DNA from: Candidatus Poribacteria bacterium
GTDB lineage: Bacteria > Poribacteria > WGA-4E > PCPOR2b
NCBI GenBank assembly: GCA_965116925.1
Contig: OZ220744.1
Coordinates: 224,001 to 288,000 of the forward strand
Length of the DNA: 64,000 nt
Reading direction: 5' to 3'
The notes beneath the pieces are model-generated. The model was given only the letters and a program-made list of their open reading frames with translations. It did not search any database and was not told the origin of the DNA. Shown here piece after piece: positions 1 through 64,000 of the stretch (the stretch's first letter is position 1; each line of letters opens with the position of its first letter). The translations under genes were made by a program, and so were the position numbers.

Positions 1-483
1 GAGGAACGATTGCAGGAAGGGAAACCTTGTCAGCAGCTTTTTCGTCAGCGTCATCACGGGGAGCATACGTTTCGGCAATGCTAGCTTGTTCCAATCAAAG
101 TCGCCGAAAGCTGCATAGGAAAGTTTAATCAAGGCAAGGTTCAGCGGATATGCAGGGATACGTGCGAGGACTCCAGCAAGTTGCGGGCTGGGTTGCCGTT
201 GCCAAACCTGTTCTAAAATGAGTTGTGCAAACAGTGTCGCCTCTCGGTTTGGTTGATTGGCTGCATCAAGTCCCCATGTGCCGTCTGGATTCTGATGTTT
301 AATTAACCAATCGATTAATCCATCATCCGGCAACTGATCTTGGGCAAAGAGCACCCAAGCATAGGCGCAAGTAGGGAAGGTACTTGAAGAGAGTTGCCCC
401 TCAAAATTGCCCGCGGAATTTTGCTGCTGTCTTAAAAAAGCAGTTCCCCGATGCAACGCAGATTTTACTTCTTCTTTCGTCAT
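1..483 (-). CDS. Squalene-hopene/oxidosqualene cyclase-like (prenyltransferase repeat) protein, N-terminal part, runs off the window
   Basis: Not in the ORF track. Manual translation from ATG 483 is open to base 1: MTKEEVKSALHRGTAFLRQQQNSAGNFEGQLSSS...LIDWLIKHQNPDGTWGL, with two QW-type motifs as in triterpene cyclase N-termini. Confidence 0.7.
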   Translation of the reverse strand, partial: MTKEEVKSALHRGTAFLRQQQNSAGNFEGQLSSSTFPTCAYAWVLFAQDQLPDDGLIDWLIKHQNPDGTWGLDAANQPNREATLFAQLILEQVWQRQPSPQLAGVLARIPAYPLNLALIKLSYAAFGDFDWNKLALPKRMLPVMTLTKKLLTRFPFLQSFL

Positions 484-584
484 GTGAGTCGCCGTCCGTC
501 AGATCTGAATTGGTGGACATAGGTCAAGTTACCCCCACCGATATAGGGTTGTCAGTTTTGCAGAATAGGCTGAGTTGTTTGAAG

Positions 585-2201
585 TCAGTGTCCCACAAGA
601 ATTGACTGTGAGTAACCCTTAAATTCCGTCCACACTTCCTCGATGATTAACTTGCACATTGCCGCAATCGGAACTGCCATTAGCAAACCGATTAAACCGA
701 GTAACTGCTCACCGAGCAATACCACGACAATTGTTGTCACGGGCCCCAATTCAACACTTTTGCCTATTATCAATGGTGTAATAACCGCATTGTCGATGAT
801 TTGTATCACAAGCGTCAGAATGATAACAGCTAGTAGACTCCAACCAGGTCCGAATCGAGTACCTAAAAAGACAACAATAATTGCAGGAATCGCCCCAATG
901 AATGGGCCGATATACGGAATCAAATTCGCCAGTCCAGCGATAATCCCGATAAGAAGTGCAAACCGTAGGTCTAAAACCCAATATCCAATTGCGGCAATTA
1001 TTGAGATTATTATTGTCTGAATCAAACGACTACGCAGGTAATCGCCCAACTGACGATCAAGTGCCTGAATCAGCACCAAAGCCGGTTCAAAGAAACGATT
1101 CGGCACTATCTGAATCAGGGCTTTCTTCATCTGATCACCGCTATTAAGAAGAAAAAAGGTTAAAAATAGGATAATGACACCGGTTGTAAATGCTGAAAAC
1201 GCGCCTCTCGCAGAGCTACCAATTACATTGAAAATCGACTGAGATTGTCCAATCACAAATCCCAAAATTTTTTCTTGCACCTGTCCAACAAGAGCATTAA
1301 CCTGTTCGCGGTTGATTGTGTGAACAGGTTTTTGCTCAGAGATTCCCATCGAGGTTTCTAGGCTTTCAGTTCCCCCAAGATAGTTGATTACGGGGAGGCG
1401 AAAGGGCTTGGGAATTAGATTCAACGCTGTTGTGGCTGTATCAACAAGGTTTTCAAGATCGACAAGATGTGCAAGTGTTTTGTAAACTTTGAGTTGATTG
1501 TCTTCTTTCCTAATATCGTATATCCGGCGATTCCCGGTGTCGTTCAGTTTCCATCTGTTGCCTGTTTCTTCAACAACAATTGCTGCATTCTGAGAAAGCG
1601 TAACACCCTCTTCCTCAAACTTCTGTCGTAGATCCTCTGGAATTTCGCTCCGGTCGAAACTATCTTCAAACCCCGTACCCACGTTCAACACCACTTCACT
1701 GAACTTCCTTATCTGTCCGGTGATGCTATTAACAGTCACTGTTGAAAGGAAAGCAAAACTGCTGAGCATTAATAGCGTTATGATAATGACCACAAGGGTC
1801 CGGTTGATTCCCTTCTGCTCGATGAGATTTACAATTGGACTAAAAATGTAAGCAATCAGGAACGAGATCGCTACCAGTGCGAGGATATCCTTGAGCAGAT
1901 AGACAACACCAATAAAAATTGCGAGCGAAATCAATATTGTACCAAAGGCGATAACTTTCAGAGAGGCATTCGTTACCCGTGCTTGACGGGTCTGTTCGCG
2001 GCTTTCTCGGACGACCAACCGGATATCTGACGTCATTGTTTCAACATTTTGTTTCAACGGAATAATCGTCTCTCTGGCGAGCGTTGCCGTTTGGGCGTGT
2101 AACTGCTCCGTATTAATTTGACTGGGGGGATCAATCGTCTTAGAAGTCGTTTCTTCAGTGGGTGGGTGGGGCGGCGTATCGCGATTAGCAGAGCCGTTCA
2201 T
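585..2201 (-). CDS. AI-2E family transporter with an extra soluble insertion
   Basis: Multiple TM helices; GLANLIPYIGP, QIIDNAVITPLIIG and GLLMAVPIAA motifs. Confidence 0.9.
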   Translation of the reverse strand: MNGSANRDTPPHPPTEETTSKTIDPPSQINTEQLHAQTATLARETIIPLKQNVETMTSDIRLVVRESREQTRQARVTNASLKVIAFGTILISLAIFIGVVYLLKDILALVAISFLIAYIFSPIVNLIEQKGINRTLVVIIITLLMLSSFAFLSTVTVNSITGQIRKFSEVVLNVGTGFEDSFDRSEIPEDLRQKFEEEGVTLSQNAAIVVEETGNRWKLNDTGNRRIYDIRKEDNQLKVYKTLAHLVDLENLVDTATTALNLIPKPFRLPVINYLGGTESLETSMGISEQKPVHTINREQVNALVGQVQEKILGFVIGQSQSIFNVIGSSARGAFSAFTTGVIILFLTFFLLNSGDQMKKALIQIVPNRFFEPALVLIQALDRQLGDYLRSRLIQTIIISIIAAIGYWVLDLRFALLIGIIAGLANLIPYIGPFIGAIPAIIVVFLGTRFGPGWSLLAVIILTLVIQIIDNAVITPLIIGKSVELGPVTTIVVVLLGEQLLGLIGLLMAVPIAAMCKLIIEEVWTEFKGYSQSILVGH

Positions 2202-2878
2202 TGGTTATCTTCCTCTCCGAAGGCTTCCGGGTTGATAGAATCCGGTGCTTCAAGCTCCAACCCTGATCCGCCAATGAAGGGTTTATTGGAGGCTACATCT
2301 TTATCTTCCTTGTTTGTGCTTGATGCTGCTGAGAGTTGTGCCTTCAAACGACCAATTTCTGCCTGTGCCTTTTCAAATTCACTGTGTATAAACCGAAAAC
2401 GTGCCGTGAGAATTTGACCTAACTTGAAGATGACTTTGGAGGCCAACCTTGGATTTGAGCTCATTAGCTCAAGTAGTTCTGGACGAAAAAAACCGATAAC
2501 ACTTGAGTCGAGAGTCGCTTTAACTGTGGCTGTCCGTGGAGAACTGTCCAACAACCCGACATCACCAAATAATTCGCTATTTTCTAAGGTTGTTAGGTGG
2601 AGGATTGTGCCATCTTCTAAGGCTTTGGTAACTTCTGCTTGGCCGTCCACCATGATATACATTCCTGCTGCGTTTTGCCCTTCGTGGATAATGACTTCCC
2701 CCACCCTATAATGTCGCTGGTAAGCGATTCGTGCGATGTTTTGAATTTCACGATGGCTCAATTCCTCAAAAACAGGGACTCCCTTGAGGACCTCAATAAT
2801 ACTCCGCTCAACCTTTGCTTTACTCTCTCTATCAAAGATCGCACCCCATGTCGCATCGGTCTGTTTCATTTTTGCCAT
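2198..2878 (-). CDS. Cyclic nucleotide-binding domain protein
   Basis: IIHEGQ..MYIMVDG..FGDVGLLDSSPRTATV; no HTH; overlaps the AI-2E start by 4 nt. Confidence 0.9.
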   Translation of the reverse strand: MAKMKQTDATWGAIFDRESKAKVERSIIEVLKGVPVFEELSHREIQNIARIAYQRHYRVGEVIIHEGQNAAGMYIMVDGQAEVTKALEDGTILHLTTLENSELFGDVGLLDSSPRTATVKATLDSSVIGFFRPELLELMSSNPRLASKVIFKLGQILTARFRFIHSEFEKAQAEIGRLKAQLSAASSTNKEDKDVASNKPFIGGSGLELEAPDSINPEAFGEEDNQ

Positions 2879-2965
2879 AATGGTTCCCCTTCTGCTATCT
2901 GTTTCCCTTATCCTATAAATTTTATTATACCTTGCAACCCCCTGTCAAGCAGAATACTCATTTGA

Positions 2966-3191
2966 TAGGGCTATTTAGTTTTCCGTTTTTTGACTAATTT
3001 CGGAATGCCCCGAATCCGTAGGCGGGGCATCTGGTCTCTCCGCCGTAGCCTTGACCGGGAGATCGAACTACAAGAGAATTATAGTGAATTCAAAAAATAA
3101 ATAGATACTTTTGCCCCCCGGTAGGTGCAGTTTGCAACCGCACCGATTTGGCGTGTCCCATTAATTCTAAGATTCACTATAAATGACTCTA
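2966..3191. mobile_element. MITE family 2 (TAGGGCTATTTAG...AAATGACYCTA), interrupted by a family 1 MITE
   Basis: Ends match the copies at 37358-37561 and 56563-56685; flanks TCATTTGA/TCATTTGG. Confidence 0.7.
3080..3181. mobile_element. MITE family 1 (TATAGTGAATT...ATTCACTATA) with TA target duplication
   Basis: Terminal inverted repeats; four copies in the window; internal GTAGGTGC...GCACC palindrome. Confidence 0.85.
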
Positions 3192-3359
3192 TCATTTGGG
3201 ATAAATGGGTTTGCTAGACTAACACGATTATTATTGAACGCAAATGAGACAGCATTGTCCCTAATTATTGAGAGCAAATCTGGAAAAACTTCCATAGAAT
3301 TAGAGGACTGCCCCAAGGTTAAAGTAGAAAACCGGCATTGAATTGAGGAAATTAAAGAC

Positions 3360-3388
3360 TTGACAAAAAGTTGTATCTCCTTTAGAAT
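3360..3388 (+). promoter_or_regulatory. sigma70-type promoter of the first STAS gene
   Basis: TTGACA-N17-TAGAAT. Confidence 0.7.
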
Positions 3389-3661
3389 AAGAGATGTTTA
3401 GCGGAACAAAAAACTATACTCCGCGTCGGATAAAATTGCGCTTTTGAAGGCGACGCTCATCGCTTCGACGAGTGCTGTTCAGGTTCTAAAACCTGAATAA
3501 CATTTGAGGGCAGGTTTTGCGAAGTATCTCTGACGTTGAGAGTTTTGACTTTGTTTAATGAGGGGTTTCAAGCCTCAAGATAACAAGCAAAAAGCACAGT
3601 TTCTGGCGGCAGGCAGTAATATGACCATAATATTTGAGATTGAAACATAGGAGGAAAGCCA

Positions 3662-4012
3662 ATGGCTGTCGATATTCGTCAAAGAGATGATGTAGTCATC
3701 TTAAAACCCAAGGGCAAGGTTATTGGAAGAGCTGTTCGCGATCTCAGCACCGCGATTAACGAGGAAAACGCAAAGATTTCCGGTGTGCCGAAATTTGTAT
3801 TTGATTTTGCTGATGTTTCAATGATGGATAGTTCTGGACTCGGAACCCTGCTGGGAGCGCACGTATCCATTATGCAAAAAGGCGGTCGAGTTGCAGTTAT
3901 CAACGTCAGTGAGAAGAACGTCAAAAGCCTCATTATCAGGAGTCGATTAATCTCCACATTTGAACATTTCGGCAGTGAGGATGAAGCGATTGCTGCACTT
4001 GCTGATAAATAA
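3662..4012 (+). CDS. STAS anti-sigma factor antagonist 1
   Basis: MMDSSGLGTL phosphoacceptor motif; AGGAGG RBS. Confidence 0.9.
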   Translation: MAVDIRQRDDVVILKPKGKVIGRAVRDLSTAINEENAKISGVPKFVFDFADVSMMDSSGLGTLLGAHVSIMQKGGRVAVINVSEKNVKSLIIRSRLISTFEHFGSEDEAIAALADK

Positions 4013-4333
4013 AAAAACACCTTCCTTACCCAGATAGATTTACTAGTGTAGCTTCTATCCAATCTCTCCATCCTCAATCTGTCAGGATTTGGGAGTTGGT
4101 GTCTCAAATTGAAAATAAGTCCAGAGAATTTATTGTCAGTGTGATAGTAAGTGCTTGATTGCTGGCGCTTTAACTCGCCGAGAGGAGCCCGGTTAAAGCG
4201 TCAGTTTCCCCTCAAGTATTATCTGTTATCTCGTTGACTGATACGGTTTTCAAAATAGGTAGGTATGTTTCCGTGTGAAAGACTCAGGTTCTTTCGTCTA
4301 GGTGAGCGGCTACATCAAATATGAGGCATTTGA

Positions 4334-6157
4334 ATGCAGACTGATTTAGCTGAACAAGACATGCAGCGACTAATTCTGGGTCTGTCTGAGATTGAAGCGG
4401 TTAGTAAAGCCATCGTTTCTGGGCAAAGCAACTTTGATGCATCGAGCCAAGCCTATCTGCGAATGGTCCTCAAAACGTTGCAGGCATCCACGGGGGCTAT
4501 ATTGCGCTTCAATTCCCTAGAGGGTTTGCTTGCCATCGAAACATCAATTAATATCGCAGACCAGTCTGCCTATGAAGCGTTAATCATTCCGATTATACCT
4601 GATGAAATTGGTATCATGCTTCAGTGTTCTCCTTTTGATGTGTCCCAGCCTCCTTCCCCTCTAAAATCGTTCTTGAATAAAATTCAGCCACAGCTGCGAG
4701 TTCTAAATACAACCTTCTGGGCACCGTTAAAAATTCACGGAGAATTTCTCGGTGTTATCAGCCTTGGCGAATTTGCGGCTGACTTCAAAGATGCAAGGTG
4801 GATGCCAGATCTACTAAATATCCTCGCCGACCATATCTCAATTGCGATTATACATTCCCGATCTCAAGAGGATATGCGCGCCGCCAAATTTCGCCTCTTT
4901 ATGCTTTCTGACATAACTGCCCAAATTGCTAAATTGCTCGACACACAACAGCTAGAAGAAGAGGTTGTCAATCATGCTGTAAGCCTGCTAGACGCCAAAG
5001 CGGGTTGTCTGATGCTTATTAATACAGCTACACGGCAACTTGAAACCAAAAATCGTTTCGTGCATAATTTACAACTTCCCTCTGACCCGCACGATTTTTC
5101 GATTCCTTTAGAATCTAATCGAGAGATACACCCTACACTGTCTATGTTTCGTGAAGTGGCGACGGAAGGGAGAATGCAGATTCATAACGACCAAGAAACC
5201 GCTATGTTGTTTGGTGAAAAGAATCTGATAGCAGTTCCAGTTTTTGGACGTGAAATTTTGGGAATACTCGCTGTTTTCACTAAAGAAGATCGAACCGGTA
5301 TCACACTAGAGTTTACCGATGAAGATGGAATTCTATTTGAAGCCTTCGCTACACAAGTTGGGGTGGCAATCGAAAATGCGAGGCTTTATCAAGAAGCTAT
5401 TGAGAAACGTCGATTACAGATGGAAATGGAAGAAGCAGCAAAAATTCAGGAAAATCTGCTGCCAAAAGCATCTCCAGAGATTCCAGGCTATGAAGTTAGT
5501 GGGCTGAGTATACCGCGTCAAGATGGTGTCGGGGGAGACTATTATGATTACATTCAGGAGCCAGATGGATCGTGGGGATTAGTCATTGCTGATGTTGCAG
5601 GCAAAGGCATGCAAGCAGCTTTGTTAATGGCAACGCTTCGTGCGGGCTTGCTTTCGGAGGTTGCTAAACACGCAGACCTGACGGCGAAGGCAATGGCACT
5701 GAATGCCCTTATCAGCGAGAGTAGCCCAATTGACAAATACGCAACACTTGTTTACGCGCGATTACACCCAGAAACAGGCAAACTTACTTCACTGAATGCG
5801 GGGCATAACTCTCCACTGATTGTACGGAAGGAGGGCAGCATACAAAGACTAGATGCAGGCGGCCTAATGATAGGTATGTATCCTGACCATCTGCTTCGTC
5901 AGATGTTAGAATATGAAGAGGAAACGGTTCAACTTTACAGCGGAGATATGGTGTTATTTTATACCGATGGGGTCACCGAAACGGAAAATATCCATGAAGA
6001 GATGTATGACGAAGAGCGATTAGAGGAACTTATAAAACAACTCCGCTACGCGAATGCCAACAAAATCTGTACAGAAATTTATAACGCAACACTAGCGTTC
6101 CAAGGCGAAGCCCAACGCTTTGACGATTTTACGTTGATAGTACTCAAGAAAAAATGA
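4334..6157 (+). CDS. GAF-GAF-SpoIIE (PP2C) phosphatase, RsbU-like
   Basis: VAIENARLY, VGGDYYD, IADVAGKG, YTDGVTE, DDFTL. Confidence 0.92.
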   Translation: MQTDLAEQDMQRLILGLSEIEAVSKAIVSGQSNFDASSQAYLRMVLKTLQASTGAILRFNSLEGLLAIETSINIADQSAYEALIIPIIPDEIGIMLQCSPFDVSQPPSPLKSFLNKIQPQLRVLNTTFWAPLKIHGEFLGVISLGEFAADFKDARWMPDLLNILADHISIAIIHSRSQEDMRAAKFRLFMLSDITAQIAKLLDTQQLEEEVVNHAVSLLDAKAGCLMLINTATRQLETKNRFVHNLQLPSDPHDFSIPLESNREIHPTLSMFREVATEGRMQIHNDQETAMLFGEKNLIAVPVFGREILGILAVFTKEDRTGITLEFTDEDGILFEAFATQVGVAIENARLYQEAIEKRRLQMEMEEAAKIQENLLPKASPEIPGYEVSGLSIPRQDGVGGDYYDYIQEPDGSWGLVIADVAGKGMQAALLMATLRAGLLSEVAKHADLTAKAMALNALISESSPIDKYATLVYARLHPETGKLTSLNAGHNSPLIVRKEGSIQRLDAGGLMIGMYPDHLLRQMLEYEEETVQLYSGDMVLFYTDGVTETENIHEEMYDEERLEELIKQLRYANANKICTEIYNATLAFQGEAQRFDDFTLIVLKKK

Positions 6158-6229
6158 CGCCACCCAAGGTGCCATATATCCGTATGATAATCTAAAGTCG
6201 AGACGGAAAAATGAAGGAGGGAAACCACC

Positions 6230-8878
6230 ATGACTATTCCTGCCGATACCATTGAGCGTGATCGCTTTTTTACCCTATCGCTGGATATGCTGTGTATCGC
6301 CGGTTTCGATGGTTACTTCAAGGAACTGAACCCAATGTGGGAAAAGACGCTCGGCTTTACAGTGGAGGAGCTTAAAACTAAGCCATTCATCGAGTTTGTT
6401 CACCCTGAAGACCAGGAATCGACAATTGCTGAAGCCCAGAAAATCATGACAACCGGTGAAGATGTCGTTTCCTTTGAAAATCGTTACTTGTGCAAAGACG
6501 GTTCGTATAAATGGCTCTTATGGAGTTCAACGGTATCCATGGAAGAGCAGTTGTATTATGCCGTTGCAAGAGACATTACCGAACGTAAGCTAGCAGAAGT
6601 CCACTATCGTGACCTATACGAAAACGCGCCAGATATGATGGCTGTCGTTGATCTGGTTACCGGAAACATTCTAGAGTGTAACCAAACCCTTGCAGATGTT
6701 ATCGGGCGCAGCAAAGAGGAGATTACAGGCAACTCTTTCTTGGATCTATATGCTTCCGAATCAATAGATGCTGCACAGCAAACGTCCCAAGCATTCGTCG
6801 AAACAGGTGAGGTTATCAGGCAGGAACGGACCCTGCGCCGGGCAGACGGCAGCACCGTTGACGTGCTGCTGCAAGCGACACCTATGCGTGACGCAACAGG
6901 CAGGATTGTCGCAAGTCGATCAACGTGGCGAGACGTGACCAAGCAAAAAGAAGCCGAAAGGGCGCTAGCTTCCCAAGAAGCACTCTATCGGACGCTCATC
7001 GAAGCAGCGCCACAGGTTATTTGGGTTGCAGACGCTGATGGTCAGGTTGCCCTTCTCAACAAAGCTTGGCATGAGTTTTCGGGACTCTCCGACGAGGAAT
7101 CATTAGGGACCCGGTGGGCAGAAGCGTTGCACCCGGAAGATCTTCCGGACGTACTCGCAAAATGGGAACGCGCATATACACATGGCGAGAGATATAGCGG
7201 CGAGTGTCGGTTTCGAGCTAAGGATGGCTCGTATAAAACTTTTATCTTTATCGGTACTCCTGTTCGGGACGATTCGGGGAAAATTATCAATTGGGTTGGT
7301 ATTAATACTAACATTGCGGATCGAGTACAGGCTGAAATCGCATTGCAGGAAGCCAAAGATGCCGCTGAGTACGCAAACCGCGCCAAGAGTGAATTTCTTG
7401 CCACCATGAGTCACGAACTCCGTACGCCGTTAAACGCAATTATCGGATTTTCCGAGATTTTGCGTGATGAAATCATAGGCACCATTAACGATGAGCAGAA
7501 AGAGTTAGTCCTCGACATCCATACCAGCGGAAATCATCTCCTTGCTATGATTAACGATATCCTTGATTTGTCAAAAATTGAGGCTGGTAAAATGGATCTG
7601 CAACTAGAGCAGTTCTCCGTTCAGGAAGCAGTGACAGAGGTCAATACTATCATTAATGCCCTTGCAAATAGGAAGCAAATCCAACTCACCCTCGAATTGG
7701 ATCGGGATGTCTGGATAGAAGCAGACAAGATCAAATTCAAGCAAATCCTCTATAATCTGCTTTCCAATGCCATCAAGTTCACCGATGAAGGTGGAAAAGT
7801 TACTACGAAGTTTGAAGTTTCTGATTCTGCGTTGCTGGGGAGTGTGACTGATACCGGTGTGGGCATCTCGCCACAGGATCGGGCAAAATTGTTTCAACCC
7901 TTCACACAACTCGACGCTTCAAGCACCCGTGCACATAGTGGAACTGGATTGGGATTAGCCTTGACCAATCGGCTAATTCAGTTACATGGAGGAAAGATTT
8001 GGGTTGACAGCGAGATAGACGAAGGAAGCACCTTTTCCTTCACGTTCCCGTTACACCAACAGGAACAAAAGGTTGAAGTCACTGCACCAGATGCCTCTAA
8101 TTCTGAAACTACCGTCGCTTCTAGTAGCAACCGCACCATCTTAGTTGCTGAGGATAACGCACAAGCCTCCCAACTTTTGGGAATTTACTTGACGGAAGCA
8201 GGGTATCAAGTAGAGTATGCCACAGATGGTGAAGAAGCCATCGCAAAAGCTGCTGGAATACAACCTTTCGCGATCACGCTTGACATTCTGCTACCGAAAA
8301 AGGATGGTTGGCAAGTGTTGAGAGAAATGAAGACGAAACCAAACTTGCAATCGATTCCGGTCATCATCATTTCGGTAACCGAAGAACGTCAACTAGCGTT
8401 TGGATTGGGAGCGGTGGACCATCTAGTCAAACCTATTGATAAAGAAGCACTTCTCACTTCGCTCCAATCTCTAAAACTGCCCAGCCGCGACGGTTCACCT
8501 CGTATCCTTGTTGTTGACGACGATCCGCAGACGGTGCGTCTGCTGTCCACTGTACTGACCAACGATGGGTATGAAGTCCTGAAGGTGTATGGGGGAAGCG
8601 AGGCGATTGAAACAGCAATTTCTCAATCGCCGGATCTAATTATTCTTGATATGATGATGCCTCAAGTGGATGGATTCCAAGTCATTCAGCATTTAACCGG
8701 TGATCCGCGAACCTGTGACATTCCTATTATTATCTGCACAGCGTTGGATCTCACTGACGAAGATCGAGATCGGCTCAACGGTCAGATTCAGTCAGTTATC
8801 CGAAAGACGGGCAACGTCAGAGAAGAACTGTTAGCCACAATCAAACGGATCGAACGTTTACGAACGCCAACTCAGTAA
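6230..8878 (+). CDS. Cytoplasmic hybrid histidine kinase (3 PAS/PAC, HisKA, HATPase, 2 receivers)
   Basis: FLATMSHELRTPLN, NLLSNAIKFT, GTGLGL; receivers ITLDILLP and IILDMMMP; no TM segment. Confidence 0.95.
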   Translation: MTIPADTIERDRFFTLSLDMLCIAGFDGYFKELNPMWEKTLGFTVEELKTKPFIEFVHPEDQESTIAEAQKIMTTGEDVVSFENRYLCKDGSYKWLLWSSTVSMEEQLYYAVARDITERKLAEVHYRDLYENAPDMMAVVDLVTGNILECNQTLADVIGRSKEEITGNSFLDLYASESIDAAQQTSQAFVETGEVIRQERTLRRADGSTVDVLLQATPMRDATGRIVASRSTWRDVTKQKEAERALASQEALYRTLIEAAPQVIWVADADGQVALLNKAWHEFSGLSDEESLGTRWAEALHPEDLPDVLAKWERAYTHGERYSGECRFRAKDGSYKTFIFIGTPVRDDSGKIINWVGINTNIADRVQAEIALQEAKDAAEYANRAKSEFLATMSHELRTPLNAIIGFSEILRDEIIGTINDEQKELVLDIHTSGNHLLAMINDILDLSKIEAGKMDLQLEQFSVQEAVTEVNTIINALANRKQIQLTLELDRDVWIEADKIKFKQILYNLLSNAIKFTDEGGKVTTKFEVSDSALLGSVTDTGVGISPQDRAKLFQPFTQLDASSTRAHSGTGLGLALTNRLIQLHGGKIWVDSEIDEGSTFSFTFPLHQQEQKVEVTAPDASNSETTVASSSNRTILVAEDNAQASQLLGIYLTEAGYQVEYATDGEEAIAKAAGIQPFAITLDILLPKKDGWQVLREMKTKPNLQSIPVIIISVTEERQLAFGLGAVDHLVKPIDKEALLTSLQSLKLPSRDGSPRILVVDDDPQTVRLLSTVLTNDGYEVLKVYGGSEAIETAISQSPDLIILDMMMPQVDGFQVIQHLTGDPRTCDIPIIICTALDLTDEDRDRLNGQIQSVIRKTGNVREELLATIKRIERLRTPTQ

Positions 8879-8892
8879 GCGGAGACACGCTC

Positions 8893-9264
8893 ATGAACAC
8901 CAAACGGGTTCTAGTGGTTGAAGACATAGAAATGAATCGAAAGATTGTACGGATCGTGTTAAATGCAAAGGGCTATGAAGTACTTGAAGCTGTTGATGCA
9001 GACGAAGCACTAGCGATATTACAAGCTAGACTACCGGATCTGATTCTGATGGATATTGCGCTTCCGGGCATTAGTGGGGAAGAATTGACTCGACAAATTA
9101 AAGCCAATTCCGAATGGCGTCATGTGCCAATTATTGCCTTCACTGCGGCAGCGATGAAAGGCGAACCAGAAAAATTTCGCGATGCAGGTTGTGATGACTA
9201 CATCAGCAAGCCAGTTGATACACATGCACTGGTGGATTTGGTGGAACATCATCTTAATGCGTAA
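8893..9264 (+). CDS. Single-domain response regulator (DivK/CheY-like)
   Basis: VLVVED, LILMDIALPG, YISKP. Confidence 0.93.
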   Translation: MNTKRVLVVEDIEMNRKIVRIVLNAKGYEVLEAVDADEALAILQARLPDLILMDIALPGISGEELTRQIKANSEWRHVPIIAFTAAAMKGEPEKFRDAGCDDYISKPVDTHALVDLVEHHLNA

Positions 9265-9336
9265 ACATGCAAATAGGCTGTGCTTTTCCAAGTACCCAAG
9301 TGGAGTAGAGGGCAGGATAGTCTACAAAAAAAACAA

Positions 9337-9366
9337 TTGACGCTCAATATGGGGCTATGATAAATT
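9337..9366 (+). promoter_or_regulatory. Putative sigma70-type promoter of STAS 2
   Basis: TTGACG-N18-TAAATT with upstream TG. Confidence 0.4.
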
Positions 9367-9546
9367 AAAAGATGTGGTTAATTATGGGAGAGATAAATCG
9401 GGGCGCAAATCTCTAGCTTGCAATTCGGAGAGTTACCGATTCGGAAATCTGCATTACGCCCCACTTACTCTCGAATCAGGCATACCTCTTAATAAACTGT
9501 AGCTACACCCCTTGGTTGCATATTTCTAATAGGAGTAGATTACATC

Positions 9547-9909
9547 ATGGATCTTTCAGTCAAATATCAAAATGAGAATGTTATTCTCCGTATTTCAGGT
9601 AGTATCCTCGGCGAAGATCGAATCCAACTGAGCGACAAAATTCAGGCGTTGGTTGATGGCGGTGGAAAAAATATCGTCCTGAATCTCCAAGATGTTGACT
9701 TAATGGACAGTGTTGGGTTGGGCATGCTGGTCGCCCTGCGTACTTCGTTGCAGCGACGCGAGGTGAAGTTGTTGCTTTCAAATGTTGACAGATCTGTCAG
9801 ATCGTTGCTGCTTATCACTAAGCTCAATAATGTCTTTGATCTCTATGATACTGAAGATGAAGCGTTAGCGGACCTCGGTAGTACAGATAAGGATCGGTTT
9901 ATGGTGTAA
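9547..9909 (+). CDS. STAS anti-sigma factor antagonist 2
   Basis: LMDSVGLGML; LITKLNNVF. Confidence 0.9.
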   Translation: MDLSVKYQNENVILRISGSILGEDRIQLSDKIQALVDGGGKNIVLNLQDVDLMDSVGLGMLVALRTSLQRREVKLLLSNVDRSVRSLLLITKLNNVFDLYDTEDEALADLGSTDKDRFMV

Positions 9910-9979
9910 TTTTCCTAAATATTCTCCAGATCTGTAAACCGTAATCAGTCCATGTCTCCTCTTGAAGGGCGCGAGAATA

Positions 9980-11167
9980 ATGAATAAACCACCCAACGCC
10001 AGAATCCTTGTTGTTGATGATGAACCGCAAAACATCCGATTGCTTCAAATTCGGCTTCAAGCGGAGGGATACACCGTTCTCGCAGCAAACAGTGGTCAAG
10101 AAGCATTGGAACTGGTGCAGACTGAGGCACCCGATCTAATTCTGCTGGATATTATGATGCCAGGGCTGAATGGATTTGAGGTTTGTCAGCAGATTCGGGC
10201 GGAGGAGTCCACCCAATTTATTCCGGTGGTGATGGTAACCGCACTTGCGGAAAAGGAGGATCGGATCAGAGCAATTGAGGCAGGTGCCGACGATTTTATA
10301 TCCAAGCCATTTGATAGCCATGAGGTCCTCGCTCGTGTTCGTTCACTCGTGCGTATCAAAAGATACCATGACGCACTTGAACACGCCAATCGTGAGCTCA
10401 AGATGCATAATGAACGTTTGGACAAAGAGTTGCAGATGGCAAGTGAAATTCAGGATAGCTTAATGCCTCAAGGAATCACCGATTTGTTGGGATTCCGCAT
10501 TGTTTCGCACTATACACCGGCAGTTGTGGTAGGCGGAGATTTTTTCGATTTGTGGGAGGTTGAACGGGGGCGATTAGGCGTTTTCATCTCCGATGTGATG
10601 GGGCATGGAGTTTCCGCAGCCTTTATCACTGTATTTATTAAAACCATTGTCGAGGAGATGAGCGTTCAGACTGACGACCCTGGACGCTTGCTTAAAGAAT
10701 TAAACACCCGGTTTAACAAGATGATCAGTTCACAACAATATATGTTCGCAACAGCGTTCTGCGCCGTTATTGACCTCTCTAACGAGACACTACACTACGC
10801 GAACGCAGGACACCCCTTTCCATTCTTGGTCCAGCGCCAGCGCAATGTTTGTAAACCTATCGGAGATCAGGCCACGGGAAAAGGGCTAGGATTACTTCCA
10901 GACTCGACATATCAAACACACCACTACCCTTTCACCCCTTCGGATGGATTATTTCTTTATACCGATGGTGCTTATGAACTCCAAAATTCACGGGGAGAGG
11001 AGTTCACCCCTCAAGGTATCCAAGAGGTCATCACGCAACAAATCAATCAACCTGCACCTGTCCTTGTTGAAACCGTGCTCGACACAACAAGCCGATTTAG
11101 CGATGGCAGACCGAAGGACGACGATATTACGATTGTTGCTATTGATGGGTGCGGTCCGATGTGGTAG
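9980..11167 (+). CDS. Receiver-SpoIIE (PP2C) phosphatase
   Basis: ILVVDDEP, LLDIMMPG; GGDFFD, SDVMGHG, YTDG, DDIT; ATG 9980 preferred over TTG 9962. Confidence 0.92.
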   Translation: MNKPPNARILVVDDEPQNIRLLQIRLQAEGYTVLAANSGQEALELVQTEAPDLILLDIMMPGLNGFEVCQQIRAEESTQFIPVVMVTALAEKEDRIRAIEAGADDFISKPFDSHEVLARVRSLVRIKRYHDALEHANRELKMHNERLDKELQMASEIQDSLMPQGITDLLGFRIVSHYTPAVVVGGDFFDLWEVERGRLGVFISDVMGHGVSAAFITVFIKTIVEEMSVQTDDPGRLLKELNTRFNKMISSQQYMFATAFCAVIDLSNETLHYANAGHPFPFLVQRQRNVCKPIGDQATGKGLGLLPDSTYQTHHYPFTPSDGLFLYTDGAYELQNSRGEEFTPQGIQEVITQQINQPAPVLVETVLDTTSRFSDGRPKDDDITIVAIDGCGPMW

Positions 11168-11232
11168 AAAACCGAAAATAGACCTAGGATATGCAATCCG
11201 TAATCAATTAGCGAATTGCTCGTCAACGTAAC

Positions 11233-11574
11233 CTAGAACGTGGAAAGGGCACTATCTTCTGAGTCGTGAATCTCAACAATATCCGAAGCACCGATTAAAT
11301 CAAATGTCCGCCTGATATTTTCTGTCAAGCCGTAAATTTTGACATCTCCATCTTTAAGGCGAAGCTGCTTCGCGGTGCCAACGAGGGCTCCAATTGCCGC
11401 ACTGTTGATATGCTCGACCTTACTCAAATTCACAATAATTTTCTGAATGTTTTGGTTGACGAGGTCTGCAAGTGTTTCGCGTAACTCAGCAACCGCGTAG
11501 CTTCCCAAATAATCGTTGACATCAACAATTTTGACATCTCCGCTTTGGCGGATGCACGATGATGCTTCTGACAT
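11233..11574 (-). CDS. STAS anti-sigma factor antagonist 3
   Basis: HINSAAIGAL; paralog of 13151-13492. Confidence 0.88.
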   Translation of the reverse strand: MSEASSCIRQSGDVKIVDVNDYLGSYAVAELRETLADLVNQNIQKIIVNLSKVEHINSAAIGALVGTAKQLRLKDGDVKIYGLTENIRRTFDLIGASDIVEIHDSEDSALSTF

Positions 11575-11743
11575 AGGATTATTACCTCTTCAGGATGATG
11601 TTCCCGCGATTATGCGAAAATGTTTCAGTAAGTCAAATAACAATAACGAGGGATATGCTTACCTACATTCGCCTTCGGTGTCGTACGCTTTCCACTTCGT
11701 GACCCGGTGATGGCTAACCAAATGATATGGGAGAAAAGACCAA

Positions 11744-12160
11744 GTGGAACGAACAGTTGCACAAGTGATTCGCCTAGATGTTCCCAGCTCACTACGGTGG
11801 GTTCACACCTTGCATGCTGTCATTACGGAAATTCTTAGCCAGATGGCCCTGGAGGAAGAGTCAAGCGACCAAATCAATCTGGCAGTGGTTGAAGCGGGGA
11901 CCAATGCGATAAAACATGGGAATCAGGAAGATCCAGAGAAACGCGCATATTTTGAATTCATTATGGAGCCAGATCTATTCACAGTTATCATTCAAGATGA
12001 AGGCCCAGGTTTCAACCGTGAAGAGGTCCCAGATCCAATGGAGCCCGAAAATCTCTTCAAAAGTAGTGGGAGAGGGCTTTTTCTGATCGAATCATGTATG
12101 GATCATGTCACTTACGAAAAGTCTGGCACACTCATCAAGATGGTTAAAAGACTTACTTAG
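11744..12160 (+). CDS. RsbW/SpoIIAB-like anti-sigma Ser kinase
   Basis: LAVVEAGTNAIKHG, DEGPGF, SGRGLFLI. Confidence 0.9.
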   Translation: MERTVAQVIRLDVPSSLRWVHTLHAVITEILSQMALEEESSDQINLAVVEAGTNAIKHGNQEDPEKRAYFEFIMEPDLFTVIIQDEGPGFNREEVPDPMEPENLFKSSGRGLFLIESCMDHVTYEKSGTLIKMVKRLT

Positions 12161-12215
12161 AAGTATCAGAGCATAAACCATATACGACACTTCCATCCAA
12201 TCTCTCTAGGTCATT

Positions 12216-12563
12216 TCAACCGGCTGTCAGCGCAGCTATCGCTTCATCTTCGTTTGAATACTCTTCAAACATCGTGGTTAATTTGGATGCAGCGATAAGA
12301 GTTTTAATTTTCGAGCTCGGATTGATGAGAGCAACCTGTCCGCCTTTAGGCATAATAGTTGAACACGTTCCGATTAACACTCCCAGTCCAGTACTATCCA
12401 TCATTGGGGTGGTGGCAAAATCAAACAAAAATTTGGGTGACTCAGCAGTTGAAGCAAGTTGCTCGGCAACTACTTCCCGAAACTCACGACTGGCATCTCC
12501 AATGATTTCACCACTTGGACTGAAAATGGTAACCCCAGCCCTTTGACGAATGTTAAATTCCAT
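12216..12563 (-). CDS. STAS anti-sigma factor antagonist 4
   Basis: MMDSTGLGVL; paralog of 3662-4012. Confidence 0.9.
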   Translation of the reverse strand: MEFNIRQRAGVTIFSPSGEIIGDASREFREVVAEQLASTAESPKFLFDFATTPMMDSTGLGVLIGTCSTIMPKGGQVALINPSSKIKTLIAASKLTTMFEEYSNEDEAIAALTAG

Positions 12564-12582
12564 TAGTCTGCTCCTTCACGTG

Positions 12583-13044
12583 TTAAGAAGCGTTGCTTGT
12601 GGAAAAGTAGAAAACAACTTGAACATCAGTTCCCCCGAGCGGATTGGTCAGTATTTCGAGGGAATCTGAAAGTTTTTCCGCGAGAAAGATGCCGTGTCCA
12701 CGTTCACTGTCAGGAGTCATCTTTTGAGAAACTTCATCTAGCCTGCCTGTTGCCAGCCAATTCTTCCGTATAGATTTGCCTTTGTCTCGAACATGAATCT
12801 CTAATTTGCTTGAATCGAACATTAGGGTCAAATCAATTCCTGAATCAGGAGTTTCTGAGCCGTGTTCGATGGCGTTACTACAAACTTCATCAATAATGAG
12901 TTCAATATCATAGATACGGGTCCGGCAAAACCCAAGCTGCTGCGCCAGTTGTCCAATAAACATCTGAATTGGACGAATATACTTGAGGCAGCTAGGGACT
13001 GTGAGTTTGAGAATTTCCTGCTCCATTTTTTGTGCTTGAGTCAT
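12583..13044 (-). CDS. RsbW/SpoIIAB-like anti-sigma Ser kinase 2
   Basis: DEVCSNAIEHG, VRDKG, ERGHGIFL; start uncertain. Confidence 0.85.
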   Translation of the reverse strand: MTQAQKMEQEILKLTVPSCLKYIRPIQMFIGQLAQQLGFCRTRIYDIELIIDEVCSNAIEHGSETPDSGIDLTLMFDSSKLEIHVRDKGKSIRKNWLATGRLDEVSQKMTPDSERGHGIFLAEKLSDSLEILTNPLGGTDVQVVFYFSTSNAS

Positions 13045-13150
13045 ACCAGAACACCAAGTTGAAAAGCCAAGGGCTTGGCGCAAACATTATACGTACAAAC
13101 CAAGCCCTAGTGCTTGAAGTTTTTTTCTACATCAACGTCTAAGTGGCAGC

Positions 13151-13492
13151 CTAGAACGCAGCGAGTGCACTGCTCTCTGAGTCATAGATTTCGAGAACGC
13201 TAGAAGCTCCCACTAGATCAAATGTCCGTTTGAGATTCTCCGCCAGACCGTAAACCTTAAGGTCTCCACCACTCGCACGGAGTCGCTTGGCAGAACCAAC
13301 CATCGCACCGATGGCCGTACTGTTAATATGTTGGACCTCGCTTAAATTCACAATGAGTTTCAGTGCTGCTCCGTTAATCAGGCTATCGATTGTTTTTCGC
13401 AAATCGGCGGCTGCATAACTGCCGAGGTCTTCATTCACGTCAATAATTTTCGCATCCGAGCTCTCACGGATGGTCATTGATTCACTTGCCAT
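13151..13492 (-). CDS. STAS anti-sigma factor antagonist 5
   Basis: HINSTAIGAM. Confidence 0.88.
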   Translation of the reverse strand: MASESMTIRESSDAKIIDVNEDLGSYAAADLRKTIDSLINGAALKLIVNLSEVQHINSTAIGAMVGSAKRLRASGGDLKVYGLAENLKRTFDLVGASSVLEIYDSESSALAAF

Positions 13493-13863
13493 AAAATTTT
13501 CACTCCCAATAGTCGTTAGAATATGGTATTGACTCTAACCCAGATTCCTACCTATTGCGCTGCAAGTTCGCAAGATCTGAGTCTCATCTGAAATCCATGG
13601 TATTAATAAAATAGTATACCAAGATTTTATGCCTTTATTATATCGGAAGTGCAAACAAAACACAAGCAGAATTACAGTAATTCGTTGTAAGAGCCTGCAC
13701 GGTGCTTCATTTGGCTTGCCGAATGGTCAAAGTTTGTGTTCAAAAAGTACAAAACTCTGGGTGCTTGAGGAGAATCGCCAGGGTATACAGAGAGCAAAAC
13801 CTAAGATGCACCAAACCCCGTACTGCAAAATGCTGCACTGTTTAATTACTATCGGAGATCCCA

Positions 13864-14688
13864 ATGACCCCCAAACAACGCTACCTGCTTGATGTAACTG
13901 GCTATCTGCACCTAGAGAATGTCCTGAGTCCTGAAGAACTGAAACAAGCCCAGGAGGCAGCAGATCGCTACATCCGCACCCCACCCGAAAAATGGGAACC
14001 CGGATTTGGGGCAAATCTAGAACGTCCTGACTTTACCCCCTATTCCCACGGTTTCGCATTCGACAAGGCACTGGAGTCTCTCTGCTTTCATCCAGTGACT
14101 TGGCCCATCGTTAAGGAGTTGACCGGTAACAAACCCCGGTTTACCAGTGGCAGCCTGGGGCGAAATACCCATGGACAATGGTTTCACCCGCTGCACTGTG
14201 CGCGAGAAGGCGGCGGCGGGCCAGAAATGCCCCGTTATTTCTGCCAAGACGGACAGATCTACTGTGACTTTTTCGTTGTCTTCTTCTACCTGACCGATGT
14301 GATGCCCGGTGATGGAGGGCTCGTCGTGATTCCGGGTTCCCACAAAAGCGAATTTTTACGCCCACCGGATCTGTTTGTACCGGACAGCGATGAGATCGAC
14401 CCGGAACCGCATCCAGCCGTGACCAATATCACACCTCGCGCTGGCGATGTGGTTATTATTTCGGAACTACTCACCCACGGTGTCCTCGTTTGGCAACCGA
14501 AAGATCGAGACCGCCGCTTCCTTATATTGCGCTACATGCCGCAATACACCACCTATGGGACCTTTGAACCGTTCCCAGACGAAATTCAGGCAAAATTGTC
14601 GCCGGAGACATTGGAATTAATCGAAGTCGCCCCCTATAAACACGTCAAAGAGATTGTCAAACAGGAAAGGGTCATCCTAACATGTTGA
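13864..14688 (+). CDS. Phytanoyl-CoA dioxygenase (PhyH) family protein
   Basis: TGYLHLENVLS, YLTDV..GDGGLVVIPGSHK, AGDVVI..LTHG. Confidence 0.88.
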   Translation: MTPKQRYLLDVTGYLHLENVLSPEELKQAQEAADRYIRTPPEKWEPGFGANLERPDFTPYSHGFAFDKALESLCFHPVTWPIVKELTGNKPRFTSGSLGRNTHGQWFHPLHCAREGGGGPEMPRYFCQDGQIYCDFFVVFFYLTDVMPGDGGLVVIPGSHKSEFLRPPDLFVPDSDEIDPEPHPAVTNITPRAGDVVIISELLTHGVLVWQPKDRDRRFLILRYMPQYTTYGTFEPFPDEIQAKLSPETLELIEVAPYKHVKEIVKQERVILTC

Positions 14689-14703
14689 GGAGGAACGTTA
14701 ATC

Positions 14704-15822
14704 ATGAGGAAAAAAAACAAAAGCTGGCGAGTTTCTCAAGTTACTTCGGTGGTATGGACGAGTCACTTCGCTTTTACGGTTAATTGGGCAACCGCTACTG
14801 CGAAGCTATATCTTTGCCTATTCGTTTTGTTATCCAGCATATTTGCAGGCTGCATTGATATTGATAATACTGTGCAGTCATTAAACCCTTTCTACACAGA
14901 CGAAGCCGTTGTTGACTTTCCCCAACTTGAAGGAGAATGGCTCTCTTTTATAGTTCTTGACGGTGACGCTTTACCAATGAATATAAAGCCGTGGTTTTTT
15001 GAGGATAACACGGTAAAAATATTCGATGAAAATAGGAAAATCTCTGTCGCCCAAATCAAGCTTTTTCAGATAGAAGATTCGTACTTCGCTGACATCATCA
15101 TGGCAAATTTTAATTTGGATCTTTTCGATGATTCCAACGATAACACGGTATCTAGCGATATGAATTCTCTCACAAATACTGCGTTCACGTTCTGGTCAAT
15201 ATTTCATTGGAGACCGGTTCATCTTGTGTATAAAGTCCAAATTGATGAGGACTATACCTCGTTGGTTTTAACTCCATTAAGTCTCGATTGGCTAGAAAAG
15301 ATTTTGGAAGAAAATCCGGATTTAATTCCCTTAATTGAGCAATCGGATCCCGACTCACTTTTAATATTACCTTTAGCAAATGCGACTTCAGAAACATGGA
15401 TGTCCCTCTTGGAAAAGTATCGGCACGAGGAAAAGGCTTTCCCCTCCGAGCAAATATTTAAGGTCTTATTAAAAAAGTCTGGGAAACCTCACGTCCTGCA
15501 ATCTTATGAAAACGGCAACCCGAAGGTAGCCGTGTTTCCTGAAGACCGAGAGTTTCCTGATAGCACCCAAGCGAGAGCGAATACGCCGATTTTGTACACT
15601 GAAGATGGACAAGTCGTTGGTCTTATGCTCAATCGAGATTGGCAATCACCGGCTGGTCTTTGGTTAAAGGCCGGGACTTGGGTGGAGTTCTTTGAAAATG
15701 GTCATCTCAAACACGCAACTCTAGCAAAGGATTGGGAATCTCCTAAAGGCAGGCTACTCAAAGCAGGAACAGTGCTCGAATTTTCTAAAAATGGCAGAAT
15801 TAAAAAGTCACCCTCTGAATAA
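14704..15822 (+). CDS. Hypothetical lipoprotein with C-terminal 31-aa repeats
   Basis: Lipobox FAGC after a hydrophobic stretch; DWxSPxGxxLKAGTxxEFxxNG twice. Confidence 0.6.
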   Translation: MRKKNKSWRVSQVTSVVWTSHFAFTVNWATATAKLYLCLFVLLSSIFAGCIDIDNTVQSLNPFYTDEAVVDFPQLEGEWLSFIVLDGDALPMNIKPWFFEDNTVKIFDENRKISVAQIKLFQIEDSYFADIIMANFNLDLFDDSNDNTVSSDMNSLTNTAFTFWSIFHWRPVHLVYKVQIDEDYTSLVLTPLSLDWLEKILEENPDLIPLIEQSDPDSLLILPLANATSETWMSLLEKYRHEEKAFPSEQIFKVLLKKSGKPHVLQSYENGNPKVAVFPEDREFPDSTQARANTPILYTEDGQVVGLMLNRDWQSPAGLWLKAGTWVEFFENGHLKHATLAKDWESPKGRLLKAGTVLEFSKNGRIKKSPSE

Positions 15823-15888
15823 TTGGGAATGGGCTAAAGCCACACAACTTCCGTTTTTTCTCAATACAAAACGGGAAGGAAAAATCAG

Positions 15889-18051
15889 ATGCAGACGGAT
15901 TATGTAGCTCATACGCGAGTTGCTGTGATTATCAATGAGAATGCCCCTGAGTTAGAACGATTTGCTGCAGAGCAACTTTGCGACTACCTTGAGAAATTGT
16001 TTGGCATACAAACCCGTCCAATGTCGAGTATGTCTGAAGAAGCAGGAACACTATTTCTCATTGGCAGTCTTGACACCGAGACTGCTGTTCAGGGCACAAC
16101 TGAAGAAAATCAATCCCCATCGATTAGCGAACAGGGGTTCATCTTGCGCCGTGTCCAATGTCAAGGGTGCCCATCGCTCATGGTTCGGGGCGGCAGTCCG
16201 CGTGCGACATTGTGGGCAGTATACGAGTTGGTCGAGCATTGGGGTGTACGCTATCTGTTGCACGGTGACGTATTACCACCGCTTGGAAAATTTTACCTCC
16301 CCGATGTAGATATCGTGATGGAACCCACCTTGTCGATTCGTCAATGGCGGGTTATCAACGATTTTGCGTGCGGGCCCGAAGCGTGGGGCATGGGGGATTA
16401 TCGTCTTGTGCTCGACCAACTGGTAAAACTCAAATTCAACCGCATTCTCCTGTCTGTTTGGCCCTGGCAACCATTTCTACACTACGAGGCCAAAGGGGTC
16501 AAGCGAGAATCGGCGACGCTCTGGTTCGACTTCCACTACCCCATCACCGACGATATGGTGGGACGGCACCTCTTTGGCGATGAGGAAGAATTCTGGAATC
16601 CCGATCTGCCATGCGGTGCGAGTTATGAGGAATTTACGGCGGCAGGCGAGCAATTAGTACATAACCTAATAGACTACGCTCACCAGCGCGGGATGGAGTG
16701 CGTCATCGTCGCGACACTGACCGAATTTCCGCCTGAATTTGCACCATTACTCAACGATGCCCAAGAAGTCCATCAGTTAGCAGAGTTGACTGTTGTGCCA
16801 AGCGCGGAGACCGATATCGATGATCCTGCGCTCGCTGAACTCGCAACGACTGTGCTACGAGCGACAGTGGATACCTATCCTGAAGTAGATTATGTGGCGT
16901 TGGGGATGCCAGAGTTTCGGCAGTGGTCGGGGTTGTATGAACGGGCATGGCAGGCACTCGATACAAAGTATAATATCTCATCAAAACGTTCGCTTGATGA
17001 TGTATTAACTGCTGCGACACAACGCTCTGCATATCCCGGCGGAGAAGAGCGTGCCCTACAGGAGGTCAAAGGCGACACCGTTGCCCTCTACTTTTACGAC
17101 CGACTCCTCAACGAGACACATGCGCTCAAGGAGTCCCGTCGTCCCGACATGAAATTTATCTACAACAGCGTAGCCGAGGAACTCTTTCCACTTCTTGGAA
17201 GCCTTGTGCCTTGCGGTTGGGAAACACTAAACTTCGTAGACTACACCGCGTCGCGCATTGTCAAACGGCGGGAAGTCCTCGAAAACGTTCCGAGCCAAGA
17301 ACACGCCTGCAGCCTGATTTACACGCTCCACGATGACAACGTGGGACTGTTACCACAATTGGCGACGGGTTCCCTACACGAGTTGACAAAAGACCTGATT
17401 CGGCACGGTTGGGCAGGGTTCTCGACACGCTACTGGCTCATCGCCGATCATAATCCATGTGTTGCCTATCTATCGAAAGCAGCTTGGGAAGAAGGAGTAA
17501 CACATGAGGACATTTACCGCGATCAGATCCGCGCTGTCTGTGGGGAAGAGTGCATCGAGGATATGTTGACGACATTTCGTGAAGTAGAAGGAACAACGAT
17601 TGCTCTCGAAGATCATGGACTAGGATTGACCTTTCCTGTCCCCGGTATGCTGACCAAGCACTGGACGCCTCAACCGATCTCCGATGAACTGGTTGAAGAC
17701 CAGCAAGGATATCAACGGGCGTTGGACGCCGCATATCGGGCGCGAAAAAAAGCACAACCGTCCGGACAAAGTTACGTGGATTATTGGATTGGGCGTCTAA
17801 AATTCGGTATCGGTTATTTGGATATGATTACTGCGGTTCGTCGTGCTGCGATTGCGGAGACTGATGGGAAGCCCCTTGACGCTGTACAGAATGCAGAGAC
17901 GGCACTGGTTACTGCCCGTGAAGCGTTAGAGGCTTATGCAGAGGTCGTCCGTGATCAGTCTGACCGTGGAGCGGTTGCGGTGATGAATGAGTATGTCTAC
18001 CGTCCTTTGAAGGAGAAGGTAGCAGCATTGCAGAAGGATCAATCAACATAA
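15889..18051 (+). CDS. Putative glycoside hydrolase (GH67/GH20-type N-terminal domain)
   Basis: ERFAAEQLCDYLEKLFG..QGFIL..ATLWAVYELVEHWGVRY..PTLSIR; catalytic family not assignable. Confidence 0.55.
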   Translation: MQTDYVAHTRVAVIINENAPELERFAAEQLCDYLEKLFGIQTRPMSSMSEEAGTLFLIGSLDTETAVQGTTEENQSPSISEQGFILRRVQCQGCPSLMVRGGSPRATLWAVYELVEHWGVRYLLHGDVLPPLGKFYLPDVDIVMEPTLSIRQWRVINDFACGPEAWGMGDYRLVLDQLVKLKFNRILLSVWPWQPFLHYEAKGVKRESATLWFDFHYPITDDMVGRHLFGDEEEFWNPDLPCGASYEEFTAAGEQLVHNLIDYAHQRGMECVIVATLTEFPPEFAPLLNDAQEVHQLAELTVVPSAETDIDDPALAELATTVLRATVDTYPEVDYVALGMPEFRQWSGLYERAWQALDTKYNISSKRSLDDVLTAATQRSAYPGGEERALQEVKGDTVALYFYDRLLNETHALKESRRPDMKFIYNSVAEELFPLLGSLVPCGWETLNFVDYTASRIVKRREVLENVPSQEHACSLIYTLHDDNVGLLPQLATGSLHELTKDLIRHGWAGFSTRYWLIADHNPCVAYLSKAAWEEGVTHEDIYRDQIRAVCGEECIEDMLTTFREVEGTTIALEDHGLGLTFPVPGMLTKHWTPQPISDELVEDQQGYQRALDAAYRARKKAQPSGQSYVDYWIGRLKFGIGYLDMITAVRRAAIAETDGKPLDAVQNAETALVTAREALEAYAEVVRDQSDRGAVAVMNEYVYRPLKEKVAALQKDQST

Positions 18052-18101
18052 GACCTATATGACCGTAGATGTGTTTTCCATCCGCTGTCAATCTAGGCTT
18101 C

Positions 18102-18905
18102 CTACCAAGCAGTCCACCCACCATCAACTAACAGATTCTGACCGGTAATATAGCTGCCGGCATCACTGGCTAGCAGCACCACAGCCCCTTTTAACTCCTC
18201 TGGTCTTCCCATCCGTCCCAACGGGACCTTCTCCTCCAAACGAGGGATAAAGCCTTCAACGCCATCACGTACCTCTGGCTTGGGAAACGGTCCGGGAGCG
18301 ATGGCATTGACCCGTATATTATATTGTGCCCAGTACGCTGCGAGATGACGGGTCAAGTGCACTACACCACCCTTGAGGGCATGGTAATTCGGAGGACTGT
18401 TTGCCGATAACCCTTCGTAGGCACTCGGATAGCTTGCCACGACACCGTACATGCTAGCGATATTGATAATCGATCCAGAACGCTGATTCTCGCGCAGATG
18501 AAGCATCACATCTCGCGCCAACAAAAAATACGTTGTCACACCGACATGATACGCCTGATTAAAATCCTCTGCCGTAGCGTTGTCGATGTCCGGTGCCGTA
18601 CCGCCGTAAGCGTTGTTGACCAACACATCGATCTTGTCCATCCGCTCCACCACGTCTGCGACGAAGTCGGGGATCGAGTCGGTGTCGCCCTGACTAAATC
18701 CCAAGCCTAAATGTCCATCGCCGGGCAGCGACGCGGCGAACTCAGCAGCCTGTCCCCCATCACGGCTGGTAACTACAACCTGTGCACCTACTTCAGCGAG
18801 AGCCCGGCTCATCGCTGATCCTAACCAGCCACATGCCCCAGTTACCACCGCAACTTTGCCCTGCAAGCTGAATAGATCTATAACACTACGCTCATCGACG
18901 CTCAT
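18102..18905 (-). CDS. SDR family oxidoreductase
   Basis: VVTGACGWLG, LVNNA, YHALK, ITGQNLLVDGG; start MSVDERS. Confidence 0.92.
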   Translation of the reverse strand: MSVDERSVIDLFSLQGKVAVVTGACGWLGSAMSRALAEVGAQVVVTSRDGGQAAEFAASLPGDGHLGLGFSQGDTDSIPDFVADVVERMDKIDVLVNNAYGGTAPDIDNATAEDFNQAYHVGVTTYFLLARDVMLHLRENQRSGSIINIASMYGVVASYPSAYEGLSANSPPNYHALKGGVVHLTRHLAAYWAQYNIRVNAIAPGPFPKPEVRDGVEGFIPRLEEKVPLGRMGRPEELKGAVVLLASDAGSYITGQNLLVDGGWTAW

Positions 18906-18933
18906 AATCTGCCTCCGTTTGTCGCAACCCGTG

Positions 18934-20007
18934 TTAATGGTTCCATGCTTGGCGCAGTAGCCGCAGCCAGTTTCCGTGCATAATGGCGGCAATATCGTCA
19001 TCATTGTAACCGCGATCTGCCAACAAACCCGCAAGTTTTTGAAGATCGGCAATGGTATCTAAATCGCAAGGGGATTGCTCCCGTCCATAGCCGCCGTCAA
19101 GGTCTGTGCCGATGCCAGCGTGACGGCTGTTGCCCGCCAATTGGCATACATGATCCATGTGGTCAACCACTGTGTTCAGCGTGACCGCTTCATTTGTGCT
19201 CTGTCCGGAGACCCAACCCGGTTGCAACATCCACGCATCAAAAGCTGCGCCAATCACACCATCTCGTTCAAAAATTGCTCGCAACTGTTCATCGCTGAAC
19301 TGACGTTGATGGGGCACCAGTGCCCGGCAGTTGTTATGGCTTGCTAACACCAATCCCTCGTAATGCTCTAACGCTTCCCAGAACGCCTGATCTGAGCAGT
19401 GGGTGAGATCGAGGGTAACGCCTAACCGCTCCATTTCAGCGAGCAGCGGCGGGCCCAATTCAGTTAAACCCAGTTCGGTGCCTGTCCCGCCGGCGTAACG
19501 TCCTGGCCCATAATGCGTAAGTCCAAGCAGACGCAGACCGCCGCCGACCCACTCCTCCAGCTGCTCCGGCTTTAGAATCGGATCCGCCCCTTCCATGCTG
19601 ATTACAAACCCAAGAGGTGGAGTGTCAGCCGATCCGGTTCCTTCCCACGCCTCCCAATCGGCGATATGGCTATCCAAATTCGCGCGATCTGCAATCATGC
19701 GAATATGACCCTCGTGTTCTAAAGCGCGATAGTAAGCCAACTGTCCTTGGGCAACGCCGTAGGACTGGACTGGTGAGGCATAATCCGCATGGGGTGCAGG
19801 TCGCCCAGTGGAACGGGCAAACAGGGTGACAACGGATACCGCGAGTCGCCCCTCACGCATATCTGGGAATGCGACGGTGCCTTGGGCGCGTCCCTTACCG
19901 GGAGTGCCGACCTCTTGTGTGCGGATAGTATAAGCGGAACGCAGCAAATCCCGATTACCTTGAAGAGCGTTCCAAGAAAGATCAAGGTGTGCATCAATAA
20001 TTAGCAT
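18934..20007 (-). CDS. Membrane (renal) dipeptidase, M19 family
   Basis: IIDAHLD, SMEG, DLTH, ASHNN, GIGTDLDG. Confidence 0.9.
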   Translation of the reverse strand: MLIIDAHLDLSWNALQGNRDLLRSAYTIRTQEVGTPGKGRAQGTVAFPDMREGRLAVSVVTLFARSTGRPAPHADYASPVQSYGVAQGQLAYYRALEHEGHIRMIADRANLDSHIADWEAWEGTGSADTPPLGFVISMEGADPILKPEQLEEWVGGGLRLLGLTHYGPGRYAGGTGTELGLTELGPPLLAEMERLGVTLDLTHCSDQAFWEALEHYEGLVLASHNNCRALVPHQRQFSDEQLRAIFERDGVIGAAFDAWMLQPGWVSGQSTNEAVTLNTVVDHMDHVCQLAGNSRHAGIGTDLDGGYGREQSPCDLDTIADLQKLAGLLADRGYNDDDIAAIMHGNWLRLLRQAWNH

Positions 20008-20063
20008 AAGCAAAAATCTCCCGATAACGGGTTATAAAAAAACAAGCAGGATTTTAAGGCGAG

Positions 20064-21404
20064 CTACCGGACCAAGCGACGGAACGGATCCTTCTTCAGA
20101 TCAGATTCCAGCAAACTATCAACATCTCCCGCATCTACACCGGATTTTATCACACCCAATGTTCCCGCCACCGCATCAGCAGTCAAACGGATATCTTCTT
20201 CGGTGTGGGCAAGCGTTCCCTTAAATCCCATATAACAATGGATCCCTCGCTTTGCCATTTCTTGGACAAATAGCGTTTTGACTTGGGGTGCCAACGTTTC
20301 GTCTGGCAAGTCAAGGGAAACACCAAGGGCTGCGTGGAGACCGGTACAGGAACCTGATAGCCCACTCGCATCAATTACTTCGTTGAGAACGGAACGCAAA
20401 TTCTCGCCAAGTTCCTTAAACCGAACCTCAGAGTTCCGACGTCTCAATTCACGAATCGTCGTTAATGCAGCAACAGGTCCAATGTTATCACTCCAATAGG
20501 AACTGGAGATAAACATACGGCTGGCTGGCTCCATCACTTCTCGTGAGCCAACGACAGCACCCATCGGATAGCCGTTTGACATCGCCTTTGCGACGACCGT
20601 CATATCTGGGGTAACTCCTAGAGGTCTTTGCATACCACCAACCGAATACCGCCAACCACAAGATACCTCGTCAAAGATAAAAATGGCATCGTGCTTGTGG
20701 GCAAGGGCTTTAACGCCTTCCAGATATCCCGGCTCCGGCAACTCAGAGCGAGCGGGCTCCATCATAACTGCTGCAACCTCACCTTGATTCTCCTCTAGCA
20801 ATCCCTCTAACATAGCAAGGTCGCCGTAAACAAAGGGAATAGCCGTTCCCGCGAGTGCTTGAGGGACACCAATCGGTTCAATCCCTGCAAACGGATATTC
20901 ACCGCTTTCAGGATCGACACCGTAATTCGCCGCTTGATACCAGTCGTGCCAACCGTGATAGCCGCAGAATATAATCTTATCTTTGCCGGTTGTGCCTCGT
21001 GCGATGCGCGCCGCGACAGCACAGGCTTCGCCGCCACCTTTGGTATAACGTACCATCTCAGCACTTGGGATGGTTACTATCAGTTCCTCCGCTAATTCGA
21101 GTTCGATCGGTCCATTCAACGTGTAAAGGCTACCGCGATCAATCTGCTCTTTGACCGCCGTATCCACGACCGGATCCGCATGACCGAGGATAATCGCGCC
21201 GACTGCATTGACCCAATCGATGTATTCATTTCCATCTACGTCAATGAAACGTGAGCCTTTAGCGCGTTGGGCATAGGTCGGACTAACGCCGTTAGCAAAC
21301 TGACTGGCACGTCGGCTGATCAGTTGTGTCCAGCCGGGGATAATTTCGCCAGCCCGTTGGTAGAGTTCATTAGAACGGGTAACGTCATAGGTACGTTCAG
21401 ACAT
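20064..21404 (-). CDS. Class III aminotransferase (GSA-aminomutase-like)
   Basis: GYHGWHDW, IFDEV, AKAMSNGYP (PLP Lys). Confidence 0.88.
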   Translation of the reverse strand: MSERTYDVTRSNELYQRAGEIIPGWTQLISRRASQFANGVSPTYAQRAKGSRFIDVDGNEYIDWVNAVGAIILGHADPVVDTAVKEQIDRGSLYTLNGPIELELAEELIVTIPSAEMVRYTKGGGEACAVAARIARGTTGKDKIIFCGYHGWHDWYQAANYGVDPESGEYPFAGIEPIGVPQALAGTAIPFVYGDLAMLEGLLEENQGEVAAVMMEPARSELPEPGYLEGVKALAHKHDAIFIFDEVSCGWRYSVGGMQRPLGVTPDMTVVAKAMSNGYPMGAVVGSREVMEPASRMFISSSYWSDNIGPVAALTTIRELRRRNSEVRFKELGENLRSVLNEVIDASGLSGSCTGLHAALGVSLDLPDETLAPQVKTLFVQEMAKRGIHCYMGFKGTLAHTEEDIRLTADAVAGTLGVIKSGVDAGDVDSLLESDLKKDPFRRLVR

Positions 21405-21599
21405 GTTTTACTCCTTTCTGTTTGGCATACTCCCAAAGCTAAAGCATTGGGAGTCTTACCCGTTGCTTTAGCACGTAGGTTGGGTTGAACGGTAAAAGCG
21501 AATTCCTATCAATAACAATGGAATCTATGCTTTTGAACAACACCTTTTTATAAATAGGTTAAAGTGAAACCCAACACCATACTGAAGTGATTTACCTGT

Positions 21600-21678
21600 C
21601 GCTCCAGAGGAGCGATATGTCTATAGAATGTTGATACTCTATTGCCTCTGCGCTCCAGAGGAGCGCAATGTATATAGC
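21600..21678. repeat. Tandem CGCTCCAGNGGAGCG hairpin repeat, copy 1
   Basis: Two hairpins; homologous copy at 28977-29053. Confidence 0.75.
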
Positions 21679-21752
21679 AAAATTCTGTCTTTGTTTCCTG
21701 CTCGTTTTCAGTATTTGCCATAGCGGAACAATAAGCAGTAACTCGCGCTATA

Positions 21753-23174
21753 CTATTCAGCCACAGCCGGTCTCCGTTTCCAAAAACCTGTCGCCTGTTC
21801 AAAGGCATGAGCCAATTGAAGCACACCAAAGTCGTCTTGGTGTCGCCCAACAATTTGGACACCTACCGGCAAACCGTTGGGGGTGAAACCACAAGGCACC
21901 GAAATCGCAGGTAAGCCGAGAACGCTAATGTAATAGCAGGAGCGCATCCAGTCGATATATGTCTCCATTTTCACGCCGTTGATTTCAGTAATATACCGCT
22001 GCTTCACGTCGAAGGGGAGTGCCTGATTAACGGGAAGAATCAGAAATTCGTAAGTCTCCATGAACTCCCGCACACGCTGATAAAGTGCTGTCCGCTTAAT
22101 CTCTGCCTCCCCAATCTGTTGCCCACTTAACTCCATACCCGCTTTGATGTTCCAAACCACGGTCTCCTTTATCTGGTCCGGGTGGGTTTCTAGCAGCTTG
22201 GAATAAGCAAGTTCAAAACGCCATGCACGCCACACCTTAAATGCCTCGTCCGCGTCCGTGAAATCCGGAGCGTCGTTCACAGCTACACAGCCTAACGATT
22301 CAAAGATCCCTCGTTGTGCATCAATGGTGGCAGTCACCTGCGGATCCACCGGCAGTCCCCCCAGATCTCGATCCCAAGCGATATGCACACCACTGAAATC
22401 ACGTTCAAGGGAGCGAGAGAACATCTCCCCCGGCTCACTGATAGAGATCGGTGCGCGTCGATCGGGACCAGCAATTGCACTCAACATCAAGGCAGCATCC
22501 TGTACTGTCCGCGCCATGGGGCCCTCCACCGATATCGGAAACCAACCCAACACGGCGGGCCACACAGGCACTCTGCCCGGAGAAGTGCGAAAGCCCACGA
22601 CATTACAGAAGTTGGCGGGATTGCGAAGCGAACCACCCATATCACTCCCATCTGCGATAGGCAGCATACCACAGGCTAACGCAACCGCAGCACCGCCACT
22701 ACTACCGCCACAGGTCTTGGTTAAGTCATACGGATTGAGCGTCTCTCCAAACACCTCGTTGTAGGTTTGCGATCCAGCACCAAACTCCGGCGTGTTGGTC
22801 TTGCCAATGGTAATAGCTCCGGCTTTCTTCAGACGTTCCACAATCAGAGCGTCGTGTTCAGGCACAAAGTCCTTAAAAATTGGAGAGCCGTAGGTGGTGC
22901 ACATCCCTTTGGTTTCAACGAGATCTTTATGCGCTATGGGCAGCCCATGCAGCGGACCCACCTCCTCGCCACGCGCCAACGCTGCATCCGCGGCATCTGC
23001 TTGGTCTATCACTTCGGTGCGATCCAAGTGTGTAACGATGGCGTTTACCTTCGGATTAACGCGCTCGATTTGAGCCAAATGTGCTTCCATAACCTCTCTG
23101 ACGGAGAGCTCCTTCGCACGGATCCGACGCATCAACTCTGTAGCGGTTAGGAAACATATCTCTGTATTGGACAT
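21753..23174 (-). CDS. Amidase signature family enzyme
   Basis: AHKD, GGSSGG, SDMGGSLRNPA. Confidence 0.93.
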   Translation of the reverse strand: MSNTEICFLTATELMRRIRAKELSVREVMEAHLAQIERVNPKVNAIVTHLDRTEVIDQADAADAALARGEEVGPLHGLPIAHKDLVETKGMCTTYGSPIFKDFVPEHDALIVERLKKAGAITIGKTNTPEFGAGSQTYNEVFGETLNPYDLTKTCGGSSGGAAVALACGMLPIADGSDMGGSLRNPANFCNVVGFRTSPGRVPVWPAVLGWFPISVEGPMARTVQDAALMLSAIAGPDRRAPISISEPGEMFSRSLERDFSGVHIAWDRDLGGLPVDPQVTATIDAQRGIFESLGCVAVNDAPDFTDADEAFKVWRAWRFELAYSKLLETHPDQIKETVVWNIKAGMELSGQQIGEAEIKRTALYQRVREFMETYEFLILPVNQALPFDVKQRYITEINGVKMETYIDWMRSCYYISVLGLPAISVPCGFTPNGLPVGVQIVGRHQDDFGVLQLAHAFEQATGFWKRRPAVAE

Positions 23175-23182
23175 AAATTCTT

Positions 23183-24193
23183 CTAATCCTTCCAATTAAA
23201 AATGACGCCCAACATCGATTTTTCCCGATGGTACGCCATCTCATAAGCCTTGACTATCTCTGTGTAGTGGAAGCGATGGGTGACTAACCGCTTCGGCTCA
23301 ACGAGTCCCTCCGCCATTAACGAAACGATATAATCTCCCTGTCGATCATTGTGGAATCGGGTTTCAGGTGTAGGATAAAGATACCCTGGAGGTCCGGACA
23401 CCGCGATGATTGAGATCCCTTTGTTATAGAACAATTCCATCGGCAACGGATTAAAATCGAGAGACGGTTCGCCACGCCCAAGCAGACTGACCACGGATAC
23501 GCGACCGTTATCCCGGACTATCTCTAGAGATGTGCGAAAAGCGGGCCAAGGATTTGCCGTGAGGATAACCAAATCAATGCCGATACCCTTGGTAAATTCA
23601 TCTAACTTTGTATCTAGATCAGGATCGTTATACAGGAATGCGGCGTGGGCACCCATTCGCTTTGCCATCTCTAAGCGGATGGGACTGTTGCCAATTCCAA
23701 CAACCCTTGCCCCAAAGGGCTGACCCAATCCAACCGCTCCCAATCCAAGCACCCCTAGCCCGACCACCGCCACATTCTCACCGGGCTGAAAATGCGCTTT
23801 GCGATAGCAGTGACCGCTGAGGGCATAGAGATGGGTGTAGACAGCATCCTCTGGATGAACACCATCGGGCACTTTGACAATGCTTGCCGATTCGTCGGTG
23901 ATATATTCGGATTGGTGAGGTTGACGGGTCACAACCCGATCACCAACCTTTACACGAGTCACTTCACTGCCGATACCACGAACAGTCCCCAAGTTGCTGT
24001 CCCCGACCCATCGGGGATAGCCCGGTGCGCCTGGGACCTGTTCCGCACCTTCATAGTTGCCGCGATCTGTCCCAATTTTTAGGGCGGAGATCTCGGTCTC
24101 AATCCAAATGTCTGTCGGTTTCAAGTTATCCGTATCAAGGGGGTGTTCCTCCATGCGAAGATCTCGTGCTCCGTATAGAATTGGAATTTTCAT
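23183..24193 (-). CDS. Medium-chain alcohol dehydrogenase-like protein
   Basis: VVGLGVLG Rossmann motif; LVTHRF. Confidence 0.85.
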   Translation of the reverse strand: MKIPILYGARDLRMEEHPLDTDNLKPTDIWIETEISALKIGTDRGNYEGAEQVPGAPGYPRWVGDSNLGTVRGIGSEVTRVKVGDRVVTRQPHQSEYITDESASIVKVPDGVHPEDAVYTHLYALSGHCYRKAHFQPGENVAVVGLGVLGLGAVGLGQPFGARVVGIGNSPIRLEMAKRMGAHAAFLYNDPDLDTKLDEFTKGIGIDLVILTANPWPAFRTSLEIVRDNGRVSVVSLLGRGEPSLDFNPLPMELFYNKGISIIAVSGPPGYLYPTPETRFHNDRQGDYIVSLMAEGLVEPKRLVTHRFHYTEIVKAYEMAYHREKSMLGVIFNWKD

Positions 24194-24216
24194 ACGCTCT
24201 CCTCAAAAGTCGGGTG

Positions 24217-25692
24217 TTAGATATTATCAAAGGGATATAATCTGCGACCGAGTCGTTTGAAGGTCAAATCACTCAGTGTATGGACGCTAGGCTCATACAC
24301 AACATGGATCGCCCCCGCCCACGACTCAAACCCTGCGCGAAAGTGGGCGGAAGATTTGACCCCGATATAGCGCATCTGGCGCGGCTCTAGTCCAAGTGTA
24401 CGCGAAAAGGCGGTGTCAAAGGGTTGCTCCCGCTGCGTGACCAACAGGACGTGAATACCGTCCTGCTTGATATGCGCTGATGGTCCCATGGTACTGCTCA
24501 AACCGGCAAGCATCGGTCCATCGTAACGGAAATCGCCATCCGACAGCGCAATCACCTCTGCTGTCATGCGGATAGGCTGCCCCTGTGTGGGGGTTGATTT
24601 GGCACCAACATCTAGGGTCAACGTCGCGCCCACGCCAGCGCGATGACACGCTGCAATTGCCTCCGGATCAACGATGTAAAGTATGCAGGCATCCTGAAGC
24701 CCCGCTTCTATGAAACACTCCAACATACCGGTGCTATCGCCCGGGGAACCACCGCCGGTATTGTCGTTTCGATCCGCAAAAATCACCGGGAATTTTCCCT
24801 CCGCTTCGGCAATTTCTAGGGCTTCACGCGTTGTCAGTGAAGGACCGTGCCACGTTTCGCGTCGCTCAAAGATCCATTCCCCCAACTGGTCAGCATAGTT
24901 CTGAGCTAAGGCTTGGTCATTATCGGTCACGATGTAAACCGATGCGCCCATATTCGGCACATCCGCTAAATAGTAGCAGGTTGCAATCGAACCACAGATG
25001 ACGCCGGGCTGGGCTTCGATACGATGCAGCTCCTCAATCGCCTCCCGCATCGGTGGGTGCGCTGTGACTTGGTGTATCCCCCAGATCATCGGGATTTGAT
25101 GCAGTGCCATCGTCGGGCGTTTGCCATCATTCACAATGGACATCAGCACATCGGCACATTCGCGACTGCGCTCCGCCATATCAATCTCCGGATAGGTCTC
25201 CCGCCCAATCAACACATCTGCAGCGTCAACCATCTCTGGAGAGACGTTGGAATGAATATCCAGTTGTGCAAGGATCGGAATCTCTGGACCAACCACCTGA
25301 CGAATCGCTGCCAGTATATGACCCTCTGGGTCGTCAATGCTATCAGGCTCCTCAAGGTATCCGACCACCATCGAGCCGTGCAACCCAAACAGCACCCCGT
25401 CTATTGAACCGGCTTCAGCAATTCCGTTTAATATCTCCTCCAAAATAGCATCAAAGATGTTTCGAGGGGTTGGTCCGCTGGGGTGTGCTTCAGCGAAAAC
25501 GGTCGGAATTAGTTCAAAACCGTGAGTTTCCGCACCGTCAATAAATCCGCCAATTGGGGTGTTGGTGCGTCGGAATATATTTAATATCTCTTCGCCCCGC
25601 AGGTAGAACCGTTCCTTGTAACTCTCCCAATCTGTTTCGACTGTGGTGAAAGTACTGGTCTCGTGGGCGATCCCGCCGGTAACAACTCTCAT
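24217..25692 (-). CDS. M81 metallopeptidase (MlrC family)
   Basis: IAHETSTF, LHGSM, LDIHSN, DNTGGG, VKSSAHFRAGF. Confidence 0.92.
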   Translation of the reverse strand: MRVVTGGIAHETSTFTTVETDWESYKERFYLRGEEILNIFRRTNTPIGGFIDGAETHGFELIPTVFAEAHPSGPTPRNIFDAILEEILNGIAEAGSIDGVLFGLHGSMVVGYLEEPDSIDDPEGHILAAIRQVVGPEIPILAQLDIHSNVSPEMVDAADVLIGRETYPEIDMAERSRECADVLMSIVNDGKRPTMALHQIPMIWGIHQVTAHPPMREAIEELHRIEAQPGVICGSIATCYYLADVPNMGASVYIVTDNDQALAQNYADQLGEWIFERRETWHGPSLTTREALEIAEAEGKFPVIFADRNDNTGGGSPGDSTGMLECFIEAGLQDACILYIVDPEAIAACHRAGVGATLTLDVGAKSTPTQGQPIRMTAEVIALSDGDFRYDGPMLAGLSSTMGPSAHIKQDGIHVLLVTQREQPFDTAFSRTLGLEPRQMRYIGVKSSAHFRAGFESWAGAIHVVYEPSVHTLSDLTFKRLGRRLYPFDNI

Positions 25693-25781
25693 TGGTGTTT
25701 CTCCTTTAACTCTCCCGTTCTATGATTCGGGTGCACCATCGGAAAACGCTGGATTTTATGATCATAGATAAACGCGCAGCT

Positions 25782-25890
25782 ATCTTACCAATTTATCAAC
25801 CACTGGTCAACAAAAATCACTGAGCGAAACTTCTAGCAGGGCAACGGTGTTTATAAAATCATTGATCCGCTGCTATTCTGATGTTATAAT
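25782..25890. promoter_or_regulatory. Divergent sigma70-type promoters
   Basis: Minus strand TTGACC-N17-TAAGAT (25810-25782); plus strand TTGATC-N17-TATAAT with TG (25862-25890). Confidence 0.6.
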
Positions 25891-25941
25891 CTTAGGTCAA
25901 CGTTTCAAGATTTCTACTCCTAAAAAGAAGGAGAATGCGTT

Positions 25942-26541
25942 TTGCGTACCTCCGACGAAGAATTGATGATGAAGTGTCGAAACGGTGACATGAGTGCTTT
26001 CGAGTTAATCGTGATGCGCTATAAAGACCTCATCACAAATTTCATCTATCGATCTGTAGGCGACTATCACCGAGCGGAAGACTTGGCGCAGGAGACGTTT
26101 CTGCGCGTTTTCAGGAGTGCGAACCGTTATGAGCCGAAGTGTCGATTCAAAAATTGGCTGTATCTTATCGCAACGAATTTATGTCGTAATGAAATTCGGG
26201 ATCGGAAGCGACGCAATACCGCCTATCTTGACGATCTTGTGCCTGACAGTGAAGATGTCAGCTATTTTGAGTTAATGCAGGATGTCAGTCAACTGCCCGA
26301 CGAAGTCTACGAGAAAAAGGAACGACAAATCATCATCCAACAAACAATTAACCGCTTACCTGAAAACCAACGTCTGGCACTGCTTCTTGTAAGCTATCAA
26401 AATCTGAGGTACGATGAAATCGCAGAAGTGCTTGAGTGCTCTGTTAGTGCCGTGAAATCGCTTATCCATCGCGCCCGCCAGAATATGAAAACACTCCTAA
26501 TAGAAGTTGGAATTGGAGAGAGTTCCCATGCTAAAGTGTGA
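25942..26541 (+). CDS. ECF sigma factor
   Basis: AEDLAQETFLRV, WLYLIATN, YDEIAEVL..AVKSLIHRAR. Confidence 0.95.
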   Translation: MRTSDEELMMKCRNGDMSAFELIVMRYKDLITNFIYRSVGDYHRAEDLAQETFLRVFRSANRYEPKCRFKNWLYLIATNLCRNEIRDRKRRNTAYLDDLVPDSEDVSYFELMQDVSQLPDEVYEKKERQIIIQQTINRLPENQRLALLLVSYQNLRYDEIAEVLECSVSAVKSLIHRARQNMKTLLIEVGIGESSHAKV

Positions 26542-27091
26542 AAATGTTCAACCACAGTTATCCGCTTATGTAGACCGTGAGATGCCCTTGTGGACAATTC
26601 AGCTGATTCAGTGGCACCTCAAGCGTTGTTCAAGTTGTGCACACGAGACAATGCGCCTCCGACAAACAAACAAAATCCTTCACCAACTTGAGCCGGTGAA
26701 AACCTCTGACAATTTCCTGTCGGATCTAATGCGTCAAGCCGCAGCAATCACTGTAATTGAAAAGGAGCGAATCCCTGTTATTCGTCGTGTCCTACGGCGA
26801 CTGGAGTCATCGTTTGCATGGATGCTTTATAGCTTTCGGACGCGAGTGCGTCCCTATGCCGTTGTAACTTCATTGGCAGTGGTCGCAGCTGTCATGAGTA
26901 TGACGCTGTACCAACCACGGCTCCCACTCTTATCGAACGATACGCTGACACTGGCTCAGGCACCAACGGATAAACAAGCCGTGCTCGTAGAATTTGAGAT
27001 TGTTCCGATCAATCAATTCCCTAAACCGCACCTATCTGCTAATCGACGAACGGTGCCTTTCACACCAATCGACCAACAACAAGGAAGGTAA
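26528..27091 (+). CDS. zf-HC2 anti-sigma factor
   Basis: C..LSAYVD..HLKRCSSC plus a TM helix; overlaps the sigma gene. Confidence 0.85.
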   Translation: MLKCENVQPQLSAYVDREMPLWTIQLIQWHLKRCSSCAHETMRLRQTNKILHQLEPVKTSDNFLSDLMRQAAAITVIEKERIPVIRRVLRRLESSFAWMLYSFRTRVRPYAVVTSLAVVAAVMSMTLYQPRLPLLSNDTLTLAQAPTDKQAVLVEFEIVPINQFPKPHLSANRRTVPFTPIDQQQGR

Positions 27092-27110
27092 CAAAGCGTC
27101 AATTCTAATA

Positions 27111-27218
27111 TATAGTGAATTCAAAAAATAAATAGACACTTTCGCCCCCCATGTTTGGTAGGCGCTGTTTTCAACTGCGCCGATCTGGAGTGTCTCATTA
27201 ATTCTAAAATCTACTATA
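27111..27218. mobile_element. MITE family 1 copy
   Basis: TATAGTGAATTCAAAAAATAAA...AATCTACTATA. Confidence 0.85.
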
Positions 27219-27220
27219 AA

Positions 27221-27342
27221 TAGGCCTTACGCATTCCCTCTCAAAGTCCCCCTGATAAGGGGGATTTAGGGGGTTAAATACAACAAAATAACAACTTTTC
27301 AGCAAAATGTACCATGTTTCTGTTCAATTTGTGTAAGTCCTG
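27221..27342. mobile_element. MITE family 3 (AGGCCTTACGCA...TGTGTAAGTCCT)
   Basis: Imperfect TIR; ATAAA on both flanks; internal CCCCCTGATAAGGGGG palindrome; similar left end at 28890. Confidence 0.55.
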
Positions 27343-27377
27343 ATAAAGATAGGAATGAATTGCGGAAGGGAATAAAG

Positions 27378-28346
27378 ATGCCCAAAGCGATTTGTATCGG
27401 TGAACTACTCATCGATTTCGTTTCCACAACAGTTGATGTCACGCTTGCAGAAGCACCGGGATTCGCCAAAGCAGCGGGCGGTGCAACTGCGAACGTCGCC
27501 GTTGGCTTGGCAAAACTTGGCGTTGATTCAGGGTTTATCGGCAAAATTGGCGATGAACCGTTCGGCAATTTTCTGCGGGAGACACTTAAACAGAGTCGTG
27601 TTGATACCTCTCATCTCATCTCAGAGGCGAATCGCCGGACAACATTAGCATTTGTTGCTACCCGATCCGATGGCGCAAAGGACATCCTTTTCTATCGCAA
27701 TCCGGGGGCGGATATCCTGCTCAGACCTGACGAAATTGAGGCAGCGTATGTTCAATCTGCAGCCGTGTTTCACTACGGTTCGTGCAGTTTGAGTCACCAA
27801 CCCGTCCGCGACGCCACGTTGCAGGCGATTCAGTATGCGAAGGAAGCTAGCGCATTCATCTCCTACGATCCAAATCTGCGTCTGGTGATGTGGGATGCGC
27901 CGGAAGAGGCTAAACGCTGGATCTGGGAAGTTATGCCGTATGCGAATGTCGTCAAAGCCGCTGACGAGGAGTGGGAGTTTATCACGGGCACTCCTGAATT
28001 GGAGGAGGGAAGTGAGCGAATCTTGGAGACCGGCGTGGAACTGGTTATCGTGACGCTAGGCGAACACGGTTGTTATTACAATAACGGCTTGCATCAAGGT
28101 TATGTGGACGGATTCAAGGTCGAAGTGGTAGACCCACTCGGTGCGGGTGATGGATTCGTCGCAGCGATGCTAACACAAATAATGCGTTCCTCCGAAGGTG
28201 CGGGAAAACTGCCTGAACTCGATGATAACCAACTCCAAGAAATCATGAAATACGCCAACGCAGCAGGAGCCTTAACAACACAGAAAATCGGGGTCATCCC
28301 CGCTTTACCAACAGCATCGGAAATTGAAGCCTTTCTCAATTTTTAA
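27378..28346 (+). CDS. PfkB family carbohydrate kinase
   Basis: AGGATANVAVGLAKLG; DPLGAGDGF. Confidence 0.93.
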   Translation: MPKAICIGELLIDFVSTTVDVTLAEAPGFAKAAGGATANVAVGLAKLGVDSGFIGKIGDEPFGNFLRETLKQSRVDTSHLISEANRRTTLAFVATRSDGAKDILFYRNPGADILLRPDEIEAAYVQSAAVFHYGSCSLSHQPVRDATLQAIQYAKEASAFISYDPNLRLVMWDAPEEAKRWIWEVMPYANVVKAADEEWEFITGTPELEEGSERILETGVELVIVTLGEHGCYYNNGLHQGYVDGFKVEVVDPLGAGDGFVAAMLTQIMRSSEGAGKLPELDDNQLQEIMKYANAAGALTTQKIGVIPALPTASEIEAFLNF

Positions 28347-28488
28347 CTTATTTAGGGATTACGCACTTCAGATTGTAGTTGCCCGATTTATCGGGCATCA
28401 CGTTTCACGTTATCAATTGTTACAAACTAGCACCATTGGTTATGAAAGATATTGTGCATTACCATCCCATACAGAAAGGAATTACAGC

Positions 28489-28875
28489 ATGAGTGAAAAA
28501 ATAAGTGGAGCATTTGCTTCGCACATAAAGGATGCTAACTGGGAAGAAGGTTTACGCCCCTATTTCCTCTACCGAGATCTGGGGATCAACACCGCCACCG
28601 ATGGCAAGGTATTGGCACACGTCATTCGCGCCAACCAATCTTGTGACGGACCCATGGGCTACCACTCCCATGCCCTCGACTTCCAGATGAATTACCTGCT
28701 CAAGGGTTGGGCACGACTTGACTTTGAAGACATCGGCGAGATCCGCGTTGAGGCGGGCGATGCTTGGTATCAACCCCCCGGAATCAAGCATGAAGTGCTG
28801 GAGTATTCCGATGATTTTGAGGTCATTGAAATCACCATGCCCGCCGAGTTCCCCACACAAGATGAATCACGCTAG
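28489..28875 (+). CDS. Cupin domain protein
   Basis: YHSHALDFQ..YQPPGIKHE; start MSEK after an AAGGA RBS. Confidence 0.85.
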   Translation: MSEKISGAFASHIKDANWEEGLRPYFLYRDLGINTATDGKVLAHVIRANQSCDGPMGYHSHALDFQMNYLLKGWARLDFEDIGEIRVEAGDAWYQPPGIKHEVLEYSDDFEVIEITMPAEFPTQDESR

Positions 28876-28976
28876 ATAGCATTAACACATAGGACTTACG
28901 CATTCAAAATACGCTCATGTAAAGAAATTGTGTAACAGTGCAGGGACGGGATTTCCCCGTCGGTCAAACGCTTTTC

Positions 28977-29053
28977 GCTCCAGCGGAGCGATATATCTAT
29001 AGAATGCCGATACCTATGATACCCGCGCTCCAGCGGAGCGCAATGTATAAAGC
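28977..29053. repeat. Tandem CGCTCCAGNGGAGCG hairpin repeat, copy 2
   Basis: Homologous to 21600-21678. Confidence 0.75.
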
Positions 29054-29219
29054 GTACTAGTACACTGTCAGGCAAATTATGATTGTCTATATGGATCGAG
29101 ACTCATAATACTTCGTAGGGGTCGGGTCACCCGACCCCCTTGTTGATATGCAAAACTTATATGACTGAGTACTAGTTCAATGAACTAATGAACTAGTAAA
29201 CCAAATTGGAAGGATTAAT

Positions 29220-30113
29220 ATGAACGTTGGTTTCATCGGTCTGGGTAATATGGGCAATCCGATGGCAGCAAACCTCCTCAAAGCCCAATACAACTTAACA
29301 GTCCACGATCTCCGTCGTGAAATGGGACAGCCGCTTGAGGATGCCGGCGCAAAGTGGGGGACAAGCCCAAAGAACGTAGCAGCCCAATCAGACGTGGTGC
29401 TTACTTCGCTACCGGGGCCCAAAGAGGTCGAAGCAGTTGTTCTCGGTGAAGACGGTATCTTCGCAGGTCTGAACAGCGGCGGTACTTACATCGATCTGAG
29501 CACCAACTCACCCACAACCCTACAGAAAATCGCTGAAATTGGTGCGTCAAGAGGATTCCACGTCCTCGACGCGCCGATTAGTGGCGGCGTATTTGGTGCG
29601 AGAGACGGGACGCTCACCATATTTGTGGGTGGTGAGCAGACGGATTTTGAACGGCTTCAACCCCTGTTTCAGAGCATCGGTAGCCATATCGCTTACATGG
29701 GACCGATAGGTAGTGGACACGTAACCAAATTGGTAAACAACTTCATCATGTTCATCAATTTTGCTGGTGTTTGCGAAGGGATGGCGATGGGTGCCAAGGC
29801 GGGCATCCACCCACAAGCACTGCTCGATGTGATCAAGACCAGCACAGGCGATAGTATGTACCTGCGCCGAACAATCGGTTTACTCTTGGCTGGCGAGGAT
29901 GTGAACTCCGCTGCGGATCTGGCCGTTAAAGATGTGCACTTGGCGGTCGAACTGGGCAAGGAACTTGACATACCGATAGAAATCGGTCCGCTAGTCGAAG
30001 ATATTTTTAGGGCGTTCTGCAGTAAAGGACGTGGGCAGGAGGACCAGCTAGAAATCATGCGAGATTTTATGCTGAGATCGGGAGTAGATGTGCCGGAAAG
30101 AAAGTCATCATAG
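29220..30113 (+). CDS. Beta-hydroxyacid dehydrogenase (3-hydroxyisobutyrate dehydrogenase family)
   Basis: GFIGLGNMG, DAPISGG, KLVNN. Confidence 0.92.
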   Translation: MNVGFIGLGNMGNPMAANLLKAQYNLTVHDLRREMGQPLEDAGAKWGTSPKNVAAQSDVVLTSLPGPKEVEAVVLGEDGIFAGLNSGGTYIDLSTNSPTTLQKIAEIGASRGFHVLDAPISGGVFGARDGTLTIFVGGEQTDFERLQPLFQSIGSHIAYMGPIGSGHVTKLVNNFIMFINFAGVCEGMAMGAKAGIHPQALLDVIKTSTGDSMYLRRTIGLLLAGEDVNSAADLAVKDVHLAVELGKELDIPIEIGPLVEDIFRAFCSKGRGQEDQLEIMRDFMLRSGVDVPERKSS

Positions 30114-30231
30114 CTTCCCTCTCAGATATACGCACCTTCTCTTTTATTAGCTAATGAAAAAAGAAAACGCACAACACGAAAATAATTCGTAGGGGCGGGG
30201 TCTCCCCGCCCGTGCTTGCTTAACATGAGCC

Positions 30232-31224
30232 TCACTTTTCAGCATCTATGACCTGTCTTTTGATTGCTCCCCAAGATGTTGATAGCTTCCCCACAGCTTC
30301 CACCGCGAGCGGAGCATCGTGCAGAAAAACAAACCTGCTTTGACCATCGTCGGTCAGATGCCGAACTTCTTGGGTGTCAACATTCGCCACTACCACATCC
30401 GCTTCTACCACACCGTCGGGATGCTCAGGACCACTCGTACCGACAATATGCGTGTTGTCCGGTAACCATTGCCCCCACGCTGGCATCACCTCATCATTAA
30501 GACGAACCAGATTTCTGGCTAACGCATCACCGAGAAACAATCCCTCCATTCCGTCTTCCTCTATCGACCCGAGGACAATTGTCCGTTTCCCGTTTGGGGA
30601 CCAACGAATTCTGTAGGCAAAGAATCGGTGATTCATCTCTCTTGCCTTTGCGTTGGGATCCGCGTCAACCCAATGCAGTTTTGCACCGCGTTTAAGGACG
30701 GTAAAGCCGATGCGCTTGCTGTCCGGAAACCAAAAGGGAAAGTACATGTTTGCTTCTATATCAGTAGCAATTTGAAAGGAGTTGAGTCCTTGAGCATCCG
30801 TCACATACAATTGAGTGGTGGGACGTAAATCCGGATGATAGGCTTGATAAACAATCCATTTGCCATCTGGTGACCATTCCCCATCCGTATTGACCGGACG
30901 CGGCGGGTTAGCAAGGAGTTTCCGCAAACCGCTGCCGTCCAAATTTATCACCATTAGTTCACCTTTACGCCAAGGTGGCAGCATAAACAGAATTTGCTGC
31001 CCATCTGGGGAGAGTATCGGATTGTCCATCGGAACAGGTGATTCGAGGACCAGTTCCTTGTTTGCCCCATTGATATCCATCCGCCAAAGATTTCGTTCCC
31101 ACTTTCCGGTCGGCATGTAGTAAATCTTCAATTTTGCATGCACCATGTGACTCACGCCAAAAATCAATAGACAAAACCAACCGAAGCAGAAGGATTTGCA
31201 ATACGTCCCGATTCTGCGTTTCAT
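30232..31224 (-). CDS. Secreted TolB-like beta-propeller, type A1
   Basis: Signal peptide; degenerate WSPDG repeats; tail AVEAVGKLSTSWGAIK. Confidence 0.85.
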   Translation of the reverse strand: MKRRIGTYCKSFCFGWFCLLIFGVSHMVHAKLKIYYMPTGKWERNLWRMDINGANKELVLESPVPMDNPILSPDGQQILFMLPPWRKGELMVINLDGSGLRKLLANPPRPVNTDGEWSPDGKWIVYQAYHPDLRPTTQLYVTDAQGLNSFQIATDIEANMYFPFWFPDSKRIGFTVLKRGAKLHWVDADPNAKAREMNHRFFAYRIRWSPNGKRTIVLGSIEEDGMEGLFLGDALARNLVRLNDEVMPAWGQWLPDNTHIVGTSGPEHPDGVVEADVVVANVDTQEVRHLTDDGQSRFVFLHDAPLAVEAVGKLSTSWGAIKRQVIDAEK

Positions 31225-31249
31225 ACCTATTCTCCTTGTTGAGGGCATT

Positions 31250-31392
31250 TATAGTGGATCTTAGAATTAATGCGACACTCCAAACCGGTGCGGTTGGAAA
31301 CCGCACCTACCGGGTTGGAGTGAATGCGGGATGGTTAGGGTGCCGCACCTATCGGGGGCGCAGGCGTCTATTTATTTTTGAAATTCACCATA
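31250..31392. mobile_element. MITE family 1 copy (inverted, longer)
   Basis: TATAGTGGATC...AATTCACCATA; empty TA site visible at the paralogous junction near 33443. Confidence 0.8.
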
Positions 31393-31427
31393 GTTCTCTG
31401 TAGGAGGGCTCTCCGAATCCCGATATC

Positions 31428-32399
31428 TCACTGATTAACCCGCTTGAGCCACCCCCATATTATGGATTTCTTGCCTGCGGGGGCAACCGCAGCGGGAGCA
31501 ATCGCAAGATTCGGGTGAAACCACGTAGGAGCCATGTCATTCCCGAACATCACGTTGGTGAGGTTTTGAAGGTTTTGACCATTAGCGTCCATCACAAAGA
31601 TATCGAAACTCCTAACTCTATTAGACGCAAAGGCAATGCGTTTGCCATCAGGAGACCAAGAGGGCGAAAAATCCCTATCCGGATGATTTGTAAGTCTTCG
31701 CGGATTACCCCCATCGACGTCCATTACGTAGATGTCGAAGTTCCCATCCCTATCAGATGAGAAAGCAATACGTTCACCGTCAGGAGACCATGAGGGATCC
31801 CAATCAGCCACCGGATTGTCTGTGAGCCTTTGCGGATTACCCCCATCTGCATCCATCACATAGATTTCTCCCCACTCGTGATCCCTATAGGACACGAAGG
31901 CAATGCGTTCACCATCAGGAGACCATGCGGGAGAATCGTCAGCAAAGGGATGGTTTGTGAGTTTTTGTGGATTCGCGCCATCTGCGTCCATCACGTAGAT
32001 GTCTGTGGCTCTGTTATCTCTCCTGGAAGCAAAGGCAATGTGTTTGCCATCAGGAGACCAGGAGGGAAAATTGTCTTCTGCGGGATTTTTGGTGAGTTTT
32101 CGCGAATGCCCTCCATCTGCGTCCATCACGTAGATGTCTGTTATCACCCAATCCTCATCCTTACTGGAAGCAAAGACAATGTGTTTGCCATCGGGAGACC
32201 AGGAGGGAAACCATTCATGCTCCGGACTATTTGTGAGTCTTTGGGGATTATTCCCATCTGCGTCCATTACGTAGATTTCCCTGCTGTGTCCATCCCTATC
32301 AGACACAAAGGCAATCTTTGCCTGTGCGTCAACGCCTACCATTAGCATCGTCAAACCTACAGCAAAAACGAAATATGCGAGACTATATTTCCGTTGCAT
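31428..32399 (-). CDS. Secreted TolB/PD40 beta-propeller, type B1
   Basis: Six IYVMDADG..LT..PSWSPDG..IAF-type repeats; tail AVAPAGKKSIIWGWLK. Confidence 0.9.
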   Translation of the reverse strand: MQRKYSLAYFVFAVGLTMLMVGVDAQAKIAFVSDRDGHSREIYVMDADGNNPQRLTNSPEHEWFPSWSPDGKHIVFASSKDEDWVITDIYVMDADGGHSRKLTKNPAEDNFPSWSPDGKHIAFASRRDNRATDIYVMDADGANPQKLTNHPFADDSPAWSPDGERIAFVSYRDHEWGEIYVMDADGGNPQRLTDNPVADWDPSWSPDGERIAFSSDRDGNFDIYVMDVDGGNPRRLTNHPDRDFSPSWSPDGKRIAFASNRVRSFDIFVMDANGQNLQNLTNVMFGNDMAPTWFHPNLAIAPAAVAPAGKKSIIWGWLKRVNQ

Positions 32400-32419
32400 C
32401 TGCCCTGCCTCCTTTTCTC

Positions 32420-33415
32420 TCACTTGTTGGCGTCTATGACTTGGCTTTTGATTGCGCCCCAAGATGTCGACAGCTTCCCCGCAGTTTCCACCGCGAGCGG
32501 AGTATCGTGCCAGAAAACAAATATGCTTTGACCATCGTCAGTCAAACGCTGAACTTCTTGGGTGTCAACATTCATCACCACCACATCCACTTCTGCCATA
32601 CCATTGTGATCACCCAAACCGCTCGTACCGACAATATGCGTGTTGTCCGGTAACCATTGCGCCCTCCCACCTAGATTCGCCTCATCGTTAAGAGGAACCA
32701 GTTTTCTGGCTGGCGCATCACCGAGAAACAGGTCCCAATGTCCCCATTCCTCTATTGACCCGTAGACAATTGTCCGTTTTCCATTTGGGGACCAACGAAT
32801 TGAATGGGCAAAGAATCGGTGATTCATCTCTTTTGCCTTCGCGTTGGGATCTGCGTCAACCCAATGCAGTTTTGCACCCCGTTTACTAACCGTAAAGCCG
32901 ATGCGTCTACTGTCCGGAAACCAAAAGGGCCCGTACATGTCTTCTTCTATATCTGCAGCAATTTGAAAGGAGTTAAGTCCTTGAGCATCCGTTACATACA
33001 CTTGAATGGCGGGACGCAAATCCGGATCGAAGGCTTCATAAACAATCCATTTCCCATCTGGTGACCATTCCCCATCCATATTGGCCGGACGCGGTGGATC
33101 TGCAAGGAGTTTCCGCAAGCCGGTGCCGTCCAAATTTATCACCATGAGTTCACCTTTAAGCCAAGGTGGCAGTGTGAACAGAATTTGCTTTCCATCTGGG
33201 GAAAGTTTAGGATCGTCCATCGGAACGGGCGATTCAAGGACCAGCTCCTTGTTTGCCCCATTGATATCCATCCGCCAAAGATTTCGTTCCCATTTTCCGG
33301 TCGGCATATAGTAAATCTTCAATTTTGCCTGCGCCATGTGGCTAACAACAAACATCAATAAGCAAAGCCAGCCGACACAGAAGGATTTGCAATACGTCCC
33401 GATTTTACGTTTCAT
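32420..33415 (-). CDS. Secreted TolB-like beta-propeller, type A2
   Basis: Close paralog of A1; tail AVETAGKLSTSWGAIK. Confidence 0.85.
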   Translation of the reverse strand: MKRKIGTYCKSFCVGWLCLLMFVVSHMAQAKLKIYYMPTGKWERNLWRMDINGANKELVLESPVPMDDPKLSPDGKQILFTLPPWLKGELMVINLDGTGLRKLLADPPRPANMDGEWSPDGKWIVYEAFDPDLRPAIQVYVTDAQGLNSFQIAADIEEDMYGPFWFPDSRRIGFTVSKRGAKLHWVDADPNAKAKEMNHRFFAHSIRWSPNGKRTIVYGSIEEWGHWDLFLGDAPARKLVPLNDEANLGGRAQWLPDNTHIVGTSGLGDHNGMAEVDVVVMNVDTQEVQRLTDDGQSIFVFWHDTPLAVETAGKLSTSWGAIKSQVIDANK

Positions 33416-33536
33416 ACCTATTTTCCTTGTTAATAAGGGAATTTAGTTCTCCCGCAGACCGAAGCCTCTCGGAACGAAATCAGGATGGAGCGAGATTTCC
33501 GAATCCCAAGACCTCACGTGTCCCATTCCACGATAA

Positions 33537-34511
33537 TTATTGACCAATCCGTTTGAACCATCCCCACATTGTGGGTTTCTTGCCTGTGGGAGCAACCGCA
33601 GCGGGAGCAATCGCAAGATTAGGGTGAAACCACGTAGGAGCAGTGTCATTCCCGAACATCACGTTGGTGAGGTTTTGAAGGTTTTGACCATCGGCATCTA
33701 TCACATAGATGTCGAAACTCCTGACTCTATTAGACGCAAAGGCAATGCGTTTACTATCAGGAGACCATGAGGGCAAGAAATCCCTATCCGGATGGTTTGT
33801 GAGTCTTTGTGGATTACCCCCATCGGCGTCCATCACGTAAATTTCATGAGGTCCATCCCTAGGTCCATCCCTATCAGACGAGAAAGCAATGCGTTCACCG
33901 TCAGGAGACCATGTGGGACTCCAGTCCTCTGCTGGATGGTTGGTGAGGTTTTGAAGATTCTTTCCATCGGCGTCCATCACGTAAATTTCACTGAACTGAT
34001 CTCCTCTATAGGAACTGAAAGTGATGCGTTCCCCATCAGGAGACCATGAGGGAGAATAGTTACTTCCTGCGTTCGTGAGCTTCTGAGAATTCCTACCATT
34101 GGTATCCATCACGTAAATGTCAGTGTTTCTATCCCTTTCGGAAGAGTAGGCAATGCGTTTCCCATCCGGCGACCATGCAGGATCATCGTCAACCCCGGGA
34201 TTTTTGGTCAATTTTCGTGGGTTTCCGCCATCGGTATCCATCACGTAGATGTCTACTTTCTCCCAGTCACCATCACCGGAAGAATAGACAATGCGTTTGC
34301 CGTCAGGGGACCATGAGGGATACCATTCCTCCTCCGGACTATTCGTGAGTCTTCGAGGATTACCCCCATCGTCGTCCATCACGTAGATTTCCCAACTGTG
34401 TCCATCCCTGTCAGACACAAAGGCGATTTTTGCTTGTGTGCCAACGCCTACTATCAGCAGTGTCAGACCTAAAGATAAAACAAAATATGCGCGGTTGTAT
34501 CTCCGTTGCAT
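33537..34511 (-). CDS. Secreted TolB/PD40 beta-propeller, type B2
   Basis: Paralog of B1; tail AVAPTGKKPTMWGWFK. Confidence 0.9.
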   Translation of the reverse strand: MQRRYNRAYFVLSLGLTLLIVGVGTQAKIAFVSDRDGHSWEIYVMDDDGGNPRRLTNSPEEEWYPSWSPDGKRIVYSSGDGDWEKVDIYVMDTDGGNPRKLTKNPGVDDDPAWSPDGKRIAYSSERDRNTDIYVMDTNGRNSQKLTNAGSNYSPSWSPDGERITFSSYRGDQFSEIYVMDADGKNLQNLTNHPAEDWSPTWSPDGERIAFSSDRDGPRDGPHEIYVMDADGGNPQRLTNHPDRDFLPSWSPDSKRIAFASNRVRSFDIYVIDADGQNLQNLTNVMFGNDTAPTWFHPNLAIAPAAVAPTGKKPTMWGWFKRIGQ

Positions 34512-34531
34512 CTGTTGGGTCTCCTTTTCTC

Positions 34532-35563
34532 TCACTTGTTGGTGTCTATGACTTGGCTTTTGATTACACCCCAAGATGTCAATATCTTTTCTGCAGCTTC
34601 CACCGCAAGGGCAGCGTCGTGCCAGAAGACAAACCTGCTTTGACCATCGTCGGTCAAACGCTGAACTTCTTGTGTGTCAACATTCATCACTGCCACATCC
34701 ATTTCCACCACATTATCGGCACGGTTCCAAACAACAGACCCATAGGCTATATGCTTGTTGTCGGGCAACCACTGCACTCTGTTCAGCTCTCCAGCATCAT
34801 CAAGGCGAATCAGATTTTTGCCTAACGCATCACCCACAAATAGCTCCTGCCTTCCCCTTGCCCGCATTGACCCGGTGACGATTGTCCGTTCTTCATCTGG
34901 AGACCAATAAATTGAGTTAGCAAAGAATTCGACATCCATCGCTTGGGGTTCCGCGTCAGGTGCAGCATCAATCCAATGAAGCTTGCCGTGCTCGAGGGGT
35001 TTAGCAATGCCAATGGCAAGCCGCTTGCTGTCAGGAAACCAATTGAAGCCACTAATAAGGGCTTCTAAATCGGGAGCAATTTGAAAGGAGCTGAGTCCCT
35101 CAGCGTCCATCACGAACAATTCAGGCTTGATGGGTTGCCGCTCTAGATCGGCAACACTATAAGCAATCCACTTACCATCTGGTGACCATTCCGGTCCGGA
35201 AATGGTATGGCGCGGCGGAACGACAAGCAGTTCCCGCAAGTCGCTGCCATCAAGATTCATCAACATCAGTTTCGATTCATGTTCTCGTCCGACTTGCTCG
35301 GCTCTCTTGGTTGTAAACAGGAGGTGATGCCCGTCTGGAGAAAGTATAGGGGGACTCAGCATCGGAATAGGTGGTTCAAGGAATAATTCCTTGTTTTCCC
35401 CATTGATATCCATTCGCCAGAGTGTGTTCTCCCAAAAGGCATCTCCAACTTGCACATAGTAAATCTTCAATGCTGCATGTCCCATTTGGCTGGCAGCAAA
35501 CATCAATAGACAAAGCCAACCGATACAGAGATATTTGCGATACGTTCCAATTTTGCATCTCAT
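34532..35563 (-). CDS. Secreted TolB-like beta-propeller, type A3
   Basis: More divergent A paralog; AGGAGG RBS; tail AVEAAEKILTSWGVIK. Confidence 0.85.
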   Translation of the reverse strand: MRCKIGTYRKYLCIGWLCLLMFAASQMGHAALKIYYVQVGDAFWENTLWRMDINGENKELFLEPPIPMLSPPILSPDGHHLLFTTKRAEQVGREHESKLMLMNLDGSDLRELLVVPPRHTISGPEWSPDGKWIAYSVADLERQPIKPELFVMDAEGLSSFQIAPDLEALISGFNWFPDSKRLAIGIAKPLEHGKLHWIDAAPDAEPQAMDVEFFANSIYWSPDEERTIVTGSMRARGRQELFVGDALGKNLIRLDDAGELNRVQWLPDNKHIAYGSVVWNRADNVVEMDVAVMNVDTQEVQRLTDDGQSRFVFWHDAALAVEAAEKILTSWGVIKSQVIDTNK

Positions 35564-35668
35564 CTCTATCCTCCTTGACATGTTGCGGTAGGTGCTGAAC
35601 TAATTTTCCTTTCTTTAAGGTTTGCCCCAAATCATCACCAAACGAAATTCACTTACGCATCAACCCTG

Positions 35669-35684
35669 AGCAATTTAGATGCCA
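35669..35684 (-). promoter_or_regulatory. sigma54 (-24/-12) promoter of the propeller array
   Basis: Minus strand TGGCATCTAAATTGCT with canonical GG-N10-GC spacing. Confidence 0.7.
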
Positions 35685-35816
35685 CAATTATCTCAAATCC
35701 CCTAAAGAGGTAGTACAAAAACCGAGTGTGTTGATAACCCCATTCTCCGGGCAACTTTACGTCCGTTTTTAATATGAGTTGTTATTTCAAAGGAAGGATG
35801 GTTTTCACAAAGAAGG

Positions 35817-35856
35817 TGTCGAAACTATGCCACACCGCCGTTGCAAAAATGCTACA
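35817..35856. promoter_or_regulatory. Putative enhancer-binding protein sites
   Basis: TGT-N12-ACA (35817-35834) and CGT-N12-ACA (35839-35856), 22 bp apart. Confidence 0.5.
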
Positions 35857-35900
35857 CCGGTTATGGTAAGGGACGTGCCCTCCGAATCGCGACTCTAATT

Positions 35901-37193
35901 TTAATTTCGACGATGATCCGTAAACCGCCGCGCTTTCAACTCAAAACTGGGCAGGGTGCCGTGAGACACCGGCTTCACCACCGCGCGCAGTCCCAGAGAT
36001 TCACGAACCGCCTTGGCGACAGCTTGGGCAGTCATGTCCGAATCCGTACTACTACTCTGAATCCGAATCTCCATCTCATCAAGCGCGCCCTGCCGATAGA
36101 CATCTACCGCAAACTCACCTACCTCAGCGAAACGACGGATGATGTTCTCAATGGTACTCGGATAGACATTCACACCGCGTATAATCAGCGCGTCGTCGAT
36201 GCGCCCGATGACACCGCCATCGAGCCGCCAAAAAGTCCGTCCGCACTCGCACGGTTCAGTTTCCAGCTTGACCTGATCGCCAGTGCGGTAGCGGATGACC
36301 GGCATCCCAACCCTACCGAGGTTGGTGATAACCAACTCCCCCTCTTTAGCGGGTTCGCCGGTCGCAGGATCAATAACTTCGCAGATAAACTCCCCCTCAT
36401 TCAAGTGTACACCAGCTTGCGCCTGACACTCAAATCCCCAAGCACCTACCTCCGTTGCGCCGGGGTGATCGTAACAGCGCGCGTTCCATGCTGTTTCGAT
36501 ACGATGTTTCGTCCACGGCAGGCTCGCGCCCGGCTCACCGGCGTGGATAGTCACCCGGACGTTAGCGTTGGCGATGTCAATGCCTTCTGCCTCGGCAACT
36601 TCAGCGAGATGCAAGGCATACGTGGGGGTACAGATCAGTGTCGAAATATCGTTGGAGCAAATGACTCGTACCCGCTGCAGCGAAGTCATTCCGCCACCCG
36701 GAACAGACAATGCACCAATCCGTCGTGCACCTTCGTAAGCACTCCAGAAGCCGATAAAAGGACCGAAAGAGAATGCAAAGAAGATTCGATCACTTGAGGT
36801 CACACCGGCGGCGTTATAGACCGTCTCCCAACACCGCGCCCACCAATCCCAACTTTCTTCAGTGTCCAAACACCGCAGCGGTTCACCGGTCGTGCCAGAG
36901 GTCTGATGGATACGGATATACCGTTCGCGGGGAAATGTGAGATTTGTACCGTAGGGTGGGTGAGCCTTTCCGTCAGCAGAGAGTTCTTCCTTCGTGGTAA
37001 AGGGCAGCCGCCGGTAATCTTCAAGCGTCCGTATATCCTCCGGCTGCCTCACACCCGCTTCACCCAGCTTTCGCCGATAGAATGAGTTGGTCTCTAACAC
37101 CGGAGCAAGCATCGCCTGCAGCTCCTTGAGTTGGATCTGCGTCAACGCTTCTCGTCCGAGCGTTTCAATGAAAGGATTTAAATCGCTTGCCAT
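35901..37193 (-). CDS. Phenylacetate-CoA ligase (PaaK) family protein
   Basis: HQTSGTTGEP, HAGEPG, IRYRTGD, GRIDD. Confidence 0.9.
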   Translation of the reverse strand: MASDLNPFIETLGREALTQIQLKELQAMLAPVLETNSFYRRKLGEAGVRQPEDIRTLEDYRRLPFTTKEELSADGKAHPPYGTNLTFPRERYIRIHQTSGTTGEPLRCLDTEESWDWWARCWETVYNAAGVTSSDRIFFAFSFGPFIGFWSAYEGARRIGALSVPGGGMTSLQRVRVICSNDISTLICTPTYALHLAEVAEAEGIDIANANVRVTIHAGEPGASLPWTKHRIETAWNARCYDHPGATEVGAWGFECQAQAGVHLNEGEFICEVIDPATGEPAKEGELVITNLGRVGMPVIRYRTGDQVKLETEPCECGRTFWRLDGGVIGRIDDALIIRGVNVYPSTIENIIRRFAEVGEFAVDVYRQGALDEMEIRIQSSSTDSDMTAQAVAKAVRESLGLRAVVKPVSHGTLPSFELKARRFTDHRRN

Positions 37194-37357
37194 ATTCTTT
37201 AGGATATGTGGGTGTGAAGTATCAACAATCTGTAGGTCGAGATTCACATCTCGACACAAAAACTCAGCATCGTAGGGAACAACGATCGTTGTTCCCCACT
37301 GAGGTTTTGGATAATAACTTCCTCTATTATAACAGTCGATTCATACTCGTGGCAAGC

Positions 37358-37561
37358 TAGGGCTATTTAGTTTTCCATTTTTTGACCGTTCGGGCTGACC
37401 CAAACCCGTAGGCGAGGCATCTGGTCTCCCCACCGTTTGTAGTAGCGCAATTCATTGCGCGTTCTTACGCCAACTGTCGATAGCATCTTTTATCTTTGTA
37501 ATCTGTTAATCCGCGTCTATCCATAATTCAGACAATAATAGGGGAGAATTAAATGACCCTA
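37358..37561. mobile_element. MITE family 2 copy with 9-bp target duplication
   Basis: GTGGCAAGC at 37349-37357 and 37562-37570; carries two GTAG palindromes. Confidence 0.8.
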
Positions 37562-37579
37562 GTGGCAAGCGATACTGTA

Positions 37580-37608
37580 TTGACACGCAGATGCTTTGCT
37601 GCTACAAT
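37580..37608 (+). promoter_or_regulatory. sigma70-type promoter
   Basis: TTGACA-N17-TACAAT. Confidence 0.7.
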
Positions 37609-37650
37609 GAATCGAGATACTTACACCGATGTTGATAAGGTGGCACCCAC

Positions 37651-38646
37651 ATGAGATCACCCCCTGAACCGAAGACCATCCAGAAGCTGGTGGATGTTTA
37701 TCCGTCCTTTGCCCTGCTAGCGGGGATGCAACTTGATCTGTTCACACCGCTCAAAGCCGGTCCCATGCGTCCTGAGCAGATTGCCAATGCTATCGGTGTA
37801 AATGTGGCTAAACTCAAACCGCTACTCTACGCACTTGTGGCCGCCGAGCTCTTAACCGTGAAAGGAGATCGTTTTGCCAACACCGACGAGGCAAACCACT
37901 TCCTGGTCCGCGGCAGTCCAGCCTACATGGGCGGAGTGCATCCGCTGTATGTAGATTTGTGGGATGCGGCACTTCACACAGCGGAATCCATCCGCACCGG
38001 ACAGCCACAAGCCAAGCACGACTACACACAGATGCCCCACGAAGCGTTAGAAACGTTCTACCAAGGCTTGCATCCGGGTGCCCTCACAACAGGACGGACA
38101 CTAGTAAACGAGTACGGACTTTCGTCCTGTCAGAGGTTGTTAGACGTTGGCGGCGGCTCCGGTGGCGTAGCCATCGCAGTGGTGAAAGCCTGCCCCCATA
38201 TCCAAGCAACGGTTGTAGATGTATCGAATGTGACGCCAATCACGCAACGTTTCGTGACAGAGGCAGGCGTATCTGACCGAGTCAAAGTCATTACGGGGAA
38301 TATGGTAGAAGCCCCACTCCACGGATCGTTTGATGCCGTTATTCTCAAGTCATTCATTCAGGTGCTTTCACCGAGTGATGCACAACGTGCCCTCAAAAAC
38401 ATCAACGCAACCATGGTGCCGGGTGGTGTAATCTATATCTTGGGGATCGGTATCCTCGATAACTCTCGCATCTCTCCACGGGGGGCTGCAATAGCCAACA
38501 CTATCTTCATCAACATCTACGACGAAGGACAGGCTTATACCGAAGATGAATATCACGATTGGATAACAGCAGCTGGATTTGTGGACTTTAAGCGAGATAC
38601 GTTGCCGGACGGGTTGGGTATCATAACAGCGCAGAAACCGATGTAA
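37651..38646 (+). CDS. SAM-dependent O-methyltransferase with dimerisation domain
   Basis: N-terminal winged helix; LLDVGGGSG. Confidence 0.9.
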   Translation: MRSPPEPKTIQKLVDVYPSFALLAGMQLDLFTPLKAGPMRPEQIANAIGVNVAKLKPLLYALVAAELLTVKGDRFANTDEANHFLVRGSPAYMGGVHPLYVDLWDAALHTAESIRTGQPQAKHDYTQMPHEALETFYQGLHPGALTTGRTLVNEYGLSSCQRLLDVGGGSGGVAIAVVKACPHIQATVVDVSNVTPITQRFVTEAGVSDRVKVITGNMVEAPLHGSFDAVILKSFIQVLSPSDAQRALKNINATMVPGGVIYILGIGILDNSRISPRGAAIANTIFINIYDEGQAYTEDEYHDWITAAGFVDFKRDTLPDGLGIITAQKPM

Positions 38647-38753
38647 AACATGAGAGGCTCATGTTAAGAAAGCGTGCAACAGAAATCGTAGGGGCGGGGT
38701 TGCCCCGCCCCGATTTATCGGGGAACAAGTGACTAATAAACTAATAAACCAAA

Positions 38754-39788
38754 ATGGAGAACTTTATGGCACTGTTCAAAGCAGGTGTTATCGGTTGTGG
38801 TGGACGTGGACGTGGTCATGCAGAAGGCTATCAGGCATCGCCGGATGTGGAGATCGTCGCATGTGCAGATCCCTTTGAAGAGGCTCGCGGGAATTTCGCA
38901 GAACAGTTCGGAGTTGCGAGAACCTATGAAGATTACCGTGAGATGCTAGATAAGGAATCGCTCGATTTCGTCAGCGTCTGCACGTGGATTGCCCTCCACA
39001 AAGAGATGGTTATCGCAGCGGCGAATAGCGGGATCAAAGCCATCCACGCCGAGAAACCGATGGCACCGACATGGGGCGACGCCAAAGCACTCTATCAAGC
39101 GTGTGTGGATAACGACGTTATGATTAGCTTCTGCCATCAACGCCGCTTCGGTGCAAGCTTTATCAAAGCGAAGGAATTGGCGAACAACGGCACAATCGGT
39201 CAAGTCTACCGTTTTGAGGGGGCGTGCCCCAATATGATTGACTGGGGAACGCACTGGTTCGATATGTTCTTCTTTTACAACAACGACGAGCCGGCGGAAT
39301 GGGTGATGGGTCAAATTGATGTAGATGAAGAAACTCTCGTTTTTGGTGTGCCGGTAGAGACAAGTGGAGTCTCATGGATTCGCTATAAAAACGGAGTGGA
39401 AGGTCTCCTCGCGACAGGCGCAGCTTCGCTAGGCGGAGTGCAAAATCGCATCATCGGCACAGACGGCATCATTGAGGTTAGCGGGCGAGATAAGCCGCCT
39501 GTGCGCGTCCTCCGAGGCGGAGCAAGTGATTGGGAAGCACCGAACCTCGACGGTGTTGTGCCGCCCGGTGGAGATACCGTTCTCGCCGTACTCGACCTTA
39601 TCGATTGCGTCAAAACAGGGCGCGAACCAGAGCTCAGCGGACGAAAGGCGATTCAAGCGACAGAACTCATCTTTTCGACCTACGAGTCAAGCCGCCGTCG
39701 TGCGAAGATTACCCTGCCGCTTGATGTAGATGACTCTGCGCTACTGACTATGCTGGATGAGGGAACGATCAAATACACCAACCCATAA
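38754..39788 (+). CDS. Gfo/Idh/MocA oxidoreductase
   Basis: GVIGCGG, AEKPMA, DWGTH. Confidence 0.92.
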   Translation: MENFMALFKAGVIGCGGRGRGHAEGYQASPDVEIVACADPFEEARGNFAEQFGVARTYEDYREMLDKESLDFVSVCTWIALHKEMVIAAANSGIKAIHAEKPMAPTWGDAKALYQACVDNDVMISFCHQRRFGASFIKAKELANNGTIGQVYRFEGACPNMIDWGTHWFDMFFFYNNDEPAEWVMGQIDVDEETLVFGVPVETSGVSWIRYKNGVEGLLATGAASLGGVQNRIIGTDGIIEVSGRDKPPVRVLRGGASDWEAPNLDGVVPPGGDTVLAVLDLIDCVKTGREPELSGRKAIQATELIFSTYESSRRRAKITLPLDVDDSALLTMLDEGTIKYTNP

Positions 39789-39795
39789 AACCAAT

Positions 39796-39886
39796 GGTTC
39801 ATATTAAAAGAAAGTGCAAAATGCGAAGAGAAACCGAGTTTTTTCTTGAAAACTCGGTTTCTTTGCACTATTTCTTAACATGAGCC
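39796..39886. mobile_element. MITE family 4 (GGYTCATRTTAA...TTAACATGAGCC) with 8-bp target duplication
   Basis: AAACCAAT at 39788-39795 and 39887-39894; isolated ends at 38656 and 30231; internal AGAAACCGAGTTTT palindrome. Confidence 0.75.
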
Positions 39887-39943
39887 AAACCAATAGTACT
39901 AGTTCACATTGGCTCATGAATGAACAAGTGAACTAATGAACCA

Positions 39944-40513
39944 ATGAACACCCAATCCCACGCCATCATTAACATCGCAGTTCTGAGTCGGAAGGCAACA
40001 CCACATCTCCACCGTTACGCCCTCATCGGTGCCGCATTGCCGGACCTGCCGATGTTTATCTTTTTTGCGGTCGAGGCGTTCATCCTCAAGCACCCACAAC
40101 GCCTAATCTGGGGGGAGCGGTATTTCCTCCCGGAGTGGCAAAACCTCTTTGATATCTTCAACTCCATCCCGCTCTTTCTTATCCTCCTTGGGATTGGTTA
40201 CTGGCGTAAATCCAATCCCCTCATCATCTGCTCTTTGAGTCTGCTTTTACACGCTGCAGGCGATTTCTTCCTCCACCAAGATGACGGGCATCGACACTTC
40301 TTCCCTTTCCTCCAATACCGTTTCCATAGCCCCGTCTCCTACTGGGATCCCAGACATCACGGCGGAATTGTATCTGCGATCGAAATATTGGTCACAATTG
40401 GGGCGTCAGTCTACCTCTTTCCCCGTCTACAATCCCGATTCATGAAGGGTGCCTTGGTTTTTATAAACCTCGTTTCAGTGCTCATGTATATCGGGTTTAT
40501 CTTCTTCAATTGA
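39944..40513 (+). CDS. Membrane protein, YdjM-like metal-dependent hydrolase
   Basis: SH..GAALPD..LHAAGD..H; TM helices. Confidence 0.6.
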   Translation: MNTQSHAIINIAVLSRKATPHLHRYALIGAALPDLPMFIFFAVEAFILKHPQRLIWGERYFLPEWQNLFDIFNSIPLFLILLGIGYWRKSNPLIICSLSLLLHAAGDFFLHQDDGHRHFFPFLQYRFHSPVSYWDPRHHGGIVSAIEILVTIGASVYLFPRLQSRFMKGALVFINLVSVLMYIGFIFFN

Positions 40514-40518
40514 GCGGT

Positions 40519-41430
40519 TCAATACTCCACAACCTCCGCTGCTTTCAGCAAAGCCTCCCAATCCGCTCCTTTTTTGTCCTCAAGTTGACTCCGTTTGAAA
40601 GTCAGAATCAGTGTTGTTGCAGGTTTGCCACGGAATCTGTGGGGAAGACCTGGTGGAATCGGAGGTGTCGGCGGAACCGGAATACGAAGATGGAGCTGTC
40701 TCTCCTGCGATGCGATTTTCTCCTTCAGTTCTTTTATTTCTTCTACAACCTCTTTTGCCTCTTTAAGGATTTTCTTCTTCTCTGTGATTGTTTCCCTAGG
40801 TTCTTCTACGGTTGCTCTGGCGTCTTCAAGGTTTTCCCGCGTGTGAGGCATCGCATCTGCGCCAACGTGTTCGACGACGTGCATTTCAACCAAAAAATCT
40901 GTTTCAAGGTCAACCGCGTAATCAGGATAACCAAAAACCACAAACGAGATCCTATCATCAAACGTCAATTGACCAATACGGGATCCATACTCACCGACAA
41001 GATAAGCAAGCTGTTCCTTGAGTTCATCAACTTTCTCTTTACTATATGATTCGTTTTTATCAACCATCCATGCAGCTTCTTCTGGGTGACTTTGATGTCG
41101 AACTTCTCGTTCGTGTTTTTCCCACAAGTTCGTTTTCTTCTCTGTCTTAACGATCTTCATCTCTTTTTCCGCAACAGGAAACCGTACGTCAAGCAGGAAC
41201 ATAGCACCGTAACCTTCGAGATATAGGTGTTGGCAGCCGCCTCTACGGAAAAATCCGCCTTTGACATAATCGTTCTCAAATGTCTCGTCCATTGTTTCAT
41301 CAATAATTCGACACATCACCTTGAGGTCTTCCACCATCTCGGTGTAGTTAATTTCATCTTGTGCAGATATAGTGCTAGCAACCAAGCTGATGCCAAGCAC
41401 AGCTATAGTGAGAGTCACGTAGAATTTCAT
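40519..41430 (-). CDS. Hypothetical secreted protein in the ECF operon
   Basis: Signal peptide; YLEGYGAMF motif; coiled coil and Pro-rich segment. Confidence 0.7.
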   Translation of the reverse strand: MKFYVTLTIAVLGISLVASTISAQDEINYTEMVEDLKVMCRIIDETMDETFENDYVKGGFFRRGGCQHLYLEGYGAMFLLDVRFPVAEKEMKIVKTEKKTNLWEKHEREVRHQSHPEEAAWMVDKNESYSKEKVDELKEQLAYLVGEYGSRIGQLTFDDRISFVVFGYPDYAVDLETDFLVEMHVVEHVGADAMPHTRENLEDARATVEEPRETITEKKKILKEAKEVVEEIKELKEKIASQERQLHLRIPVPPTPPIPPGLPHRFRGKPATTLILTFKRSQLEDKKGADWEALLKAAEVVEY

Positions 41431-41508
41431 GATTGTATCCTCCTTTAATATGTGAATCTTCTGAGCCTTCGCGTTTCATGTTTTATACAATTTATAGTTT
41501 GTATAATG

Positions 41509-42216
41509 TTATTTCATATCCTCTTGTATTCCAGACACATGAGAAGCAAGGATGAACTCAAAGGCGCGTTGGGTCTCAAGAAATTCAGCTTCCGTCGCAC
41601 CGGCAAGGTGCTGAAGCTCTTGACGGATGAGCTCCAAGTCCTGTATCCGTTGTGATTGCAACCCCTGATAGATCAACGCCAGTTGTGCATCTGCCTGTTT
41701 CTGCCGTTCATCCAGATGGACTTGGAGTTGTTCGCTGAATTCATCCAACGCCCCTTGAAGTTGTTTTACTATTTCCACTTGGGTGGCGTGACGTTCTGTC
41801 TGAAGCAATCGTACCAATTCCTGCTCTGTAATCTCCGGGAGCACCTCTTGCCCAATCCTAAGCGTCAAGCCGCGGTCTTCCCACTTAAAATCAACACCAA
41901 TCCACGCCAGCGCAGAAAGACTGATGACCAAAATCAAACAAGCCGCTGCTCCCCAAGAGAGCCATCTCCATGCAGGCAATTGGGACCACCACGGCAAAGG
42001 TTTAGACTGTATTGCCCCATGCAACGCTTCTATGTCAATTGGACGATCTACCTCCGCCCACTGATCGAGGGTTCCTTGCGTCTCCTTTAGATTCGCTTGG
42101 AATTGTTCACACTCACGGCAAGTCTGTAAGTGTGCTTCCAACGTTTTTTTTCCTTCTGCGTCCAATTCCTCGTAGCTTCCAACCACAATCTGCTCTCTAA
42201 AAAACCTACAATCCAA
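41509..42216 (-). CDS. zf-HC2 anti-sigma factor with C-terminal coiled coil
   Basis: HLQTCREC and a TM helix; TTG start approximate. Confidence 0.8.
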   Translation of the reverse strand: MDCRFFREQIVVGSYEELDAEGKKTLEAHLQTCRECEQFQANLKETQGTLDQWAEVDRPIDIEALHGAIQSKPLPWWSQLPAWRWLSWGAAACLILVISLSALAWIGVDFKWEDRGLTLRIGQEVLPEITEQELVRLLQTERHATQVEIVKQLQGALDEFSEQLQVHLDERQKQADAQLALIYQGLQSQRIQDLELIRQELQHLAGATEAEFLETQRAFEFILASHVSGIQEDMK

Positions 42217-42263
42217 TGCCAACACCCCCTTTGTACGTAAATCAGCGATGAACGCTGAGAAAT

Positions 42264-42833
42264 TTATTCTTGCTTTGACAACATTCGACCAAGCCGTTCC
42301 ATTCCAGCTACCATCCGCGACTTGACCGTACTGATAGGACACTCCAAGATTTCAGCAATCTCTCGAAATTTCATGCCGTTGTAATGCCGCAGGGTAACCA
42401 CGACTCGCTGATCTTCCGGCAAACGCACCAACACCGAGCGTACCCTGTCTTCAATCTCTTTCTTCAGCACAGCTGCGTCCGGCAGATCCGACGGATCGAT
42501 AAATCTTTCGCCGAAACCTTCAGATTCTGACTCTAGATAGGCTGCAATCGGGGTCTCTTTTCGACGTTGTTGCTTGGCAAGCGTATCCAGACAGAGATTC
42601 GTTGCAATACGATACATCCATGTGGAGAATTTCGCCCTTGCACGAAACGTCTTGGCAGAACGATAGATGCGAAGAAACACCTCCTGCCGAAGATCTTCCG
42701 CTAACACGATGTCGTTAACCATTCGATAGCAATAATTCAGCAGCTGCTTCTCCCACCGTTTGACCAATGTATCAAACGAACGCAAATCACCCGTCTGAAG
42801 TTGGTGCATCAAAGCCTCATCTGATTTTTCCAC
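42264..42833 (-). CDS. ECF sigma factor
   Basis: AEDLRQEVFLRI, WMYRIATN, FREIAEIL..TVKSRM. Confidence 0.95.
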   Translation of the reverse strand: MEKSDEALMHQLQTGDLRSFDTLVKRWEKQLLNYCYRMVNDIVLAEDLRQEVFLRIYRSAKTFRARAKFSTWMYRIATNLCLDTLAKQQRRKETPIAAYLESESEGFGERFIDPSDLPDAAVLKKEIEDRVRSVLVRLPEDQRVVVTLRHYNGMKFREIAEILECPISTVKSRMVAGMERLGRMLSKQE

Positions 42834-43129
42834 GCTTACCTCCAGACTGGATGGTAATTTGGATGAGAAGGTTGGCTGATTTCGATCCGTTTAACCATAT
42901 AGACAGCTAAGACATGGAAAAAGACGAGATTTTTTAAAAAAAATTAGAGGGGCAGTAACTTTGGTGCTTATACGTGCCTTGTGGCATCTAAAAATAAAAA
43001 AGCCACCTCCCGATTCCAGCCTCCCTGTGTTCGGGGGGAGGATAAGAATCAAAGAGGTGGCTGATTTGGTGAGATTGGCATCTCACGGGGACGAAATGCG
43101 AATAGGGAGGAGAATTAGTGGAGATGTTG

Positions 43130-43176
43130 TTTATAGAAAAAGACCAAAACAAGACCGGCGCGACAACGCGCCGGTC
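43130..43176 (-). terminator. Intrinsic terminator of the orphan operon
   Basis: GACCGGCGCG-N4-CGCGCCGGTC 10-bp stem followed by a U-rich tract on the minus strand. Confidence 0.7.
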
Positions 43177-43210
43177 ACTGTGAAGATGTTTGTATTCTAA
43201 AAATCTTGAG

Positions 43211-43777
43211 CTACAAATCCAATTCTGCCCGAAGTTTAGTCATGACCATTTCTGCGGTTTCGGCCCCCCACATTTTGGTGAAATGATCCTTTGCAACAGA
43301 TAATGATTTTTCTACAACCGGACGGGGGACCTCCGTGAGCAGGTTGCGAAGCTGCCCAAAAAGCGCGGCCTGGGCTGCTCGGGCCCGTTTCTGAAATGCT
43401 TCTTGTGCTTCGTTGGTGGGGTATACTTCCAAGAAATCCTCTGGTGACATGGTACTCACTTCAATAAGGTCCGGATAGGTTTCCTGAAACCACATATTCA
43501 GTTGATTAAATTGTTCAATCACCCAAGGGGCAACGTTTTCATCTGGAGCGAAGAGGGCAGCCTTATGTATCTCATGAACAGGAACGGGCTCGAAATACAT
43601 GTTCTGTGGCGGGTGGGTAGGCGGCACATCAACAGATGCCACCCGCTTGGGAGACCGCTTTGGCACTTTGTAGACTTTAACTGGTTCAGGTGGAGGCGTG
43701 TATCTCAGGTAGAAATAGAAGGCAACGCCCCCAATAAGTATCAAGAGACCCCCAAGTTGTATGGTTTGCTTTACCAT
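43211..43777 (-). CDS. Hypothetical N-terminally anchored protein
   Basis: Start MVKQ after GAGAGG; TM helix then PPPEPVKVYK. Confidence 0.7.
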   Translation of the reverse strand: MVKQTIQLGGLLILIGGVAFYFYLRYTPPPEPVKVYKVPKRSPKRVASVDVPPTHPPQNMYFEPVPVHEIHKAALFAPDENVAPWVIEQFNQLNMWFQETYPDLIEVSTMSPEDFLEVYPTNEAQEAFQKRARAAQAALFGQLRNLLTEVPRPVVEKSLSVAKDHFTKMWGAETAEMVMTKLRAELDL

Positions 43778-43933
43778 AATAAATAACCTCTCATCGGTTG
43801 GGGATGAGTCGAAGCACTTTGATGATGAAATTGAAGCAATGTAAAAAGAAAACACCAAAGGTGAGATGGATCTGACAACCAGGACCAGGTACAGGTTCAA
43901 AAATGTTTAAGAAAAATGGGGGAAGCCGGTTCA

Positions 43934-45109
43934 CTATTCGTTCGGTGAGGTGGTGCCTCGACGTGATGCCTCTTGCAGTGCCTCTTGGGCCTGACCGCTC
44001 TCTGGACCAAAACGTTGGACAGAATCCGTCTTGCCCAACGTGGGAATGGGCAAGGACTTTGAAACAACCGCTGCTTGGCTAAGTGTTTCTGCCCCCTCAG
44101 TAGTGGGATACGTACTAGCATCACTAACGCTAGCAGAATCTTCTGCGATAGAATGTTTCGTATCCCAAGTATGATGTGAGGTTTTTTGGGGCTTGGGGGG
44201 TGGTAGGGATTCAGCTTGGCGGACAGCCTGTTCAGCCCAAAGTGTCTCTTGTGCATTTGCAATATCGCTTTCAAAGAATACTCTAAGTGTCAGCGAGTCC
44301 TCCGGCAAAATCGCTAGTGCTTCAAAAAAGGTTTTGTAGCGGACATCCGCACGGTCTTGTGGGGTCAGCCACTTTTCTGTAAGATCGATAGGTTCCATTT
44401 CTCGTTTCTTTAGTGTTTCCAAATAGTGGTTCTCGACAAGCCTCGATTCGGATGGGGCATTTTCCTTCATCCACGCCCGAAGATCTTGAATGGGTTGAGT
44501 TAAATACTTCATCTGCGGGATTTCCTCATTCCATTTAATTTTCAACTGTGTATCCTCTATTGCTTTCTGGAGCGCTTCAGTTTCTCCAAAGAGTTCTCTT
44601 TCCAATTCAAAAAAACGAAGCCCACTTTCCAAATCCAAGTATCCATCTGCCATCAAACTATGTCCTCTAAGATGTAAGTATTCGGCCCAACTAGGGTCGC
44701 CGTCCCCAAGTGCCGCTGCTACTGCGTGAATCTTTTCCTGTGCCAATTCAAAGTTGGTTTCCTTAAGGGTGATGGCTTCGGCAAACGCTTTTTGAATAGT
44801 TTCATGACTGAGCTGGACTGAATGGCTTTTTTGCACTGATTTATTTTCTGCAGCAGTAGTCTGGATAGTCTCACGACTAAGCTGGGCTGAATGGCTTTTT
44901 TGCACCGCTTTATTTGTTGCAGTGGTCGGAGACGAAACTTTACCGGGTATTTGTTCACTGTGTGGGTGAGAATGGATGTCACTATGTTGATGATCCGGTA
45001 CATGGAGGTGCCCTACCATTACTTTTTCTGTCTCCCGCGTTTGTGAAACAAGGAATATTACAAGCAGGGAGAAGGACAGAAAAAATGCAAGCCATGGAAT
45101 CTTCTTCAT
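43934..45109 (-). CDS. Hypothetical N-terminally anchored protein, His-rich, with a 23-aa-period duplication
   Basis: TM helix; HLHVPDHQHSDIHSHPH; GGAGG RBS. Confidence 0.75.
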   Translation of the reverse strand: MKKIPWLAFFLSFSLLVIFLVSQTRETEKVMVGHLHVPDHQHSDIHSHPHSEQIPGKVSSPTTATNKAVQKSHSAQLSRETIQTTAAENKSVQKSHSVQLSHETIQKAFAEAITLKETNFELAQEKIHAVAAALGDGDPSWAEYLHLRGHSLMADGYLDLESGLRFFELERELFGETEALQKAIEDTQLKIKWNEEIPQMKYLTQPIQDLRAWMKENAPSESRLVENHYLETLKKREMEPIDLTEKWLTPQDRADVRYKTFFEALAILPEDSLTLRVFFESDIANAQETLWAEQAVRQAESLPPPKPQKTSHHTWDTKHSIAEDSASVSDASTYPTTEGAETLSQAAVVSKSLPIPTLGKTDSVQRFGPESGQAQEALQEASRRGTTSPNE

Positions 45110-45128
45110 TGTGCAATTTCCTCCGCGG

Positions 45129-45428
45129 TTAGTTTAATAATAGCAGAGCACTCATCAACGTAATGTAATGCCACCAGAAGTCGTCTGATTTGTTTTCTGG
45201 TGCCTTTTTGTTTTCTAGTACATTCGCCTTTTCTCGCTCTTCGTATATATAGGTGATTGTGGTTTCTGTGTGCTGCCTTCCGTCAACGTCAACCCATTCT
45301 TTTGTTTCTGCTATTTCGCCAACTTTCACCTTCTCCATTTTCACGGTTCCCGAGCACCCCTGTAGAAACCATGAAACCGAAAGCAGAATCACAGCGCACC
45401 ACAAAGAATACTTCAAAGAGTATTTCAT
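45129..45428 (-). CDS. Small putative lipoprotein (paralog 2)
   Basis: LQGC lipobox; GGAGGA RBS; shared 35-aa module. Confidence 0.8.
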   Translation of the reverse strand: MKYSLKYSLWCAVILLSVSWFLQGCSGTVKMEKVKVGEIAETKEWVDVDGRQHTETTITYIYEEREKANVLENKKAPENKSDDFWWHYITLMSALLLLN

Positions 45429-45467
45429 TTTCCTCCTCCATTGTTGTTGATGAAGAATTCAGCAACA

Positions 45468-45773
45468 CTACCCTCCCCCGAGGAGTCCAGCAACAGCTAC
45501 TCCAGCGGCAATTAGTGCTGCTATTTTCGCGGGGTCGCTATACCAGTGTGAGTGATGTCTTTCTCGCTCTTCGTAAATATACGTCGTTACAACCCTTGTG
45601 TGCTTTTTTCCATCAGAGTCAGTCCATTCAGTCGTTTCCGTTATCTGGCCAACTTTCACTTTCTCTGTTTGGTAGTCAGCAATGGTATCAGGAGTGAATG
45701 GGAAGACGTTTATTAGAAATAAGCATAAAACAAAAATTCGCAAACAATGGTGTTTCCAAAAATTGCGTTTCAT
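45468..45773 (-). CDS. Small secreted protein (paralog 1)
   Basis: Signal peptide; AAGGAGG RBS; Ala/Gly-rich hydrophobic C-terminus. Confidence 0.8.
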   Translation of the reverse strand: MKRNFWKHHCLRIFVLCLFLINVFPFTPDTIADYQTEKVKVGQITETTEWTDSDGKKHTRVVTTYIYEERERHHSHWYSDPAKIAALIAAGVAVAGLLGGG

Positions 45774-45990
45774 TGTATATCCTCCTTGTAAAAATTGTCA
45801 AGAAAATTAGAAGGTTGCTTCAGGGTAAGCGGGGGTGGAAGTGTCCTGAAGTTTCCTATTAATTTGTGCCTGTCACGGTAAGAATAACACGGAATAATCC
45901 CAGTAGAATCGACCCATGCACTGCGCCAATATAAATTTGCTTGAGACGTTCTACCCCGGACTCCTTCCGGGACTTTCATAACCTCTGTAG

Positions 45991-46006
45991 GCAATTACCA
46001 TGCCAA
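45991..46006 (-). promoter_or_regulatory. sigma54 (-24/-12) promoter of the orphan operon
   Basis: Minus strand TTGGCATGGTAATTGC. Confidence 0.75.
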
Positions 46007-46091
46007 AAAAGGCAAGAACGCCCCAAAGTCAGTCACCATAAGGCTTTCAGCGAAATACGGCAAAAAATTGTCGAAGGAATTAACCCTATTG

Positions 46092-46141
46092 TTAGCAACT
46101 GTTGCTAAGCAACTAGTGCTAATATTGGCAACTATTGCTAA
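46092..46141. promoter_or_regulatory. Three 17-bp palindromic operator/enhancer sites
   Basis: TTAGCAACTGTTGCTAA, TAAGCAACTAGTGCTAA, TTGGCAACTATTGCTAA. Confidence 0.65.
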
Positions 46142-46371
46142 CATTTTTGCACGTTCGATTCTGTTACGAAACGGTTGCCCCAGATAACGATAGTGTGTTG
46201 ACGTTTCCGTGTTGATGGAGAATTAAAGGAATGCAAAAGCGGCAGCGGGAGTAAGGTAGTGTGGAATCTCTAAAGAGATGTGCGAAAGACGAGATTATTT
46301 CAGGGGGAAAATTCAAGGACCTGACGTTTTACGTTTCACGTTTCACGTCCAATATGGTATTATACTCAAAC

Positions 46372-46744
46372 GCTTGAGTTGGGTAGGCGATCGCGTTCCG
46401 AGAGATCGGGATGAGGAAAGTCCGGACTCCGCAGGGCGGGATGCTGGATAACCCCCAGGAGCGGTGACGCTATGGAAAGTGCAACAGAAAGCAGACTACA
46501 ACGCTTCGGCGTTGTACAGGTGAAACGGTGCGGTAAAAGCGCACCAGTTCCGATGGTGACATCGGAAGCTTGGTAAACCCCGTTTGGAGCAAGGTCGAAT
46601 AGGAGGATGTATTGGGTGCGCCCGCCTAGTCCTCGGGTATGACTGCTTGAGGTTGATGGTAACATCAATCCCAGATGAATGATCACCACCCCGATGCGCG
46701 AGAGCAATTCGGGGAACAGAAACCGGCTTATTCCCAACTCAAGC
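46372..46744 (+). ncRNA. rnpB: RNase P RNA, bacterial type A
   Basis: GAGGAAAGTCCGG, GAAAGTGCAACAGAAA, GGTAAACCCC, ACAGAAACCGGCTTA; terminal helix GCTTGAGTTGGG/CCCAACTCAAGC. Confidence 0.97.
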
Positions 46745-46769
46745 CCCTTTATCAGGAGGAGGATCCCCA

Positions 46770-47615
46770 ATGGAACTGACAGAAGAGGAACGGTTTAACC
46801 TAGAACGCAGGACGTATGACTGCCCTCCAACACTGACAGACAATCAGGTGCTGGAGTTCTGCCAACAGGGTTTTCTCGTTTTGAAAGGCGTTGTGCCAGA
46901 CGAGATTAACCGCAGAGCGTTTGCGTATCTAGAAGAGAACACCTATTTTGAACCCGCCGAAATCCTCAAAGAAGACTGGTTCGTCGATAATGTGATACTC
47001 AATCCACAGGCAGCCAGCGCAGTCCGATCGTTACTCGGTAAAAACTTCGGCTTGCCGGTTATGATGAGTCAACATCGGGTTAAGTGCCCGATGTTAGGTC
47101 AGGGGTGGCATCGGGACGCCGGCTCCAAGTGGGGACCTGAACTAAATTATCTGCAAGTGTTCTACTATCCGCAGGATACGCCGGAATCGTTCGGACCCAC
47201 CGAAGTATTGCCCGGTTCACATCTTTTTAACGCATCTGCGCGTTACATGAGTCACTACGGAAACATTCGGGGAGCGGTGAAAACGACCGCGCCAGCAGGT
47301 TCAATCTTCATCACCGTTTACTCAATCTGGCACCGCCGTTCTGCTTCGACAGCGGAAGGAATGCGTCACATGTTGAAGTATAACTACTGGCGAACCGTGC
47401 CACCAGAACGAGACTGGATAATTGAACCCGACTTCGACTTTGAGGCTGCGGACTACGGTCCTAACCGTTTCCAAAGTGCTCACATGTTCTACTGGCTCTG
47501 CGGGAAGAAGGAGGAATTTCGCTGGATTGGAGGGCAAGGGTGGCCACTACGTTACGGTAGGGGACCCAACTACAAGCCTTACGGCGCACCGTCTGCGCCG
47601 CCGGGAGACTGGTAA
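46770..47615 (+). CDS. PhyH family dioxygenase
   Basis: QGFLVLKGVV, WHRD, GPTEVLPGSH, IWHR. Confidence 0.88.
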   Translation: MELTEEERFNLERRTYDCPPTLTDNQVLEFCQQGFLVLKGVVPDEINRRAFAYLEENTYFEPAEILKEDWFVDNVILNPQAASAVRSLLGKNFGLPVMMSQHRVKCPMLGQGWHRDAGSKWGPELNYLQVFYYPQDTPESFGPTEVLPGSHLFNASARYMSHYGNIRGAVKTTAPAGSIFITVYSIWHRRSASTAEGMRHMLKYNYWRTVPPERDWIIEPDFDFEAADYGPNRFQSAHMFYWLCGKKEEFRWIGGQGWPLRYGRGPNYKPYGAPSAPPGDW

Positions 47616-47765
47616 AAATGCAAATAGTAGTAGGCATACTCCGTATGCCGTAACCCTTGTGCAAATTATATCACTTCAGTAGGTCGATTTTCCAAAATTG
47701 ACGGTTTTGTGTCTATCGCTCCATTGGGACTGAATGAACCGATGAACTCGCTCACGCATTACGTT

Positions 47766-48950
47766 TCACGGGTTAGGTTTCCATTTGATAAGGACACCGC
47801 CGTTGGGGTAATGACCGTATGCGGTCAGCACTGAACCATCGCCCAGCGAAGTCGAATACAAGTGTCCAGAGACGCATTCATACCACTGGGCAGGGTTGTT
47901 GTAGGACCAATCGTCAAGGATGTACATCCTGTCTAAATTCCACGTCTGACCGTGATCGTGGCTGACGAGGGCATCGCAGCCCCGTCGATAACTGGCAAAT
48001 TTACCCCCGCGGATATCTAACCGTCGGATAACGGTCATCACAAGATCATCGTTCGGGAGGCGGAGGAGGTTAGCGTGCATCCGGCCCGCTTCCAGCAGAT
48101 GCTCAACCGGCGACCACGTTGCCCCATCATCTTTGGAAATTGAGATACCTGTCCCCTCAAAGTTGTCGTAATGATACTTAATGTACTTGCCGAGCATATC
48201 GGTACGTATCGCAGCGATAATCCACCCGTTCGCAGCACGAACCATGGCACCTTCCCCACAGCCACGTTCATACGTCACTCCCGCGCAGGTGTCTTGCCAT
48301 TTCCACGCCTCGGGCCAACTATGGTTTTCCCACGTCCGTCCACCATCATTTGACCATCGGACACAGCCACAAATCGCTTTGTCGAAACTGAAGTTGTCCG
48401 GAAACGTCTGACCCGTCCACCCAATCCGTGTGGCGCGCCCTTGCGCGTCGCGGTCTACAAGCGGATTGCCTTCGGAGCAAAAGTCTTTCCCATCCGGTGC
48501 TTTTGCCAGTGGAATCCGTTCCGACCATGTCCGGCCGTAGTCATGGCTGAAACAGAGCGACGAACCTGACTCCGCCATCAGTCCACCGTCATTGTAACTG
48601 AGGGTGCCGCCGCCCAGATCGGTCAACATGACAGGACGACCATAGCCAATCGCCTGATAATCACTCCAGGTGGCTCCGCCATCCGAACTGATGGCGGCGA
48701 CGGTTTCTTCACCGTTTTGAAAAGTGATGCGATCGGTCTTTGCTGCGCCTAGCAGTAGGATCTCGCCGTTATCCATCTTTGCCAAACCAAAAGGGACAAC
48801 CTTGGCGTTGCCGAAGCGTGGCAAAAACTGATATTCCGCCGGAATTGACAGGTATCCACCCCTGCCATCTCCTACGAGCACCCGGTGATCTTTCCAAGAA
48901 AATGTCTCAAGACTATCAGCGGTTTTGTCAACCATAAGAAACGCTCCCAT
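47766..48950 (-). CDS. BNR/Asp-box (sialidase-like) protein
   Basis: Five SxDxGxTW boxes; start uncertain. Confidence 0.8.
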   Translation of the reverse strand: MGAFLMVDKTADSLETFSWKDHRVLVGDGRGGYLSIPAEYQFLPRFGNAKVVPFGLAKMDNGEILLLGAAKTDRITFQNGEETVAAISSDGGATWSDYQAIGYGRPVMLTDLGGGTLSYNDGGLMAESGSSLCFSHDYGRTWSERIPLAKAPDGKDFCSEGNPLVDRDAQGRATRIGWTGQTFPDNFSFDKAICGCVRWSNDGGRTWENHSWPEAWKWQDTCAGVTYERGCGEGAMVRAANGWIIAAIRTDMLGKYIKYHYDNFEGTGISISKDDGATWSPVEHLLEAGRMHANLLRLPNDDLVMTVIRRLDIRGGKFASYRRGCDALVSHDHGQTWNLDRMYILDDWSYNNPAQWYECVSGHLYSTSLGDGSVLTAYGHYPNGGVLIKWKPNP

Positions 48951-49144
48951 TGCCGGTGCCGGCAGTTGTTTTTAGGTATCTTAAAAAAGCGAGCTGTAGC
49001 ACAGAATTATAAATCTGCGATCAACACAACCATTTTGCGATTGATTTGTCCCCTGCCGTGTGTTATGATGTGTCTCTCTGAGAATTCAATGTTTCTATCA
49101 ATTACGTTGCGATTAGAATGTTACCGTTGGGTGAGGAAATCACA

Positions 49145-49924
49145 ATGCCAATCGATATTGACGAGTGCGTCGCAGAAATTCTGGACATCGGACACTGCAT
49201 CCTACCGGGCCATTTTCCTCGGAGGGAACTTGAAGAATGCCGTCAAGCGTTTGAGCCGCTACTGCAAGATGTCGCCACCCGTATTCCCGAAGGCAACCGC
49301 GGACCCAATCGATGGGCGATTGGATTGCCCTTCGCGCCGCCGTTCTATCACTCCGCCTTCTTCAACGACGACACAGTAATCGAGATTATCAGCCGCATCT
49401 TGGGTGAGGACATGCACATCTCCTATTACGGCACGGACACACCGATACAGGGATCGGAATATCAGCATGTCCACGCAGATCTACCTTTTCTGTTCAAAGA
49501 AGAGCCAGCACATCGCCATCCACCCGCGCTGCTGTCCGTGCGATTTACGTTCATTGATATGACCCTCGAGAACGGTCCCTTTGAAGTCGCAGAACGCACC
49601 CAACATCTGCCCCGAACCGAGACGCTGGAAAGAGCTAATGCGGGCAAGATCGCTCTCAAGCCTTTGCTACTCAAAGCCGGCGACGTACTAATCTCCGATC
49701 CACGTACCATCCACCGTGGCACACCCAACCGCACTAGTACATCCCGCCCCTTTGCCGTTATTGTTCACAATCGCCACTGGTACAATATCAGCCGTGAACG
49801 ACTGGAGGCAAACGAAGACACGCCAATGCTGACCGAGGCGTTCTATGGCACATTGTCGCAGCGGGAACAAAACCTACTGCGAAAAGTCCCTAGAATACCT
49901 TCTGGCAGTACCCCACCTCCGTAG
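49145..49924 (+). CDS. PhyH family dioxygenase
   Basis: QHVHAD, ENGPFE, AGDVLI..TIHRG. Confidence 0.88.
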   Translation: MPIDIDECVAEILDIGHCILPGHFPRRELEECRQAFEPLLQDVATRIPEGNRGPNRWAIGLPFAPPFYHSAFFNDDTVIEIISRILGEDMHISYYGTDTPIQGSEYQHVHADLPFLFKEEPAHRHPPALLSVRFTFIDMTLENGPFEVAERTQHLPRTETLERANAGKIALKPLLLKAGDVLISDPRTIHRGTPNRTSTSRPFAVIVHNRHWYNISRERLEANEDTPMLTEAFYGTLSQREQNLLRKVPRIPSGSTPPP

Positions 49925-49991
49925 GCGAGGCATCTTGCCCCGCCAAATATGCCACAATGATTTTTCGGATAGGCTTTAAAAGGCGGTCAAT

Positions 49992-52900
49992 CTACAATTT
50001 TTTCTGCGTCTGCTCGGATAACGCTTTGAAATACTGCTGAATCAGTTCTCGATACTGCGGTGGCAAACTTTCCTGCTCCCCGGACCTGAGATTTGATTCA
50101 ATCTGCTGTATGGTTTCTAGCAACTTGGGGTCGAGTGGTGGCGCACCATCTCCGGCGGCTGTTGGTGTTTTGGCAACTGCACTCTTTCTTCTTTTGCTGA
50201 CCTCTCGCTTCTGCAACGATTTGGAACTTTCGAGCATCCGTGTCAAGATTTCCCGCTGTTTGTCTAGCACTTGCTGATTTAGGTTGCCTTGCTGAAGTTT
50301 GCCTTCCACCTCTTTCATCTCTTCAGCGATACTGTTGAGATCGCCGAGCATTTCTGACAGTCTTTCCATCATGTCCGCTACCCGTTCTGTGGCTTCCCGA
50401 ATCATCTGCTGCTCGTACGCCATCCGCTGCAGCATCTGTTCGTTGCTTGGCGTGCGTCCTTGTCTCCGCATCTGCTGGTTCAGCTGCTGTGCCATTTCGT
50501 TCAGTTGTCCCTGACTTTGCGCCAGTTGTTCAAGTTGTTCCAGCATATTTTGCATCCCGGCTTCCCCCATCTGTTGATTCATCTGATCCATTGCTTCGAG
50601 CAGATCCGCAATAGATTGATTGAGGTCTGCCAATCCCTGCTTCTGGATCGGGACAGCGAGGTTCGGCTTCCTATCTTCCAAAGCTCGTGCAGAACGTTCA
50701 AAGGCATCCGCGGCAGCGTTAAGCCGCCAAACGGTTTTAGGGTCAATCTGCATCTGGTTCGTGCCTAATTCCCAAAGCCGATCCGCCAGCAGGTTAAGAC
50801 CCGCTGCTAGTCCTAATTCACTCGCTGCGAGTCCCTGCAACTGCTTAACTTCACCCGGCAAATACTGTCCATGTCCAGATTGCAAAATTTCGTCGGTCCC
50901 CTCAATCGCTTCCTCGTGGGTTCTTGAAAGATAGAGACCGCTCCGCACCGCGTCGCGTATTGCGGTCAAAGTCTCCTCTGCATTTCCACCTTCCATAAAC
51001 TCTAACGCATTATCCAGTCCTTGATGCAGTTCGGTAAGTCCTTGCTGCGCCGCCGCTCCAGACTCCATTGCGCGCTGCATCTGATTGCCACGAATTTGTT
51101 GGGTTGCGGATCGAAGATCTTGCGCGATCTGTACGTCTCGTGCGAATTGATTTAGCCGTTTGATTTCATCAGCAACCCGTTTGAGATTCTCTAATTCTGA
51201 CATCTCCTCCCCGAGTTCATTGAGAGTTTGGTGCAGGTCCTCCATCCCTTCCGCAATACGTTCTTCTTGCTGGGCAAGTTGTTTTGGATCCGATCGGGGC
51301 GTGTCGGCACCCTGGACCTCATCTAGCGCACTGTTCTGATCAACTTGGTCAGCGAGATCTCTCAACTGTTCCATTAGACGTTCTTGGCGTTCAGCGAGTT
51401 CCTTCGTCTGATTAACCGCCGCTTCTAGCTTCTGTTGAATGATCATCTGTTTATAGAGATCTTTCAGCCGATCAAGCTGCTGAAGAAACCGTTCTTGATT
51501 AAAGTGTGCTTCCATCAACTTCTGCTCCTGCTCAGATAGTTCCTGCATCTCTAACGCTTCTGCTAACTTACGCAACAACTCTTTATGCTCCTCCGAGAGT
51601 GCCTGATCTATCAACTCTTGCAACTCCTGAAACTTCTCTACCGTCTGCATATCGAACAGCTGTTGTTTCTCCATCTGATCAGCAGTCTGCTGCATCTCCT
51701 CACTTAGATTTTTCGCTGTTTTCTCAATCTCTTGCTGATTTTTGAGAACCTGTTCCATCAGTTTCTCATCTTTCAGGGTTAGCTCTTGGCTCTTCCGTAT
51801 CTTATCTAGTAGTTCATCGACTATCGCAGTTTGCTCCGCCTGAGCATCGTGTAACGCTTCAAGCCCTTGCATCTCGACTTCCTGCTCAAATTCGACCGCA
51901 TCGTAAAGTTCCGCTAGCGTGGGGAAACGGATCGAATAGATATTGGATTTGCCGATGTTTGGTCCAGAAACATTATCCGCATCAATTGCCTCGGCATGGT
52001 AAGAGATGATATCTCCCGGATACAGTCCTAGAGGATCGATGTCCCAAGGAAATTCGATAAAGACTAGCGTATCCGTTGGATCCCACGTTTTCAAAGGCAC
52101 TATTACGTCATCGTCTGTACCCTCAACCCGATAAACAAGCTGAATTTTCTCCACACCGTAGTCATCTTTCGCATCGAGTTGCAGAGAAACAATCATCGAG
52201 TCGTCAAGCACAACATCTTTCCCCGGTGCAACAATCTCGATTTGAGGTTCAGCGTCCTCAATCGCGTGAATCGTGTACGCAATCGGTTGTGAGTTTGAAA
52301 TGTTATCGACATCAATTAGTTCAATATGATACTTCTCGCTACGCTGAACGATAAAGCTGCCGGATAACCGGGTGCCTTCTGAGACTGTAAGTTTGACTGG
52401 ATCCGATTCTTCAAAAACCAGTCTCGCCGAGGCGATGGGTTGATTTCCGTCTCCCTCAAAATGAACCATTGTTCCAATAAGGGTGGTGACATCGCCGAGA
52501 TTTTCCTCAACTATCTGCGGGGAAAGTTGCGTGTATTTCGGGTAGTTGAGTTTAAGTTGGAAGCGACTTAGGATTGGGGCGCGAGTCACAGTGATATGAA
52601 AACGTTCTGATTGTTCTTCTTTCACCACGATGTAATATTCCATTGATTGCGTGACATTTTTGAACGTGAAGCGGTAGGCGATTTCAGTTTCATTTCTTGT
52701 CATCACAAGATTACGCCACGCGCTCACCGATGCCATCGTTTCACCTCCACCGCCGACCCGATAATAGAGATGCACAGGGGCCCCAAAGTGCCCCGTCACT
52801 TTCGCGGTGATAGTAACATCCGTCCCTGATTGTATTCGTAGGTTCCCCGGCTGGACCTCATCAATCTGGACGACCAGAATATCCTGCGGCGTTTTAGGTA

Positions 52901-53507
52901 GTTCGTCAAATGCTTGTGCAAAATCCTTTGCTGCGGACGGAAAAATGAAAAGAGTAATAAGCAGCAGCGCGACAGCGATAAGGGCAAAACCACCATACCG
53001 CTTGAGTTTCATAAACTCTTGCAAGAAGACTTTCCTGCTTTCAATCTCGTCCATCAATTGATGTGTGCTTTCAATTAACCTCTCTATGAATCCTAAGGCA
53101 TAGCCGAAGCGGTTGTTCTCCATTTCTGGCTTGAGTTGGATGGTACTCAAAATACGGTTTTCAAATCCGGGATAGCGGTTTTCAACATAAGCAGCCACAC
53201 GGGCGTGTGTTAGCTTTTGGAATACAGGTTGAATTAGATAGCGAAACGCTGCGTACACACCGATCCCTAACCACAGCAACACTATGCCCATACGGAGAAG
53301 GCGTGGTAAAGGCAGAACCTGATCAATTATAAAAACAAGGGCAAGAGCGAAGGCAATCGTACCCAACCACCGAAGTAAACTGTGGGAGAAAAGCAGCAAT
53401 CGCCACTGCTTTCGCAATGAGCGCAGCCGATTAATAATTTCTTGATAGCTTTGTTCCGTATTTGAGTTCGACACGGTATAATCTCCATTCTTTTGTACCC
53501 TTTTCAT
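49992..53507 (-). CDS. DUF4175-like membrane-anchored coiled-coil protein
   Basis: N-terminal TMs, PKYT, DDYGV, long Q/E-rich helices, LPPQYRELIQQYFKAL. Confidence 0.75.
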   Translation of the reverse strand: MKRVQKNGDYTVSNSNTEQSYQEIINRLRSLRKQWRLLLFSHSLLRWLGTIAFALALVFIIDQVLPLPRLLRMGIVLLWLGIGVYAAFRYLIQPVFQKLTHARVAAYVENRYPGFENRILSTIQLKPEMENNRFGYALGFIERLIESTHQLMDEIESRKVFLQEFMKLKRYGGFALIAVALLLITLFIFPSAAKDFAQAFDELPKTPQDILVVQIDEVQPGNLRIQSGTDVTITAKVTGHFGAPVHLYYRVGGGGETMASVSAWRNLVMTRNETEIAYRFTFKNVTQSMEYYIVVKEEQSERFHITVTRAPILSRFQLKLNYPKYTQLSPQIVEENLGDVTTLIGTMVHFEGDGNQPIASARLVFEESDPVKLTVSEGTRLSGSFIVQRSEKYHIELIDVDNISNSQPIAYTIHAIEDAEPQIEIVAPGKDVVLDDSMIVSLQLDAKDDYGVEKIQLVYRVEGTDDDVIVPLKTWDPTDTLVFIEFPWDIDPLGLYPGDIISYHAEAIDADNVSGPNIGKSNIYSIRFPTLAELYDAVEFEQEVEMQGLEALHDAQAEQTAIVDELLDKIRKSQELTLKDEKLMEQVLKNQQEIEKTAKNLSEEMQQTADQMEKQQLFDMQTVEKFQELQELIDQALSEEHKELLRKLAEALEMQELSEQEQKLMEAHFNQERFLQQLDRLKDLYKQMIIQQKLEAAVNQTKELAERQERLMEQLRDLADQVDQNSALDEVQGADTPRSDPKQLAQQEERIAEGMEDLHQTLNELGEEMSELENLKRVADEIKRLNQFARDVQIAQDLRSATQQIRGNQMQRAMESGAAAQQGLTELHQGLDNALEFMEGGNAEETLTAIRDAVRSGLYLSRTHEEAIEGTDEILQSGHGQYLPGEVKQLQGLAASELGLAAGLNLLADRLWELGTNQMQIDPKTVWRLNAAADAFERSARALEDRKPNLAVPIQKQGLADLNQSIADLLEAMDQMNQQMGEAGMQNMLEQLEQLAQSQGQLNEMAQQLNQQMRRQGRTPSNEQMLQRMAYEQQMIREATERVADMMERLSEMLGDLNSIAEEMKEVEGKLQQGNLNQQVLDKQREILTRMLESSKSLQKREVSKRRKSAVAKTPTAAGDGAPPLDPKLLETIQQIESNLRSGEQESLPPQYRELIQQYFKALSEQTQKKL

Positions 53508-54218
53508 TTAATGCGTCAATACATAAACCGCAATATTAATTGCCATCTTCGCAGCCAGCTCGCGAACCTGCGGCGTATCTTTGGGGTGGACCTTCGGATC
53601 TTCCAGACCATCCCCAATATCTGAACTGTAGACGTAATAAACGACCATTCGACCTTCGTGGAATAACCCTAACCCTTGCGCGGGTTCTCCATCATGTTCA
53701 TGGATCTTTGGAAGTCCATTGGGAAAATCGTAGAAACAGTGGTAGATGAGGTGTGAATTCGGTATAGGTTGCAAGGATTGATCAGGAAACACGCGGCGTA
53801 TTTCACGACGAAAACTTTCATCTAACCCGTAATCATCATTCACAAAGAGGAAGCCGCCGTGGGTCAAATAGAAACGTAATGCCTCGACCTCTTCCTTACT
53901 GAAGCGAATGTTACCATGCCCCACAATGTAGAGCATCGGGTATTGGTACAGATTCCGATCCGTCAATTTCACAATAACACGTTCTTCTGCTGCCTCAATA
54001 TCCGTTCTGGCGCGAAGAATTTTCAGCCAATTGGAAATGGTGGTCTGATCGCCGTACCAATCGCCACCTCCGCCATATTGAACTTGAGCGATAACAAACT
54101 TCTCACCAGCACTTTGGGCGGATCCGATCACTAGAACGATACTCAACATAACGCAAAATATGAAACGTAATACCCAATTCATTTGATGCCAAGTTGTTTT
54201 ATCCATCATATCTCCCAA
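53508..54218 (-). CDS. DUF4159-like domain protein
   Basis: YGGGGDWY, YPMLYIVGHG, GGFLFVNDDYG, LPKIHEHD. Confidence 0.8.
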   Translation of the reverse strand: MGDMMDKTTWHQMNWVLRFIFCVMLSIVLVIGSAQSAGEKFVIAQVQYGGGGDWYGDQTTISNWLKILRARTDIEAAEERVIVKLTDRNLYQYPMLYIVGHGNIRFSKEEVEALRFYLTHGGFLFVNDDYGLDESFRREIRRVFPDQSLQPIPNSHLIYHCFYDFPNGLPKIHEHDGEPAQGLGLFHEGRMVVYYVYSSDIGDGLEDPKVHPKDTPQVRELAAKMAINIAVYVLTH

Positions 54219-56480
54219 CTACACCAGCCCTCTCCGCATCCGCAAAAACCATTCCGTCCCCAAGAACCCGACCGCAAGGATTAGGACGATTGGGTTATCC
54301 CACAACTCACGTTCCTGAACCGCAAAGACCGATTCTTGAACCGGCTTGATCTTGTCGGGTAGCGATGCAGCGGTGGCAATTGAGACATAGTGACCGCCGG
54401 TTTTGGCTGCGAGTTGTTTAAGCAGACCTTCGTTGAGTTCTGGATTCTCAAACTCTGCCAATGGAGATTCGACAAAGATTTCTGTTGAATCCTCACCGAG
54501 CGAGACAGAGCGATCTACACCTGAAGCACGAATATAGTACGCCCCTTTTTGGGTTGCACCGAACTGGGCACGATAGGTGCCAGGGCTCTGTGAACCTACA
54601 CTGGTTCGGACTTGAAAATACTTTCCGTCCGGCGGTGTCACTTCTATTTTAAGATCTGCAGCAACCATCGGCTGATAGCTCTCATTATAGGCATACGCGA
54701 TGATTTGGACTTCATTGCCAACTGAGTAGGTTGTCAAATCTGTAGTGACATTGATCCGTTTGGTATCTGTCCGTGTTGCCATCCAGCGAATCGTCTGCCC
54801 CCAAAAGCGAGGATAAGTATCGTCCTCATCTTTGAAACTCCATACACCAAATCCCCAATTCCACAGTCCTTCAGCAGCAATTAGAAGACTTTTTCCCAAT
54901 CCTGAACGTTGAAAAATCATGATTGGCAACCTCGTTTGATTTCTGTCTGAGTGATACTCAGCGAGTGTTGTCGCCCCGCCTTTGAGCTGAAATCCACCCA
55001 ACCAGCGCGATAACGGCGGTAAATCGCGCCATAAGGCTTCGACTTTTGTTTGTGTATCTCCCAAACGGGTGATCGGATGGTACATACCCTGTTGCGTCAA
55101 TTGAAGACTAAAGTCCTCGTCTCGCACGTAACAACCGTTGGGAGGGATGACAATCGGCAGAAGTGCAGCAAGCTTAGTTTTTCTAAAACCATCGTGACCG
55201 AGTGAGTGGCGACCACCGAGAAATATAACTGCTTTCCCCGCTTTTTCGACAAAATCGACAATCGCTGTGTGCTGTTGTGGAGTTAACGTGCTTGAGCGGA
55301 GATCGCCGATGATAAGTACATCGTAAAATAGTAAGTCATCTAGCGTTTTTGGAAATTGAGGCATACGGGATCGCTGAGTTATCTGCGGATAATGCCGATC
55401 GTAACGGGCTAACAGTGTTCCACGGAGTTGGTTCAGTGATCTGCTTGATAGGATAACACAGGTCGAATCAATGTTTGGATCGCGTTCTAGTGTGCGCTTG
55501 AGAAAAGCATATTCCCAGCCGGGCTGTCCTTCAATGTAAAGCAGGTGTAACTTGGTCTTAACCACTTTCAGTGGAAACGCTCGCGTATTGTTTTCGGCGG
55601 TTAACTCACCTTCAAGCACGGGAACGGAAACGACGTATTGAAAAATACCCTCCTCCTGAGGATTCAGAGCGAACTCAATCGTTTGTTTCGACTTATCCGT
55701 TAGTGTAATCGGCACCGAATCCACAACCTGATTATCCGTCATGAGTGAAACACGGGTCTGACTCCCTGAATAGCCTGCGTGATCCACAGTAACGCGAATC
55801 GGCACACTGTGCTCCGTGTAGGCGACAGGACTGACTTCAACTCCGGAGAGTTTGAGATCTCTTGGCGGTTCGGGATCGCCAACACCGACTACATAAATGG
55901 GAATCTGTGTTTCAGTTACCTGATCAACCACAGACGTTGAGGCGTTGTGCGCCCCATCGGTGAGCAGGACTACACCCGCAAGCAGTTGCCCCCGCCACTC
56001 CTTAGAAGCATCATTAATTGAGGTCGCAATATCCGTTAATCCTCCCACTGCATCAAGTGAGCTAGATTCACCGGAAATCTGGTGAGGTTGTTTATCAAAA
56101 CGGTACAGGTGAACGTCAAATCGGTCGGTTAGGGTGGAGAGAAAGTGACTGGCTGGATCAAATAAGATACGGTTCACAAGATCTAGTCGTGTTGAAAACT
56201 GTCCCTCCAGCTCTACATCTTTAAGTTGCATGCTTTGAGAGGTATCCGCAAGAACCAACAAATTTGTTGGTGGAGTGATATCTTTTCGCTCAATCAGCAC
56301 CGGTTCAAGCAGACAAATCAACAGCACGAGTGCTGCCAAAATTCGTAAACCGATGAGAAGCACCCTAAACCTTTGACTCAGTGGCCGATTTAAGCGGAGA
56401 TACCCGTATGCTGTAATACCAGCCATGACGGCAAGTCCAAGCACAACCGCCCACCATGGCCACAGGTAAGTAAATCGCAT
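54219..56480 (-). CDS. Membrane-anchored vWA / Ig-like / GATase-like protein
   Basis: LADTSQSM, LLTDG, LYIEGQPGWEYAFL, YPRFWGQTIRW, EWFLRMRRGL. Confidence 0.8.
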   Translation of the reverse strand: MRFTYLWPWWAVVLGLAVMAGITAYGYLRLNRPLSQRFRVLLIGLRILAALVLLICLLEPVLIERKDITPPTNLLVLADTSQSMQLKDVELEGQFSTRLDLVNRILFDPASHFLSTLTDRFDVHLYRFDKQPHQISGESSSLDAVGGLTDIATSINDASKEWRGQLLAGVVLLTDGAHNASTSVVDQVTETQIPIYVVGVGDPEPPRDLKLSGVEVSPVAYTEHSVPIRVTVDHAGYSGSQTRVSLMTDNQVVDSVPITLTDKSKQTIEFALNPQEEGIFQYVVSVPVLEGELTAENNTRAFPLKVVKTKLHLLYIEGQPGWEYAFLKRTLERDPNIDSTCVILSSRSLNQLRGTLLARYDRHYPQITQRSRMPQFPKTLDDLLFYDVLIIGDLRSSTLTPQQHTAIVDFVEKAGKAVIFLGGRHSLGHDGFRKTKLAALLPIVIPPNGCYVRDEDFSLQLTQQGMYHPITRLGDTQTKVEALWRDLPPLSRWLGGFQLKGGATTLAEYHSDRNQTRLPIMIFQRSGLGKSLLIAAEGLWNWGFGVWSFKDEDDTYPRFWGQTIRWMATRTDTKRINVTTDLTTYSVGNEVQIIAYAYNESYQPMVAADLKIEVTPPDGKYFQVRTSVGSQSPGTYRAQFGATQKGAYYIRASGVDRSVSLGEDSTEIFVESPLAEFENPELNEGLLKQLAAKTGGHYVSIATAASLPDKIKPVQESVFAVQERELWDNPIVLILAVGFLGTEWFLRMRRGLV

Positions 56481-56562
56481 CAAAGTTCCTTCTTTGTTCC
56501 CAGTTATTTGATGAATTATACCCCATACCGAAAACACCGTCAACTGAAATGCTGGAGCGGAC

Positions 56563-56685
56563 TAGGGGCATTTAATTCTCTTATAGGAGCCCCCCCCCGA
56601 ATTCCGACGCTTCACTGTAGATGCGATTTCCCGGTTGCGACTTGCCAAACAAAATGGCTAAAAGGCCGAAAACTAAATGACCCTA
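56563..56685. mobile_element. MITE family 2 copy (inverted, degenerate)
   Basis: TAGGGGCATTTAATTCTC...GAAAACTAAATGACCCTA; no target duplication seen. Confidence 0.6.
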
Positions 56686-56703
56686 AAATTTTACTTTTAG
56701 GGG

Positions 56704-56732
56704 TTGACAAGGAAATCTATCTTCTGTAGAAT
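56704..56732 (+). promoter_or_regulatory. sigma70-type promoter
   Basis: TTGACA-N17-TAGAAT. Confidence 0.7.
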
Positions 56733-56872
56733 TAGCGTTGCATCGCCCATCCAACTGCATGTGCACTTATTACTTTAAGGCAAGAGCGTTTAGCTCTCCT
56801 GTAGGAGGGATCTCCGAATCCCGACACTCACTTTAAGATCAAACCATTGCTTCGTACCACGCGAGTAAGGGG

Positions 56873-57406
56873 GTGGAGTCAATTCAATCGTCACCCATAT
56901 TAGATAGAATTTACGCGATAACGCTCAGTTTCAGAGGAGAGATGATTCCAGCAGAGATTGTCCTTAGTCCCGAAACGCATCAAAAGATTGTAGAAGAATC
57001 GAACTTCCAACAGGGACTTGAGGCAAAAAAAGATCCGGTATCTGCGCTTAAAGGAGCTTTCTCAATTCCAATCACAATTCGAGAAGAAGACACAGACATT
57101 ATCGTTGTAAAAGGACTATATCCAAACCCTTGCCCGGTTTGTGGACGGCGCATTCCGTTTCTGCGAGAGATGATTGAACGGATTGAATCCCGTTCAATCA
57201 AACGTATCCGCTGTCCGTTGGGACACCGCTACGAGGGAGAAATCAAAGTATACTATCTGAACATCTTTCAGGAAAATCAATCGGAAGCTAAAGCAATCCA
57301 AGTATGCCCACAATGTGGGAGTGAAAATATACAGAATCTAAGTCAAACAGATATTTTCTGCCTCGATTGCGAATGGGATAACCTGAAATATATTCGCGAT
57401 TCTTAG
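56873..57406 (+). CDS. Hypothetical protein with two zinc ribbons
   Basis: CPVC/CPLGH and CPQC/CLDC. Confidence 0.7.
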   Translation: MESIQSSPILDRIYAITLSFRGEMIPAEIVLSPETHQKIVEESNFQQGLEAKKDPVSALKGAFSIPITIREEDTDIIVVKGLYPNPCPVCGRRIPFLREMIERIESRSIKRIRCPLGHRYEGEIKVYYLNIFQENQSEAKAIQVCPQCGSENIQNLSQTDIFCLDCEWDNLKYIRDS

Positions 57407-57569
57407 TGTGCGTGTTAATAGGAGAGGACGACGACAGAACAATAGTGGGAAAAGATGTGTCAATCTATACGGAAATAAAAAAGCCATGCTGCCATTATAT
57501 GACAGCATGGCTTTTTCGTGCCCTAATAACGGATTTCGGGGACAGGTTTGTGGAGTTAGCATGTGGTGA

Positions 57570-59213
57570 TTAATGGTGGTGGTGATGGTGTCCATGCCCA
57601 TGGTGGTGATGTCCATGGTCATCTGGTTCTTCCTCCACCTCTGTAATTAACGTTTCGGTTGTCAACAGCAATCCTGCCACACTCGCACCATTTTGGATTG
57701 CAGATCGTACCACCTTCGTCGGATCAACGATTCCTGCGTCAAGCAGATCGCCATACTCTCCGTTCGCAGCATTCAAGCCGTAACTTCCCTCACCGTCTTT
57801 GACTTTTGCAGCAACGACGGATCCTTCCAAGCCCGCGTTTTCAGCGATGGTTCGGATCGGCGATTCCAGAACTCTTCGGACAATGTTCACGCCGGTTTCT
57901 TGGTCGCCTTCAAGATGAAAATCTTCAAGTGCAGCACCGGCTCTTAACAATGCGATGCCACCACCCGCGACAATTCCCTCTTCAACAGCTGCACGGGTTG
58001 CAGACAAAGCATCTTCAAATCGTGCCTTTCTCTCTTTCATCTCAACTTCTGTCGCGGCACCGACATTAACAACGGCAACGCCGCCAGCGAGTTTCGCAAG
58101 GCGCTCCTCTAACTTCTCCCGATCATAATCAGAGGTCGTTTCCTCGATTTGTTGCCGAATCTGTCCAATCCGTGCCTGAACATCCTCTGCGGCACCAGTT
58201 CCGCCAACAATCGTTGTGTTATCCTTGTCAACGATAACACGTCTTGCACTGCCCAACATACCGGCTACAACATTTTCCAAACGGATGCCAATATCTTCTG
58301 AAATTACCTGACCACCGGTAAGAATACCGATATCTTCAAGCATCTCCTTGCGACGGTCTCCGAAGCCGGGAGCTTTCACTGCAACAACCCTAAGCCCACC
58401 ACGCAGTTTGTTCACAACCAACACCGCTAAAGCCTCTCCTTCAATATCTTCAGCAATAATCAGCAGCGGACGACCAAGTTGACCGACCTTTTCTAAAATT
58501 GGAACTAGATCCGTAACTGTACTAATTTTCTCAGTGTTAATCAGGACAAGCGGATCCTCCAGTTCAGCAACCATAGATTCGGGATCTGTCGCAAAATGGG
58601 GCGACAAGTAGCCGCGGTCAAATTGCATACCTTCAACAATATCGACCTCTGTTTCAGCACCCTTGCCATCTTCAATCGTAATTACGCCATCTTTTCCAAC
58701 TTTGTCCATCGCATTGGCAACCGTCTTTCCAATGTCGCTACGATTGGCGTTATCGTTGGCGGCAATTGATGCGACCTGTGCAATCTCATCGCTTGTGTTG
58801 ACTGATTTGCTCTGCTTCTGGAGTTCCCCAACAACAACTTCGGCGGCTTTATCAATCCCGATTTTCAGTTGCATCGGATCTGCTCCGGCGGCAACGTTTT
58901 TGAGTCCCTCGTGAACGATTTCTTGTGCCAATACGGTTGCCGTGGTTGTACCATCTCCCACCGCATCATTGGTCTTGGTTGCGACGGATTTCAGTAATTG
59001 CGCCCCCATATTCTCATAATGATCCGGGAGATCGATTTCTTTAGCCACCGTTACACCATCACTGGTAACCACGGGCGCGCCAAAGGATTTCTGGAGAACA
59101 ACATTCCTCCCTCGAGGTCCCAACGTGACCTTCACGGCGTTGGCTAGCGCATCTGCTCCCTCCTTAAGGGCATTCCTTGCTTCTACATCGAAGATCAGCT
59201 GTTTTACTGCCAT
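57570..59213 (-). CDS. groL: Chaperonin GroEL with His-rich tail
   Basis: [34 protein letters not shown]. Confidence 0.98.
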
Positions 59214-59399
59214 AGCGTTCCTCCTTAATTAATGTGCTGTAATCAATTTTAAGAGATGAGCGTGTGTTTCGCTTCATCTTGAGACAGGATCTGTGCACTT
59301 TGTTGGAAAGAATCCCGCCGTAGGACGGATTCTCGATAAACCCTACTAAAGACAGGTCCATAATAGAACAATATATAACAATTCCAAAAATCGGAACTT

Positions 59400-59426
59400 T
59401 TAGCACTCTCGCATAGTGAGTGCTAA
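59400..59426. promoter_or_regulatory. CIRCE element (HrcA operator)
   Basis: Perfect TTAGCACTC-N9-GAGTGCTAA upstream of groL. Confidence 0.95.
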
Positions 59427-59437
59427 AAGCAGGCGAA

Positions 59438-59466
59438 ATTATATCATTACTGTGTCCCAAAGTCAA
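59438..59466 (-). promoter_or_regulatory. sigma70-type promoter of groL
   Basis: TTGACT-N17-TATAAT just upstream of CIRCE. Confidence 0.8.
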
Positions 59467-59694
59467 CCTGAATCTCAGTCGGACTCAGGTTTATCGCTTG
59501 CCTCGACTAGTAATCCGTGATAAAATGAACTCACTAAATTGCCCATCACGGTGCATCAAACCCTGCGTGTGCCACAGATTGGGCAGTTTGTGCTTACAAT
59601 AAGTTGAGGGATTCACGAAATAACTCGAAAATCCGCCCATGTTGCCTCAATAGTAACTGATATATTGCTCTGATAGTCATTAGAATTGAGGTAT

Positions 59695-59803
59695 TATAGT
59701 GAATTCAAAAAATAAAGAAACACTTGCGCCCCCCCATGTTTGGTAGGCGCTGTTTCCAACTGCGCCGGTTCGGAGTGTCCCATTAATTCTAAAATCTACT
59801 ATA
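59695..59803. mobile_element. MITE family 1 copy
   Basis: Very similar to 27111-27218. Confidence 0.85.
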
Positions 59804-60158
59804 GTTCAATATGGAGCAACCGAAAAAACGTAAGGCACCGAAAAAAGTTATCTCCCTGATCATTTGCTTAATCAATGGTATAATCCTTGCTTCCACGATA
59901 ACAGTGATGCACCTAATTTCCGGTTTGATATATAGTGACTGCTAAAAGTAAGTGGATATTTACCAATAACTCTAACCTACGCAAAGTTTCCAAAGTCCCC
60001 CTGAGAACCTGAGGTGGCGCGGAGGTGAGGGGACAATAAACAGCAGGTGTGAAAGGGTATGGGGGAGAAAGGTTAAAAGCATTAGCACTTCCTCACACAC
60101 TCGCTCCCCCACATACTCGCTTCCTCGCTTCCACCTGATATGGAAAGGAGCATGAAAA

Positions 60159-61307
60159 TTGAATAACGTGTTTCTGAAAGACATGAATTATCGCAAGGCA
60201 AGGGTCATCTTAACCACGATTGGCATCACTGTGCTAATTGCCCTTATTTTGATGTTGGGGGGAATCATGAATGGTATGCGCATCCAAGCTCAACAATACC
60301 CTACATTCACAGGAGCGGATATTTGGATCTCCGCAGAAGGCTCCGGCAGTGCATTTATCGGTTTTTCACTGCTTGTCCCAGAACACCTTGCCTATCTTGA
60401 TGGCGCACAACCCTTGAAACCTAATTCGGTATCACCACTGGTTTTCGCACATGCGCGACCTGTAATTCGTGGAAAACTTGGCAAAGCAGTTGTTGTGGGA
60501 TACAAGGCGGACAAATTGGGAGGACCAACGCAATTTGAGTTAACCGAGGGGCGACTGGTAACTGCTAGTCAATATGAAGGCTGGGCGGAGGCGGATATTC
60601 CACCGCGTGAGGTAGTCGTCGATGAAAAGATGAATCTCGAAATCGGAGAACGGATTTTGATCGGGAACAAGGAACTCAAGGTGGTTGGAAAGGCAAAAAG
60701 CTTGATGTTTGTTCTCGACACGCCGCTGCTGTTTATGGATCTTCGGACTGCACAGGAAGTGCTGCTTAAAAACTCACTTCACGTCAATATGATGATAGCT
60801 CAAGCGGCAGACGGATATACGCCTGAGAAAGCCGCGAAAGAACTCGAAAACTTCGATGAACAACTCAAAACGATTGATGTGCGTACCCTGCAACAAACAC
60901 TTCGCGATATTATTGCCACCTATGTAGATGAACCGATGAAGGCTGTTCAATTTCTGCGAGTAATGCTCTGGATTGCCGCGGGGCTTATCGTCGGAATGAT
61001 CACCTACGTCACAACGCTCGAAAAGACACAAGAGATTGGAGTCCTTAAGGCAATCGGTGCCTCCAATTTTTACATTTCTTCGCTGATAATTAAGCAGGTT
61101 GTTCTGATGTCGGTGGTAGGTGTAATTTGTGGACTGATTTTATCGTACATCTTTGCTATTGCTGCGCCAATCTTCGTGTCAATTCACCCGGTCGAATCAG
61201 GTATTGTCGCGTTGATCAGTTTTGTTGTGTGTTGCGCCGGCGGTTACCTCGCCGCGCGAAAAGCAATCAGTGTTGATCCAATGGTTGCATTTAGGGGAGA
61301 GGTCTAA
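60159..61307 (+). CDS. ABC transporter permease (FtsX/MacB/DevC-like)
   Basis: TM, large loop, EIGVLKAIGAS, three C-terminal TMs. Confidence 0.9.
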   Translation: MNNVFLKDMNYRKARVILTTIGITVLIALILMLGGIMNGMRIQAQQYPTFTGADIWISAEGSGSAFIGFSLLVPEHLAYLDGAQPLKPNSVSPLVFAHARPVIRGKLGKAVVVGYKADKLGGPTQFELTEGRLVTASQYEGWAEADIPPREVVVDEKMNLEIGERILIGNKELKVVGKAKSLMFVLDTPLLFMDLRTAQEVLLKNSLHVNMMIAQAADGYTPEKAAKELENFDEQLKTIDVRTLQQTLRDIIATYVDEPMKAVQFLRVMLWIAAGLIVGMITYVTTLEKTQEIGVLKAIGASNFYISSLIIKQVVLMSVVGVICGLILSYIFAIAAPIFVSIHPVESGIVALISFVVCCAGGYLAARKAISVDPMVAFRGEV

Positions 61308-61447
61308 TCTGTAGAACTGAAGCGCGAAAGGTGAATAAACTTCCGGTACAGATTTTCGATTTGGATTTAGCATGAACTGTCGCTTTTCTCCGTTCTATTT
61401 CTAAGTGAGGCGACACACGAAGTGCTAGGAGAGTAGGGAGGAACCTG

Positions 61448-62122
61448 ATGGGAATCGTTGTCGAAGGGAAAGGACTAACAAAACATTTTGGCGAGGGAGA
61501 TGCGAGGGTAGTGGCTGTTGACCAAGTTGATATTACCATTGAAGAGAGCGAATTGGTAATGTTCATGGGCGATAGCGGTTGTGGTAAGACGACGCTAATC
61601 AGCCTACTCGGCTGTATCCTCACACCGAGTGAAGGTGATGTTTGGATTGATGGAGAACAGATCGACTACGAAAATCACGATTTGTCCCAACTGCGCAGCG
61701 AGAAGATTGGCTTCGTGTTTCAACTATTTAACCTTATTCCGTACCTAACAGCGGTAGAAAATGTGATGGTCGCCATGAATATTGCTGGCATGAAGGGCAG
61801 CGAAGCAGAAAAGCGCGCGGTGGAACTTCTCACTCAGGTTGGGTTGGAGCAACGCTTACACCATCGACCTGCACAACTTTCAGGCGGCGAAAAGCAGCGC
61901 GTCTCCTTTGCACGTGCCCTTGCCAACAACCCGAAAATTATCTTTGCAGATGAGCCTACCGCGAATCTTGATAGCCGGCAGGGTGCGAATCTGATGAGTC
62001 TTGTTCGAGAGCTGCGCCAAGAACACCAAACCACGATCGCAATCGTAACGCATCACGAGGGCTTAAAAAAGGATGCGGATCGAGTGATTCAGATGAAGGA
62101 TGGGCAGATTGTGTCTGGGTAG
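61448..62122 (+). CDS. ABC transporter ATP-binding protein (LolD/MacB-like)
   Basis: GDSGCGKT, LSGGEKQRV, ADEPTANLD. Confidence 0.95.
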   Translation: MGIVVEGKGLTKHFGEGDARVVAVDQVDITIEESELVMFMGDSGCGKTTLISLLGCILTPSEGDVWIDGEQIDYENHDLSQLRSEKIGFVFQLFNLIPYLTAVENVMVAMNIAGMKGSEAEKRAVELLTQVGLEQRLHHRPAQLSGGEKQRVSFARALANNPKIIFADEPTANLDSRQGANLMSLVRELRQEHQTTIAIVTHHEGLKKDADRVIQMKDGQIVSG

Positions 62123-62151
62123 TGCGATTGTCATGACTAGGGAACGGAACC

Positions 62152-64000
62152 ATGATACCTCAGAACCGTCGCCGCAGATCAATCCATGCCTTACTCATCT
62201 CTCTAATCATCTATCTTTGCATTGCTATCATATTGACGTTCATATATTATCAGCAAAATGGACAAAGGTTTGAAGATTTGGTGGAGATTGAACTGTTTGA
62301 TGAGAAAGACCTCCTCAAGTCACGCCGAGAAACGCTTAAACCGCCCCCGCCGAAGCGAATCAGAGTTCCACGACAGTTTCAATCATCAATTGTCCACCAA
62401 CCCCAAACGATCAAACTGACAACCTCCGCAAATCAGATTAGTGAGACTCTCCAGCTATCAGCACAGCCTTTGCTTCACAGTTCAACCCCCGATCAACACA
62501 ATCCCCAAGACCAACTTCCCGATGTTACAACAGTGGCAGAACGACTCAATCGCCGCGAAGCGCGGATTAATGAGGAGGTTTCAACGCGCTTCCAAACAAG
62601 CGACGGGGAAGGAGTGAGAAGCAATCGACAACGAGCCAAAGGGAGCAGTAAGGGCGGCATCCATGCGCTGGAATCTGCTAGCACGTCGGATATCGGAACT
62701 GTCGGCAATCGTCCCGGTCAGCGTGGCTCGGGCCATGAGGATGGCTCAACCACGAGCGATACCGCCCCCGATACTCCCTTTGCTGAGGCTTTGCGCCGCA
62801 TCGCTGAACATATCATTGATACGCGCACGAGAGATCAGGTTGATGTCGTTTTTGTACTCGATACAAGTGCAAGTATGCGAGATAACATTCAGCAGGTTGC
62901 AGATAATCTGTTCAGTATGACCGATGCGTTTGATGAGATCAACATCGAATATTTTCTGGGCATGACTGAGTTTAGTGTTCGGCACGAGGGACAAGTGCTG
63001 AAACGTCGTCCGCTTGTACCAGATGTCGGGATGCTTCGACATCAGATGAGAAAAATCCGATTGAGTGGTGACGAACACGCGCTCGATGCGATGATGGACA
63101 CTTTTAACTCCATGGAATTTCGTACAAACGCTGATAAATTTCTGGTACTGGTAACGGACGAGCCCGCCACGACCCGATTTGGAATGGATTCCGACCCTGA
63201 TGAGATGCGTCAGAAGGTTATCGACACCTGTCAGTTATATGAATTACATGTCAATGTGCTAGGACACACGGAGAAATATCAGGCACGCCTTGCAGAAGAA
63301 ACCGGTGGGCTATGGCAAGAGATTCCCGGTGGGGTCAGACAGAGAACTAGTTTGCAGGCTTCACCTACTAGTAGGGGCGGTCTCGTTCAACTCTTCCGTA
63401 CAATTGCCACCGATATCCGTCGAAATGCCGGTGCACTGCTATTCAGCGTTGGACTTGAGTTCCAAGCAGCTTTCGATGATCACGGAGACATCCTCACCGC
63501 AAAACTCCGTCGAGAATTTCAAAAACACAACGTTATCCTTTCTGAGACTTGGCGGCTTGCTGAAAGTGCCACCACCTTGGTTAGATCACCAGGCGAGGTA
63601 TGGGTAATCACCGATCATGGCAGCGGACGAGTCTATACAATTCGGAAAGAAGGGGATAAACTCAACGTTTACCTCGGTATCCATCCAGAAGCCCCTACGC
63701 ACCAGATAGCAGACATCGTCATCATGCTCGATTACAGTCGTAGTATGGGAGGTAAGTCTGAAGCAATAATGCTCGGTATCAGCACCTTAATTGGGAGATT
63801 AAATCTTCTACCAATTGACTATCAAATCGGACTCATCCGCTTTGCAGAGGCAAAGGATGCAATCAAATCAGTCGATGGTGCAGATGTCATCCAGATGCCG
63901 ATTAGGGAGACCGGGATACGAGATCTGCTTGCAGATCCTTTTGGTGGGGACGAACACCTTACGGATGCCATTGCGAAAGGGCTGCGACAATTTCACTTTC
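62152..64000 (+). CDS. Membrane-anchored protein with tandem vWA domains, runs off the window
   Basis: Not in the ORF track. Manual translation is open from ATG 62152: TM helix, low-complexity linker, DVVFVLDTSASM..LVTDEP, then DIVIMLDYSRSM. Confidence 0.85.
   Translation, partial: MIPQNRRRRSIHALLISLIIYLCIAIILTFIYYQQNGQRFEDLVEIELFDEKDLLKSRRETLKPPPPKRIRVPRQFQSSIVHQPQTIKLTTSANQISETLQLSAQPLLHSSTPDQHNPQDQLPDVTTVAERLNRREARINEEVSTRFQTSDGEGVRSNRQRAKGSSKGGIHALESASTSDIGTVGNRPGQRGSGHEDGSTTSDTAPDTPFAEALRRIAEHIIDTRTRDQVDVVFVLDTSASMRDNIQQVADNLFSMTDAFDEINIEYFLGMTEFSVRHEGQVLKRRPLVPDVGMLRHQMRKIRLSGDEHALDAMMDTFNSMEFRTNADKFLVLVTDEPATTRFGMDSDPDEMRQKVIDTCQLYELHVNVLGHTEKYQARLAEETGGLWQEIPGGVRQRTSLQASPTSRGGLVQLFRTIATDIRRNAGALLFSVGLEFQAAFDDHGDILTAKLRREFQKHNVILSETWRLAESATTLVRSPGEVWVITDHGSGRVYTIRKEGDKLNVYLGIHPEAPTHQIADIVIMLDYSRSMGGKSEAIMLGISTLIGRLNLLPIDYQIGLIRFAEAKDAIKSVDGADVIQMPIRETGIRDLLADPFGGDEHLTDAIAKGLRQFHF

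Follow-up and report, generated by a model that had tools for sequence, protein, structure and literature searches.

The lipase foldase Lif is encoded next to its lipase and is built of an N-terminal anchor, a linker and a helical domain. Among envelope subunits, pilA is under sigma54 control, and the curli proteins CsgA and CsgB are tandem paralogues, both small, exported and rich in beta structure. PMC7046727 and PMC3352829 describe Lif as a membrane-bound helper that serves only its own exported cargo, the lipase. Similarly, in PMC11841053 a variable pilin of Pseudomonas aeruginosa has an accessory protein, TfpY, which probably interacts with it and aids assembly. Two further systems are relevant here: MgCRP-I, an animal peptide family with a conserved leader and a hypervariable Cys-rich mature part (PMC4558851), and T1 gp11, which combines a lipoprotein signal, a beta-rich Cys-free periplasmic part and a C-terminal transmembrane domain (PMC6139136).

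We analysed a 64,000-nucleotide stretch of a Candidatus Poribacteria genome (contig OZ220744.1; the window below) that carries an operon of four genes, A to D, belonging to a class of promoter-linked cassettes. Gene C would resemble Lif as a membrane-bound dedicated helper encoded beside its cargo, but that cargo is a hairpin of 60-70 aa and no enzyme, and cassettes of this class are hypervariable and present in multiple copies. As with pilin and TfpY, a variable envelope subunit comes with an accessory protein; unlike them, A and B have Sec- and lipobox-type N-termini in place of a class III (prepilin) signal and no Pfam or NCBIfam match to a pilin family, and no TfpY homology was detected. 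In contrast to CsgA and CsgB, A and B have one module per chain and hydrophobic C-terminal tails, and neither the CsgG exporter nor curlin repeats were found in G000, the 99% complete genome that holds the window (E. coli controls matched). The likeness to MgCRP-I lies at class level, in conserved signal peptides and hypervariable Cys-rich mature parts, whereas the cassettes are bacterial, promoter-linked and paired with a partner gene, and A and B are without mature disulfides. We found no description of these cassettes in the literature, and the passages of PMC5087111 that we consulted do not mention them.

Operon layout and promoter module

In an ORF scan of the window the four co-oriented genes lie on the minus strand (Table 1). 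An earlier note, made from the letters of the DNA, had described them as preceded by ribosome-binding sites and enclosed by a -24/-12 promoter and a terminator. This description holds: AGGAGG-type sites are clear for A, B and C, with a weaker one (GAGAGG) for D, 156 nt behind C; TGGCA-N6-TTGC reads at 46005-45991; and the terminator stem with its T tail is present, although scan counts for terminators and sigma70 sites were overall no higher than in shuffles. A sigma70-like site at 45801-45772 (11/12) was rejected as a promoter because it overlaps the ribosome-binding site and start of A and its TTGACA reads TTGATA in relatives.

Table 1. Features of the operon and its surroundings in the window
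Feature	Positions	Strand	Remarks
16-nt direct repeat, left copy	46285..46300	-	family D7
Three palindromic sites, TTAGYAA-N3-TTRCTAA type	46090..46143	-	inverted repeat I1; ~135, 116 and 102 nt upstream of the -24 element
Conserved spacer of the promoter module	46006..46049	-	from alignments of promoter copies
Sigma54-type -24/-12 site, TGGCA-N6-TTGC	45991..46005	-	kept in 26/26 distinct module copies; activity putative
36-nt RBS/leader element	45771..45806	-	common to other cargoes
Gene A, 101 aa	45468..45773	-	signal-peptide-like N-terminus, hairpin module (45560-45665), HHSHW linker, Ala/Gly-rich hydrophobic C-terminal helix
Gene B, 99 aa	45129..45428	-	lipobox (C25), module (45230-45335), acidic linker, shorter hydrophobic tail
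Gene C, 391 aa	43934..45109	-	N-terminal anchor, His-rich linker, helical core ~100-298, disordered tail
Gene D, 188 aa	43211..43777	-	N-terminal anchor, Pro-rich linker, ~105-aa C-terminal domain
Intrinsic-terminator-like hairpin with T tail	43143..43176	-	stem 43176-43153, 10 pairs, 9 G-C
16-nt direct repeat, right copy	42920..42935	-	ahead of ECF sigma gene

The three palindromes likely form an enhancer for a sigma54 activator, a role that we infer from the sequence. Their position is conserved across 26 distinct promoter copies, 25 of which have at least one pattern-matching site, and the spacer holds what we take to be an IHF-like box. A sigma54 activator gene lies near one copy of the module; 16 such genes were found. 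Palindromes and -24/-12 site together occur in six copies in G000 (E 2e-31 or better; two of the six were left out of model building) and match in 16 of 19 congeners, 14 of them at E <1e-8, as against none of nine other genomes of the family.

What follows the module is usually the gene of a small, hypervariable exported protein, which often has a membrane-anchored partner. A small exported-type gene is first or second in 22 of 26 distinct strong copies, counting that of the window, whose operon has the same order, with the small signal-peptide protein first and the N-anchored partner after it. The recurrence of this arrangement in relatives, which the earlier note had expected of a genuine system, is supported. 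Its view of the operon as an orphan is not, since the operon is one of many cargoes in a class of cassettes that spans the phylum.

A bounded insert with exchanged cargo

The operon makes up a strain-specific insert of 3.35 kb next to rnpB, with a copy of a 16-nt direct repeat on either side. A motif built on the repeat occurs in the genome only at the left and right copies, and empty sites in congeners retain one copy. Fourteen of 19 congeners have nothing in the slot, their ECF gene lying <300 bp from rnpB (one by partial match), while G014 and G017 carry different small-protein/partner cargo there, again flanked by this repeat on both sides; the promoter module in the G014 slot is an 87% DNA match to the window copy. 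The insert is bounded by direct repeats, and cargo is exchanged at the slot. The 36-nt leader element is a likely swap point: it has matches upstream of unrelated genes in G014, G002, G013 and G017, and contigs of the small-share runs X4 and X5 diverge from the window sequence exactly at 45806.

Homologues occurring singly would, according to the earlier note, speak against a system. This is the case in part, for B and D. A-B-C-D are co-inherited in related strains, and a single X5 contig runs from D through C and B into the 3' half of A. B stands intact and without A in G017, in an island of such cassettes, followed by a remnant of the start of C.

The small proteins A and B

A and B share a 35-aa module with 24 of 35 residues identical, and their local alignment scores 141, compared with 26 +/- 5 (max 54) in 5000 shuffles. 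Outside the module scores fall to shuffle level, so that both the likeness and its limits are as first proposed. The signal peptide of A and the lipobox of B (LQG-C25; LspA is encoded in the genome) were likewise recovered, using hydropathy rules and an AlphaFold helix rather than SignalP, and both proteins are likely exported. The tail of A is strongly hydrophobic (15-aa KD 2.59), that of B only moderately (1.48). The most likely origin of A is a duplicated B module that gained a new signal peptide in front and a new tail behind.

The module is rare and, among named genomes, confined to this genus. Homologues of A (P0001, 98%; P0002, 85%) and relatives of B (an orthologue in G017; P0015-P0017) are few, with B-type and A-type clusters at 3:1 among representatives. 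A GTDB-wide scan returned only the G017 contig, and two JGI metagenome scans no homologue among 166 and 593 pattern matches. Several candidates were discarded: the sole viral match, L004, is a chance 23-aa stretch in an unrelated 529-aa phage protein; three weak matches in the phylum (E 0.002-0.007) align with the signal peptides of other proteins; and P0018 is an unrelated repeat sequence.

That the small ORFs are real coding genes under purifying selection follows from dN/dS values of 0.31 for B against its G017 orthologue and 0.30 for the A/B module. Codons of A show 5 synonymous and 12 changed in X4, and 11 and 12 in X5 (40/46 variant rows); the X4 counts suggest weak selection on A. As supposed, none of the four genes belongs to a recognisable family: Pfam gave nothing under E 0.19, NCBIfam nothing at E 0.1 and PHROG a best E of 0.05, which is not significant, and ESM Atlas recognition was low (best scores 0.82 for A and 0.77 for D). 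The long beta-hairpin proposed for the module is reproduced by AlphaFold over residues 32-75, with pLDDT >90 over 41-70. Foldseek had no match for A at E 0.001 or better, and VIA structural matches for A cover just its two helices (Z 5.6 or lower).

Within the cassette class A and B are atypical. Mature parts of the class are Cys-stapled and often begin with His: 18 of 49 do so versus 3 of 360 larger exported proteins, with Cys at 5.3% versus 0.4% and His at 5.3% versus 2.0%, in a set of 49 that is not independent (26 clusters) and has cleavage sites placed by a crude rule. A is an outlier, the only one of the 49 both Cys-free and C-terminally hydrophobic, and by the same rule its mature region starts with Asp. 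Neither A nor B has His1, and their sole mature Cys is the lipidation site of B.

The partners C and D

The His-rich linker of C holds a 69-nt tandem repeat (44793-44922). Its core is predicted to be all-helical and loosely TPR-like, the best structural match being a TPR domain (Z 7.3, rmsd 3.4, 89 residues). A Z of this size sits within the range of common helical arrangements. Likewise, the resemblance of residues 200-272 to several retroviral capsid N-terminal domains (Z 5.7 or lower) was set aside as a common helical arrangement. Foldseek found nothing for C at E 0.001 or better, and the Lif fold is absent among the matches listed for the C model; in Pfam, PF03280 (Lif) matched none of the four genes, the best in the genome being one E 0.5 match elsewhere.

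Partners of the class end in a tail with the motif G-x-EEGLRRL, found in 105 of 151 Poribacteria genomes at 1-32 copies each. The tail model has no PDB sequence match at E 1 and only sub-threshold Pfam matches. By a strict rule, a small exported gene lies directly upstream at 17 of 40 hand-picked tail-motif loci. The C homologue P0008 carries the tail (E 2e-7 against the model); in the window C, which does not match the model, and in five other homologues the motif is deleted, so that six of seven C sequences lack it. D, judged by its homologues, is a second partner present in other cassettes too: relatives at 29-33% occur in 5 of 28 family genomes beside other small proteins, and closer ones reach 56-87%. 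Its start is likely ATG 43777 rather than that of the 229-aa TTG call, in agreement with homologues P0009-P0011.

Do partner and cargo evolve together? Among cassette pairs with similar signal peptides (n = 55), mean likeness in the partner middle is 0.64 where mature parts are alike (n = 13) and 0.09 where they are unlike (n = 33). Taken over all 29 pairs, partner variation follows the signal peptide (partial rho 0.37) at least as closely as it does the mature part (0.25), and co-variation may be plain co-inheritance because the DNA is adjacent.

Possible functions

The genes are under purifying selection, the promoter module is common to other cassettes, and the partner tail known from across the phylum is present in a relative of C. 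Our preferred reading, tentative as it is, is an accessory insert, probably under sigma54 control, whose A and B would be exported and kept at the membrane, their long polar hairpin probably being bound, folded or presented by anchored C. Some common sigma54 activator would bind the palindromes and co-induce the cassettes. A would be cut by signal peptidase I and B lipidated, both staying in the membrane through their predicted C-terminal helices, so that the two hairpins would project roughly 6-7 nm. C might serve as a dedicated helper for the hairpin, as a lipase foldase or pilin accessory protein does for its cognate cargo, and D as a more general second helper; the product would serve the envelope in recognition and differ from strain to strain.

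A broader proposal, which we regard as doubtful, is that Poribacteria keep an exchangeable library of mini-proteins in one sigma54 regulon, each with its own tethered presenter, and that the shared tail lets all presenters dock on a single machine for export or display that has yet to be described. The mini-proteins would be dozens of unrelated forms (Cys-stapled peptides, helical hairpins, long beta-hairpins), a bacterial counterpart of the hypervariable peptide families of animals serving strain-specific recognition in sponges. Within this scheme A and B would form a branch that is free of Cys and anchors itself, and their presenter would have shed the docking tail since its cargo no longer leaves the membrane. 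Poribacteria are uncultured, and the cassettes are among their most strain-variable genes. At this locus a defined regulatory module meets an insertion site that has clear bounds and swaps its cargo, together with a partner tail found across the phylum; if partner and cargo bind allele-specifically, this would be an undescribed route to symbiont envelope diversity. As the A/B hairpin family is tiny, the general reach of this particular operon is limited.

Polymorphic antagonism, with A and/or B as membrane-active, bacteriocin-like toxins and C and D protecting the producer, appears unlikely. It would fit the accessory, swappable order of cargo then partner, the G/A-xxx-G/A spacing in the tail of A, tandem partners in G000 without a small gene of their own, and other class members in which hydrophobic, Cys-bracketed helical peptides precede small membrane proteins. 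Yet the intact B of G017 beside a mere remnant of C would be a toxin without an intact immunity gene, and another peptide family has a full partner at only 3 of 10 distinct loci, although a silent gene or protection in trans might account for either case. B moreover bears a lipid-anchor signal, and no toxin family matched any of the four genes in Pfam, PHROG or NCBIfam.

In the earlier note the hairpins could polymerise into a fibre or pore, with B as nucleator or immunity factor and C and D as assembly factors. The confidently predicted hairpin and the tandem paralogues are compatible with this, and alpha-haemolysin-type pore stems are among the top Foldseek rows, at a non-significant E of ~0.5. 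Nonetheless, none of the eight strand faces offers the apolar, lipid-facing side of a beta-barrel pore toxin (mean KD +0.4 or lower, seven of eight negative), Glu and Lys are invariant, and net charges are -2 and -5. This, the missing curli export and the occurrence of B without A weaken the pore, fibre, nucleator and immunity readings; a curli-like fibre also sits poorly with a single hairpin and a hydrophobic tail on each chain, and a nucleator or immunity factor with B-type clusters outnumbering A-type. We consider the scheme distinctly unlikely, while tethered hairpins might still assemble into a soluble ring or sheet.

Still less probable is a peptide signal, in which cognate C senses a processed piece of A or B and, through the tail typical of the class, docks on a sensor common to all cassettes, which then turns on the sigma54 promoter. 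Many cargoes share one promoter module, partners share the tail, and the peptide-receptor TPR proteins Rgg and Rap are among the weak matches of C (Z 5.5 or lower); against this, little of C lies in the cytoplasm and its tail is gone, the insert is without a sensor or activator gene, and A and B look tethered rather than diffusible.

It is very improbable that B acts as a unimolecular spanin, anchored by lipid in the outer and by its tail in the inner membrane, with hairpin collapse joining the two for vesicle release or lysis. Its topology, with the moderately hydrophobic tail, is that of T1 gp11 (PMC6139136), but B differs from gp11 in having no sequence match to it, no lysis cassette and a lipobox-less paralogue, A, with the same module. 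Only ~58 residues separate its anchors, no PHROG match is significant, and the insert and the neighbouring genes that were scanned include no holin or endolysin. Just as remote is the capture of metal in the periplasm by small proteins rich in His and Cys and by the His-rich linkers of their partners; it fits poorly with hypervariability and with the composition of A and B, even though the class is enriched in His1, His and Cys within the limits of its clustering and crude cleavage rule, A has its HHSHW motif and C its His-rich linker.

Setting and gene content of the operon

The operon lies in a 6.47 Mb genome (G000) assembled as one contig and 99% complete; its GC content is mostly 43-48%, locally 50%, and that of the genome is 49%. 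The four ORFs, their ribosome-binding sites, the -24/-12 site, the terminator and the module common to A and B (24 of 35 residues), all read from the sequence in an earlier note, were each found there. The module scores 141, where shuffled sequences reach 54 at most, which is far beyond chance, and as DNA is 74% identical across 106 nt; A and B have nothing else in common. In line with that note, which recognised no family for the four genes, none of the libraries scanned puts a name to any of them. Next to the operon, the ECF sigma gene leads a block with an anti-sigma-like gene (277 aa) and an exported-type gene (303 aa), neither of which had a match in a Pfam scan; this rnpB-adjacent block (40519-42833) is kept throughout the genus.

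Features of the operon and its flanks (window coordinates)
Feature	Position	Strand	Remark
rnpB	46375-46745		RF00010; one flank of the operon
16-nt direct repeat, first copy	46285-46300
-24/-12 site	46005-45991	minus	sigma54-type
Gene A	45468-45773	minus
Gene B	45129-45428	minus
Gene C	43934-45109	minus
Gene D	43211-43777	minus	43777 most likely start
16-nt direct repeat, second copy	42920-42935
ECF sigma gene	42264-42833		other flank of the operon

Coding reality and range

That the ORFs are real genes is borne out by dN/dS values and by in-frame indels in related strains. We obtained a dN/dS of 0.31 (88 codons) for B against its orthologue in the related genome G017, 0.30 between the A and B modules, and 0.31-0.42 for the C-terminal domain of D against four distant homologues, with dS near saturation. 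Contigs of four sequencing runs cover the cassette: X2 is identical to the window across 2953 nt, X3 is close to it, and X4 and X5 show about 90% likeness, a single X5 contig running from D through C and B into part of A. In these contigs the displayed indels of B and C are all in frame, D has two mutually compensating one-base indels, and A has none across three runs. Among 40 of the 46 variant rows, codon changes in A comprise 5 synonymous and 12 changed in X4 and 11 and 12 in X5; judged from these sequences, A appears to be under weak to moderate constraint. Database proteins of A, C and D type (P0002, P0003 and P0010) share the same longest contig figure, 4989, consistent with a further complete cassette copy.

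The A/B module has a very narrow range. Among 176 phylum genomes, two (G000 and G017) have strong matches, and a GTDB-wide scan gave one locus. When 1.84 billion representatives were searched with a profile, five matched: one of A type, three of B type (of which one is truncated and another continues into a different frame) and a repeat that is unrelated. C has six homologues among database proteins and, in 28 family genomes, only a remnant in the same slot of G003; relatives of D are present in five of the 28.

An insertion slot with exchanged cargo

A motif built from the 16-nt repeat finds only the two copies bracketing the operon in G000. The ECF gene lies at most 300 bp from rnpB in 14 of 19 congeners, and these empty slots have one repeat copy each in the nine listed of the 14; L026 was left out of the comparison because it is the latter half of an rnpB that is split. 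In that genome (G015) rnpB lies in two pieces about 2.3 kb apart (L025 and L026; G015:C5:5970511-5973364), through insertion or assembly error. In the G014 slot, likewise bracketed by two repeat copies, the same promoter stands ahead of genes for an unrelated exported-type protein of 140 aa that contains Cys and for a partner of 325 aa. G017 holds a third kind of cargo, and in G002 a related leader is interrupted by an IS. Common to the slot cargoes is a 36-nt element reaching to the start codon, and the X4 and X5 contigs, in which gene A is present, depart exactly at its edge (45806). The pattern suggests a single insertion in an ancestor, after which the cargo was exchanged between ends that stayed conserved.

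A recurrent promoter module

The promoter belongs to a module of about 165 nt, in which a conserved spacer separates two or three palindromes from the -24/-12 site; G000 has six copies. A model was built on four of these and the G014 copy. A single-sequence search gave matches in 16 of 19 congeners (weak ones in two) and in none of nine other family genomes. The -24/-12 site is retained in all 26 distinct strong copies; by manual count, a small exported-type gene is first or second behind 22, and the other four lie ahead of larger membrane proteins, an IS or the gene of an unrelated enzyme. Divergent from one copy, about 1.3 kb upstream, lies a sigma54 activator gene (G000:C1:2829523-2830578), a candidate regulator with no obvious N-terminal sensory domain.

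Membership in a cassette class

Many anchored partners in Poribacteria have a terminal G-x-EEGLRRL tail, whose model matches 105 of 151 phylum genomes and seven genes in G000. The tail is present in the C relative P0008 and deleted in the window C and five closer relatives. Directly upstream of 40 tail loci, hand-picked from the best matches and scored by a strict rule, we found a small exported gene at 17, a 267-aa lipoprotein-like gene at 3, and nothing at the rest. A set of 49 small proteins, including a few mis-parsed entries, forms 26 unlinked clusters behind few signal-peptide families and abounds in Cys, His, Trp and Tyr. Where signal peptides are similar, partners resemble each other when the mature parts do (0.64 vs 0.09); taken over all 29 pairs, the signal peptide is an equally good or better predictor of the partner, and linkage by itself could yield either pattern. 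In G017, B sits within an island of such cassettes, followed by a C remnant, and thus belongs to the class independently of the promoter. The window operon is very probably a member too.

Several other arrangements were observed. The G017 island (L005, G017:C2:4770000-4789999) spans 15 kb and comprises five or more cassettes with small proteins or partners, and an integrase-like gene lies beside B on the opposite strand. At ten distinct loci (L042, L043, L056, L057, L068, L070-L072, L075, L076) the first ORF behind the promoter encodes 65-73 aa, with a near-constant signal peptide and a hypervariable, His/Cys/Trp-rich mature part of 32-40 aa that begins with His in eight; only three keep a full partner gene. 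One small exported gene precedes three tandem tail-bearing partner paralogues at G000:C1:2832437-2836276. At L118-L121 and L031, the small protein combines a hydrophobic helix with a Cys/His-rich tail, and next comes a multi-pass membrane protein of 93-144 aa; the order resembles that of a bacteriocin plus immunity gene, and D-like genes are near. Behind a 65-aa peptide gene at 4673913 lies a gene for a 567-aa multi-pass membrane protein (G000:C1:4675000-4676700 region), presumably akin to a membrane glycosyltransferase. On an unrelated viral contig (L004, 4311-7551) a structural-looking gene of 529 aa is closely followed by a reverse transcriptase (PF00078), an arrangement we take to be like a diversity-generating retroelement.

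Predicted structures and possible function

AlphaFold, run for A on five sequences, predicts a signal helix, strands at 32-51 and 57-75 and a C-terminal helix (pTM 0.36); the core, at pLDDT above 90, agrees with the long β-hairpin proposed earlier. No strand face is apolar, which makes membrane insertion of the hairpin unlikely. In a comparison set without B, A stands out within the class as Cys-free with a hydrophobic C-terminal helix. C is modelled as a helical core (about 100-298, pLDDT mostly 70-90) between disordered linkers, its first half weakly resembling TPR repeats (Z 7.3). A linker of C contains a 69-nt tandem repeat (44793-44922) whose copy number differs among homologues.

The best fit, which we hold tentatively, is a strain-variable envelope element induced through sigma54. 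A and B would be exported and retained by their tails, B additionally by lipid, leaving the polar hairpin exposed; C may act as a dedicated and D as a general helper. We infer this helper role and the biological purpose of the cassette. A toxin-immunity system is unlikely, as intact cargo occurs without partners. Less probable again is the fibre or pore into which, as the earlier note suggested, the hairpins could polymerise, an idea weakened by the polar faces and by the missing curli export; a signal-receptor pair is slightly more doubtful still. Spanin-like bridging is very improbable, and metal capture is just as remote. The topology of B matches that of u-spanins such as T1 gp11 (PMC6139136).

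Lif-lipase (PMC7046727, PMC3352829) and pilin-TfpY (PMC11841053) are the nearest working analogues of an anchored helper dedicated to an exported cargo; no defining homology test for these two systems or for u-spanins came out positive with the cassette proteins. Literature searches brought up no description of such cassettes. Shown for this locus are an insertion slot of defined bounds whose cargo has been exchanged and the enhancer-like promoter module, together with the tail count throughout the phylum and a predicted hairpin variant that is Cys-free and self-anchored.
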